This document shows positions 1-64,000 of a DNA stretch of 64,000 nt, piece by piece. The notes beneath the pieces are model-generated. The model saw only the letters and a list, made by a program, of their open reading frames with translations, did no database searches and had not been told where the DNA came from. Position 1 is the stretch's first letter. Every line of letters begins with the position of its first letter. A program made the translations under genes and the position numbers. Origin of the DNA: Fistulifera solaris. Its lineage: Eukaryota. The DNA lies in NCBI GenBank assembly GCA_030295235.1, contig AP026151.1:124001-188000 (forward strand). The letters are read 5' to 3'.

Positions 1-699
1 CTGGAACCGTTGCTTTTGGACTCTGATTAATTCCTTTTCGTGTTGCCCATACCGTCACGTTGGGCGGAGCATTGTCTCCGACTTCGCAAAAAAAAAAAGA
101 TGTGTGCTATTGCACGGTGTGAAGGGAGAGCCGTTGAGAGGCCGGCTGGCGTGGCCGGCAGGCGTTTGCTTATTCGCTTTCGAGTTACACGTGGAAGTGA
201 CGTCATGGGGGTATCGTCATGAGTGGGGACATCCGTAGGTCCCCTAAAGTCGTTGCACGGTTGAGTGCTATTTGTTTGAAGAAAAATGAATGAACTCGGT
301 GCGACGGTCATTCCTACGATGTGACACACACATTGTGGGCGTATGCGAAAAACTTAGACGTGGATACTGAAAGCCCAATGACAACACGAAAGAACACAAC
401 TACGTACAGTATTTCTATATTTATCAATACCGTTTGACGCTGGATCGCTACTGGAAAATTGAAGTTTGATAAAGAAATAATAGGAAATAGTATCAGGTTT
501 TTATCGGAAGAGTTTTCGTCACAGTAGACAGTTGTCGTGCGAATTTGTCCGAAGTCCGAAATTTTGAAACTCAACGGTCACAACGGCGCACCTCGGGGAC
601 AAAAAGAAAAACGAAAAAATATTGCCACCCAAGAAGGAAAACACAACAACAATAGGATTCGAGAGCCTTGCTTTGCTAACAACCACTTCCTCAATCAAC

Positions 700-2232
700 A
701 TGACTTGGTATTCGTTTCTCAGTATATCAATAGCTATAATAGCAGTGAGTTTGCTCGCACCAAGCAGTCTCACTGTGGTCGTTTCAGCACAAGAAGTACA
801 ACAACCGACCTACGATTGTCGAACCGGCTGTAGTTTGGATGCCAACATCAATGGACCTCCTGTGTGCGGCATCGATCAACTGACTTATTTGAATGAATGT
901 TTAGCGGTGTGTCAAAACGTGGCGATCGTACATTACGGTCCGTGCAATCAAGATGGTTCGATTTCCGAAAGTGAGCTCTCCACCGATTCAGAGGTAGTTA
1001 CGATGGAGCTCATGACACGATTTATATCACGAGGATATCGTTTCGTGTCGAAAAACACCAGATTTCTGAGTCAGCCGGAGAATATAGAAGAGTCGGTTGT
1101 TGTGAGTGCGGCCGAAAGCGCGAGTGTTGGGGCTGTGGAAGACATTGAGCCGTATTTCGTTTTATTCACTCCCGATGGATATGAATACGCTTATCGTGCC
1201 ACCGACTCGTTGCCTTCGTATCCTGGACCGACACCGTTGTATATGGGAATGCAACAGCTACGGGAACGTAACTTAGCTATCATCGGTGCCGACACGCGAA
1301 CGGCCATCACGAATACTCGAGCCTATCCGTATCGGACGATCGGCGAGGCCGACTTTGGTACGCTCGAAGGCGGCTGCACGTTAACCATGATTTCGCGCAA
1401 TGCAGCAATCACAGCTGGGCACTGTGTTTACAATTTTCAAAACAAAGTTCCTATTCAAATGAAACGCATTGCGCCAGGGAGATATAGAGACAGTTCCGGA
1501 AACACGGTAGAACCCTTTGGTACCTGGGAAGTGGAAACGATGCAAACTTTTGGGCAATTCAAAGCACAGGGAAATATGACATTCGATTTGGCAGTAGTGA
1601 CGTTTGCACCAGAGACACGCGACAACATGCAGAATTGTCCATACGTCTATCCTGGAGATGTCGTTGGGTTCCTTTCATTAGATAGAGCTCAAACCAGCGG
1701 AGGGCGCGTCAGTGATAGTCGACTCGCGTCTTCCACTATTACCGGATACCCTGCAGACTTTCCGAATGGTGTAATGGCAACATCAGGAACGTGCTCCAAA
1801 GGTAGGTCATATTTTCGGGGACGAGTACGTTTAGCTTTGACCGTAATACCGATATCCTCATTCTTCGCATTCTCTCAAGCATGGCATTCTGATCACGAAC
1901 ATTTTGCCTACCATTACTGCGATACGTTTGGTGGGAATTCCGGGTCAGCAGTGATCACGAGTGGAAATGTTGTAATAGGAGAGCACGCGTATGGCTTCTA
2001 CGACAAGAATAACGTCGCTTTGAACAACGGAGCCGTAATGCTGACAGGTCAGCTGTATGACTCTGTTTATGATTGGGCGGGCTTAGGAATATCACAAGAA
2101 GCTTGTGGATTTATTGCGGGCCCCGAGCCTAGTGCCGATTGTGCGTGTACGAAGTTTGAGGACCGATGGTTTATTCAGACCGTATGCTTTATTTTAAATC
2201 GCGACACTTGTTTCCGGAGAAATAATAAATAG
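700..2232 (+). CDS. Secreted serine protease (trypsin/V8-like) with N-terminal Kazal-type domain; probable intron 1802-1879
   Basis: ATG at 700 followed by a hydrophobic signal peptide; Kazal pattern PVCGIDQLTYLNECLAVC...GPC; catalytic motifs TAGHC, FDLAV, DTFGGNSGS; 78-nt GT..AG in-frame intron. Confidence 0.85.
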   Translation: MTWYSFLSISIAIIAVSLLAPSSLTVVVSAQEVQQPTYDCRTGCSLDANINGPPVCGIDQLTYLNECLAVCQNVAIVHYGPCNQDGSISESELSTDSEVVTMELMTRFISRGYRFVSKNTRFLSQPENIEESVVVSAAESASVGAVEDIEPYFVLFTPDGYEYAYRATDSLPSYPGPTPLYMGMQQLRERNLAIIGADTRTAITNTRAYPYRTIGEADFGTLEGGCTLTMISRNAAITAGHCVYNFQNKVPIQMKRIAPGRYRDSSGNTVEPFGTWEVETMQTFGQFKAQGNMTFDLAVVTFAPETRDNMQNCPYVYPGDVVGFLSLDRAQTSGGRVSDSRLASSTITGYPADFPNGVMATSGTCSKGRSYFRGRVRLALTVIPISSFFAFSQAWHSDHEHFAYHYCDTFGGNSGSAVITSGNVVIGEHAYGFYDKNNVALNNGAVMLTGQLYDSVYDWAGLGISQEACGFIAGPEPSADCACTKFEDRWFIQTVCFILNRDTCFRRNNK

Positions 2233-3673
2233 AATGCTGAGCAAAGCGGCACACTCGATACATTTTGCATTGCACATATCATACGGCTTTCGGCCCGACT
2301 TCTTCTTACAAAATGCCAAATAGAGTTAGGCAAGACTGTGTCCCTCTTCGTGCGACAAGTCATAAGAAGTTAACAACTGCATTGAATGCATCTTATTCAA
2401 ATTTCCTTTCCTTGCTTTTATTGATTCAACAGCAATGTTGTAATCGCTCAAAGTATGACGTGCTCACGTCACGAAAATGCTTTTTCTCAGATTTTCTGTC
2501 AACTTAAAGAAACCAAATTGGACAAAATTTTCCGCCTGGTTCAAAATAAAGCATTCGCATTTTATTGTGTTCGAACCAAGACACGGATCAAAGAGATGGT
2601 GTAGATTGATTGGTAGCCACCGCAATATGCAAGAGATAAAAATATCGACCTTTTTTGTGTTGATGATTCCGAGCAAAACTGCTGATGATTGACTCTTCAT
2701 CAATACTCACTCTAAAAAGTGACATTCTTTGTTGGCATGAGCATCTTGCTAGAATAGTAGGCAGTATTAGCAGCGAAATACTTTGACTTAAATGTTCGAA
2801 GTCTCCTCTTATCAACTTATCCAGGACTGCATTGCAGTCATGAGTCGAAAACGATCATTGTTGCCGAGCGGTACTCACGACCGTTATAACCAACATAAAG
2901 CATTACAGCCGATTTTTACTATTATTTAATATGTGACCATTGTTTTTGAGCGGCACTCAGGAGCGTTATAAAGTAACATAAAACATGACAGTAAACTGGC
3001 AGCACCTCCTCATTTTCTCTCAATCAGAGATCTCAGATCTCTCAACAGATAATCTCAAAAGTTTTACCTCTTTGTTGCAAATGAGAAAATTGAGAACTTA
3101 GCGTAATTGCTTCCTTTCCCTCTTACAGAACCAATAATCCATCACTAGCTAGAGGTGTTGCCTAGTAGATCACGCAGATTAGCAAGTCACCACCTGAGCG
3201 GATGATCGAATTGCAACTACGAGCAATTTGCTCGATGGCGGTGCGGGGAGAGTCATATACGTACCAAATACTTCGAACACTTTTGGAATCTGGGAAAATT
3301 AAATACGGAAAACGACTGCCAGTTCGGATTTTCTTTGACTTGATTATGCCGGCTGCCAGAACACCGTAACTCTGTTTTACTATAGGTCAGAGTGTATGTT
3401 ACTGTATTAACGACTGCATTTCAGTCATGAGTCAAATACGAGAAGATGCTTTTATATACTCCGGAGTACAAAAAAAATGATACATCCATGCAAACATTGA
3501 CACATTCAAACTTCATTCGATATCGTACGAAGTCGTAATCAAACACCAACGCGTAGCACGATATCTCAATTAAAGATCGCTCTCGAATCGATTCATCGGT
3601 TTTCGTGTTGGAAAGTAGTATTTTACGCATTTCCTTGGTATTAAGTAATGTGACAATCTCTCTATTAGTTGGA

Positions 3674-4876
3674 TTAAGCAATGGTGGTCTTTGTACACAT
3701 GGAATGAAGGAACAACAAACATAGAAAAAGTGTCGTGAAGTATTGGCATGACTGATCTAATGGACACAACGGAACGGCACACGAAAGCAGGAAGTGTGCT
3801 TCTCTAAACCTTTCCAAGAGCCACATGCCGACATGGCCGGGGACGAGGTTTTCGTAACTCTTGAGTCGGAAACCTTTCGCGTTGCCTAATTGATTGTGGA
3901 TGTTTCGTTGGTATTCGAGAACGTAAGGTTCACCCGCGAGCATCGATGGAGATGGCTCGTAGTCGGTGGTAATGTCGATAACGGCGAGAAGCGCTCCTTT
4001 CTGCAACAATCGATTGCTTTCCGCGACAATTTTCTCTCGTCCTTCCAATGGGATTTCGTGAAAGCCGTACATGATTGTCACGAGATCGTATGACGCTTCA
4101 GGAAGTTCGGTCTGTTCAGCATTGACTTGCTTGAATCGTAGTTGCTTCTCGGTTTCCTCGACTCTTGATGGTTGCGATCCAAACCACATACGCGGATCGA
4201 ATTTGCTGCGCATCAGTTGTTTCGCCGACGAAATGTGTCCCACCATGAAGTCAGCCATAGAAACCATTTCCGCCGATGTATCGACACCAATGATCGACTG
4301 TGCCTTGGGAAAATTCGCATATAGTTCTCGTGTCGAAGTACCCACACCACAACATAGATCCACAATCTTGGCTTGATCGGGAACCATTTCTGCGAGACGA
4401 CCGCAAACCTAAGCGTGCAAGAGTGACGGTAAGGTAGGTGAGTGTCATGGCCTATGCGATAGAATCATCTTCTTCTTTTAGTTCATACGTACCTGCTTTC
4501 GAACATTGACTCCATCGTAGGCCACAAAGTCAATGAGTTTGGTGACTCCAATGGCCATGGCGGCATGCAGAGCACCGGTCGGGCCGGTATTGCCGAGACT
4601 GTGAATGCGTTGATCGAACCAGTATTCACGGCATGTCATTGCTGCCGATTGAGAATCGTCTTGGTCTTTCGTACGCAACTTGGGTAGTAGGGAAGGATGA
4701 ATGCCCGTAATCGAAGCCTTATTGTAATAGTGATCGTGTTCAATCATGGCTCCTTGTAAAGGTCGGCCTTGTTCTTTTCGAATGACTGGTTTGTTGGGTT
4801 CAAAAGCGGTCACATGATAGTGACAGGTCGTCGCGAGCAAAGCTCCAAAAGTAAGAATAGAGAATGATGTTTTCAT
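3674..4876 (-). CDS. SAM-dependent methyltransferase (UbiE/COQ5-like fold) with signal peptide; intron 4409-4492; 3' end uncertain
   Basis: Motif I IVDLCCGVGTS, GVDTSAEM, YDLVTIMYGFHE; splicing joins KQ|VCGRLAEMVPD in frame. Confidence 0.8.
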
Positions 4877-6265
4877 GTTGCTTGGGTCTGTGTATCGCTT
4901 TTGTGTTGTGAGGAAAAGGAAATAGGCGATTATAAGATCCAATGATGGAAATTATATCAAAAAGTCACGAAGAACAAAGCAATGATCGATTTCAAAGAAC
5001 AATTCTCAAACGAAGGGATTCGAACGCGAATGGAATAGAATGAAACAGACCAGCCAATGAGAAGGTTCAACCCGAGATGACTTACCTTGATTCGCTATCA
5101 ATTCAGAACTGTTTCGAGTTATCCATCAACAAGAAATGACATTTATGTTCTCGTTTTTGCTCTCACACCGAAGGAATTCTTTCCAAATGGTGCCATCATC
5201 CATCAAACCGAACATCAAAAAAAAAGAAGAAGAGAAAAAGGCGCGAGCGTCTCACGAATGGACGAGACGAGATGTCTGGGCCAATGAGTACGATCTTCTC
5301 TGTTTCTGCCGTGGACGCATTGGGCCCGGTACACTAGCGTCCATACTGTACTTTGGAATGTGGTGTAGACTGTAAATGTGATTTCCAGTTTGGTACTAAG
5401 GTAAACTTCGGAAATGCTGAGTCATTCGGAAACCGTGTCATCAGCCCCTTTCCCGGTTGCCGTTGTCATTTGTCATTGCCGTAATCCGTAATCCGTACCA
5501 GTACAAGTGTAATACTCCGCGCTGGTTTCACAAGTCAGCTGTCGGATTTAGTGCCGGTTTCACAGTTGACACGCACACTCGCGGATGAAGCGGCACCCAC
5601 GGGCTCAAGAGAGAACGCTGTGAAGTTTATGGAGTGCGAAGGAAAAGGTGATGTTGTGAGTGTTGTTGAACAACGACCAAAAATCAATAGAGATGAAAAG
5701 AACGAAATCGAGAGAGGAACCTCAATATTCAAAGCATCGATGACGACGCGATGCATTTGAATCTTGTCACATCGACTAACACGCGTCACTCACCTCTGCT
5801 AATGTTTCGCTGGCGCGGATTTCCCAGCTAGAAAGCTCCAATGCAGTTGAACATTAGATGCCATGTTCTCATCGGGCACTTCATGACCAACAACGCTTGA
5901 TTGTTGTCCAGAAGCTGTCTTTTCAAAAATATTGAGAAAGATGGGCTTCTTTGAAACGAAAGTCGATTGAAAAAGATCATGGATTAACGATAGCGCTAAT
6001 GGAGGAATACCACGAATTACCGTGTCAAGTGGTGTGACGTGTGACGGCACAAGACTTCTTTCAAGCCTTATATCCTGTTTCCTGTATATCGTATTATGTT
6101 AGCCGCTTTCCGTTGGGCTTGACAGAATGCTTCCATCCGTCCATCCGCCATCACAAAAAACGACGTCTTTCATTTTCTCACAACATCATCGTCTTTCTTC
6201 ATAATTCACTCCTTGGAAAGAAACAAACAAATAACATCCATTTAGTAACTCGAAAAGAAACACAG

Positions 6266-7958
6266 ATGAACTCCGACGCTTTTACTGTTGATACAGTGGA
6301 AGAGAAAAAGACCACCGATCACGAAGACAACCTGTCATTGTTGTTCCGCGAAGAGCACGACTTGATTGGGGACGAACTCGTCCCCATCGATGCTTATTAC
6401 GGTATACAAACACTTCGTGCGATGCGCAACTTTGATATCACCGGAGTTCCTATTTCACATTTCCCACAGCTAATCCGTGCACTGGCCATGGTCAAAAAAA
6501 GCAGCGGCGCTCGCGAATATGGAATTGGGTCATTTGTCGAAACGAAAAGGCAACGCGATTGTTGCGGCGTGCGATGAAGTCATTGAAGGAATACTGCACG
6601 ATCAGTTTCTCGTCGATCTGATTCAAGGAGGAGCTGGGACTTCGACGAACATGAATATGAATGAAGTCATCGCCAATCGAGGATTGGAGATCATGGGCTA
6701 CAAAAGGGCGAGTATCATCACTTGCATCCCAACAATGATGTGAACATGTCGCAGTCGACGAATGATGTGTATCCTACAGCGGCACGTCTGGCGATGGTGT
6801 TTAGCGATGATCCCCTCATCGAGGCTGTCGCGAGATTGCGAAAGGCCTTGGATGAAAAAGCAGAAGAATTTGATCATGTGCTCAAACTTGGACGAACGCA
6901 ATTGCAAGATGCCGTGCCAATGACACTCGGCCAAGAATTCCATGGATGGAGTGTAACATTGGGAAAGGACATGCAGAGTATGCAAGAATTAGCACATGAG
7001 TTCTCCGCTGTCAATTAAGGAGGGACCGCCATCGGAACCGGCCTCAATACAGACCCGAAGTACATTTCCTTGGTCATGAAGAAACTGCAACAAGTGACGG
7101 GTGTCAATGTCGTGAGTTCCAGTGATCTGATCGAAGCGACATCGGACATGGGAGACTTTATTACTTTTTCAGGTTTGCTACGCCGTCTTGCCGTCAAATT
7201 GTCGAAGATTGCCAACGATCTCCGCCTCTTGTCGAGTGGACCTCGTGGTGGTTTCAATGATATCAACCTTCCCGCCATGCAGCCTGGATCGTCCATCATG
7301 CCAGGAAAAGGTACGTATGTTTTAAAGTTACGAATTTATGACTCTATTTTTACTAACACAACACGGTTTATCTTTTGCAACAGTCAACCCCGTCATTCCC
7401 GAGGCAGTCAATCAGACAGCGTTTCAAGTGATTGGAAATGACTTGGCCATCACCATGGCGGCCGAAGCGGGTCAATTGCAGCTCAATGCTATGGAACCCG
7501 TCATAATCTACAATCTGCTGTCTAGTTTGCGCATGTTGACGAATGCGTGTGACATGTTCACCGAGCGTTGTATCAAAGGGATTACCGCCAATGTTGACAA
7601 ATGCGAAAAGATGGTTCGCGACAGTATTGGTATCGTAACGGCATTTTCACCGTTCATTGGGTACGAAAAGTCTTCGCAGTTGGCAAAACAAGCTTTACAG
7701 ACCGGTCGGAGTGTTGTGGACATGATCAAGGAAGAAAAGCTGTTGGACGAAGAGAAGATTGAAAACATCATGCGCCCGGCGAATTTGACCGGACCTAGCT
7801 CGCTGTTTAGCGAATCCCAATTGAAAACAGTTGACGAGACGGGTACGCATCTTCGTCACAGCTCCTTTGCAGACTTTCGTGCTTTGGAGAACGAAACGAA
7901 AGGTGCTGCAGCACACCTTCGTTACTATTCGTTGGCCGATCTGAGCGCCATCCAGTAA
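6266..7958 (+). CDS. aspA: Aspartate ammonia-lyase (aspartase/fumarase superfamily); two frameshifts (~6495, ~6705), in-frame TAA at 7016, intron 7311-7383
   Basis: [77 protein letters not shown] spread over consecutive ORFs. Confidence 0.9.
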
Positions 7959-8349
7959 TCTGAAAAAGGTATTGCGAAGCAAAATCGAAAGTCCAATGTA
8001 TGGCTTTCACATGAATAAGTTAGATAATTACAGAACTAGAATAAAAAAAGAATAGACAAGCACAAATTACAATAAAATCGAGAGTTTATGCAACTCAAAG
8101 GTCGCTTTTTGTGGAGTGGACCGTCAAAACCTACCAGAAACAGTGATTTATTAAGAGTTAAACATAGTGTAAATGAAGGTTTTTCTGAAATTCTAATATT
8201 TTTTAAAACCTGTTCATCTCAAAATAATGATTCGAAGGCTATCTATGATTTAGTATAGCTCAAAGTGTAAGAGACGTTTTGCCATGAGCCATGACTGATT
8301 TGCCGTCTTTAAACACGAACTAGCGCCGCGCTTATTCATCGCAATGTTG

Positions 8350-8640
8350 GTTCCGTTTTGCGTCTCTCGCAACTGTCCATTGTCATTCGACTGCAAATAT
8401 AATTATTAAAATTACGGGTAAGTAAAGTCGCAACAATAATGATTCTGACCTACTTGTTAAGAGTTTCTTTTATTTTCACGTCGAATATTCCGAGGATCGA
8501 CACCTTGAATTTTTACTATGAAACGGAGTGTCGGTTTACGCCAGCCAAGACTGAATTGTACAGAAGTCATGAAACGAACAACAAAGGGATCCATTTGGCG
8601 TCTCTCGCATCCGTCCATTGTCATTCAACTGCGAATATGA
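8350..8640 (+). repeat. ~240-bp repeat unit (about 1.2 copies), homologous to 10224-10557
   Basis: Shares gcgtctctcgca...ctacttgttaagagtttcttttattttcacgt...ggatcgacacc...actatgaaacggagtgt...agtcatgaaacgaacaacaaaggg with 10224-10557. Confidence 0.9.
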
Positions 8641-8660
8641 TTCTTCACCTAATCCAAATT

Positions 8661-9080
8661 ATCTAAACTTCTCGTAGACCTTCTGTACGACCCAATACAC
8701 CGGGTCCAGAAATTCTGGACCATCCACAGAATTTCTGTGTGACCGAACACCGATTCCAGAATTTCTGGAACATAAGAAAATGTTACCTAAAACCCAAACA
8801 CCGATACCAGAATTTCAGCAACGTGCGCAAACGCTCTATGTGACGCAAAGCACCTTATCAAAAAGTATCTGGAAGTCTCGCAGAATTTCTGCACGACCCA
8901 AAACACCGATTCCAGAATTTCTGGAAAATGCGCAAAATCATTGTCTGACGGAAAGTCCCGATCCTAACATTTCTGAAACGTGCACAGAATCTATGTGTCA
9001 CCTCAATCACCTGATCGAAAATATCTAAACTTCTCGCAGACCTTCTGTACGACCCAATACACCAACTGTCCACAGAATTG
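8661..9080. repeat. Degenerate copy of the CCAGAATTTCTGG palindromic satellite, bounded by a ~41-bp direct repeat (8661-8701, 9023-9063)
   Basis: Recurring caccgattccagaatttctggaa units; atctaaacttctcg(t/c)agaccttctgtacgacccaatacacc occurs twice. Confidence 0.8.
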
Positions 9081-9233
9081 GGCATGCCCTTGTATTTTGC
9101 ACTCCAAGGAAGCCTCAAGAAAAACCAGCAGTGCCCACGACAACACGAGTGATAGACCACCGAGAGATTGTTGCTTCTCGCTACTTGCTTACTACATGTG
9201 GCGGGCTGCCGACATGCCATTGCTGGAGAGCAC

Positions 9234-10016
9234 TCAAGTAGAAACGCGAATGAAACTGGAGCCGCGTTTCTGAAAGTGCTGGTGTTCCTCCACAATCGGT
9301 TGTTTCGTCGTTGAAACGAAAAGTAACAAGAGTGGCAAGCCTACAACACCATTTAAGTCAAAGCGAACACGACGTGTGTCAATCCGTAGTTTTTTCAATA
9401 ATAACAAATCAGGCATTTTTTCCATTCTTAATCCGCGACGAACGTTTACATTCATCGTTTGATTATCAACGGAATGAAAGTCCTCCAAGCGGAAAAATTG
9501 CAAAGCGGCGGAAATGGTTGGTTCAACTTCTGCAAAAAGAACTGTTTCGTTCCATACGTTCCTCACCAAATGCTCGCAATGCGTCACCAAATCAGCAGCG
9601 ACTCCTCCCTTTTGACGGAATGCTTCCTCAACACAGATCAGACCAATCGTAGGTCGCTTTTCGGAACGGGCTCCGTTATTGATCCCGACTCCTGCCATCC
9701 CTATGACCCGACCGAGCTCCTTAGCAACAAATAGATTATACTTTTTGCCTCGCATGCGTTTCGCCGTTTGTGTGTATTGACGGAATGTGTTAGCCTCTGT
9801 CAATGCTTGCTCATGCAGTGACCAGCGCAGTTTGTCGATGCCATTACGTCGAGGGGAATCGAATGTTTGCACGAGCAATTGCACCAATTCTTTCCATTCG
9901 TTGTTGTGTCGGGGTGGCGTAATGTACCATGCGAAGGCAACCTTCTTGACGATGATGAGCGCTGCCAGCGAAGACATAAAGCGCCATCTTTCCATATCAT
10001 GGATCTTCGAATGCAA
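9234..10016 (-). CDS. GNAT-family N-acetyltransferase (start and C-terminus uncertain)
   Basis: LFVAKELGRVIGMA, IGLICVEEAFRQKGGVA (acetyl-CoA motif A), ALQFF. Confidence 0.7.
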   Translation of the reverse strand: MHSKIHDMERWRFMSSLAALIIVKKVAFAWYITPPRHNNEWKELVQLLVQTFDSPRRNGIDKLRWSLHEQALTEANTFRQYTQTAKRMRGKKYNLFVAKELGRVIGMAGVGINNGARSEKRPTIGLICVEEAFRQKGGVAADLVTHCEHLVRNVWNETVLFAEVEPTISAALQFFRLEDFHSVDNQTMNVNVRRGLRMEKMPDLLLLKKLRIDTRRVRFDLNGVVGLPLLLLFVSTTKQPIVEEHQHFQKRGSSFIRVST

Positions 10017-10223
10017 ATTCCCACTTCTTCATCACATGTCAGTTGTTCTTTTGTCGAGTTAAATCAAAAAGCCGTTTTAAGGAAGATCCGATGGAGTTAA
10101 CAGCGTGTGATGAATGATGATGATCGAAGAAATAATAAAAAATCTGTGCGTTTCAAGTGGTTTTTACGTTCCCAGAAAATGTGGGAGAGTGGTTTTTCAC
10201 GTTCCCAGAAAATGTGGGAAAGC

Positions 10224-10557
10224 GGATCGACAACCTAAATTTCCACTATGAAACGGAGTGTTAATTTAGGCCAGCCAAGACTCGATTGTACAGTAGTCAT
10301 GAACCGAACAACAAAGGGTTCCGTTTCGCGTCTCTCGCATCCGTCCATTGTCATTCAACTGCGAATATTATAATTATAATCACGGGTAAATAAAGTCGCT
10401 CAATGAAATGAATCTGAACTACTTGTTAAGAGTTTCTTTTATTTTCACGTAGAAATAATCCGAGGATCGACACCTTGACTTTACTATGAAACGGAGTGTT
10501 GGTTTACGCCAGCCAAGACTGGATTGTACAGTAGTCATGAAACGAACAACAAAGGGT
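10224..10557 (+). repeat. ~240-bp repeat unit (about 1.4 tandem copies)
   Basis: ggatcgaca...aacaacaaaggg occurs twice about 240 bp apart; homologous to 8350-8640. Confidence 0.9.
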
Positions 10558-10661
10558 TTTTTCCGTGTTCCGTTTCATTTTGTTGTTGACCCGAAAGGAC
10601 AACAATGATCAATAATCCTCTACTACGTAACCTGTTACTCATCTAAATCGCTCATTAGAGG

Positions 10662-11883
10662 ATGTCATTGCTGGATCTTCCTACTGTCGTGCTTCACGCA
10701 ATCGCTTTGTACATTCCCGAAGGTGTTTCTTTATGTTACTTCGAGAGCACTTGTCGACAGACTCGGGCTGCTGTTAGAAGCACAACAGCTCCGTGGAATA
10801 TGCTCTATTGCAAACGATGGAGCTATTTGAACGGAGAGCCGCCGTTTGATCAACACGCATACGCGGCACGACATTTTAAGGATCAACGAGCTCGCAAGGT
10901 GTTTCAATATCTACTTGAGCGTTCTCTCGAGCCTTCTGAGTCCGATCCTTACCAGGTATGAAGCAATTATGGATGAGGCGGCCGCTGATGAAACAATATA
11001 TCAATTCTATGACATGTGGAAAGAAGTAATTGACGTATGTTGGGAATTTTACGATCGAGCCGTGTCGGAAAGGGAGCGTGAAATAGCCCGTACTCTATTG
11101 ACTCATCAGCAGTTTGCTTCTCTTTTAACCGAGCTCGCGCATAATGTTTCCGCACGTCATCTAAAATCTTCTCTCGATCGCATAGAAGAATGTGCTATCC
11201 GAGCAAGTTTGATAGCTTCGGAAACTGTTTATCTTAACTTTGATGACTTTGCGAGGAAAGCGATGCGAGAGCCCTTGGATCTTATAGCACAAGCAGTTCG
11301 CACACGTGTAAGCAACACCAAAAATGCTGCTCAGATTGTTGAAGCTATTAGTTAGGTGATTTTCCAAGAACAAGGGTTTTCGGCAACTTTGGTGGAAGAT
11401 TGCCGGGTTGACGATTTTATGATGCACGTTGCGTTGCAACGTAAACAAGCTCATTCTGTGACGCTCGCTCTTGTGTACCTCTGCGTAGCGCGAAGACTGA
11501 ATCTGAAACTCGACATTGTTGCTTTGCCGGGTCTTGTCTTTGTGGGCGTTCCCTCTGCAAAATGCTTTGTCGACGTGGAAAATAATGGACGCGTGCTACA
11601 AAAGAGAGATCTTGTAAGCATGTGCCATGATCGCGGCTCTCCTTTTATGGAGCATTTTGTAACTCCGGTGCCTTCCGAGGAAACTTTGGATCTTGTTTGT
11701 ACCGGAATGATGCAGGGTATTGATAACGCCGATGAGGCGGGTGAGGTGTTCAAAGAAACGACTTTGCTACGCATGCTCATGATTACACATATTAAGATGA
11801 TGGTGCGAGAACCTTACGATTCCGACAAAATCTTTGAAAAATTGTTTGAAGGCTTTGTCTCACAGATGGATATTGACTTTTGA
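10662..11883 (+). pseudogene. F-box + SirB1/Transglut_core2-like (FBXO21-like) paralog, disrupted by a frameshift (~10955) and a TAG at 11353
   Basis: MSLLDLPTVVLHAIALY F-box; ALQRKQAHSVTLALVYLCVARRL...LPG; aligns along its length to 13264-14500; TAG falls where the paralog has a Gln codon. Confidence 0.7.
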
Positions 11884-12337
11884 TAAGATTAATCGTGAAG
11901 TCCCATCACTGACGTAAAGGGGGGGAACGCATCTGTGTTGTTTAAAGTTCACGGTAAAGGTAATTACCATCTCCTACTAGAACGATCAAGCAACAACTTT
12001 GAAGAGACCAAGAACACGAAATAGATCAACTTTTGTTTTGATGGAAAAAAAACGAGATACACCGCCTTCAAAATTTCTGGAACACAGAGCTCCCGCTTTC
12101 CAAACACGCCCGCTCCAGAATATCTGGTACGAACAGAGAATTTCTGTAAGAACAAGTACTGTACAGCGGTTCCACAATATCTAAAACATTTGCAGAATTG
12201 AATTGTTGCAAGATGAAATAAATATTTACAAACACGGAAGTCTGCAATAAGAACGAAACCACTTTTCCAGATTTTCTGGAAGTAGCACGGAATTTATTTA
12301 CACGTAAACAGAATATTGGTATGCTTAACAACACAGA

Positions 12338-13045
12338 GTCCAGAATTTCTGGACCTGTCGCCGAATTTCTGTTTGAACGCGACCACCGATTCCAGAATTT
12401 CTGGAACAGGAACAGAATTTTCCAGATTTTCTGGAACCCCTTATACAGATTTTCGGTATCAATGCAAACACTTTGGTCCAGAATTTCTGGACCTGTCGCC
12501 GAATTTCTGGATTCACGTAACCTTCGATTCCAGAATTTCTGGAATTTGAACAGAGTTTTCCAGATTTTCTGGAACGGTATGAATGCAAACACTGAGGTCC
12601 AGACTTTCTGGACCTGTCGCCGAATTTCTGCTTGAACGCGGCCACCGATTCCAGAATTTCTGGAACAGGAACAGAATTTTCCAGATTTTCTGAAACCCCT
12701 TATACAGATTTTCGGTATCAATGCAAACACTTTGGTCCAGACTTTCTGGACCTGTCGCCGAATTTCTGGATTCACGTAACCTTCGATTCCAGAATTTCTG
12801 GAACAGGAACAGAATTTTCCAGATTTTCTGGAACGGTATGAATGCAAACACTTTGGTCCAGAATTTCTGGACCTGTCGCCGAATTTCTGTATGTACGCAA
12901 CCATCTATTCCAGAATTTCTGGAAACGGAACAGAGTTTTCCAGATTTTCTGTAACGGTATGAATGCAAACACTTTGGTCCAGAATTTGTGGACCTGTCGC
13001 TGAATTTCTGTTAATCGCGACCACCGATTCCAGAATTTCTGGAAC
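12338..13045. repeat. Palindrome-rich satellite with monomers of 138, 121, 138, 121, 121 bp plus a partial unit; degenerate lead-in from ~12060
   Basis: gtccaga(a/c)tttctggacctgtcgccgaatttctg starts at 12338, 12476, 12597, 12735, 12856 and 12977. Confidence 0.95.
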
Positions 13046-13263
13046 TTTCCCTGCTTCTTTGGCACGCGATCGCAGGAAACGACGTTAAAATTCTGCCTCG
13101 CCGTAGACTCTACGTAGAAACTTGTACTGATACTTTGTAGGCAGAATTTTTTAAAACGTCCTTTCCAGGATTCGCAACCACATCGCTCTCGAAGATTTGA
13201 TTTTGATGTTCTTCTCTCCTTTTAACCTTGGTATTCTCTTTCTGTATTGCAAAACAAAGCATC

Positions 13264-14500
13264 ATGTCGTTATTGCAAGAACTACCTACGGCGGTGCTGC
13301 ATTGCATCGCGTTATACATTCTCCGACGGCGTCACGCTGTGTCATTTCGAAGGCACGTGCCGCAATGTTCGTGCGGCCGTTCAAAGTACGATGGATCCGT
13401 GGCATGCTTTGTATTGTCAACGATGGAGTTTTCGCGACACGAGCGTGTCATTCTTCGACAAGCAAGCGTACGCCGAACGACACGCAAAAGATCGAGAAGC
13501 GAAACAGTTGTGTCAAAGTATCCTTCAGCGTGCTACTACTGCAGATGCTTCCGAAGATGTGAAAGCATGGGAACAAGCAAACGATAAAGAATTTCGACGA
13601 CTCTTTGCCATGGGAACAGATATTTTCGACGTTTGTTGGACCGTTCATGATCAAATCGAATCTGCAAGCGATCAAGAACGCTCGAGAACTCTGTTGCTGC
13701 ATCTTCAATTTGCGGCGATTATCACTGACCTGGTGAACTCGATTCATCTTCAACGACCCGCATTAGCCGATGAACGATTAGAACAACTAGCGATCCAAGC
13801 AAGTTTGTTGGCTTGTAACGATGCCTATCGCAATTTTGAGCAATTTGCGGAAGAAGCGATACGAGCACCGCTCGAGGCCATGGCCCAGAAGGTTCGCGAA
13901 CGCTTGGCCGGAAGATCCGCAACGACGGCGCAGACTATTGAAACGCTTCATCAAGTATTTTTCTTCGAAGAAGGCTTTACGGGGAACGCGGATGACTACT
14001 ATAACATTGAGAACTCGTTTTTGAATTTCGCGTTGCAGCGAAAACGAGCCATCCCGATGACGCTAGCGATTCTATACAAAGGCGTGGCAAGGAGGCTGAA
14101 TGTCGAAGTGGATATAATCGGCCTTCCAGGACAAATTGTCGTAGGGATTCCAGCATTGGGCTATCATGTCGATGTATTCAACGGCGGGCGTGTTTTGCAG
14201 AGGGAAAATCTCATCGAAATTTGTAACAGTTACGGTCACACTTTTGACGAAGAATTGTTGCATCCGTTATCTCCGGAAAGTACAGTGTCGCGTATTGGTC
14301 ACAACATCATGACTTGTGTTGGGCGTGCTGCAGGCAATGTGACTGCAGCTGCTAGTCCCTCAGCATTGCGTTTAATCATGGCCATTTCGCTAAATATGAC
14401 CTTGCGCGGTCCCCGTCACACCGAAATGGTATTTGGACAATGTCACATGAGTCTAGTGGGTAGGTGGAATCGATTGTACGGAAGGCGTGATGATGAATAG
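13264..14500 (+). CDS. F-box + SirB1/Transglut_core2-like protein (FBXO21-like); one frameshift near 13320
   Basis: MSLLQELPTAVLHCIALY F-box in one frame, continuing in the 417-aa ORF with GFTGNADDYYNIENSFLNFALQRKRAIPMTLAILY...GLPG. Confidence 0.8.
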
Positions 14501-15187
14501 CTTTGATATACGGTCACGGGTTGCGCAACTCTGTGTCTCCTTTTCGCATTGCAGGGATATTATTTTCGTCAGATGAGAATGTTCTCTATGCGTCCACGTC
14601 CTTCTACCGACTAGGTTGAACTCATACCGCACAATGAACTGCTGCTAAAATTGGGACTGTTGTTTACATGATCTTCAAGGCAAATGCATTATGCTTTTTG
14701 AGTTAACCGCTTCACTAGAATGATCCTTTCAATCGGCGGCTGGTTAAGAGACACTGCTTGCTGCTGAAACGGCGAGAAAGATGATCACGACGAATTACTG
14801 CATCATTTGTCTCGTGCTGCTCAAGTAGGCTTCGCGCTTCTGGTTTCGAAGAAAGCAGGCATTGGAGGAGTTGTGAATATCGTAGACTTTCGAGAATTCA
14901 CCTCGAGTGCACGATGACGGACGATCTTGCTGCATTATGATTTCAGGGACGTTATAAAACGGGCAAAGAAAGGTTTTCGTCTCTGCTAACAGAAATCGAA
15001 AAGCGCACTCGCAAATATCATTGACCCTCGTTTGAAACTAGTAAAGCTCGATAAAATTTGAATCCTTATAAACACATGATTCATTCGTCAATTTAAGTCA
15101 ACGAATGCCTCTCCTTTATTATTAATTGCTCATTGCAAGCAAATTGTTGTAGGGAGGCTGTGGAAAGTAAGCGCGGCTTGGGAGGTA

Positions 15188-18100
15188 CTATTGCTCGCCA
15201 AACCCAAGCTCATCGTCCATGTCGAACTCTACGTCGTCATCATCGAACTCTTCGTCGCCATCATCTTCTGGCACTTCATCTTCGTAGTCGTCTGCGTATT
15301 CATCTTCATATTCGGATGAAGCATAGTCATTGTTGTCGGTTTCATCCGTCGGAACAACGACGCTTTTGTCTTCCATGATCTTGAGCATCTGTGTCTCGAA
15401 ATCCAGTAACATCTGATCTCGGTCTTGCGGGTGTATGTCCGTACAAAGATACATCTCTTGACGATAAAAGCTCAGCGTTTTCAATAATTCTTGCTTTTCC
15501 TCAACGGGTCTACCTTCAATGCCATTGTCGGTCAGATCCTGCATAGTAGCACTAATTTTTGAGAAGAGCCCAGGGCCATATTTCGCTTCGTGCTCGTCGG
15601 CCATTTGCGGATATCCCATCTTTCGTAACGCATATGCGTTATCACGGCGACCTTGTTGATACCAGTAGTCCTTTACGTAGTCCCAGTTATGGTACGGGCG
15701 CCACCACAGCTTCGGGTCATCGTTTGTCTCCGTAAAGGGTCCGTCCGCGATTATCTTGTCAGGCAAGCCCATCGGAATGTCCACCATTTTAGCATAGTCG
15801 GGATGGCCAAAGGCACTCAGTAACAGTGTTTCGGATGTCATGGCTCGTTCATTTGGATCTAACGGCAACGCCATGGTTTCTGAAAACCACATGAAATCGA
15901 TCATACGCAAGAGACTCACTTTTTCGGGGTGGTATGCCTCTAAGAAATTCTGCAGTTCACGCAACCGCTTCACAGCCTGTCCGAGTTCATAGCCCGCCAA
16001 TGCTTCTGGCCACGGGTCTTCGTCTGGCATGACAAAGTCTTCATAGACAAACAAATCACCGCGAATCATGTAGTACGCATACATAGCACACATGGCTTTC
16101 TCGAAAGGAACATCCAGGAAATACTTATCATCACCCCAATCGAACCCTAAAGCGTCCAATTGAGCTTTTCGTCCAGGTATATGTTTCACTTCGAGACTCC
16201 CATCTCGAATTCGCCGTACTATACTACCAAGTTGCATGCCACCTAAATGTTCGGGCCACCTATCTATTGTTTTCAGCACTTTAGGAGCAGCAACGGTAGC
16301 GACTCGAGCCCGAGCATTGACTATCTCTTGCTCTTCTTCCACTTGTTGCTCCAGGCGACGAATTTCTGCAGCGATGATGTCTTCACCACTGTTATCGCGA
16401 AACAGGCTGTTTCTGGCACCCCGGTCATCGTCACCAAAACTAGCAATGGCAGCCGCGGCACGCGTATCGAGATCAAACTGATCAAAAGCATCTATTCCAT
16501 CCTCATAATCATCGTCATCGTCGTCGTCCAAATCCAAGAATCCGGTTACTTCTTTGGGTGTGGGTACCACGAAGTACACATCGTCATCCTTTTCGTTCTT
16601 TGTAGGCGCGAAAGTAAGGTTGCCATACATGGCCTTATAAACGGTAAGAGCTTCGACGACATCTTCAAAGACAAAGTCATCACCAAAATCATCATTGAAC
16701 CATGGAATATCTTTGGTCTGTTTTCCTTTTATAACTCTCTTATTGGGAGTCAAGCCTTCGATGACATTGACTTCCAGGGCCCGTTCGGTAGCCTCTTTCA
16801 AACTTTCATCCAATGTGCGTTCTTCGACATATTCTTCTTCGACTGACGAAGATGATGTCGACGACAGCATGTCTGCCCCGGACGCCATCCCTGAAGATGT
16901 TTCCGACATTCGTGCGCCATCGAAATTCCAGCCAGAGGCCGCAGAATCGTCACCCTCTGAGTACAGTCCATCGCCCGCATCAAACGAGCCTTCCAGTAGC
17001 GCTTTGAAACCTGCATCCTCTTCGTCTTCTTCGCCCCACTGCGACGCTCGACGTCGCGTGCCTCTCACTGGAGGAGTCCAAGCGAATCCCAATTCGTCTA
17101 GCATCTTTCGGCGCGACGGATAGTTATTCACAAATGTTCCTTGTGATCGAATAGCATTGACACGTGCCCCTAAACGTAATCCCCATGTTGCTTCCGGCCA
17201 ACGTCTGTCATTTTTAGGCACAGCAAAGGTTGCGGAACCAACAAATCTCCATGAATGGATTTGTAAGTCTGTAGTGCTAAATACACATTTTGAAAGCGGA
17301 CATCATTGGCGGATCCTTGCGCATCGAGCTCATTGACACCATTGTAAATATTGCTGTCGGTCTTTGCAGGTGATTTCAAGTATGGCTGTTTGGGTGCAGC
17401 GGATGATTCGGTCGGTTTCTCCCTGGCTTCCTCGTTGTAATTACCATCATCAACCTTCATATCAGCGGTATCATTCTCCGCATCTTGTTTTCGAAAGCCG
17501 GCTTCCGCAAACGCTCGTTGCGCAGCTGCATTCTGCGGAATGACTGTATCACGCACAACCGGCCAGAATCGCCCCAACGGCATGCCATGCACTTCCTGTG
17601 GCCACGGATCTTGCGCGGGCACGGTGAAAGTATTGGGAATCTCTACAATACCTTCGCTGTTTTTGTTATTCAGTTTTTGATACGTCTGATAAGCCAACTT
17701 GACTTGCTGCCACGAGACCTGTTGCGGTTCCGATTTATTCGATCGAATTTGCCACACAAATCCCAATTGCTCGAGGGCTTTTCTTCGTTCCGGTGTCAAA
17801 TATTTCCCCGTGGCACGAATTTCGGCCACAACTTTTCCCAATTTGAGTTCATGAGCAGCTTCTGGCCACGGTTTAATGTTGGGAACGACAAACCGTTGCG
17901 GTACTTTAAGATCACCGAACGCGGCTTTGTATAAACGAAAGGCTGCGAAAATCGCTTTCCATTCGGCTTCGTCGTTGTCGGCATTATTATTAGTATTACC
18001 GTTCGACTGATTCAAACGTGTTCTCCATGATCGTGCTGATACAGCAGAACTATGCAATATTGAAGGTCTCGGAAGAAATAGTCTTTGTTTCGGAAAGGAA

Positions 18101-18189
18101 TGTTGATGTTGTAACGTCCAAGAAAACAGAGGTACACACAAAAGAAACAAAACAAAGCCAGTCAAGTCGATTCGTATAACACGAATCAT
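15188..18189 (-). CDS. Helicase-associated (HA) domain repeat protein with N-terminal targeting-like sequence; frameshift ~17225
   Basis: Repeated YK..GDL.VP..F..P....WP....LG......R.......LD.LGF.W units; acidic C-terminus. Confidence 0.75.
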
Positions 18190-20169
18190 TGTGAAAATAT
18201 GACACAATAGAAAAAAGAATAGATCAATGTAGACTAATATGAATAAGCTCCTTTCCTTCCATCTCTTCTCACTTTTGATGGATGGGTGATGATTCGATTG
18301 AGTTTATTGATGGCTCACCACGTTTGTTTCCGTGTCGTTATCGTCGTGTTCTTCTCGGTTGATGTTGATGGAGGTTGTGACTCTTGTGTGACGGACGGAC
18401 CGACGATTGGAAGGCAGGACGGACGCTGGTGAAAAATCGTGCGCGCACTGACCGCGCGCGTTGACACGGGGCGGACAACCGGTACTCAAGACTTAGAGAC
18501 ATGGAACACCTGTGTCGTGTGTACGTGGCGCACAATTCTACAGAATAAGTGAGTGTCGCGCATTCACGAACAAAAATCCATCCAGAACTGCTCCTTTCAA
18601 CCGTTATCCAAGTCATCTTCTCCCCCATTTCCTTTGCAACATAAAGAAGGAACATCACAACAAAGAAACCTTCAACAATCATCTCCTTTCATCGCTTTTG
18701 GTCTTATAATTGACTCTCTCCTTGAATAGAATGAAGAAGGTGGCGTCGAATTCGTCCCTCCGTCATGAAAATTGGCGGCCACCGAGAAGGTACGCCGCCA
18801 TGATACTTCTCGCCACCATGATCGAGCAAATCTTTCTGGTTTGGCATAGAGTCATGATGCAGTTCGAGGAGAGTTTAGTACATCAAATCAAGATGGTTCA
18901 TTTGACATCGGGTGCCTCCACGAGTTACTCTTCTCTTTCCTCCGTCAACAAGTAGACCCAATGGGAAGTATCAACAGCGAATGTTACCCGTCATTTTGAA
19001 CCTTTCGACGTTGTTTTGTGTGTAAAGTATACCCAAATTGAGTTAAATATTGCAAATAGAGTCCACTGTTCTCATAGCTATTTAATTTTTGCAACTAAAC
19101 ACTAACTCGTAAGAGAAGCAGCAGAGGTCTTTTTCATTCCGTCATGAATTAAACGGATCTAATGTGTAACTTTTTCTCGCTAAACTGATGGCCATTTTTC
19201 TTTTGTATAATAAGTCGATATACCTCACGCAAACGTGCTCTTTACTTCATTATTATAAGCATGCAGTTTTCAATAGAATATGCAAATAAATCGATCGGAA
19301 ATTTAGGCCAAAGTGTGGTCCGTATTTCATCACGACTGGATTTCAGTCATGAGTTAGGAACAACAGTGCGAGCCTACGAGATATCCTTTTTTCATTCGTT
19401 TGTAAGCTTATTATGTTGCTTCGGCATGCTGTCACTGCTATCAGCAGCACTACATACGGCAAAAGGCATTGGTACCTGAATGATGGTGCGTAGCCTTATC
19501 AGCAACAGTTTTCAAGAAACAAACTTGCTAGAACCACAGTCTACGTGATAGTAAATTTTGACATTATTCAACGAAAGACAATTTTGAGCTTTATTCATGA
19601 AACCCGTTATCAACATCAACACTAATGCCTTATATGGTGGCATTCATGCCGAAGGATGATTCATTAATGCTGCTTATGATGTTCTCGTTTTTGAAACATA
19701 TGCGACAATTTCGTTTCGGGACTGACATGACGTAAGTCGTTTTTCCGTAAACCAACAGTTTACGTTATAGTAAATTTTGACAACATTCAACGCAAGACAA
19801 TTCAAAGCGACTTACTTGATGTTGCCTGTGTGTGCTAGTCTTTACATCTCTTATTGTTTAATAAAAATCACCTGGCAACTGGCAATAGGACAATAGGAAG
19901 TTTATTTGATAACATATTCATTAACACGCCAATGCATTCGTAGTCTCGGGCCTCGGGCAGGAGGAGTCGTCTCGCCGCCGTCCGTCACCGTGATACGTCA
20001 CGTTTTTTCTCCTTTTTTCGTTATCGATGCGATGCGATCGCGTTGTGATCATACTTTTGGTGATGATTCGATCATTCGATCATTCCTTCATAAACAGACA
20101 AGAATAAGAATACATCATTATTATCATAACAGACTCAATTCGGCTTGCTTTTCCGTGTATTCCGAAATC

Positions 20170-21022
20170 ATGACAACTACATTCAGCAGCGAAGGATTTG
20201 ATTTAGATGCGGCAGCATCGTCCTCGAATGTCATTTACGAAATCGGTGGTGCTGTTTCCTCTGAACCAGAGACGACTCCGGCTGTACCGGAAGCAACGGC
20301 TACAACAGACGAACCTTCTACAGCCGAATCGTTCAAACAACAAGGCAATCAAGCTTTTTTTGAAAGGGGATTACCTGGAAGCGTACGAATGGTATACGCA
20401 AGCGATTGAAGCCACGCCGGGTATGAAAGCGAAAGAATTACTGCAGCAAAAGGAGGAATGGGAAAAAGAACAAAATAGGCTAGCGCGAGAGAGACTGTAC
20501 GAGCGTGATCAGAAAAAGAACGAAGATGACGAAGAGCCTCTTGACAGCAAAACCTCATCCGAGACGACGACTCAATTTACCGCACCACCGCACGAACACG
20601 CCACCGAATTATCTATTTACTACGCCAATCGTGCAGCTGCACTGTATTCGTTGCAGCGATACGAAGAATCTGTTAAAGACTGCAATGTTGCACTCTTGTG
20701 GAATCCAAAATATGTCAAAGCTCTTGTACGACGATCGAAAGGACACGAACAGCTGGAGCATTACGATTTGGCCTTACAAGACGCGAAACTAGCTTTTGAA
20801 TTGGGTGATACTAAAACGAAACAATCGTTACGACCTGCCTTGACACGCTTACAGAAAGCCGAAGATGCGCGACTGGAAAAGCTCAAAACCGAAACCTTGG
20901 GGCAACTCAAAGAGCTGGGAAATTCGATTTTGGGCAACTTCGGCTTGTCATTGGACAACTTTCAGGCCGTCCAAGATCCAAATACGGGATCGTATAGCAT
21001 ATCATTTCAGAACAACAAGTAG
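20170..21022 (+). CDS. TTC1: TPR protein, TTC1-like; frameshift in the T-run at ~20355
   Basis: AESFKQQGNQAF, YYANRAAA TPR motifs; C-terminal LKELGNSILGNFGLSLDNFQAVQDPNTGSYSISF typical of TTC1. Confidence 0.85.
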
Positions 21023-21152
21023 CAGCAGTAGTCTAATAGAATCACGATAGCGATAGGAGTAAGAAAAAGTAGCATAATCCGTGTTTAGCGTTAGAATCTT
21101 TGAATCTACAAAATTCCTTGCAAAAAAAAACACTGTAGCTGCTCTATGTGGT

Positions 21153-23568
21153 TCAAGATCCTTCTGATGGATTAGGCTGACTCGCGGCGGTGGGAGATTT
21201 AGAACCATCGCCGCCTCCTTCTCCTTGCGGCGTATTCCGTCCACTGCCGCTGTTGCTAAAACTCGGCGAGAATCGACCACCCTGTCCCCGGCCACCATTG
21301 CCTCGGCCTCTACCGTTGCGACCGGCATTACGCCCTCCTCCGCGTGCGCCGCCTGCGCCACCACGCCCGCCTCGACCACGGAAACCGTCTTCCATGGGAG
21401 GAGGTCCTTGCTCATAGCCATACGGGTATGCCATGGGAGGGTAACCGTAAGGCGTGTGCATGGGAGGACCAACCATAGGGTACCGATTCATGGGATGCAT
21501 AAATTGGGGAGGAAAAGCACGTTGTTGCTGTTGCGGGTACATGCCATAATATTGAACATTGTAGTGCATGGGAACACCTGCCTGGGGAGGTTGTTGCTGA
21601 TGTTGTGCATCCGTTGAATGTTGCGCTTGTTGCGAGGATGCCGCTGCTTCGGAAACAGATGATGTTTCTCCTTCTTGCGGCTGAGATGTTTCGGCTTGCT
21701 GTTGCTCTTCTGACGAAGTGGGAACTTTAGCATCATCTGCGGACTCCGAAGAGGCAGTTGCATTGACGGGCGCCGACGATACCGTTGCTGGCGGGGGTGG
21801 ACCTTGTGGTGGCATTCCGCCAGGCATGTGAGCTTGCATTTGCTGAGGATCCATGCCGGGGTACGGATAACGCATACCCGGATACTGTGGATGGCCCATC
21901 ACATGCACCATGGCTGTGAGCAAAAGAGGAAGAAAAAATGACGAACGAAAGATGTGATTGAGAAATCGTACGATCAGACGACAGCGAGGCAAACTCGGTT
22001 AAAATGATACTCACTGGGCTGTGTCATGGGGCCGTGCATGTACATGTGGGGCGCCAAAGGCATGCCCGTATTCGGATCGTACACGATGGGCATTGGTTGA
22101 CTGGGCGGTATGCTTTCGGGCGGGGGTACGCTCGCACTTCCCGGCGTAAACGATTTGGCGTTGATATTAAATGTGAACGACTTGGCATTGGCGTTCAATT
22201 TGGATTTCCCGACTTCCTTCGTTTCGGAGGAAGTTGCTGGTTTCTCTTCTTTGGATGCCTCTTCGGAGGGTTTCTCGGACTTGACCTCTGCTTCTTTTTT
22301 TCTCCGCGACTTTCTCCTCGTCCGGCTGTTCTTTCTTGCGGTTGGATGTAACCGGCGTTGCTTCCGCCATGGATGACTCTTCGACCTTGGGAGTGCTGGG
22401 TACAAGTACTGGTGCCACCTCAATCTTGGGGGCATCTCCCGTTGTCGCCGCCGAAGAAATTGTCTGCTTCTGCGATTTGTCTGCTTTGGCCACTGCCGCC
22501 CAATTCATAGGCTGCTTCTTGGGCTGCTCTTTCAAAACACCCGAATACAAGTCCTCCTCATCGTAATCTCCTTGAATTTTGTGACCTCGTTCTTCGGCAA
22601 TGTGTGGATTGGAACTGGCGGCACCCTCAATTTCTCTCGCCAATTTTTCCGCGTGTTCGATTTTTTCTTGATCTATGGTCGATTTGTCGAGTTCCGTCGT
22701 ATAGAGATTCTCATCATAGCTGGCCTTGACATTAAAGAGCTGCTCATTCGCTTTGAACTGATCCCAGCCGCCAATCGATCCTTGCAGTCCAGCTTGTACC
22801 GGACGGGGCGCATTCCCCAACAAGGCATCCGCACGACTGTTCCCATTCCCACTGGAAGGAGGAGACGCAATCGGAGTCGTCCAGGCGGATCCGGCAGCCA
22901 CCAAGCCTTTGTTACCTCCCGAATTCTTTCCGCTAATTTCGGTATCCGTTTGAAAAGTGCCGTTCGGATTGTTGTTCGAATTGGTATTGTTGTTGTTTGT
23001 CAAAGCATCCATGCGAATCGATTTCAAATGCAAATGCACGACCTGAGACATGTCTACCACAAGCGTTTGACCGGCCTTGACTCCAGTGCTCAATTCCTTC
23101 GGAGCTTGGATGATTGAGACGGCTTTGAGAACGAACTTATGGCGTTGATCGGCAGGCAAGGAAGGAAAGGGCGTGGCCGTATGAAAGATTCCTCCGTACA
23201 CGGCACCATCCACCAAAGTCATTTGTACTTTCTGTCCTACCATGTTGAGAAGTAAGTGCAAAAATCGTTCGCGGAGTGCATCGACGTTGCTGGGTACTGC
23301 AGAAGACGATTTGAAGGAAAGCGACAAACCAGGAGGAGGTGTAACACTTTTCTGAAGCGGTTTACTCCATGCGTTCGGTTTCGTCGAAGTGCGTTTGCTG
23401 CAATCAGACAATAATAGAGATTATACAAAGTAAGATTTGAGTATATATGCTTTGATAAAAAGAAAGATTCGTCTCAACATTGATAGTGCATTCGACTCAG
23501 AAAAGCCGTACGTACCCAGCGGCATCCTCTTTCTTGACACCCTTCATAGCGCCGCTGCTGCTGCTCAT
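21153..23568 (-). CDS. Ataxin-2/Pbp1-like RNA-binding protein; introns 23398-23515 and 21914-22014; frameshift ~22295
   Basis: LSm domain (GQKVQMTLVDGAVYGGIF), LsmAD (WDQFKANEQLFNVKASYDENLYTTELD...HIAEERG), tandem PAM2 motifs (KLNANAKSF), RGG and Q/P-rich tail. Confidence 0.9.
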
Positions 23569-24397
23569 GATGCTTTTCTCTGCTACAGATTCTACGGCCT
23601 TACAAGATAACAAGTGTGTTAACTTCGCTAGGGTTCAAACAAGCGACAGATCGAATGATGAACGATTGAAAACACACAATGCGCAACAACAACGACGAGA
23701 TCAAGAACCGATAAACGACAGTATTGGCGCGGACGGTAGTTAAGCTCGACCACGCTTCTTTTACAGCAGACCATTATTCGCAAGCAAGGGTGCTTATTTC
23801 ATAGCGTCGGGGTCTTGTCTTTGTTGTTATTTACCGCTTACCGCGCGGATGCGATGGAGGCTTCAAAGCGGCTCACGGACGGACGCTAACGTTGAAGAGT
23901 GTTTGTTAGTCGTCGTCGACTGAGCCTACTAACTGGTACAGGTACCTTTTATTAGGAGCAAATGGTAATGCTCCCGAAAGCATTCATAAAAAGTCAAGTT
24001 ATGAATGCGTTTTCATCGACAACGGAGTGTATAATAATGTTGCATGTTTTGAAAAAATGATTCATGACTGAAATACAGTCCTGGGAAAGTTATCTTACAC
24101 TTTGGGCTTATACTAAAGCCTTGTCGACTAAAACAATAGAAAAGTGTATCCCAGATGCTGATAAACCTAAATCTATCCTTTGCCCCTAATTAGTGAATAA
24201 ACGAATATTGTTGGGGAGAGAAAATCAACTCGCTAATTATAAATTACTACTTTAGGATCCATCACTTTTTGCATGCAGGATGGTATTACAGTGCACTGTT
24301 TTCCTTTTACTTTGTACGGCAGGATTGGTTCTATTCACATGTTTGGAGCAACTAAATTTCTGTATTGCTTGCTCCACTTGGTGGACCGAATGATTGA

Positions 24398-25330
24398 TTA
24401 TGCTTTCGGTTCCATGGCTTGAGTTCCACCTTGACTCATCGCCGACAGCTCCTTCTCGTAGCGCTTCCAATCACGCTGTGCCACGCGACGGTAAAAGTCT
24501 TTCTGCTTGTTGGGAAGCGCCTTCCAACGACGCGAGACTTCTTTCGACAGGGCAGTAAAACTTAGTTTACCATGCGTTTTGCAATGAATGCGTTTTTCCG
24601 ACCGATCACGATTCCAGTGACCTTGAAGCAAAGCATCTTCTTTTTCTTTCGACCAATCGTGCTCTTTGTTGTTCAAAATACGATCGCGTTCGTCTCGAAA
24701 GAAAAAGTTATAAGCCGATAGGGCTCGAAGAGGTCCGGGAGTGTTGTCACAAGCCTTGTTGTATTGTGATCTCTTGTGAAATTTCTTGCTTCGTTTCGAT
24801 TTCGGCGACTCCGTTCGCTCGACCACAATGTCATCGTTCCTCTTGATGCGCTTATTGCGTCCAAGCGATAGAGATTCACTGTCTTGCATGCCACAACGAG
24901 CTCCTATCTCAATTCTGTCTTCCACAGTGTTTCGATTCAAAATCGGTACCTCCGGTGCCGAGTTGGAGAAGCGGTCATAATCGATGATATCCGATGTCAT
25001 CAGTTCCGCTACATCCAAAGGAAGAAGGTCCCTGTCACTCGTCGACTTGAATTCCAATTCTGACTCCGTCGGAACAATATCTCCGTCCGTCTCTTCGAGA
25101 GATGGAGAGACGCAGTAAATGCCGTGCCTCTGCTGTTCCATCATGGCAACAAATGGAGAAGAGCAAACTTCATTTGTCGTCAAGTGACGCTGTGGAAGCG
25201 TCCTGGCTTGTACAAACGATTGAATCGCGTCGGCTTCATCATACTTGGGCTGATAAGTCCATTCAGTTTCGTTGCCGAGAAGTCGCAACAAATTTACCAT
25301 ATCATTCGTCGTCGGTTCTGTTTCCGCCAT
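24398..25330 (-). CDS. HMG-box protein
   Basis: PLRALSAYNFFFRDER...HGKLSFTALSKEVSRRWKAL...FYRRVAQRDWKRYEKEL. Confidence 0.85.
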   Translation of the reverse strand: MAETEPTTNDMVNLLRLLGNETEWTYQPKYDEADAIQSFVQARTLPQRHLTTNEVCSSPFVAMMEQQRHGIYCVSPSLEETDGDIVPTESELEFKSTSDRDLLPLDVAELMTSDIIDYDRFSNSAPEVPILNRNTVEDRIEIGARCGMQDSESLSLGRNKRIKRNDDIVVERTESPKSKRSKKFHKRSQYNKACDNTPGPLRALSAYNFFFRDERDRILNNKEHDWSKEKEDALLQGHWNRDRSEKRIHCKTHGKLSFTALSKEVSRRWKALPNKQKDFYRRVAQRDWKRYEKELSAMSQGGTQAMEPKA

Positions 25331-26253
25331 GTTTGTCAGATCTCAAATTCACCCCGATTTAAAGCGCAATGGGAAAAAGTAAAAGAAGTATAAATTATGT
25401 GAGATTTACTTTTGTGTGCAGTCGAATGAAAGAAGAATACGATTCGCTGGATTCGGTTCGAATGAGAGAAGATCCATCATCACTCGGTATGAATGGGAAC
25501 AACGCCGATCCATCACACTCGTAAACACCAGTGCCGAAACGAGAGAGAGCGTTCGGTCATTCCTTATCGCGGTATCTTGAAAGATCGAAAATTGTACTGT
25601 GTTTTGAGTGGAATGAACGTGTCCCGTGTTCAACTTGGTAGTTTGAGCCAATCAAATGCAGCAGTGGAAAACGTAGGTTGGAATAAAATGACGTATATTG
25701 AATTTGGATGATGCACGTACTAGTTAGCTATATACTCCTGTACATGGTTTCGAATGGCTTTCCCAAATGGTGTGTTCAGAATTCAGAAGGATACGAACAG
25801 TACATAAGTTGAGTAGTGTTTCACGTAGAAATTATGACGAGCTGACGACCCGTTGAGCTGGCAGTTGGCACGTGGCAAATATCATCTGGCTTGTAGCTTG
25901 TAGCTTGTACTCCGTGATGTAGAAGTGGAAGCCTACAGTAACGGTTTAACGTTGACGTTGAAACCTCTAAATGCAAGTTGATGTTTCTCGTTTCGATGGA
26001 GTTATTTTAGCATAGTCATTGCCAGTGGACATCACGTCAAAAGTAGACGAACCCGGAAGTTGAAGTTTCAGTCCTGGGTTCTCCTGACCGAAATTTTGGA
26101 TCGCTTTGCGAACAAGCCCAGTCGAGGCAAAATACAAACCGAAACACATCACAGTCTTTCTCCAAAAAATTATCGGATACTAATGAAAGAGGAAGTCGTC
26201 CTCTTTGACACCTTTAATTCACTTTAGTGTTCTCTGGTATCACTTTTCACACC

Positions 26254-27397
26254 ATGACGGGCGCGTCGCATAGAACATCGCTCTTTCACATTTTTCTTTT
26301 AATTTCCTCGACACTGGCGTTTGTTCAATCGGCTAAACAGGCGGCTTTTCCGACACGGCCACTTTTACAAAAGCCAAGCTTTGTCACTTCTTCCAACCTT
26401 CAAAATGCTATAGAACACATTCGATCTTTGGAAACAACAATCGCCTTTAACGGTGCTGCAAGACACACACAACTCGGATGCGGTGCCTTCCGATGACACT
26501 ATTTCAGCTCATAAAACTTCTTCTCGATCCGTTCTTGGCGTCTTCGCATTGTCTTCGTTTTCCCTGGTCACCATTGCTGCCAAATTAGGTATTTTTCCCG
26601 GAACACCATTGAGCAATGGAGATTTTCTTCCCTATAGTGATCTGCAAATTATGAGAGACTTGGGTGCGAGTTTGTTATGTGGTGTTCTCGCGTACGCGTT
26701 GGTGAAATCCATTACTTGGGCGGCCACTCCCACACTCGACCGTCCCGCGTACTTGCAACCCCGCGATGCACGAAAAATCACCCATACGCTTTCGGCAACG
26801 GCGTACATGTTGTTTTGGCCACTCTTTTCGTCGGCGACCGGGGCTCGTTATTTTGCCGCCGTAGTGCCGCTCATCAATGGAGCTCGGTTGATTTTGGCGG
26901 CGAATGTCGACGATGACGATGAAAACAGCAGTCTCGCTTCGGCTTTGTCGCGTTCGGGAAGTAAAGCAGAAGCTACGGGAGGGCCTTTGATATACGTTGG
27001 AATCTTGGCGGCAGCCATTTTACTGTTTTGGCGAGATCAACCTGCGGGTGTCGTAGCTTTGAGCACAATGGCGGCCGGTGATGGTTTAGCGGATTTGGTC
27101 GGACGACGATTCGGGAAGAACAACAAGTGGCCTACAGCTTTGACGGGTGTCAATAATCGAAAGAGTATAGCTGGAAGTCTCGCGTTGGTGGCGGCCTCGG
27201 TCGTGACTTCGGTAGGAATCCTTTTATGGTTGCAAGCGACAGGATCGTTACTCACTACATTGCCACCATTTGGCGAACTTGTTGCGAAGTTGTTGGTTAT
27301 TACTGTGGGTGCAGCATTTGTTGAATTGGTTCCGATTGCCGACGACAACTACACAGTTCCCATGACAGCGGCTGCCCTTTCACTCCTTTTCTTTTGA
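26254..27397 (+). CDS. Phytol/farnesol kinase-like membrane protein (VTE5/FOLK family), probably plastid-targeted; frameshift ~26445
   Basis: ARKITHT, LSRSG...GPLIY, GDGLADLVGRRFG, KSIAGS, DDNYTVP; signal peptide ending TLA-F. Confidence 0.85.
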
Positions 27398-27546
27398 ACG
27401 AGCACTTCACTCGAACAAACAGCACGTCTCAGTCATTTTAAATTTGTAGGACTATATCACATCACTTCTAAGCATTGCGACAGAATTGCAATTAAAAATG
27501 TAGCTTTGGTTTATCAGTTGAAAGTGCCCTATTGCGTCCAAAATAA

Positions 27547-29120
27547 TTATTTCTCAAAAGTGGCAATAATATCTTGTCCATCCGGCTTCGTCTCGGAAGC
27601 AAGAACTGGCACATAAATTTCTCCCTCGCCATCGGCGTAATCTCTTCTTTGTAAAGCAATATATGGGTGAGACGGTCGAAGCTTTGTAATGGCACCAAGA
27701 ATAGGAAAGTACGACGTCCCCGACACGTAAATATTCTGAAATTGAAAAATGGTTTCAAACGAGTTGGCGAAATCAATGCGCTCTTGCCGTCCTCGTACAC
27801 TTTGCTGACCGGCCGCACTCGGTTTGTCGGTTAAATCAGGATTGATTAAAACAATTGGTCGATCACCGACAGCTTGGACCATGGCTTGTAACAGCGGATG
27901 AATACTGGTTTCTGTGCCGACCATGGACTGCGTCACCAAAACATTCTTAGCACGGTAGGGCATGAAATTCAGATGCAAGAAGCGAGCCAGATATCCACTC
28001 TACTTACTTGAGGAGCAATCACCAAAAAAACGTCGTCCTGATGTTGCACAATGGTACCATCCTCCTTCTGAATGGTATTGGTAACGTGTTGTGCGGCGAC
28101 ACCACCAAATCTCACATAATCTCCAATCATCCCTTCATTTTGTTCTCCCTCTTTACTTTGCCAATCCATCATTTGCAGCAGTTTCGCCACACCACTCAGT
28201 TGCTTGGGAACTCCGGTAAAGATGCCGACCCCCATGCTTTCTTGGACGCACACTTTGACGCGCAAATTCTCTTCCGCCAAACGAATGGCCACAGCCCGAA
28301 CCATTTCCAATATAGTACCAATTCGATAGGAATCCATACTCGGATTGGTTTCAGGGAACATGGAAATGACTTGCATGCGATTTGATAGTTTGCCTTGACT
28401 GCAGAGCACGACAGCTTCTTGCACGGCTGCCGCGGCTTCGTCATAAAAGTATTGTCGCACATAGCGATTGTGCGGAACCTGATTGAGATAGAGATTTTCT
28501 GGAAGTTTTCCGATGCCCGCTCCTTCCAATTGAAACGCCATTTGTATCAATTTTCCAGTGACTTGCGGCATTTGGACAATCCAACACAATCGGCATAATT
28601 TTCGAACGACGCGGTCGATGAGGGGATAGGTTACAACATCCAAATAGTTGGTCGGAACGGTTGAAAGATCCTGGTAGAGTCGACTTCGCAGTGGATTAGC
28701 ATCGAGCGAGAAGTTGATAGTATCGCTTCTCAAATTGGCGTTGTTTCGGATTCGACATTGCGTTTGTAACGTCAGTTTCGTGGCAGTCACATCGATCAGA
28801 AGGGCGCTTTCGAGTTCCATACTTCCGCCACTCCAAGCATTCGCTTTCGATATCTCTTGACCTAAATCCGAAAACGCCTGTGCGAATTGTTTGATTAAAT
28901 TGGGATGATTTTGATTCAAATATCCGCAAATAAATTCTTTTTGTTGCAACGTCAATGATGACGACTCATCCTTGACGACAATATCTCCTGTTGCTGCATC
29001 GAAGAGTGACAGAGTTCTAGTACGAATAGAGAACCCTTGACGAGGAAGCCAGGCATAGCTTTGAATTACTAAGCAAACAATCAACACGAAACCTGTTTTC
29101 AATGATAGTTGCATGATCAT
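27547..29120 (-). CDS. DUF1995-like protein with possible N-terminal DUF2470-like domain; intron 27928-28007
   Basis: FPETNPSMDSYRIGTILEMVR, VKVCVQESMGVGIFTGVP, DRPIVLINPDL; splice APQ|SMVG is in frame; signal peptide. Confidence 0.75.
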
Positions 29121-29792
29121 TTCTTTCTCGAAATTCTAGTGAGCACAATTTTGTTAAGATGGTGCTTAAATACTCCAGACTTTCTGACAACAGATATGGG
29201 CAACAAGAAGAGGAAAGGAATGAGTAATAGTCTGTTGAATAGCGTGATTACAGAATAAGAACAGGATGTTGTGAAGATCTTTTGTCATTCAACTGTTGCG
29301 ACGTTGAAAAAAAATGCATCGCGATGATCTTTCATCAACCGCTCGATGTATAGCCCAAAGTGTAGATTACTTTTTACATGACTGCATTTTAGTCATGAAT
29401 CAACATTCTTTCGAGCCGGAGTGCTTCCTATTCTCCGTGCAATCTTCAGCTTTCTATGCAAAATTTGCCTAAAGCACTTAACAGCGCTTACAAGTCCTTC
29501 TTATGCTTTTACACATCAAGTGAGAAGCGTAGCGTTATCATCGATTCAACGCGTAGTAGGCGATTTCTCCGAGACTTCATTGCAGTCATGTTGACGACCT
29601 AAGAAGGACTCCTCATGCTGCCCTTCGCTTTTAACATTAACAAAACGTCTGGCCCCACAAATAGATTGAAGAGAAAGATAAGATAGACTACTTTAGCGTC
29701 CTTCAGAAACAAAAAAGAATTATATGGAGGATTTGTCAGCGCTTCCTTCGAACCATCGCTACCGACCCGTTTTTGATGTGACAGATTTCAGC

Positions 29793-30506
29793 TCATCGCG
29801 TAAAATCGCAGCTTCCACATGCGCCACCACGGGCCAAGTACTTGGCGGCATTTTGCTGCGTGACACAATATTGGTGGCACGATCCGTTGGCGTTGGTGAA
29901 GTGAATCATGTACGGCATGTAGTACATACTGCAGGCTTTGACGAGATTTGTTCCATCCTGATTCTCCTGATACGTAACGTAACCGCCGTTTTCGGTATCA
30001 ATGTATTCAATGTCACACACGACTGGTTCTGTGTACGCGCACACTGTTCCACAACTCGCTTTGCCCTGGAGAATCAACTCGGCCGCTTGTGTTTTTGGGA
30101 GACATTTGATGCGACAATCTTCGCTATTGACAGCATTGCTGCCGTAGCGATAATAATTGTCTGTTCCGTAGTATTGATTGCGGTTGCGGTTGTTGTTATT
30201 GCTGTTCTTGTTGTTACCGTTACTGCTCGCGCTGTACTGACTCGTCATTGTACTTCTCGGCACGGCGACATACCAGCTATTTCCCGATTGACCACATGTA
30301 TAGTCGCAAAGTTCGTCTATATCGAAATCGCTATATGTGATAGCCGATGCAGTGTGCAAGGCAAATAGAGCCTGAAAAAGAAGGATTGCTTTGTAATGAA
30401 GAATGTGATTAAGTAACAAACAGTTATATATTGCATCGTGAGACAACAAAACGCAACTTCAAATAGCAATCTCAACAAAGCTCAACATACATTTTTTGAT
30501 CAGCAT
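29793..30506 (-). CDS. Secreted cysteine-rich protein of unknown function; short first exon, intron ~30372-30490
   Basis: Cys-rich ORF with Asn-rich linker; ATG at 30506 with GTATGT donor and TTTCAG acceptor gives MLIKNALFALHTASA only if the A-run is one base shorter. Confidence 0.55.
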
Positions 30507-31721
30507 GATGATTATTTCGTGTTATTGAATCGTTTGATGGCACACAAGAGAAGAAGGAGCATGAACATTATTTTTGATATCATGAGACGATGTGGAGGAT
30601 TTTCATGTCGGCAGGTGCCCTTATTCTATTTAGAGTCCATCTTCTCATTCCAACGACCATCAAGCGTGATTGTAACTTTGCCAACGGATACAACCCTGTC
30701 GAAGCGGTATTACTTTGAGACGAAGCAGCGATCTGTTGCAAATCGCCAACAAGAAAAGAAATCGTGCAAATTCTAACCGTCCCAGCGGGTGTGAAAACTG
30801 TATACTGACGTCACGGCTTGCTCGAGGAGTCTAACGTTTAAAAGCTGAGAGCTGAAAGCTGAAAGCTGAAACGCTGAAACCTACGATGCTTACATGTGAA
30901 CTACAGTGGACAGAAGACAGAAAACAGAACAGAAGGAGCGAAGAAAGGAAACGAGTGACGAATGACCAATGACGATTAACGAATGACGACAATAGCGTTA
31001 ATGATTAACGGATAGCGGACTTTAGTCTTTAGTCTTTAGTGTTTTCAAAGAGCTGAAAGCTCGATTCAACTGTGAACGATCTTAGATCCACGGTATTAAT
31101 AATTTGTACTGGTAGGACGAAACTTGACAAATGATATTACAGGTTGCAAAGTATCTGAGAAGATCTTAAGGCAAATATGGAAGAAAGAATTATACAGAGC
31201 ATCTTCTCCTGTTTCCGTTAGGTGTGCATACAGTACTTTGAGGTTTGAGGGCCTAGTTTTTCACGAAGTATCACTACATCACTTTAGACGGAAAAACCAT
31301 AAATCTAATGATCGTAAATTGTGAGGACTTAATAAGCGCAAAAAGGCAGCGCGCGGCGTGCTTCATACGGAAAACTACAGTATGAAATGCAACCGCCATT
31401 CACAGTTTAGAAAAAGCACACGTATAATGTTTAATGTTGCATGTGGTAGATTGGAGGTTACAAATTTCTTTACTGTTCCGCAATTATTTCGTTGTTCATT
31501 TCAATCTTCAAAATGTCTCGGACGTATTCGGCATTCTGATTACGAGCTCTGAGCAGTGTGCCAGTTGCCACATGGCTTCTGCCCAAACGCATCGATCTAT
31601 CTTTTCAAATTTCAAAGTCTCCATTACAAATCGAAAGTCCTTCATTTCGGATAGAACCTGCAAGCAGATAAAAACAGCAGCATATTTTCTCTTCTTTCAT
31701 AACTAGAATTACCACACAAAC

Positions 31722-32222
31722 ATGCAGGATCGATGGCGCTCCACTCCTTCAGATTCTCAACCCAATCGCAAACCACCGCCGCGGAATTATGAACGACAGG
31801 ACTCTCTGTCGAGGGCACTCATGACGAATTCCGAAGCTATGTTAGATTCAGCTTCATTCTCTCGTCATCATTCATCACACAGAATGAACCGCCCGTTGTC
31901 AGCTCCCAAGAGCCCTCCGACACCACCTTTGAGGTCATCGCCTGTGGCCTCACGAACATCGATTGAATTGTCTCCGGGCGTTTTCCTGCCCGTCCTCGGT
32001 TCGCAAGAATGCTGGGATGCCATTGAAAGAGGCCATTGTGTTAACGCTGAATGTTTTGTTTGTAATGCGCTATTGCAATGCAAAGACGATGCCTCTCATT
32101 TCATTTGCCCTGGCTGTATGACTATTAGTCCATTGCAACAAACGAGTGCCCGCGTGGAAGCCAGCATAGCGCTGGCTTTGAAAACGGAAGTCTTGCTCGA
32201 ATCTCTGCTATCGCAATCGTGA
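31722..32222 (+). CDS. Hypothetical protein with C-terminal CxxC...CxxC zinc-ribbon
   Basis: 166-aa ATG ORF; IELSPGVFLPVLGSQECWDAI...CFVC...CPGC. Confidence 0.65.
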   Translation: MQDRWRSTPSDSQPNRKPPPRNYERQDSLSRALMTNSEAMLDSASFSRHHSSHRMNRPLSAPKSPPTPPLRSSPVASRTSIELSPGVFLPVLGSQECWDAIERGHCVNAECFVCNALLQCKDDASHFICPGCMTISPLQQTSARVEASIALALKTEVLLESLLSQS

Positions 32223-32870
32223 AGAAAGCGAAACATCATCAACAACTTAGAGACATGTATAGAGACATGTATTATCATTTCACCACGGCATCGCATCTTA
32301 AAGAAACTATTATATAACTGTAATCTTTCGACCGAGACTAAAATACTAAGATTTGCATTAGAGAACTATAAGATTTAAGTATTCGGAAATTAGATCACAA
32401 ATTTGGTCTAGAGCGAGAGAAGACGAACGAATTAGCTTCGTCAGGCGCTTCTATACTTTGTAGAAAGAGTGAGTTATAAAGGGTAATGCAACTACTTACG
32501 TTACTTATTTGCTGGATGGGAAAATGCCGTGTAGGCTGCAAATAATATCCTTGAGGGAAGGGGCTGCGTTCGCCTTAAAACTATACAGAAGTTTCGCTCC
32601 TCACTTAATTCTCCGACTGGATTTCCAGTCACGGATTGTGTTTCCACTTTGTCGCAGCAAAACACAAACATGTTCGCCACATGCACGCATGACGCAGAAC
32701 TTTTCGCGGAGGCTTTTTTATTATGCGTTGCGCGAAAGAAGGCGACAAAGCAATAATAACAAACGATTGAATTATTGTTATTGTCGATCAATGAATTAAG
32801 ACTTTAAGACTTCATTCCATCACTTATTTCCTATTGTTCGTCTTTCTTGCCAGCATCGCATCGCTCAATC

Positions 32871-34526
32871 ATGTCTTCAGAAGTCTCGACGAGTAAACTA
32901 AATATACAGGTGCGTGAGAAGCGCTGCCGAGGAATGAAATCGGATCGAAATGGTGATTTGTTTTATGCGAACTGTGTGGGTTTTTCTACTTTTCAGCCAC
33001 CATTTGACTCATTCACACTCTTGCTCGTACCAGATTCCCCAAAGTCTGTACCGCGAGGGCGGATACGATCATCGTGAAGCATTGTTTGGTGTTCCGCCGT
33101 ACGGAGGCTCAATTGCACAGAAAGTATACTATTACGACAATGAGGCAGCCTTGTGCGACCCAAAAGCCCAAGTCGATCCTAAGGACGGCTATCCGACACG
33201 TACTGATGAGAAAGGCAACAAACTACCCTGGGAATCTCCCTTCATTCTCATGATAGATGCCGGGCAACATTGTTCCTTTGTGCAAGCGGTCCGTGCGGCA
33301 CAACACGCTGGAGCTGCCGCCGTGCTTATTGCCGACAATTTGTGTTTGTGTGATGATCTGGACTGTATACATCGTAATTCGAATCAGCAGTGTCGAAGTA
33401 CTGAGCCCATTATGGCAGACGACGGTTCGGGAGGTGATATTTCCATTCCATCCTTTCTCATGTCGAAGCACGATGCGGATCTTATCAAAGAAACTGTCAA
33501 GTCGAAAAGTCAAATGGTACAAGTGGAGATGGCTTGGAAATTACCGAATGTTGGCGATCGTGTCGTGTACGAAATATGGGACCATCCGGCGGAGAAAGTA
33601 TCCATGGGCTTTTTTCGCGACTTCAAAGTCTATGCCGAAGCACTGGCTGGACATGCCTCGTTCACTCCCAATCTCTTCTTGGTGGACGGAAGTCGGTCCG
33701 GCTGTCGCAGTGCCGCAGGAGAGAATATGTGTCTCAATCTTTGTACGAATCAGGGTCGATACTGCTTTCCGGATCCGGACAACAATATTCAAACAGGGAG
33801 CAGTGGGGCAGATGTCGTCGAAGAAACCTTGCGTCGTTTGTGTATTTGGGATCAGTATGGCAGCGATGGAGTCGGCTCACCCTTTTCGAGTATATTGCAC
33901 AATTCGATGAGATGTGTTTGTCACAACGCACCCATTTCTCCAGCAACAAAAGCTGTATCCAGAAGAGTATGAAAGCAGCGAAGATTGATGCGCGCAAAAT
34001 CGATGATTGCATGAAAGCGTCTGGAGGACTTGATGGTGATCGAGTCAATACTGTGCTGTCGAAACAGCTGGATGCGCTGGCAACTCGAGCAGGCTATGTT
34101 ATCATTCCATCTGTGAACATAAATAATGCAGTCATGAGAGGTGGCTTGACCGCTCCGAATGTCTTTGCTGCCATCTGTTCGTCGTTCGCCGAAGGTACCG
34201 TTCCCGACGTTTGCACGGCGTGTGCGCATTGTCCGAACGCCGAAGCCTGTCTGAAAACAAAGTCTTGCAGCCAATTAGGACCGTCCGAAGTTTCAACGCC
34301 AACATTCGTGTCAAGTTTGTTCTTGATGGTCGTGTTTATGGGCAGCTTATTCGTATGGCAGCAACGACGGAGACAAGCAGAAATGCGGAATCATGTTCGG
34401 AGTATTTTGGCGGATTATGTGCCGCTGCAAGATCAAGACGATGGGCCTCCGACGGTAGGGTTTACTCAGAGTTATGAGGAAGGCAGCTTTGTGCAAAATA
34501 ACGATACTTCAAACTACATGTCATAA
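32871..34526 (+). CDS. Vacuolar sorting receptor (PA domain, BP-80/VSR family); intron 32910-33033; frameshift ~33883; true start probably slightly upstream
   Basis: ALFGVPPYGGSI, CSFVQAVRAAQHAGAAAVLIADN, CTNQGRYCFPDP, VVEETLRRLCIW, TM segment then EMRNHVRSILADYVPL. Confidence 0.9.
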
Positions 34527-34761
34527 GGATGCGCCTCGGACCAGTTAAGTTTAGTTACACATAAATTACAAGTGTAAATTGGGATGTTCTTGAATTCTAG
34601 AGACATATCTCTGTGGGTAACTCTTGTGTTCGGCTTCAAAGCTTTACGGTGGTCTCAAAAGCAAATCGATCAAGACAGGTTCGAAGCGGGTTGAATAGCC
34701 AACCCCGGTCTTGTTAACTACCTAGCTGCGAAAGACGATGCGAGCAGCTCTGTTTTGCCTA

Positions 34762-35220
34762 GGACTAATGTCTTAGGCCAGCACTAAAATTTCCACAGGG
34801 CCCCATACCAGCACTTTTCGACCCTCCGCGCTACTTTGGTTAATAAATACACCAAGATCATTAAGAACATCGCAATTTTACTATCTACACCTCAAGCAAG
34901 ATCTAATAGACAACATGAGCTAGCTTTTTTTTTACATTTTTGCTTTGAGTTCGTAGATACACTTAGCTAAAGCGCCGACGGTCAATTTTCGACCTTTAAC
35001 GTTTGTAGAGCAACCAAATCACCAATACGTAGAATTTTTGCCGGATTATAAGTATTTATTGTCCATTATCCGTCTCTGTGCTAATAATTAATGGTAATTC
35101 TGATTTTGATTTTATATTGATGGAGTAATGATCATTCGCAAGTCGATGCCCTTAATTTTTGCTAAAAGTGCTGGTATGGGGCCCTGTGGAAATTTTAGTG
35201 CTGGCCTAAGACATTAGTCC
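34762..35220. mobile_element. 459-bp non-autonomous DNA transposon (MITE), Mutator/MULE-like
   Basis: Perfect 57-bp TIRs (34762-34818, 35164-35220) beginning GGACTAATG; 10-bp TSD GTTTTGCCTA at 34752-34761 and 35221-35230; AT-rich non-coding interior. Confidence 0.95.
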
Positions 35221-35579
35221 GTTTTGCCTATGGAGAGAAAGAGAATCAATGAACCGATCTGCGTCGCAGTGGCTTCAAAATTTTCGCGACTTTTCGCTCG
35301 AAGCTCCTAAGTAGAAACCGCTACGATTACGATACTACACTTGGCATCACAGAGATGTTGTTTCACCACCACTTTTTGGCGTAGAAAACACGTGTCGCGG
35401 AATTTTTTGTGCGAACATCAAAAGCGCAAGGAGATTTCTTGCAAACCATGCGGTGTCACTTGGCAGGAAGCGAATCACTTCGCACGAAACACTTTGCAGG
35501 AAAGACTTTGTGTCGCCTTGTTTCTCTAACTGTTTTGAGAAGTTCAGTGAAACGATTAAACGCAACAGTTGTTCTGATC

Positions 35580-36737
35580 ATGTCCGAAGGAGGCTTCTTT
35601 CCGTGGAAAGTCCAGCGTCACGTGACAAAGCCTTCCGCTGACTATTCGAGGCTCTCATCACCCTTGCCGTCGCCGCCTAACGGCATGAAATGGCACCAAA
35701 ACACTGAGACACGAGAGTGGAAGCTTGTAGCGCAAAATGACGACGTACCTGAATTGATTACGGAAGAGAGAGCGGTTGATAACTTACCTTCTACGCTGCC
35801 CCAAAAAGTAGACGATGAAAGCGAATGGGAAGTACTGAGCGGTGAGAATCCTTCATCAAGTGAGAGTTATGTTGTTCCTAAAGCAGGAAGTGTAAGATCG
35901 CTGGCGTCTTTTGAAGGTGGTGACATTGCGAGTCATCTGTCGTCGCACTTGAGTCACACGTCTTTTAAGATTCAGCGCACCCTGTCGTCTTCTACGATTG
36001 ATTCGACAGATCCGGGCAGTCTCGGTCCCTCAGGAAAGGGCATATTAGGTGTCGACTATGTAGAACATGTGATTCTTCCGACGGATACATTGCAGGGAAT
36101 CTGCTTGGCTTACAAGATCAATTCGACCCGCCTTCGACAAGCAAACCATTTCTCGGGTCATTCGCTCCTTCTCGCTCCCAAGAAACTTGTTATCCCCATT
36201 TCTCAGAAAGCCCTCCGCTCTGGCTTCATTCGTGTACAAGATACAGATGCTAAGCAGTACAAGCTACATGCCTTACTGGCGGCTTATCCGGATCTGTCAG
36301 CCTCGGAAGCATCAGCGTGAGTATTTTTTGTCGATTCCTTGCGTCAGCGACGACTTGTGTTCTGATTCATTTGATCCTTATGCACTTGCAGTTATCTTGA
36401 ATTGGCAGACTGGGCGCTAGCGGATGCTTTGCAAGCTGCCAAAGAAGACCGAGAGTGGGAGAAGACGGAACAAGATGACCTGAAAGCCGGGGAAATACGA
36501 ATTCGAATCAAACATGGCGAGGTCCCGATCGGATACTTCAAAGGAGCCGGTATTCAGCAGAAGGAGATCAAAGATGAGGCCGCATCGAGTAAAACAAAGG
36601 TTGTGCCGACAACGAGCATTCCAGCCATTGCAACAAAGTCTGTCAATCCCCAGGATGTTTATAAAGCATCTTTTCAACACAATCAGTTCGGTGTCGAGTT
36701 GCAAACTCTTACTCGTGGACAAGGAACTGATAGTTAG
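35580..36737 (+). CDS. LysM-domain protein; intron 36317-36391
   Basis: HVILPTDTLQGICLAYKINSTRLRQANHF...KKLVIP; splice gives ASA|YLELADW. Confidence 0.8.
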
Positions 36738-36837
36738 GGATGAAACCTTGTGATGTGTATATAATCGTTTTTGATATCTACTTTCGATATTTTTTATTGT
36801 TGTAGATAACTATTCAACGTCGTGCCGAGTTGACACA

Positions 36838-38430
36838 TCACCGTATTCGTCGTTTTTTCCTTCCAAACATTTGTTGTGCCTTGCTATTAATTTGGTTAGC
36901 TGTTCGTCCACTTAACCAGTTTCTATTAGCTGCATCATCTTCTTTAATCTGCTTCCACTTTCCATATCCAAATCGCTTGACACCTTCTCGGATTGCCTTC
37001 TTTTCAAGGGAGTGAAACTTATGTCTGAGCTTTTTAGGGATACTCATTGCTCTCATCTCATCATCAGAAAAATCGCTTTCATAAAGAGTATGATGTATCC
37101 TCGCACGGTCCGGTTGATTAGCATGATTCTCACTTGTGTCCTCATAAATCTCGTTGCCGTCATCTTCTTCATCAAAATCCGGTTCCTTACTTTGCGTGCA
37201 ACGGCGATGCCGTTCGGAGCGGTCCGATTCGATTGACACGCGTTTGGACGCAGCAGATTGCTGACGCGGTATGCGCAAATTTAGGCATGATATTGGAGCT
37301 TGCTGATTTCTCATACAGTCCTCGTCGCCATCTTCCTCATCATAGTCCAAGCACTGCACAGACTCATCTGACTCCCCAACATTTCTGAAGGATTGGCGGG
37401 CATGATCTTTATCCGTGACCAAGATTATATTGTCGCTTCTCGCGTCCTGTGCAGCGTTAGTAGTAATATCCGCATTCAAAGAGGAGTTTAAGATCGTTTC
37501 TGACCAGCGAACTATCAGTGCACGCATCTAGATTGTGAGAAAGAGTGAGTGGTGCGGTACGAAAAAGAAACTATAGCCGTTTCATTTGTCTTACCGCATC
37601 TTGCGTATGCGCAAAAGAGAGCTCCTCCTTTTGTCACTTAGCAACAAGTCCCGACATCGCTGTATACATTCATTGATATCGCTTCGACGCCTCTTGACTG
37701 GCTCTAGTACGTGCTGGATTGAAAAGGGCACCACCATTTGCTCGGGTTCTAGTACTTGCACCTCTTCGTCTTCTTCGAGCATAAAGTAGCCACCAATCCA
37801 ACTACTTTCGAATTTCTCAATGGCATCCTGCACACTGAGTGCATTGTCTTTGTGAAGATCGCAACGAAAGATTGCGAGAGCGCGCTGATAATGCAACAGT
37901 TGCGTTACCGCACGAAACTCGTGTTGTAGCAGATCATGGTGTGCATATTCCGGTCTTGCCTGCACGACGACATCGCGCAATCGATTCCACTCGTCTTGCA
38001 GCCGCTTCCAGTGTTCTGGACTGGAATGGTACGGCGACAATTCATCATCCTTCGGACTCCCCACTTGCCCGAGGTGCCAACGAACTAGCTTGTTCGTGTA
38101 CTCTGCCAGCATATAACGCGCACTGATACGTGGATTCAGAGCCGTTGCCTGTAGATATTCGTGCACTATCTTTTGGGCAGCTTTCATATCGCTTTCTCGC
38201 ACTGCAATTCTCTGAGGGTCGGTCTCTAAAATGACTTCACGACAACAAGAATCGAAGAGATCTAGTAATTTTGACTCCAAGTAGGGCGAAGGGGTCGCAA
38301 AAATGGCCGGTTGGGATGGAAGAATTACCGGTGGCGAAGTATGCGACATTTCCGGAGAATCATCATCGTTGTTGTTGTCCGTGCGGTCATGCGAAGGTAA
38401 AAACCACTGAATGAATTTCGAGTACATCAT
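36838..38430 (-). CDS. Myb/SANT-domain protein, divergent TRF-like paralog; intron 37528-37594; frameshift ~37630
   Basis: KFHSLEKKAIREGVKRFGYGKWKQIKE; N-terminal domain homologous to 38757-40706 with the same intron position. Confidence 0.75.
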
Positions 38431-38756
38431 TGTTTTCTCTTATTTTTGCATCGAGTTCGACTCTGTTTTGTTTATCAGCCAGATCTTTTCAGGCAAAAGC
38501 GCTTGATTCTAAGAAACTGATCCGAACTCCGAACTCTTTGTCATTGTCATCGATGTGCAAAGATTTTTTCTGCTCCGCGCAAGAGGCTTATTGCTCCGCG
38601 GATCGAGCTACTGTACTTGTATTGTAATTCAAATTTCCGATTGTACACAATGTTCAATAGTGTCAGCGAGCGCGCCGGCATACAAGATGAGCGCGCCGCG
38701 CGCAGCTTATTGGGTAAAGTTATTCGGTCACGGGTCACCGCACGACTGCTATGTTG

Positions 38757-40706
38757 TCATCTATAGTTTCCTCTTGGGAATAACAAGTGTCTCCGTACGT
38801 TTAAGACTTCCCTTATTCTTTTAAATGGTTGCACTATATTTCCCCCCTTTTGAAGCAGGTTTCGGTACTTGTCTTTTATTTGAACCGTGGTTCGAGCACC
38901 TAGTCTCGAGTCATTCTCTTTGATGTGCTTCCAATTACCCACCCCATAGCGCTTGACGCCTTCGCGAATCGCATCTTCTTCCTCGGGGGTGAATTTCGTC
39001 CGTTTTTGTTTTTTCGGACCCATGGGTCTTTCGTCTTCATCGGAAGAGTCCATCAAGGAGTCGCGCTTACGCGGCTCCTTTTGTACTGGAACATTTTCAT
39101 CGACGATTCGCGGCTCCGTGATACGGGTCGACGATTTCGAATGATCTATGCGTTTCTTCTTTGTTTCCTGCTTGTTTTCAATGCCACTGTCAATATCTTG
39201 CGCTGCTGATTCCTGACTTTGTGTATAAGGGCGCGGTGGCTCAGCATGACCCGTTGAAAGAAGCACTCGTTTGCTAGCAACGAATCGCTGTTGTTGTATC
39301 CGAACTTTTTGCGTGTCTACCGAGGGCTGCGTTTCCAAGTAATCATCGTCGTCATCCAAATTGGATTCCGTGTCTCTCACATTTTCATCAATACTGTCAG
39401 CGGCTTTTTTGGCTGCTTCCCCGACATCTTCGGAAAGGTGTTTGGTGTCATCATTATTTACAACAGGATCCACAGTCGGTTCTTCCGAATCCACTTGTGC
39501 TACAACTTCGGGATCTGCTACACTGCTGGCTATGGCGGCCACTGGATCCTCAAACCGAGCGTGAAACATCCTTTCTTGATCGCGTCTTTTCTTGGCTTCG
39601 TCTTCGTCGCCAAACGAGGATACATCGTCATTTTCCGGATCCTGTACTGTATATGGGGCAACGCCCGCATATCGCAGTTGAAACAATGTCGGAATACCAA
39701 GAATACTCTCAGACCATCGAATAATCAATGCATGCATCTAGCGAAATGAACAAGTGAGTTAGTCACCCGCGCTATGATCTGATAGCCTAACAACACATAC
39801 ACACCCAAGTTTTCTTACCGCATGTTGCAAGTGCGCATGTGAGAACTCGTTCGACTCATCTCCCCACAACAAGTCGCGATGTCGTCGAAGACACTCCTCG
39901 ATATCAGGACGACGCTTTTTGACAGGCTCGAGAAGATGTCGAATTTGACTCGGCACCATCGTCTCTTCCGGCGCCAGTGATTGTTCCTCATCATCTCCTC
40001 TATCCAAAAGAAAGTCACCTCCAAACCATCCATTTTCAAGCATTTCAATGGCTTCCTGTACGCTCATTGGGTGCTCTTTGTGCAGCGACGAACGGAAAAC
40101 GACCAGAGTATGTTGATAATGCAGCAGTCGTCCTACCGCACGAAAGTCCCCTTGCAACAAATCATCTTGTGCATGCTCCGGTTTCGCCTGAACGACCGCA
40201 TCGCGCATTTGCTTCCATTCCTCTTGCAGTCGCTTCCAGTCATCCGGAGTAAAATGATAAGGAGCGCGGTCGTTTTGCCCGAGTTGCCACCGCACCAGTT
40301 CTTTCGCCCGCGCGGCCAATTTCAACCGCGCCTCGATCCGCGCATTCGGAGGTGCTGTATTTGAAGGCACGCGGAGTGCTTGAAAGAGATTGTTTTGATA
40401 GAGTGCACTTTGTTCCGGATCCGTCTCTAACAATACCGCTTGACACCAGAAATCAATACAATCGAGTTGCATCTGTTCAAAGGAAGGCAACGGAGGAAGA
40501 ACATTCCAAGCGGAACTGCGGGAAAGCGAACGGAGACGTGCAAATGATGTTGTTGGTTGCGAAGGGAATTGCGCTGGGGGAGGAATGGGCGGTGGCGGTA
40601 AAGGATGTTGCGTTTGCGGACGAGCATCGTCCTCGTCGTCGCTGCTGCTCGCGGCCTGTTGCGAGGGCGGTGACAAGAACGGAATGTATCGCGAAAACAT
40701 TTCCAT
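38757..40706 (-). CDS. TRF-like telobox Myb protein; intron 39738-39818
   Basis: C-terminal RTKFTPEEEDAIREGVKRYGVGNWKHIK...RTTVQIKDKYRNL (telobox-like); splice HA|MHALIIRW is in frame. Confidence 0.8.
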
Positions 40707-41429
40707 TTTCTCTTTAAGCTTGATGTGAACTATAGAAAGCTGTTTGTTTTTCCTTGCTTGTCAAACGAAGAGCGGTACAATTATCAAGCGAATGACTTTG
40801 AATGCAAGAGCTAGTCGGGGGCCGTCGTTTTTGCTGGACAGTTGATGCCGGTGTTGGAGTGATTTTTGAATCACCCTCCATTTTGGTGTTTATGACACGG
40901 TTTTCACGGGATGTCGTTCGCGTCAATTGTTTAGGGACACTTAGTACACTTTGATCTATAGCCGGATACTTGTTTAGAAGTGCCAAGAACGTCGGCCGCT
41001 TTCGGAAGCCGAAATCCCGCGTTCCAAAGACCCTAATTCCAGTGCCGGAGTGACGCTGAAGAAAATTGAATGATTAACTTTTTCCAGACTTCACGGGGCG
41101 AATGAAGTTCGTCGCCGCAATGACTGCATACGAGTAAGGATGTTGTTGCTGGAAGGAATAACACAAGCCGCCTCTTATATTTGCCATGTCGAAAATCCTT
41201 GCGGATGCTTGTCTTCCAGTTTATTGTAGGTCAAAGTGTACCATCAAATACGACTGCGTTGAGTCATGAGCTAAAATATTCGTTCGTTCTTTAAAATGGT
41301 TGTGTTTATAAGACTTTCTTGCGATGAAATTATCTAACATGACGATTTGAACTGCACGGATCGATTCGTAAGTCGTAAGGCGCCAGAATGTGCATTATGA
41401 TGTATCGTGAAAAAAGGCGTGACATAATT

Positions 41430-41870
41430 AATATTCTTTCGAGCGACAATACGTTACCTACAATTCGTTCGTTCGCCCCATTTTTATGAGCTTTATCTAT
41501 CAAAAAGTCTTTAGCAGCATTTCCATTACACGCCTTGATCCTTGATACTTTACGTCGAAAAGCCTGCGAAACGTTGTCTGCCGTATTGGACTATAGACCC
41601 AAAGTGTTGTCGCATTTTGCCACGACTGCAATTCAGTCACGAATCAATATTTTTTCGAGCGACAGTGTTACCTGTTACCTCCAATTCGTTCGGTAACCAA
41701 ATCTTCTTGAGATCCATTTGCCGTTGTTGCAATCAAGTAGCCTCTTAGCAGCGTTTGCATTACTCCCCTTGATGTTTTACGTTGAAGAGCCTTGTGAAAC
41801 GTTTTCTTCCTTTTTACTATGGACCCAAAGTGATGGTTTAAGGAGACCACGATTGCACTATTTCAGTCAT
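41430..41870 (+). repeat. ~220-bp tandem units carrying the dispersed bipartite motif; homologous to 62470-62960 (reverse strand)
   Basis: Repeated tttcgagcgaca...caattcgttc...ttagcagc...cattac...gaaacgtt...ctat(a/g)gacccaaagtg. Confidence 0.8.
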
Positions 41871-42060
41871 TCACCCTAACCCTAAATTCTAAAAGACCTT
41901 GGTGCTTTTCTTTTCCTTATACTGGTACAGTACCTGGTATTTGTGTTATTGCTGCTGCATCGCACACGCAATACGTAATACGCACAATAACGACGGCGCT
42001 GTAGTTACAACCACAGTTTTTACTTGCTGGATTATTTTCTTGTATTAAGCAAGAAGCAGA

Positions 42061-42449
42061 ATGATAGCATCGACGCTACGAAGCACCGGACGTGTGGCGA
42101 GCACACGTACGCAAAGGTACGCACAGGAAATTGGCAGACAAGAAACGAGCTCGTTCCTACGCACTGTGGTCTTTTTTTCTCGTTGAATATACTTAAATCG
42201 ATTCTTTTGTATCTTTCAGACGCACCATGGCCGGCGGATTCCCGGCGAACATGGCCGTGAAAAAAGAACAAATTCATGGAGGAGTGGAATGGAAAGCGTG
42301 AAATTACGGAAAAGTCTTTTGAAGTTAATTTTGCCAATATTCCTACCTTGGTCATGACGCTTCTTGTTGTTCCGTACGGAATCTACACTTGGTCACGTTC
42401 CGAATTCTTGAATGGGTCGGATGATCCGCGTTACAAAGATTTGTGCTAA
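42061..42449 (+). CDS. NDUFB4: Mitochondrial complex I subunit B15/NDUFB4-like; intron 42117-42219; one extra A at ~42260; absent from the ORF track
   Basis: Manual translation MIASTLRSTGRVASTRTQRRTMAGGFPANMAVKKNKFMEEWNGKREITEKSFEVNFANIPTLVMTLLVVPYGIYTWSRSEF...; KNKF.E.W...RE plus a single TM helix resembles plant-type B15. Confidence 0.75.
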
Positions 42450-42575
42450 ACGTGAGGAAGAGTATCACTTATAGCACTTGATGCTTGCAATAAAAAAAGT
42501 TCAATTACCGTACAATACGATTGTAGGAACAATAACAAAACGGTCTATGAGTTAGCCATTTTGCTAGTCTATTGT

Positions 42576-43946
42576 CTATGTCCAGGTTTCTTTGCCTGCA
42601 TCTACGCCGTAGCGTCGCAGGAGTTTTCGTAAATTTGAGTTGGAAGCATCAAAGAGTTTCTGAAGCTTTTTTCGGGTCTTGTCCGAAACGGTGGATTTAT
42701 CGAACTTTGTCGGAAACAACTTAGGTTCCGGAATGGGCTTGCTTGAAGGCGAAAGACCCAAGAACGACCGTATGCGCTCCCATTCGCGTGTAGGATCTTT
42801 CTTCCATTCTTCTGTCCACACGACCAATACATCCTCTGCTGGGTTTTTCCCCGCCGCCTGCATGGCTTGGAAACCAATGGCGCAACTGGTAATGATACAA
42901 ACTTCGACCAATTCCTCCACCTTCTCCGACTGTGGTGTGCGCATACTGATACCACGCCATGTCTTCGTCGACGCGTCGAATGTTGGGTGTAAACAAGCCG
43001 TTCTGTTCTAAATGATCATAATCGCGTTGAATCCATTCTTCGAGGGTTCCCTTCCACTGATGATTCTGCACGGCAGCTTGAAATTGCTGATAGAGTCGAT
43101 CCATTGGCTCCTGTAATAAGACCACCAGTTTGACCCAGGGCAAAACACACAGAATGCGACGTGGCACCAGTGAACTGTAAAACAAGTAACCTGGACTCGC
43201 ATCAAATGTCAAAGCATCGGGGTTATTGTTGTTATACAACGCTGCCAGACGCTGTCGCGCGGCGTGGACGGCCGTTTTCTCGGTCTTTTGTAGACATATT
43301 TCGCAAAGGGACCATCGAGAAAGAATGAAAGCTCGAGTGAGCGCCGGGGAGGTTGTATCGTTGTCGGAGCAATCGACATGAGCCATTGCGCCAGTTCGCG
43401 AGTACCCGTATATTTCGCACCCGGAATTAAAAAGTGCGGGGTACGCTTTTGTGTGTACCATTCGGTATTTTGTAAGTCGCACCATCGATCGACGAAAGTT
43501 CGAGATTGATTGGTGAGGATAGGCGTTTCGAAGAAGGAATGCCCTGATGACGCAACTTTTGTCGTATTTGAAGAGCCATGGAACGAGGACGTTACTGGTT
43601 GCAACGTCGGTGTCAATGTAGGAGCAGGTGTGGAAATTGTTTCATGTTTCGTCGACGACGGTACAGAGTCGCTTGTCGTCGTTGTGTGAATAGCTTTCTT
43701 ATCGCTGCTCGTCGCTAAATCAACCGACGACATTATTGAATTTTCAAAAAGTCCATGCAATAACGAGAGAACTACCAAGACGCAAAGGAACGGCAGAATG
43801 GCGCGTATGCGTGTTCGTGTCCATTTTGCGAAACGCGATGACTGCTGACGAAGCAAAGGCGGTCTTTGTGACAAAGACGAAGTTCCTACGTCTGTGATCT
43901 TCCGAGCGGTCCGCGGTGATCGCGATGAAAGAGAAACAGATTTCAT
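42576..43946 (-). CDS. Type II membrane sulfotransferase (heparan-sulfate 3-O-sulfotransferase-like); frameshifts ~43290 and ~42872
   Basis: 5'-PSB loop PHFLIPGAKYTGT, ELSFF, FDASPGYL, KLVVLLQEPMDR, RSLYHYQLRHWF, FLGL; N-terminal TM segment. Confidence 0.85.
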
Positions 43947-45790
43947 GACATGCTCCTTGCTGAGGGCTCGTTGTTTGTGTATTGCAGAAGGAAAGACTAT
44001 TTTGTAAACGAGACCTTGTGGGATGTAACTACAAAGTAAAGATGTAACGGAAGGAGGAAAAAGTATAAAAAGAGGCATACGAAAAGAGGTGGCGTTTGGT
44101 GATTGGTGACGGATGGTGGTGAGGGACACCGGTACCACCACCTACAATAAAAATTTATATCGATAACAAGTTACTCTAATTACAAACCGTCAATGATCAT
44201 AGGTATTGTACCCGGTACGGTACCTGGTACAGTACGTTCGAAGTTCCGAGGAGAGAGTTCATCCAACATCCGATGCGATCCTAAAGACTATATGTGAATC
44301 CAACGCCAGGCTTGTCCGTCTGTCGATCGTATATTATTGCAAATGGGTTTTATCTGCTAGAAGATTCTACGTAGAGTCGTCTACGTAGAGGCAGAATTTT
44401 AACGCCGTTTTCCGGGTCGACGTAGACCTAGCTACTCGAGAGGATTCAAAACTAAAGGCAAACCATTTCTCTGGAGAGCCATTTCGAGAAGGTGTACGGA
44501 AATCCAATAATTCCTCGGGGTTTCTGTATGGAATCAAGGGAAGCTTGGTACAATGCTTTAGTCTCCAGAATCTACGCATTCTACTTGATTGTCTTTAATG
44601 AAGATCAGTTGAAATGAATAATCAACTCCGCCTTTCCCATTATTGCAGAAACAAATCAGATAAACGGTTTGGCATGTATGTAAATCGAAATACTCCGTAA
44701 TACGTATAGAAAATATCATTTTTAAAAAGAATAGGATATAGGATGGCTTCCAGACTTTACTGCTGGTTTACGAGCGTCCTCTTGTGTTTTCGAACGGCGG
44801 ATGACGCTTATCGTGCAAAGAGTAAGTTCAAGGCGATACAAGGCGATGCACGATGCACGATGGTTCAGGTGTCGGTAGCATCAATTATTATTGTCCTCCG
44901 TAGTAAGCTACCACAGAGTAGGATTTAGTCTTTAGTCTTTAGTCTTTAGTCACAACTCACAACTCACAACACTCTAACTTGCAAATCTGCAAATCACAAA
45001 CTAAAAGCAAGAGGCAAGCGAGAGGGAGTCGCAAACGCACTTATTTGGGTCATTTTTTTGGTAGACGAGAGAGAGAGACCTCATAGCTCATAGCTCATAG
45101 TAGCTGCGAGCTGAGAGCTCAGCTGAGTCTGATTTTCGAATACGTAATTTTTTTTTTAAAAAAAACGCTTTTTGTTGATTGTTGACTATTGACAAACTGA
45201 CGATCTGACGATATGCTGTGTGCTGTGTATATTGCTCTAGAGTTTTCCAATTTGATACGATTGAAAACAGAAACCTCTAAGTCAACATTGATTAATGACG
45301 CAGAAATTATACATTATACAGATCATTTATGAGCCGCAGTTACACATTACACAATATAGAATACTTGTGGAATGGAGAATGGAGTGAATAAATAATTGCC
45401 GAGGTTCAAGGTTCCCAACGCGTCTTCCTTGTTCCCGAAATCCCAAAACCCAACCCACAACCCACAAACCCACAAACCCACAAACTCTTCGCGGCACTGG
45501 ACAATGTACAATACTGTAGAGTGTGAAGGTCGGAGCCAAATTCTTCCATGGAAGGTGAAGAGTTTAGTCTCCTCTATGGTGTACAAGCTGTAAATGCTGC
45601 ATGCCTATGCATGCCGCATCGCGGTAGATTTTGTTACGGAGTACAAGTAGTTTTTATTCGCTGCTGCTCCTTTGCGGCCCAGAAACTGATGAATGTCGTT
45701 CCGCAAAAATCCACGTCTGCGCCTTTTGATTTGTTTCATAAACTTCCGAGTTCGAGCATCTCCCATCTTGGTATCGGAAGTATAACTACC

Positions 45791-46444
45791 ATGGAGGGAT
45801 TCTTGCAGGAACTGATCGAATATAACACAAATGGCGTGAAAAAGATGCAGGAGGGTCTGCTTGAGGGCGCCGAATCCTACTTTACACTCGGCCTTCGTCT
45901 CCTCCAGCGCAATGCTGCATCAATCCAAACCTTCGTTCCGCCTTTCACCTATTCACAGGATGGCTTGAGCGTACCCGTACTACCCAATAAGGCCATCGCA
46001 CAGGACAGTGACTTTGTTGCTCTGTTCGATCGAGCCCTCGTCCTTTCTGGCAACGAACTATCGGACTCGTGCATTGAGCAAAAGCTCACAGCTTATTCGG
46101 GATTTTTCATGTACAATTTTGCCTTGCTGACGCACATTCGAGGACTTCCGGAAGGAAACGCGAAGAGACTCTCGCAAGCCCTGCACATGTACACGTTGGC
46201 ATGGCAAGCTTTGGCAAACACAGGCGAAGCCAACCCACACGTCGAGCTGGCAGTCTTGGCGTGTATCAGCAATATGGCTCACATCCATCGCTATTTCCAT
46301 CGAATGTCGGAAGTGAATTCGTGTGGGCGTTGGATTTGGGAAAGATTGCAACAAGCAAATATTCCTGCGGAAGAACGGTCCTTGCTCATGTCAAATGCTT
46401 TCTTCTATGAGCAGAAAGAATCATTTGCTGCGTTCATGGCATAA
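45791..46444 (+). CDS. Hypothetical helical (TPR-like) protein
   Basis: ATG ORF of ~217 aa; YNFALLTH...ALHMYTLA...ISNMAHIH pattern. Confidence 0.6.
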   Translation: MEGFLQELIEYNTNGVKKMQEGLLEGAESYFTLGLRLLQRNAASIQTFVPPFTYSQDGLSVPVLPNKAIAQDSDFVALFDRALVLSGNELSDSCIEQKLTAYSGFFMYNFALLTHIRGLPEGNAKRLSQALHMYTLAWQALANTGEANPHVELAVLACISNMAHIHRYFHRMSEVNSCGRWIWERLQQANIPAEERSLLMSNAFFYEQKESFAAFMA

Positions 46445-46569
46445 ACGAAACAATTTTTTGAAGCTTGGGAGCAGTTGTGTTCCCATCAGTTTTCCAGTGA
46501 ATTCGTACATACAATTTTTGACGATTTTAATGAAGAAAGTTTTGCGTCTTGTTTGTATCTTTCCTATAG

Positions 46570-47099
46570 TCATCGTTTTCGTCTGCGTAAAGTCCGCGCG
46601 CTCGAGCTCGCTGTCAATTGTGGTTTGGGCCGTAACATGGGAGCGAAACCTCCGTGATTGGCCAAGAAATTTTGCCAAAAGTAAGCCGCATCCGTTTTCC
46701 CCTGCAACCATTCTCGAAACATAGGGTTTTGTTTGGATTCTTCCACCGTCTCGGCCGTCAGGCCCAATTGTTCTTTACAAGCCACGCGGAATGTAGCTTC
46801 CTCATCGTCGGTGATTCCCACGTCCGTCCAGTCGTTGGTATTATTGCCTTTTGTAAAAGCTCGTACGCACTGGTAATTTGATGAAACAATTCTACCAAAT
46901 CTCGATTCGATTGCGGTTGCAAGTCAGGATGACATCGCTTCGCTGCAGTGAAGTAAGCGACACGGAGTTCCTTCGGAGTAGGACTTGTTTGCGATGGAGG
47001 CAAACCCAACAGTTCTTTTGCGGCACGATATGGATCGAACGAGCGGCTCGAGAAGAAAGCAGACGACGACGAAGAAAGAACAAGATTCGTCCCTCGCAT
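46570..47099 (-). CDS. DnaJ (J-domain) protein, probably mitochondrial; frameshift ~46830
   Basis: ELRVAYFTAAKRCHPDL...FHQITSAYELL; Ser/Arg-rich N-terminus. Confidence 0.8.
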
Positions 47100-47567
47100 T
47101 GCGATGTAGAACGGCATTTTGTGCCCGATCATTGCTCTTATCCTTTTGCACAGATCGTTGAGCTCGGTACAAAACAAGCAAGCCGAATACCCTGGCTTTG
47201 CAACACATTGGGTCTATCGCATCGTCATGGTCGCGCAATCTGACTCAAAAAGGTGAGACGCGGAGAATGAGCCTCGTGACTGAAAATTTTCGGGATCGAG
47301 TGCGCTTTGCAGACCAGATCGTCTGTCCTTCCACACGTACAAGAAACAAAAGGCGGATCTTTCGTTTTGATCGAGAGGTATCCGATTGTACAGTCTGTGA
47401 TAGAGTAAAAGCGCATGCAAAAGCATTCGCGATCGATCGCTTCTTCTCCATTGCTTCTCCTTTCAGCGATTGCGAGATCATAATAACAGTCATTGGGAAG
47501 CAATTCAATCTTTTCTTGTTCATTGACTGTATCTTGCACCGTGTCGCTTTTCTTCATTGCATTGATC

Positions 47568-50111
<2,544 letters not shown>

Positions 50112-50224
50112 CAATTTTATACTGTTTAAAAGGATCAAAATAAATTTGCCGCTGCTTCGATGAGTCGTGTATAAAGGAATCTTTATGATAATAGATCGTT
50201 AGCTTGAGCATCATGATACAAATT

Positions 50225-53200
50225 TTATGAACGTGAGCCGCCTTCAGTCAACTTTGCAAGACCTATAGGCCCAGAGGTTGCAAACGGGGTAAATGATCCA
50301 GACGCCTCATCTCCTTCTGCAAATGGTGTAAGGTAATCGTCAGTTTTGCGTTCAAAGCCTAAATTGTCATCTGGCATGGCAATATTGTACGCCATGGGTT
50401 GCGGACTCCATATTGAACTCATTTGGCGGCGCGCCCATTGGGCGTCCGGCTTGGGGCCCACTGATCCGACATTTAGCGCATGCGCCGACTGTCTATGAAG
50501 TGTAAAGATATTGCAACCGGAAAAGAACTCAAAGCTAGCAATCTCACCCATTGACGGACGCCTGGCAGGGTTCCTTTCTAAAAGACGAGTTATAAGTTCC
50601 CTTGCTTCGTCTTGAATTCCCGCTCCATGACTATCAATAAATAGAGCGTCAACGGTACCGCTCGATGAGCCTTCATGGAATGTGACAATCTTTTGCCGTG
50701 TGGTATGCTCATCAGAGTCGAGAAGAGGGGGGCGGCCAGAGAGACACTGGTACATGACGCAACCTAGAGCCCAAGAGTCTGCAGCTGGTGTGGGTATCGC
50801 TCCCAAAACAACCTCTGGCGGCAGGTATGCTGTAGTTCCCTCTATTCTAATATCATCGCCCGAAACATCCTCGTTGACTTCCGTTCCACTCGACTCTTGG
50901 GCCATTTCCGTGGCATCATCGACAGCTGCTCCGGCAACTTGATGTCCCGACTGCCAGTCGCCGTCACGAAGATTTTTCAGAAGGTTTTTAGAGATAGAGG
51001 CGACTTTCAGCCTCGCCTCAGCGGTGAAGGGACGACAAGCACCGTAGTCAGTGAGTTTTACATGACCTGACTCGGTTATTACGATATTCTCTGTCATAAT
51101 GTGCGAGCATTCAATACTGTTGAGAAAGCGTGAACAAAATAGGAGCAGCATCGATCACAAAACCGTACGTACCTGGTTTCCAAATCAGCGTAAACGAGTC
51201 CAATACTATGAATGCTATCTAAAGCTGCTGCGACTTCACCGATAATAAACCGACAAGAGTCATGATCCATCGACCCATGCTCGCGTAAAACACTATGCAA
51301 GTCGCCCCGACTGGCATACTCAAGAACCATGTAAGCTCCTTCTCGAAATCGAAAACTGGAAACGAGCCTTGCTATACCGGGGTGTGACAACAAGCGCAAA
51401 ACTGCAATTTCTCGTTGTACGGAAGTCTCGTATGACATTTCGCGAATTTTTTCGGTTGATATGATCTTCACAGCATATTCTGCCCACGACGATCTCGTCT
51501 TGGTTCGATCGATCAATCGCGCGTACTTGACAACACTGAATGCACCCGATCCCAGCTCATGTCCAAACACTAAGTCGTGAAACTTAAGAGACGGAAGAAG
51601 AGTCGGTGTTTCAGCGAGTTGTTGTCGGCTCCAGTCGGACATACCGTCGTGACTCGAATCGGGAGGTTTTATTTTGTCCATATACTGCTTTACATAGTCG
51701 AGACCTTTGGAATGCAACGTAGCTGAGTTGTTGTGATCATCACGTGTTTCTTCTCGGGAGAGAAATGGATTCATTTGCTCCGACGAACGCTTAGGGTGCT
51801 GTTTGCTCGAAGATATTGCCCAAGGTGCAACGCCAGTAATCGTGGAAGGCGGTTGCGATCTACCTTTATTGGACGATCTTACAGCCCATGGCGCTACGCC
51901 AGTGACTGTTGATGGCGGTTGACTTCGATTGTCTTGATGGGCGCTTTGAGCTGCGATAGATGCTGATTTTGGTATGCTTGCTTTTGCTGACGGTGCCGGG
52001 GGTCTCCACGTGCCCATTGATGCTTTTAACGATAATTTTTGCGGAACTTCAGGGGCAACAGGCAGCTGTCTAGCAATACTTTCAGTGCTTGCTACGTGCG
52101 ACGACGGCGGAACGATTGTCGGGTTCGTGGCCACTCCAGAAAACAGTTTGTTACACAAGGATTCAAATCGCGTGGCATTGGACTGTTGCAATTGGTATAG
52201 AACATTACACGTCATCTTGCGTACCGTAGGATTCCAAGACGGTTCGCTCCGGACAAGGGCAGGTAAAATTACACTCAAGGATAAATCAAAGTGCGCCTCT
52301 ATCATTTCAGAAAATGTTTTATTCCGAAACAGTTGTAAAGAGCATTCTGCCACACGCGAATGCTCACTCGGCATGAGGCCTCCCGTCACACGTAGGAGTT
52401 GCGTCCACCAGCTGGGTGGTGCTTCCACGATGGTCATCAATTTCAACAGTGTCTCGACTTCATGCAGCAGCAACACCTGCTTCGATGTATTACCGGTCAG
52501 CGCCAATTCTTCCAGCAGCGAGGGCATTATTAATTCCATCCAGTCTGATTTCTTTTGAATCATAGTAGCGAGACACTGTGTTAACGCTTCATGGTAGAGC
52601 TCAATGACCGGAGTCTGATCACGCCAAAGAACCACCGCATTCGTTTTATGAAGAGGCATCAAATGTTGCGTTATCAACTGACGATAAATCAAGTTGTTTT
52701 GATCGAACGACTCCGGAGAGACGCCCAAAAGTATAAGACGCAAAAGGCGCAAAGAAAGGGCAATCGAGGCTGCCTGTGTATTTTCTTGCCGCAACGATGT
52801 ACCCGATGACGATCCCGAATGGACAAAGTCATGCCACATGCGTCCCAATAATTTTCGAATCAGTTTACGGACGGCAGCATCGGCGTAACGATAGAGAGCC
52901 ATTAAAATCATCTCCAAGTGTTGCATGTGTTCCTCCCACTCTTCCTCCAACCGTGCCGTCAGCTGCACAACAAACTGATATTGCTGCAGTCGCGATGACA
53001 TGTCACTGGAGGGATGATTTTGGCGCAAATCTTGTGTATACGCATTCATGTGTGAACGAAGGATCTGCAATTCTTTCAAATGGACGAAAAAGGCTTTGAC
53101 CAGTGTATGATCCTTGGAATCGTGACGAAGCAGATGCACCCATAAGTGCCTATCATCTTGATTCGCAGCGGAAGCCAAATTGTATTCCATCCACTGTATC

Positions 53201-53547
53201 ATCCATTTGGTCACCAAGAATCCATGCCAAACTTGATGAAGTGTAATGTCGTTGGGTGACAGTGACGATTCGAGCAATGCATTCTCCCGAAAATTCATGA
53301 TCGCCGCATGGTTTCCCGAAGCATCTTCCAGCGGATCCCACGCTAGATTCAAAAGCTGAACGGTGGCTTCGTACACGGCGGAAGACAGTGGAGTACAATC
53401 TTCGACCGTGAGACCTTCGTAAGTCATCGTATCACGAATCCCCAACCATCGTTCGATCGTCTGTATGGGATCTGTATCTGGTTCAATCTCTGCAGCCTGT
53501 AACACTTGTATCACGGCCGCAATGAATTTGTCGATTGTCTCTGTCAT
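50225..53547 (-). CDS. Fusion of a PP2A B56(B')-like domain and a PDK1/AGC-like Ser/Thr kinase; intron 51091-51172; one extra base near 51180
   Basis: B56-like LMPLHK...LYHEALTQC...NTSKQVLLLHEVE...SEHSRVAECSL...SWNPTV in the same 817-aa ORF as GSGAFSVV, YAVK, YADL(KP)EN; exon 2 has DYG, GTTAYLPPE, DSWALGC. Confidence 0.85.
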
Positions 53548-53847
53548 TTTTAGAATGCGAATGAATCACAACGAGAGGCGTTGCACAACAGTCGACACGC
53601 GGTAGCGGACCGAGGCTTTCCTTTCAAGTATCCGAGCGACAAACAAGGCGACAAGCGCTAATTGTGAATACACGATTAAAGGATGCACAGAAGTGGAAAT
53701 GGTGAACTTTTTGTGCAACATGAACGGCGACAAGCTCTCGCCGTCGTCTTTTTGTTTTTGCTTTCGAAATCATTTTAGTTCCGTTAGAGAACATAACCCG
53801 GATGTGTATATGACTATAGTGTCGAAGTGTACTCGTTTTCAACAGGA

Positions 53848-56800
53848 TAAATAAAAATAAAAATTGAGAGTTTAGCGTGCTTATTTCCTATCCCTATGAC
53901 AGAACCGAAACACAATCTGTCCCTAGACAATGTCTAGGATACAGGTTGCCGAGACATCGCTGAGGCAATGAGCAAGGGGGCTGCCATCTGATTCAGAATA
54001 AATAGTGTGGCCAGGTCCGTCGGCCGGGTGATTAATTTGGTTTCGCATGAAGCGCCCGATTCTGGTGGAGAAGTGAAGGCTTGTGTGTTGTTTGGATGTT
54101 CTTGGTTCAATTTTCCTCTTTGCTGCTGTTGTGGTGTGATTTCCGATGCTAATGGGATGGTTTCTGGAGTTGTGAAGGTAAGTTGTAACTGGAGTCGCTC
54201 GTTTTTCTCTTTCCATATCGTATGGTATCTAAGGATGTTTACAGCGGTGATTGACTAACCAGGAAGTTAGATGATTGTTGTCCAATAGAAGTCTCTGCCT
54301 CAAGGGCCGAGAAAACGGGTATTTGATGTCGCATTGGTCCTTTAGACCGTACAAGGCTGTTACCGTTTGTTGCAGATTATATCGTGTCGCCCGTTCTGCG
54401 GCTGTTTGCTTGGATGTGTCTACTAAACTTGATCGGATTTTCCACGCTTCGTAGGTCTCCATTATAATATACTTGCAGAGTTTCTTTGCCCACGTTCTTC
54501 CATTGTTCGAGTGGGTTAGTTCATTCATATTTCGAAGATGACTTGAAACTTGGTCGTCCCACTCTTGGCGGGATTAGGCCTTTCATCCATAAATCGACGT
54601 TGCTGTCAGCTAGGGTGCCGTTGAACCAGTCTTTAATGTTCTGTTGAATCTCTCTGCTTAGGTCGATTGGTGTATTGTTTTCTCTCAATGTGTCTAATAG
54701 TCCGTCAAGAAACCGATGTCTCCAATTGCTGAGTGCCGGGCAACGCAACACATGGTCGAAGCATTCGGTTTTTGCAGGGCAATGTGGGCATCTCGGCGAT
54801 GAGATTTCGTTGCATTTATGGCGTCTCTCGTTCGTTTGAATCCAATTGCTAAGTCGTTTTGCGTGAAGGCTTTTAGTTTGAATGGGAGTTTTCGTCGTGC
54901 TAATCGGTAGGCTGTCCAGTGCAACGAGTTATAATCGTCTTTTGAAAGGTTTAGTTTGTCCCGGAGGTATTGCAGTCCTTGTTCTCTGCCCGCTTGGGCT
55001 CTTAGTTCGCTTGAATACTGGCTGGTTAGAAGTTCATTATCAAGTAGTATGTAAGCAAAATTGCCTAATGGGATCGGTACTGAAGAGGCAGTTCGCTGCT
55101 GGAGTGCCTTTGTAGCTAGATTGTCGGCTTCGACATTTAGTTGCGCTAGCCAAGAGAGGTTTTCAATGTCCTCGTTATCGTCTTGGTGCCCATGGACATG
55201 TTCGTGCGTGATGTTCGGGATGTCCTTGTACTGCTCAATTGTTAGTTGTATCACATCCATATCTGGGTGGAGCTGATCGTGGGAGTTCGGTATTTCAATT
55301 TTCTGGATGTATTGTTCCTTTTTTAGAAGAGCTTCGTTATCGCATGCTGTGTTTAGTAGGGTTTCGTCGCCGTATTTCAACTGAAAGAAATTGGTGTAAT
55401 GCCGAAGGAAAGTGAATACCGATAGTCTTCCGTATGCCTCCGGCTTCGATAAGACGTCATCGGTCGGCCTTGTGCCACGCCCACCCACTCCAAAAGAATT
55501 TCGGTGCCGTTTGCTATTACCCATCCAAATCCCCCTTTGGTGGCTATGCACCCACCGTCTGATACAACGTATAGCCGGCGGTCTGTTCCGATTACTGCTT
55601 CGAAAAGTGCCTCGCAATTTGGAGATTCTTTAGTGTAGCGAAGGAGGTCTTGTTCCCAGGCATTGAGTGATTGTAGATACTCGTTCCATGTTCGCGGGTG
55701 TCTTTCCGCTGGTATATTTATTTTGTGTTGAGGTATTGTGTAATCAAAGCGTTGTCTTGTTGAGATGCCTGCGGGGATGAATGTTCTCGGAGTGTAATCT
55801 TCGGGGTTCGGATCCGGGTGGTTTCGATTTAGTCCGCTGTTTGTAAGTTCCGGGAATGGGTAGCATGTCCATTTGTTGGAATCTCGTTCGTATAGTTGTC
55901 GCTCGATAATATCGTAAATTGCAGGCCATTCTCTGTGGGACGGGACCTCGGTCCATGCACCCAGTCGATTCTGGGCGTTTCCCGTCGGGTTGTAATGTAA
56001 CTGATAAATTCTCTCCAAATTGTCCAGCATCGCTTCCCTGGTATCGACTGAATTGGCCAGAGTTTGGTGCTGCGTGAGATCATCAAGTCGGGTTTGGTTC
56101 TTCCCTGTAGTTAAACGACAACTGCTGACCGTCGACATCTGATATATCCGATAGAGTCGCCACCTGCAGATACAAGCGAACTCTGTTGAGTTGTTCAAGT
56201 TTCTTTGGGCTATTCCACAACTTGGCTGCTACATCCATGATGTAGTCGTCATTTTCTCTGTAGATTTTGGGTCTGTGTAGTTCCGGAATAACAAAGCTTC
56301 CGTTGACTTTGGTTAGAAACAGTCTTAGTTCGTCAAGCCACTTGTTGTCAGAGAAGGCTATCAGGTGGCTGGGATTTTCGAGAATCAGATGTCGAGAGCC
56401 GACAGTGTGCTGTATCCACTCTAGAGTTATGATCAAAAACTCTCCGATGTGTGTCTTTTGTCGTGATATGGCGTAATAAATAGCAGCAGTTAAGCACACC
56501 TTGATCTGTCCATAGCGAGCTGAATCCTACGCCTCCTTCGGCCTCGGAAAGGAAAACCATGTGTTTCGGGAAAGTCTTCGGGTAACCCATCTTCTGCAAC
56601 GTGTAGCTCAGTGGCCCTGATTGTATCGAGTTCAATTGTTTTTCGCTTAATCCGGCACATGGTCAGTGGATATCGAACACTGGGTAGAAAAACTGACATG
56701 TAGGCTCGGTAAGCTACAGACGCTTCGAGTTTGTGGGCATAAAGGGCCCTGGTGACTGTTCTACTTTTTGACAATAATGAAGCTTGCTGTGCTCGGAAGT

Positions 56801-57518
56801 CGTTCACTGGTTGTGCTTGAATGCCCAGAGTTCTATGATGAGCTGAATTTAGTTGTCGCCGTATTTGTTCAACGGCACCATCGGTGCTTTGTGTTATTGT
56901 GATTGCGGATGCATCTTCGTCTAGGCCGCATTTTCCCTCGGAATCGAAAATCCATTTTATGTGATAAAAGAAGCACTTGGAAAGTTCCAATTTTCCTCCG
57001 GTCGTAACTAGCAATTTCTCCCACCATTGGGTTGCTGTTTGAAGTTCTGTGCGCAGTTTGTCAGAGGTATCAATTCCCCCTGATATTGTCGCCGAAGTTG
57101 TTAATCCAGATTGAACTATCGTCAACAAACATCTGCATATGGTGTTGGATTGTTTTCGTTCGTGTTGGGTTTCGGAAAGTTGTTCCTGGCGAGTGGCGTT
57201 TCATGGCTTTCAAGATCAGTGTGCTTATCGCCGTCCAAATTGCTGGTGAACTTTGATTACCTTGGCCTGGGCCATGTAGTTTATGGGATGGAGTAGATCC
57301 ATATGGGGATTTTGAGATGCCGAGTGCTGTTGAAACGTGATATTGGGCCTGGTCAAGAAAATTGTTGAAAAGCATGCAGCGTCGTGAGGTACACCAAGTT
57401 GTTCACATCGCAGCTTTGCTAATGCCATTACGATTCTGTCATAGCATGCTTTGGCGTCGTTATCCATGACTACTAGTTGCGTTTTTGTTAGTTGTGCCAT
57501 CATAAAGGACAGGAATTT
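53848..57518 (-). mobile_element. 5'-truncated, frameshifted non-LTR retrotransposon with RT + RNase H + C-terminal CCHC-like motif (Ambal-like assignment is inference)
   Basis: RT motifs DNDAKACYDRIV, GPGQG..SSP, FVDDS, TGGKLELSKC, RTLGI; RNase H VSDGG..GFGWV, EAYG, CDN, HVHGHQD, LNVEADNLA; 13-bp TSD GTTTTCAACAGGA at 53835-53847 and 57519-57531. Confidence 0.92.
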
Positions 57519-58314
57519 GTTTTCAACAGGACTCGATTGCAGTCAGGAGTCTCGTCTCATCTTGTTCAGATGCGAGAAGTTCGCGCTGCTTTAACCACAT
57601 CAGCAACAATCCACCTTCATTCCGCTTTTTTTATTGTATAAGCTTACGAACAATTCAGGGCTTGTTTGACTCCTCATGTCTTGGGCAGTCCACAAAGTCT
57701 TTACTATGGTGTCAAAGTGTAGATTACTTTTTTCAAGACTGACTCATCTCAGTCATGAGTCGTCACGTCACTAGTATCAGTTCACAATGAAGGTTCAGGT
57801 TTTTCACGATAGTTCTCCAGATGAAGAAGATCTTTTTCTTCGCATGCGTTGTGTTCCGCGAGATACGTGGACCGAAAATGCAGAACGGTTGACGCTTTCT
57901 TTCTTGTACTTTCCGTAGGAGCCTCAAACAGACGCACTTTTCGGAAAGGTGGTTCGACCTCAGAAAGTAGCCGCGTGGCCAAGCTCCATTTACTGTGGTG
58001 ACAAATGTACAAAAATTATGTGCACCCTTCGCTTCCGTCTTCGGTAGGAAACTTACGTAAGATTTTACAGAAAGCTTCACCCTCTGTTTTCTCTGCAATT
58101 CCTTTCTGTGTACAACGGGAGAAAAAGTCCGCTCTCAATAAACCAACATGCCACCTGTTGCAAAACACATGCATTCATTTGCCTCGAATGAATTATTGCC
58201 ATTGTTGCCTCTTTGCAATCTTTATTACTCCGTATAAACCTATCTTCTTATTCTAGCAACACCGTCCTTCTAGTTGAGCGCAGGCCTCACTATTATCACG
58301 TTAGCCCACGCACT

Positions 58315-59256
58315 ATGAGTCAAGCGATTCAGCCGAACGGCGTGGGCGTCGCCACACGCCCCACAGCACACTCGTCCTCACGATCCATCCCAGGGACCGT
58401 GTCGGTGCCCACGAAACGACCCAAAACAAAACACAAAAAGCCCGAAGGAATGCCACGACGCCCTTTGAGTGCTTACAACTTCTTCTACAAAGCCGAGCGA
58501 ATTAAATGGTTGGAGGAACAGAAAGGAAAGAAAGATAATGCGTCGAGTAGTAGTACCTGTTCGACGAACAATGAAGAGTCGAAACGGTCGGACTTTTTAG
58601 AAATGGGCAAGGTACGTTTGTGGCGGATATGTGCACAAGACGTGATGCAGCAGATTTCTGAGAGTTTTTCGTATTCATGGCAGGCCATCAGTCAGCGCTG
58701 GAGAATGCTGACAAATGAGGGTCGTGAACCGTATGAGAAAGAGGCCAAACAAGATTTAGTCCGTTATCATCAAGAAATGGACGCCTTCAACATGCGCCTT
58801 GTACGATCGTACAAGAAACCTGAGAAATCAGGCAGTTTATCTTCACACTCTCGGGCGCCCAGTCTCCACGAAGTATCCCCCTCCTATGGACCTATACTTA
58901 GATCGGAATCCAGTGGTTCTCGCAACCAACAGGAATCTGCGCCAAGTACAGGAGTCAATCCGTTGGCCAGCAGCTTGCAACTGCCCCTTCCACTCCTCCA
59001 ACAGAACGGATCAACTGCCCGACCCGAGCCCCCAACGAACACGACGGTGTTTCAAACACTGGGTCAGCAAGTCATTGCCCAGCAACTGACGCAAGAGCGC
59101 TTGACGGAACTCCGCGCACTGCTTCGTGAACTGGAGCAGGTCTTGATGCTGCAACTCCATTTGGAGCAGCATTTTTCAAGACAGTCACCGCCAACCGATG
59201 GTGGGATTCAAGAAGCTTGTTCCGCGTTGCTGTCTCTGGTGAATCAGCTGAGGTGA
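58315..59256 (+). CDS. HMG-box protein; intron 58612-58683; a further 3' exon is possible
   Basis: PRRPLSAYNFFYKAER...FLEMGK|AISQRWRML...PYEKEAKQDLVRYHQEM; GTGAGT donor-like sequence overlaps the stop. Confidence 0.85.
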   Translation: MSQAIQPNGVGVATRPTAHSSSRSIPGTVSVPTKRPKTKHKKPEGMPRRPLSAYNFFYKAERIKWLEEQKGKKDNASSSSTCSTNNEESKRSDFLEMGKVRLWRICAQDVMQQISESFSYSWQAISQRWRMLTNEGREPYEKEAKQDLVRYHQEMDAFNMRLVRSYKKPEKSGSLSSHSRAPSLHEVSPSYGPILRSESSGSRNQQESAPSTGVNPLASSLQLPLPLLQQNGSTARPEPPTNTTVFQTLGQQVIAQQLTQERLTELRALLRELEQVLMLQLHLEQHFSRQSPPTDGGIQEACSALLSLVNQLR

Positions 59257-59735
59257 GTTTGTTGCTGCTACTTCTATTTCTATTTTATTCTTTAAGGAAA
59301 AGGGGAAATGTTGTCATTGTCGGTCCTGGACCGCGTGGCGTGTTAAATGTATCTTGTAATGCATATTTATATAGTCCATATTATCCCATTTTATGATTCT
59401 GCTTGTTCGCTTTCTTGTTATTAGATAATGAAAGACTTTAATTTGAGTTTCTAAAAATTGTGAGTGATGGAACGGTGTTTTTCCGTAAATCTTAAGTTTG
59501 AGATAGAAGCTAGAAAACCATGAACCATGAACCTAGCAAACGGTAACCTGTCCGTCACCCGCACCACAGTGCGGTTCGTCGTTCGTCGCCTTATTTCGTT
59601 TCTTTTTTTTGCCTCTCCTATCTATCCTATACTGCTCGCATCATCGCTATTATTGTTGCGTGCTTGTATAAAAACAACTGACTCTAGGTCTATTCAAAAG
59701 CAACCTCATCAGAAATACAAACACTACACATCGAA

Positions 59736-61418
59736 ATGGCATCATTATCGTCCGATCAGCTCGTCAAAACAAAGCCGTACGCACTTGCAATTCAGTACAT
59801 TGTGCACGCGTTGATTGAATGCTATACGGCCGGCGGCACTCTGAATTTAACGAAACTCAAAGGAGAAGCTTCCAAGAAATACAAATTACAAGGCATTCCT
59901 CGGATGAGTGACATTTTACAGGGATTACCGACCGAGTATCGCGCCTCATTGTGGCCGTGGTTGCAAACGAAACCCGTGCGGACGGCTTCGGGTGTCGCGG
60001 TTGTTGCCGTCATGAGCAAACCGCACCGGTGTCCGCATTTGGCGTATACGGGAAATGTTTGTGTCTACTGTCCCGGTGGACCCGATTCCGATTTTGAATA
60101 TTCGACGCAGGCCTATACGGGCTACGAACCGACATCGATGAGAGCGATCCGCGCGCGGTACGATCCGTATTCGCAAGTGCGAGGGCGTGTGCAGCAATTG
60201 AAAGCGATTGGTCATACGGTCGACAAAATTGAGTTCATTGTCATGGGTGGGACGTTTCTTAGTTTAGATGCGGCGTATAAAGACTATTTCATTCGAAATC
60301 TGCACGATGCCTTGTCGGGGCATTCGTCGCAGTCCGTCAAGGAGGCGGTGGAATATTCGGAACATTCGGCGATCAAATGCATCGGAATCACGATCGAGAC
60401 AAGACCGGACTATTGCCTGAAACCTCATTTGGAAGAAATGTTGCAGTATGGATGTACGCGGATTGAAATTGGTGTTCAAAGTATCTACGAAAGTGTGGCG
60501 CGTGAGACGAATCGCGGACACACGGTACAGGCGGTTTGTCACTCTTTCCAACTTGCCAAAGATTGCGGTTTTAAAGTAGTGACACACATGATGCCGGATC
60601 TTCCCAACATGGGGTTTGAGCGAGATTTAGAAGGAATGAAAGAGTATTTTGAAAACCCTGCTTTTCGCAGCGATGGTATGAAACTGTATCCGACGTTGGT
60701 CATTCGCGGAACGGGTCTTTACGAGCTCTGGAAAACCGGTCGCTATCAGAACTACACTCCCGATCAATTAGTGGAACTGACGGCTCATATCTTGGCACTA
60801 GTGCCTCCTTGGTTGCGTTTGTATCGAATTCAGCGTGATATACCCATGCCCTTGGTGAGCTCGGGCGTCGAACACGGCAATCTGCGCGAGCTGGCGTTGC
60901 AAAAGCTACGAGAATGGAACTCGAAATGTCTCGACATACGCACTCGAGAGGTAGGAATGAAACAGATCCATTCATCAGTCTCACCCGATCAAGTCGAACT
61001 CGTCCGCCGAGATTACACAGCTAATGGAGGTTGGGAAACATTCTTGAGTTACGAGGATCCGGCGCAAGACATTCTTATTGGTTTGTTACGTTTGCGCAAA
61101 GTAAGTTCTGCTGCATGGCTCAACGAAATTACATCGAGCAGTGACGGCCGCCCCATTCGAAGCAGTATCGTTCGAGAGCTTCACGTTTACGGTTCGGCTG
61201 TTGCTGTTTCTGCCCGCGATCCTACTCGCTTCCAGCATCAAGGCTATGGCATTCTGCTCATGGAAGAAGCCGAGAGAATTGCTCGTGAAGAACATGGTTC
61301 CGAAAAGTTGCTCGTCATTGCCGGCGTTGGAACTCGCCACTATTATCGAAAACTGGGGTACAAATTAGATGGTCCCTACATGAGCAAAATGTTGAATGAT
61401 GACGAAGCGGAGCAATAA
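59736..61418 (+). CDS. ELP3: Elongator complex protein 3 (radical SAM + KAT)
   Basis: [54 protein letters not shown]; intact 560-aa ORF. Confidence 0.97.
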
Positions 61419-61702
61419 TACTTGCGAAACTCATTGCACACTCGAAGAATATTCTATTCGATTTTCTCTGATGTGAATGGGAGGACAAGTCTTGATATCG
61501 GTACCTCAAATTACATCACGTAAAGCAAAGCACTCCATGTCTAATCCTTGAAAAGACACGCCGATGGGAACGGACTATAGTGTCGATAGCTTCTCGACTC
61601 ACTTGTGCTCGTGATACTTGATACTCAGTGAAAAGTTATCCGACTTGCTCCTCTTTGCATCGCCAATGCATAAATTTTAGTTAATTCACATTAATATCTC
61701 AT

Positions 61703-62235
61703 TTAGCTTAATTCTTTAAAGGATAGTACATAATCCATCAACGCAGTAAGGACGGTTCTGGTGGCGCTATTTCTTGCTGTCTCAATTCGTTCTTTCATGG
61801 ATGTTTCATACGTTTGATAGCGCTCATTTCGATCCATGTCCGCACGGTAAATGGAGTCGGGCTCTAACACCGCCTGGTCATCTTCCAGTGGCTCAAGAAG
61901 GAAATCTTTGTTTTGTTGCAATATGGTTTGCATGGCTTCCGGTTGGTTCGACGAATCGAGGAGTTGACTAACAATTTCTTGCATTCGTACTTTTCGGAGA
62001 GAGAATTGATTTAAAGAATAACTTGTGCTACCCTTTCCGCTAGTATTTCGGTAGTCGAAAGGATTAAATGTCGATGCAGCACTGTTCTTGTCTTCATCGC
62101 TAACCGACCAGTTGTTGTGCAGTTTTGTGGCTCTCGCGCCGTCGTTCGGCTCGCAGACCGGACGACAAAACCGAACGATGGACACAAACATGCCAACACA
62201 AAAAGACCTGGTAGCAGTATCGTGTTTCTGTGCAT
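61703..62235 (-). CDS. Hypothetical protein with signal/transit-like N-terminus; probable frameshift ~62135
   Basis: Hydrophobic ILLPGLFVLACLCPSFG-F in one frame, continuing in the 162-aa ORF (FNPFDY...LLEPLED...SIY). Confidence 0.55.
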
Positions 62236-62469
62236 CCTTGTGGATGCGTTTCCTCTTGTTTCACGTCTATTCATCATAGTCGCCAAAGATATTTTTATTT
62301 TATTTTAAAAATAAATTAAGTGAAGGCGCTTCAAATGTTTTATTTTTTTTTATAAAAAAAATTAAACTCACCTTTGTTTGAGCAGGCTCACAGAAAATCT
62401 GGGCCAGTGCGGTATATTCTACAATACCAGGTACTCAGAAAATCTGAAGGAGTGCTGTGATCACCTACT

Positions 62470-62960
62470 GATTCATGACTCATGACAGACATGCAGTCGT
62501 GGTCTCCTGGAACCATCACTTTGCTCCATAGTAAATATGGAAGAAACATTTCGCAAGGACGTGTAATGCAAACGCTGCTAAAGACTACTTTAATGCAATG
62601 AGGACAAATGGAGCTCAAGATAGTTTGCTGAATGAACGAATTGCAGGCATAATTGTCGCTCGAAAATAAAAAAAAACATTGATTCATGACTGAAATGAAG
62701 TTGTGTCGTGGTCTCCTTGAATCATCACTTTGCTCCATAGTAAATGCGGAAGACAACGTTTCGCAGCGCTCTCCAACTTAAAACACAATGACGCGTAATG
62801 AAAACGCTGCTAAGGACTGTTTCATTGCAACAACGACAAATGGAGCTCAAGATATTTTGCTGAACGAACGAATTGTAGGCAGCATTCTCGCTCAAAGATT
62901 AAGCATTCATGACTGAAGTACAGTCGTGGATATACGTTGAACATACACTTTCGACTATAG
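62470..62960 (-). repeat. ~210-225-bp tandem units with three copies of the dispersed bipartite motif
   Basis: attcatgact...cacttt...atagt at ~62471, ~62682 and ~62905; shared aacgctgctaa, gacaaatggagctcaagata, aacgaattg. Confidence 0.85.
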
Positions 62961-63172
62961 TAGAAACGGTTTTCCTTATTTCAAGACAGACGGAAATTCT
63001 GAAGCACTGTTTAAGAAAGGCTCGAAGATAGGAAAAGTTTTTAAGGGCAAATAATGGTGTTTTAACACACCAAGAAAAACTTGGTATGCGGTATTTTATG
63101 TCCACAGAAATGTTGGATAGGATCCTTCACACCAACGGAAAATCTGGGGATGTGGTGTTTTTTTTATTTTAA

Positions 63173-63333
63173 CTAGCCGCCTTCGGCGTCTAGCCCCTGC
63201 AGGGCTTTTTTCGTTCTCGCCCTTCCCGCAAGCGGGGGGCTCGATCCCCGGGGATAGCGTCACACCCGGGACTGAACAACCGGGACCGACGTGACACACA
63301 CACACACACGGACAGCGCGCTATTATAAATAGA
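63173..63333 (-). mobile_element. 161-bp non-autonomous Helitron-like element
   Basis: Minus strand reads A|TCTATTTATAAT...(GT)n...GC-rich hairpins (GCCCTGCAGGGGC, CGCCGAAGGCG)...CTAG|T: 5' TC, 3' CTRR, subterminal hairpin, A/T target and no TSD. Confidence 0.8.
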
Positions 63334-63499
63334 TAAAATAAACTACATGCACAGAAGTTTCTAGGCGAGTGATGTTTTCACGAGAGCGAGAAAAAACTAC
63401 GGAGTAATGCAGCAATAACTCCGTAGCTATACTACGATAATTTCGTTTGAACATTAGCAGCCTTTCTCAAACAGATCAGCTGCTGATCGAATAGTTCAA

Positions 63500-64000
63500 T
63501 TACATCTCATAATCATACTCTGGTAGCTCACGAAGTTTCTTTCCCTTCGAAAATGTTGTGGGCAAGGATAGATGCAGATTCCTGCGGGCAATCGACACTT
63601 TCAGTGAGCCTCTTTTGCAAGACGGGACCGAAAATAATATCGGTGCCGCATCGGAGGGCAAAAAATACGAACGACCAGGATGGCAGACCATATCATTGTC
63701 AATCATACCTGTACCTTGCAGAATCACCAGAATCGTCGGCTCGTCCTCGTTGTCAAAGTACACTTTTTCGCCGGGACCACACCGAAGAATCAACACTTCA
63801 AATTCCGGTACCGGGGGTGTGTATCGTAAGATTCGTGGTTCGCGTTCGAGGGGTGCTCCAGCATCAATGCTTGGACCACCTTGTGTGTAGGTAAGCATGT
63901 TGATTAGATTGTTGACGTCTTTGAATTTGGGCGTCAAACCAGCGCGTACAACGTTATCACTGCAAGCCATGCATTCGATGATTTCACCAGCGACATAGGC
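63500..64000 (-). CDS. Mannose-6-phosphate isomerase (type I), 3' part; gene begins beyond the window
   Basis: AYVAGEIIECMACSDNVVRAGLTPKFKDV, YTPPVPEF. Confidence 0.9.
   Translation of the reverse strand, partial: AYVAGEIIECMACSDNVVRAGLTPKFKDVNNLINMLTYTQGGPSIDAGAPLEREPRILRYTPPVPEFEVLILRCGPGEKVYFDNEDEPTILVILQGTGMIDNDMVCHPGRSYFLPSDAAPILFSVPSCKRGSLKVSIARRNLHLSLPTTFSKGKKLRELPEYDYEM

Follow-up and report, generated by a model that had tools for sequence, protein, structure and literature searches.

The window analysed here, a 64,000-nucleotide (64-kb) stretch of a Fistulifera solaris contig, contains a minus-strand remnant of a non-LTR retrotransposon that runs for 3,671 bp, from 57518 to 53848, and is bordered by a 13-bp direct repeat (Table 1). 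Minus-strand reading-frame pieces of a reverse transcriptase (RT), an RNase-H-like region and a Cys/His knuckle lie between the two repeat copies, which the direct-repeat search recovered at a spacing of 3,684 (D13). The repeat sequence, GTTTTCAACAGGA, has no other exact copy in the window, and further matches require two mismatches. Homology to related proteins begins exactly at 57518, at KFLSF, and a repeat search of the window found no long terminal direct or inverted repeats on the element. The initial annotation had proposed a non-LTR retrotransposon with a target-site duplication at both ends, and this is borne out by the RT pieces, the 5' truncation, the homology to a 1,935-aa relative (P0002) and an exact 13-bp repeat unique to the pair within the window.

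Table 1. Features of the interrupted motif copy and of the inserted element (window coordinates).
Feature	Position	Strand	Basis or remark
Interrupted motif, left part: block A (CTATAG..GTCGAAGTGTA) and start of spacer	53814..53834	+	Exact match to CTATRGTGTCRAAGTGTA; aligns with block A of other copies
Target-site duplication, left copy, 13 bp	53835..53847	.	Adjoins element 3' end; no third exact copy in the window
T-rich simple-repeat tail	53848..53863	-	TTTTTA twice, then TTTA, on the element strand; read from the sequence
3'-terminal ~150 nt of the 3' UTR, highly repeated, with palindrome at 53922-53938	53864..54015	-	Contig depth; RNA fold
Remaining 3' UTR	54016..54243	-	tblastn match to P0002 stops at 54244, residue 1902 of 1935
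ORF2 remnant, 5'-truncated and frameshifted	54244..57518	-	P0002 residues 805-1902, eight tblastn segments
Cys/His knuckle CPHC..H....C, after RNase H	54740..54790	-	ORF piece 54521-54928
RNase-H-like region with an internal frameshift near 55445	55115..55570	-	VSDGG, EAYGRL, CDNE, GHQD and ADNLA in two frames
RT active-site motif FVDD	57118..57129	-	ORF piece 57070-57402 reads ..HHMQMFVDDSS
Target-site duplication, right copy, 13 bp	57519..57531	.	Adjoins truncated 5' end
Interrupted motif, right part: block B, CTCGATTGCAGTCAGGAGTC	57532..57551	+	CAGTCAKGAGTC matches at 57540-57551
Next intact motif copy, in the co-oriented array of the interrupted copy	57697..57765	+	nhmmer E = 2.2e-15; exact pattern matches; ~210 bp downstream

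The empty allele, which the initial annotation had suggested seeking in reads, is present as a natural empty site in one metagenome contig of 533 nt (record 9 of run X2). This contig joins 53442-53834 to 57519-57657 with one extra C between them and skips 3,684 bases. As had also been proposed, excision of the element together with one copy of the repeat restores a bipartite motif, the flanks aligning over their full length with other copies of that motif. The element is an insertion with a target-site duplication inside a pre-existing motif copy. To read the locus instead as an assembly artefact, or as a degenerate RT pseudogene that merely happens to lie between direct repeats, would leave several facts unaccounted for: the exact empty site comes from an independent contig of another run, the repeat borders match the start of protein homology to the base, and in run X1 the 5' junction is spanned by record 8 (56013-58000) and the 3' junction by record 1 (53437-53878), which reaches 31 bases into the element. 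Nothing was found in favour of that reading; the metagenome contigs refute it and its probability is negligible.

The tblastn segments against P0002 share 32-59% identity with it and fall, in turn, in frames -3/-2/-3/-1/-2/-1/-3/-2. Contigs of run X1, from siblings or from the locus itself, carry indels at 55443, 55445, 55973 and 56465, near the frame changes, and the same run holds no sibling at 85% identity or more that covers 56172-57557. A Pfam search of eight ORF pieces of the window copy returned nothing significant; the knuckle piece gave a weak match to zf-RVT (E = 0.043), under the Pfam cut-off. The window copy is a dead, 5'-truncated and decayed LINE.

What the intact family encodes was read from its relatives, whose ORF is about 1,900 aa long and of which seven full-length or near-full-length proteins (P0002-P0008) were aligned (alignment A1). 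In full-length relatives, an RT and a zinc knuckle are preceded by an N-terminal endonuclease of the apurinic type, which is the part missing from the truncated window copy. Exo_endo_phos exceeds its Pfam cut-off (24.5) in two of the seven, P0006 (26.4 bits) and P0007 (26.8 bits), with no call of this domain in the other five, and D247, N249, D293, D318 and H319 in the endonuclease region are invariant throughout the alignment. The identity of the endonuclease of full-length copies, a check proposed by the initial annotation, is thereby given as apurinic-type. RT residues D937 and D938 are likewise invariant, and the alignment profile matches three R2 RT chains in PDB (E = 4.7e-7 to 1.5e-6), a match limited to the RT (profile positions 721-1095); a phmmer search of PDB with P0002 gave no matches, and RVT_1 in P0004 scores 27.5 bits, under the 29.6 cut-off. 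Membership of the LINEs with a restriction-like endonuclease (R2, CRE, NeSL/Utopia), in which a PD-(D/E)xK endonuclease is C-terminal and an N-terminal APE is lacking, was considered and rejected, as the relatives have an N-terminal Exo_endo_phos and the R2 match covers the RT alone. The locus had been assigned to an RT-RNase H family. The RT half of that name is upheld by the R2 RT chains and the FVDD motif, while RNase H is represented by D..E..D..H..D motifs, read by eye in the window pieces and relatives, and by Atlas neighbours, which carry Exo_endo_phos, RVT_1 and RNase_H, the last in 71-98% of members of the nearest clusters; Pfam RNase_H was called neither in the eight window ORF pieces nor in the eight database proteins scanned. 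Judged from these sequences, the coding capacity of the family comprises an endonuclease of the apurinic type, an RT, a Cys/His knuckle and probably an RNase H.

Protein-based scans were extended to viral contigs, where 50 pattern matches included no relatives, and to contigs of prokaryote genomes, where nine loci with 22-36% identity were found in MAG contigs. These nine are presumably eukaryotic contamination, and they are too distant from the family to carry the motif. In one of them, L102, the stop codon is followed after about 290 nt by a (TTTC)n run; a target-site duplication was sought there and none was found.

The 3' end of the element differs from its body in abundance. Summed contig depth over the terminal ~150 nt of the 3' UTR reaches 391 in run X1 and 689 in run X2, whereas the flanks and most other element bins have roughly 12-48 (one bin, 79), and site 53879 is variant in at least 12 contigs of X1 and at least 24 of X2. 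A hairpin near 53922 and a T-rich end in place of poly(A) had both been noted from the sequence and hold up: the two arms of the palindrome CCTAGACA-A-TGTCTAGG pair as an 8-bp stem in the minimum-energy RNA fold, the last 163 nt fold at -40.9 kcal/mol (z = -2.0, with 3 of 200 shuffles equally good), and the TTTTTA units are legible in the tail. Rfam identified no family in the whole window at gathering score and nothing at the element 3' end at E <= 10, and no tRNA genes were found in the window. A metagenome scan with the conserved 3'-end pattern yielded 97 loci and no true match; blastn against the element extended none of them, its sole match being a 30-nt chance match in L062.

The motif that received the insertion is about 65 bp long and consists of two blocks, A and B. 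That such a dispersed bipartite motif exists was confirmed by an nhmmer profile, which finds 19 copies in 64 kb at E < 0.01, nine of which had been used to build the profile. Together the matches amount to 1,162 bp, none of it in long ORFs, and make up ~2.0% of host DNA or ~5.5% of host DNA outside long ORFs; for motif arrays the corresponding shares are 5.8% and 16%. Attention is drawn to the motif by this number of copies, by their location outside ORFs and by their frequent occurrence in co-oriented tandem arrays just upstream of genes; in several clusters, a co-oriented ATG ORF follows the proximal copy at 120-240 nt. This position suggests that the motif may serve as a promoter module used widely in this diatom. 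At the interrupted copy, 57517-57555 matches model positions 32-70, this copy itself having been in the model. The duplication had been described as ending in the first bases of a motif hairpin. Its position at the edge of block B stands, and the hairpin does not: the target forms a 5-bp stem with a 12-nt loop at -2.6 kcal/mol (z = -0.2). A stable hairpin was rejected for the motif at large, copies folding at -2.6 to -4.7 kcal/mol (z of -0.2 to -1.4) with stems that differ from copy to copy. Within a motif array, Rfam at E <= 10 gave only SNORD111, a meaningless match at 15.7 bits against a threshold of 46. The plus-strand nick falls within GACT, the conserved word at the start of block B, and outside the variable spacer, a placement compatible with a motif-reading endonuclease.

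One other related 3' end is present in the window, at 3082-3214, where it lies between two intact motif copies and inside neither, so that one of two related 3' ends in the window is inside a motif. This copy belongs to a diverged subfamily with ~110-130 nt in common with the element (~81% identity over the best 47 nt), and its fold is no better than that of shuffles (z = -0.55). A candidate target-site duplication, a 10-nt repeat with one mismatch, overlaps the element's own conserved end and is not credible. A similar word, TCAACAG(G)ATAA, occurs at the junction of this insertion and about 37 nt before the conserved 3' end of the 3082-3214 copy. Beyond the window, contigs cease to match within the tail, and at least 15 contigs in the two runs leave it at 53849-53854 into mutually unlike flanks. 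The conserved AAGTG word is absent from four consensus strings for these tail breaks (15 contigs; among the 12 strings listed of 77), which are low-agreement strings for which simulation makes the test near-powerless. Agreement of loose ends was set aside as a test for a shared flank, as simulated in-phase motif copies gave 0.55 and random flanks 0.50 (n = 5) and the anchoring of some copies was imprecise.

A comparison with known LINEs shows both likenesses and disparities. APE-type LINEs that carry RNase H and insert without target specificity make up the I, Tad1, Ingi, Nimb and Loa groups. Like these, the diatom family has the order endonuclease, RT, putative RNase-H-like region and Cys/His knuckle, and combines 5' truncation with a target duplication, which is of variable length in that group. 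Unlike them, it is highly diverged, to the point that RVT_1 falls under its cut-off in P0004, and its tail is a T-rich simple repeat with no poly(A). In "stringent" LINEs such as eel UnaL2, the RT recognises a 3' stem-loop and a short terminal repeat. The diatom element resembles these in a terminal ~150 nt that is more repeated and better conserved than the body, in its stem-loop and in its short simple-repeat end; the likeness is one of sequence and fold, and the fold of the second copy is at shuffle level. RTE elements are short and are not known to carry RNase H. A survey of diatom transposable elements (PMC2806351), in the portion considered here, names RTE-like elements and no other non-LTR type for its two species, Thalassiosira pseudonana and Phaeodactylum tricornutum, and while those elements are also diatom non-LTR retrotransposons, the F. 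solaris family differs in its ~1,900-aa ORF with an RNase-H-like region and knuckle. Target-specific APE LINEs comprise the R1 clade (R1, TRAS, SART) and the Tx1 clade, as set out in parts of PMC4640811 and PMC1919474. The diatom family shares with them an apurinic-type endonuclease, and its insertion occupies a sequence that is present in many copies and was nicked at the border of a conserved block, whereas the R1 and Tx1 elements are defined by many insertions at one target nucleotide.

Integration most likely proceeded by target-primed reverse transcription. The endonuclease would have nicked the plus strand where block B begins, separating GGA from CTC, and the 3'-OH so released would have served as the primer for copying the element RNA, beginning at the T-rich tail. 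An early halt near ORF residue 805, in reverse transcription or in the joining of the 5' end, would have truncated the copy, and a second nick on the other strand, 13 bp away, would have produced the 13-bp duplication, the copy later decaying through frameshifts. The site is one unit of a very abundant, probably promoter-associated, intergenic motif array, whose second, gene-proximal unit stays intact. In the order of nicks and the part given to the 3' stem-loop, this scheme draws on established LINE biology; the fact of insertion, the borders and the decay of the copy can be read directly at the locus.

Whether the family seeks out the motif is a separate question. The initial annotation had suggested that it uses the motif as a safe-harbour target, with the caveat that a single event could be chance. 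The caveat stands and the suggestion finds nothing beyond the one event in its favour. Chance insertion into the motif is not rare, because the motif fills so much of the non-ORF host DNA, and targeting is unproven because the motif is common outside ORFs, the other related 3' end lies outside motif copies and the other junctions are not individually readable. If the motif is a promoter module, as its position suggests, it would be no safe harbour. We consider it probable that the motif hit is a coincidence or a by-product of where insertions are tolerated, and that this is an ordinary insertion of a now-dead LINE copy.

That the family integrates preferentially into the motif or its arrays, its apurinic-type endonuclease nicking GA^CT at the opening of the conserved block, is unlikely. 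Such a preference could be regional: integration would favour motif arrays, whose chromatin may be open and promoter-like, without being tied to one nucleotide, and either the endonuclease or tethering to an array-bound factor could create the bias. Both related 3' ends in the window fall within motif arrays, for which the chance is ~0.025 in a post hoc test with n = 2, and the location of the motif outside all long ORFs and upstream of co-oriented ones would suit this reading. However, the second copy is from a diverged subfamily, the promoter role of the motif is itself inferred, and survival bias, with insertions tolerated only in such DNA, yields the same picture, and we regard a regional preference as rather unlikely. 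A stricter version, in which the endonuclease reads block B or a weak inverted repeat and the motif is a dedicated target as for R1 and Tx1, draws on the nick at the first bases of block B and on an endonuclease of the type found in those target-specific clades (PMC4640811, in part). Against it are the single event known, the related 3' end outside the motif, the four consensus strings lacking AAGTG or a shared flank (a weak test), a target hairpin no more stable than shuffles, and the cost of hitting the motif if it is a promoter element. Site-specific targeting of this kind is quite improbable.

As it stands, the window element is an ordinary dead LINE copy. It nevertheless documents a diverged diatom LINE family that has an endonuclease, an RT and an RNase-H-like region, ends in a T-rich tail and is highly repeated at its 3' end. 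Were preferential integration into the motif true, this would be a LINE homing to a dispersed, probably promoter-associated cis-element, as opposed to an RNA gene, a telomere or another transposon, and the few site-specific LINEs would gain a new kind of target.

The element (minus strand, 57518 to 53848, 3,671 bp) lies between exact copies of the 13-mer GTTTTCAACAGGA at 53835-53847 and 57519-57531, and other matches to this word in the 64 kb need two mismatches. Contigs of four public sequencing runs were compared with window positions 53400-58000, and the empty site sought in the initial annotation was recovered. In run X2, a wetland metagenome, a 533-nt contig (record 9) joins 53442-53834 to 57519-57657 with one extra C between them, and the 3,684 bases it skips equal the element and one repeat copy exactly. 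Over ~390 nt of left flank this contig departs from the window at 25 positions, with 10 gap positions in addition, and it therefore comes from a diverged allele, a homeologue or a relative. The empty site shows that an intact copy of the dispersed bipartite motif (~65 bp, blocks A and B) is older than the insertion, and the reading of the locus as a non-LTR retrotransposon inserted with a target site duplication inside a motif copy stands. In run X1, record 8 runs from within the element over the 5' junction to 58000, and record 1 (53437-53878) crosses the 3' junction and enters the element by 31 bases, so the filled site is not unique to the window assembly. Contigs of two kinds were present in X2, one near-identical to the element body (53917-55442; six differences, four gaps) and the right flank, the other showing the empty site in a version of the locus that is ~93% identical, which points to two related diatom genomes or subgenomes in that run. 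The window carries eukaryotic, intron-poor genes at a GC content of ~46%; judged by eye from translations, one of the genes flanking the insertion is protein-kinase-like and the other has an HMG-box-like segment.

The minus strand between the repeats encodes reverse transcriptase (RT) pieces (GPGQGNQSSP, FVDD and GGKLELSKC) with an RNase-H-like region (VSDGG .. EAYGRL .. CDNE .. GHQD .. ADNLA) and a knuckle (CPHC..H....C) downstream of them. In tblastn, only residues 805-1902 of the related database protein P0002 (1,935 aa) matched the window, in eight segments in frames -3/-2/-3/-1/-2/-1/-3/-2, indicating that roughly 2.4 kb are missing from the start of the ORF in this copy and that at least seven frame changes have occurred. 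The right-hand repeat adjoins the first base of protein homology, where KFLSF of the window copy is the counterpart of MKFLSF (P0001) and MKFFSF (P0002). Small indels of X1 contigs relative to the window (55443-55492, 55973-55987 and 56465) fall exactly at frame changes of the element, so some frameshifts are either private to the window copy or assembly errors. After the ORF comes a 3' UTR of ~400 nt, in which the previously described hairpin and T-rich end were confirmed as a perfect 8-bp palindrome at 53922-53938 and a terminus reading TTTTTA TTTTTA TTTA on the element strand.

The 3' end is multi-copy. Summed contig depth, which is not equal to copy number, reached 391 in X1 and 689 in X2 over 53862-54015, compared with ~12-48 in the flanks and most other element bins and 79 in one bin (54170-54323). 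At 53879, a variant base was seen in 12 X1 contigs and 24 X2 contigs. Among the loose ends listed, beyond which a further 65 of all kinds exist, at least three contigs in X1 and at least five, plus two, plus five in X2 lose their match within the tail, at 53849-53854, and run on in unlike letters. The sole further 3' end in the window, a diverged one at 3082-3214 in the orientation of the element, shares 81% identity over 47 nt (blastn) and was matched over ~115 nt with E = 5e-6 (nhmmer); no target site duplication or coding part was recognizable in this copy. The RT of this LINE may recognize its own 3' end, which would fit a terminal ~150 nt conserved across subfamilies, with a stem-loop and a short terminal repeat.

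The dispersed motif proved to be real. The string CAGTCAKGAGTC occurs eight times in the window at no more than one mismatch, against 0.54 expected, and none of 100 shuffles reached eight. Nine copies, one of them the reconstructed empty site, went into a profile, which they match by construction; searched against the window, this profile gave 19 matches with E < 0.01, counting the interrupted copy, of which ten are new (8246, 8510, 10245, 10475, 19776, 29349, 29561, 41585, 41810 and 62967). The consensus is TTTACTATRG closely followed by CAAAGTGTA, then ~17-22 variable bases and (A/C)(C/G)GACTGCATTTCAGTCATGA(G/A)TC.

Uninterrupted motif copies and the setting of the insertion (window positions)
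Feature	Position	Strand	Basis
motif	2784-2850, 3371-3437		profile match
motif	8246-8307, 8510-8572		profile match
motif	10245-10306, 10475-10541		profile match
motif	19294-19359		profile match
motif	19720-19776	-	profile match
motif	24056-24122	-	profile match
motif	29349-29404, 29561-29590		profile match
motif	41216-41275, 41585-41649, 41810-41870		profile match
motif	57697-57765		profile match
motif	62472-62540, 62678-62749, 62905-62967	-	profile match
divergent intergenic region around insertion	between 51094-53547(-) and 58315-59256(+)		flanking genes judged by eye from translations

None of the 1,162 motif bases falls in an ORF of at least 150 codons; such ORFs make up 63.6% of the window. 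Most copies are grouped in co-oriented arrays, in which spacing is mostly 205-265 bp, with two gaps of 369 and 587 bp. On the minus strand at 62472-62967, the motif has been duplicated in tandem together with the unit around it (~204-227 bp each), and the gene downstream, also on the minus strand, has its ATG near 62275. In several clusters the proximal copy precedes a co-oriented ATG ORF by 120-240 nt (10475, 29561, 62540, 62967, 57697 and 8510); no such ORF follows the clusters 2784/3371 and 41216-41870 within 600 nt. Judging from this arrangement, we suggest with moderate confidence that the motif is probably a promoter-proximal module with GACT/AGTC half-sites, common in this diatom. At 8510 and 10245 the motif lies in a longer common repeat (at least 130 nt; ..GAACAACAAAGGG..GCGTCTCTCGCATCCGTCCATTGTCATTCAACTGC) extending past it, and the two form direct repeats (8500-8640 and 10235-10375) on either side of the minus-strand gene 9234-10028. 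The hairpin initially ascribed to the motif could not be upheld as a stable structure, as the fold of the motif as single-stranded DNA was no better than that of shuffled sequence and stems differed between copies. Rfam returned nothing for the motif, and it was not found in the papers examined.

The initial annotation also proposed the motif as a safe-harbour target of the LINE, a suggestion left without support beyond one event. Judging from the junction, the plus strand would have been nicked between GGA and CTC. This position is within GACT, the conserved word at the start of block B (the right conserved part of the motif), a geometry compatible with motif recognition. However, this is a single event, and the motif occupies 2.0% of host DNA, or 5.5% if long ORFs are set aside, so that one motif insertion among the noticeable ones is unremarkable. 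The copy at 3082-3214 lies between two complete motifs (2784-2850 and 3371-3437), inside neither and with no half-motif flanking it, and only one of the two related 3' ends is therefore in a motif. The four consensus strings of the 53849-53854 breaks lack AAGTG and agree at 0.53-0.67, the level of unrelated flanks; in a simulation with n = 5, in-phase motif copies gave an agreement of 0.55 and random flanks 0.50, making this test near powerless. A metagenome scan with the 3'-end pattern yielded 97 chance loci and no true matches. Target-specific LINE clades are defined by repeated insertion at one nucleotide, whereas the diatom element offers a single motif event; most known target-specific LINEs belong either to the Tx1 and R1 clades, which carry an APE, or to early-branching clades with restriction-like endonucleases (PMC4640811). 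We consider strict targeting of the motif by this family very unlikely.

A looser preference for motif-bearing regions would fit the position of the related 3' ends, both of which are in arrays. Arrays make up 16% of non-ORF host DNA, and two ends would both fall there with a probability of ~0.025, a post hoc figure with n = 2. The same picture is predicted if insertions survive only in dispensable DNA, and motif targeting, whether strict or including such a regional preference, is on the whole improbable. The element junction and a point ~37 nt before the conserved end of the second copy carry a similar word, TCAACAG(G)ATAA.

The 236-aa RT piece retrieved P0001 (503 aa) and P0002 at 46-47% identity, and the N-terminal 420 residues of P0002 retrieved six more proteins of 1,562-1,941 aa; one relative, P0005, is from Fistulifera solaris. 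The endonuclease of full-length relatives, another object of the initial annotation, was located: in Pfam, which barely recognizes the family, Exo_endo_phos exceeded its cut-off of 24.5 bits in two of the seven proteins (P0002-P0008) of alignment A1 (P0006, 26.4; P0007, 26.8), RVT_1 in P0004 reached 27.5 bits, below the 29.6 cut-off, and zf-RVT appeared weakly. Invariant in A1 are D247/N249 (IDANS), D293 (RIDF) and D318/H319 (SDH), which we take to be residues typical of apurinic-type endonucleases. The A1 profile matched three R2 retrotransposon chains in the PDB (RT part only, E = 5e-7 to 1.5e-6), and neighbours in the ESM Atlas have Exo_endo_phos together with RVT_1 and RNase_H. On these sequence matches the family is assigned to the APE-type LINEs, probably with RNase H. 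The part consulted of a diatom transposable element survey names only RTE-like non-LTR elements for its two species (PMC2806351). No relatives were found in a viral contig scan; in a prokaryote contig scan nine relatives, all very distant and on MAG contigs, turned up. A distant relative at 25% identity, on a contig assigned to a bacterial MAG and probably a eukaryotic contaminant of it (L102, 10707-11020), has a (TTTC)n run ~290 nt past its stop codon. T-rich simple-repeat tails may characterize the family more widely.
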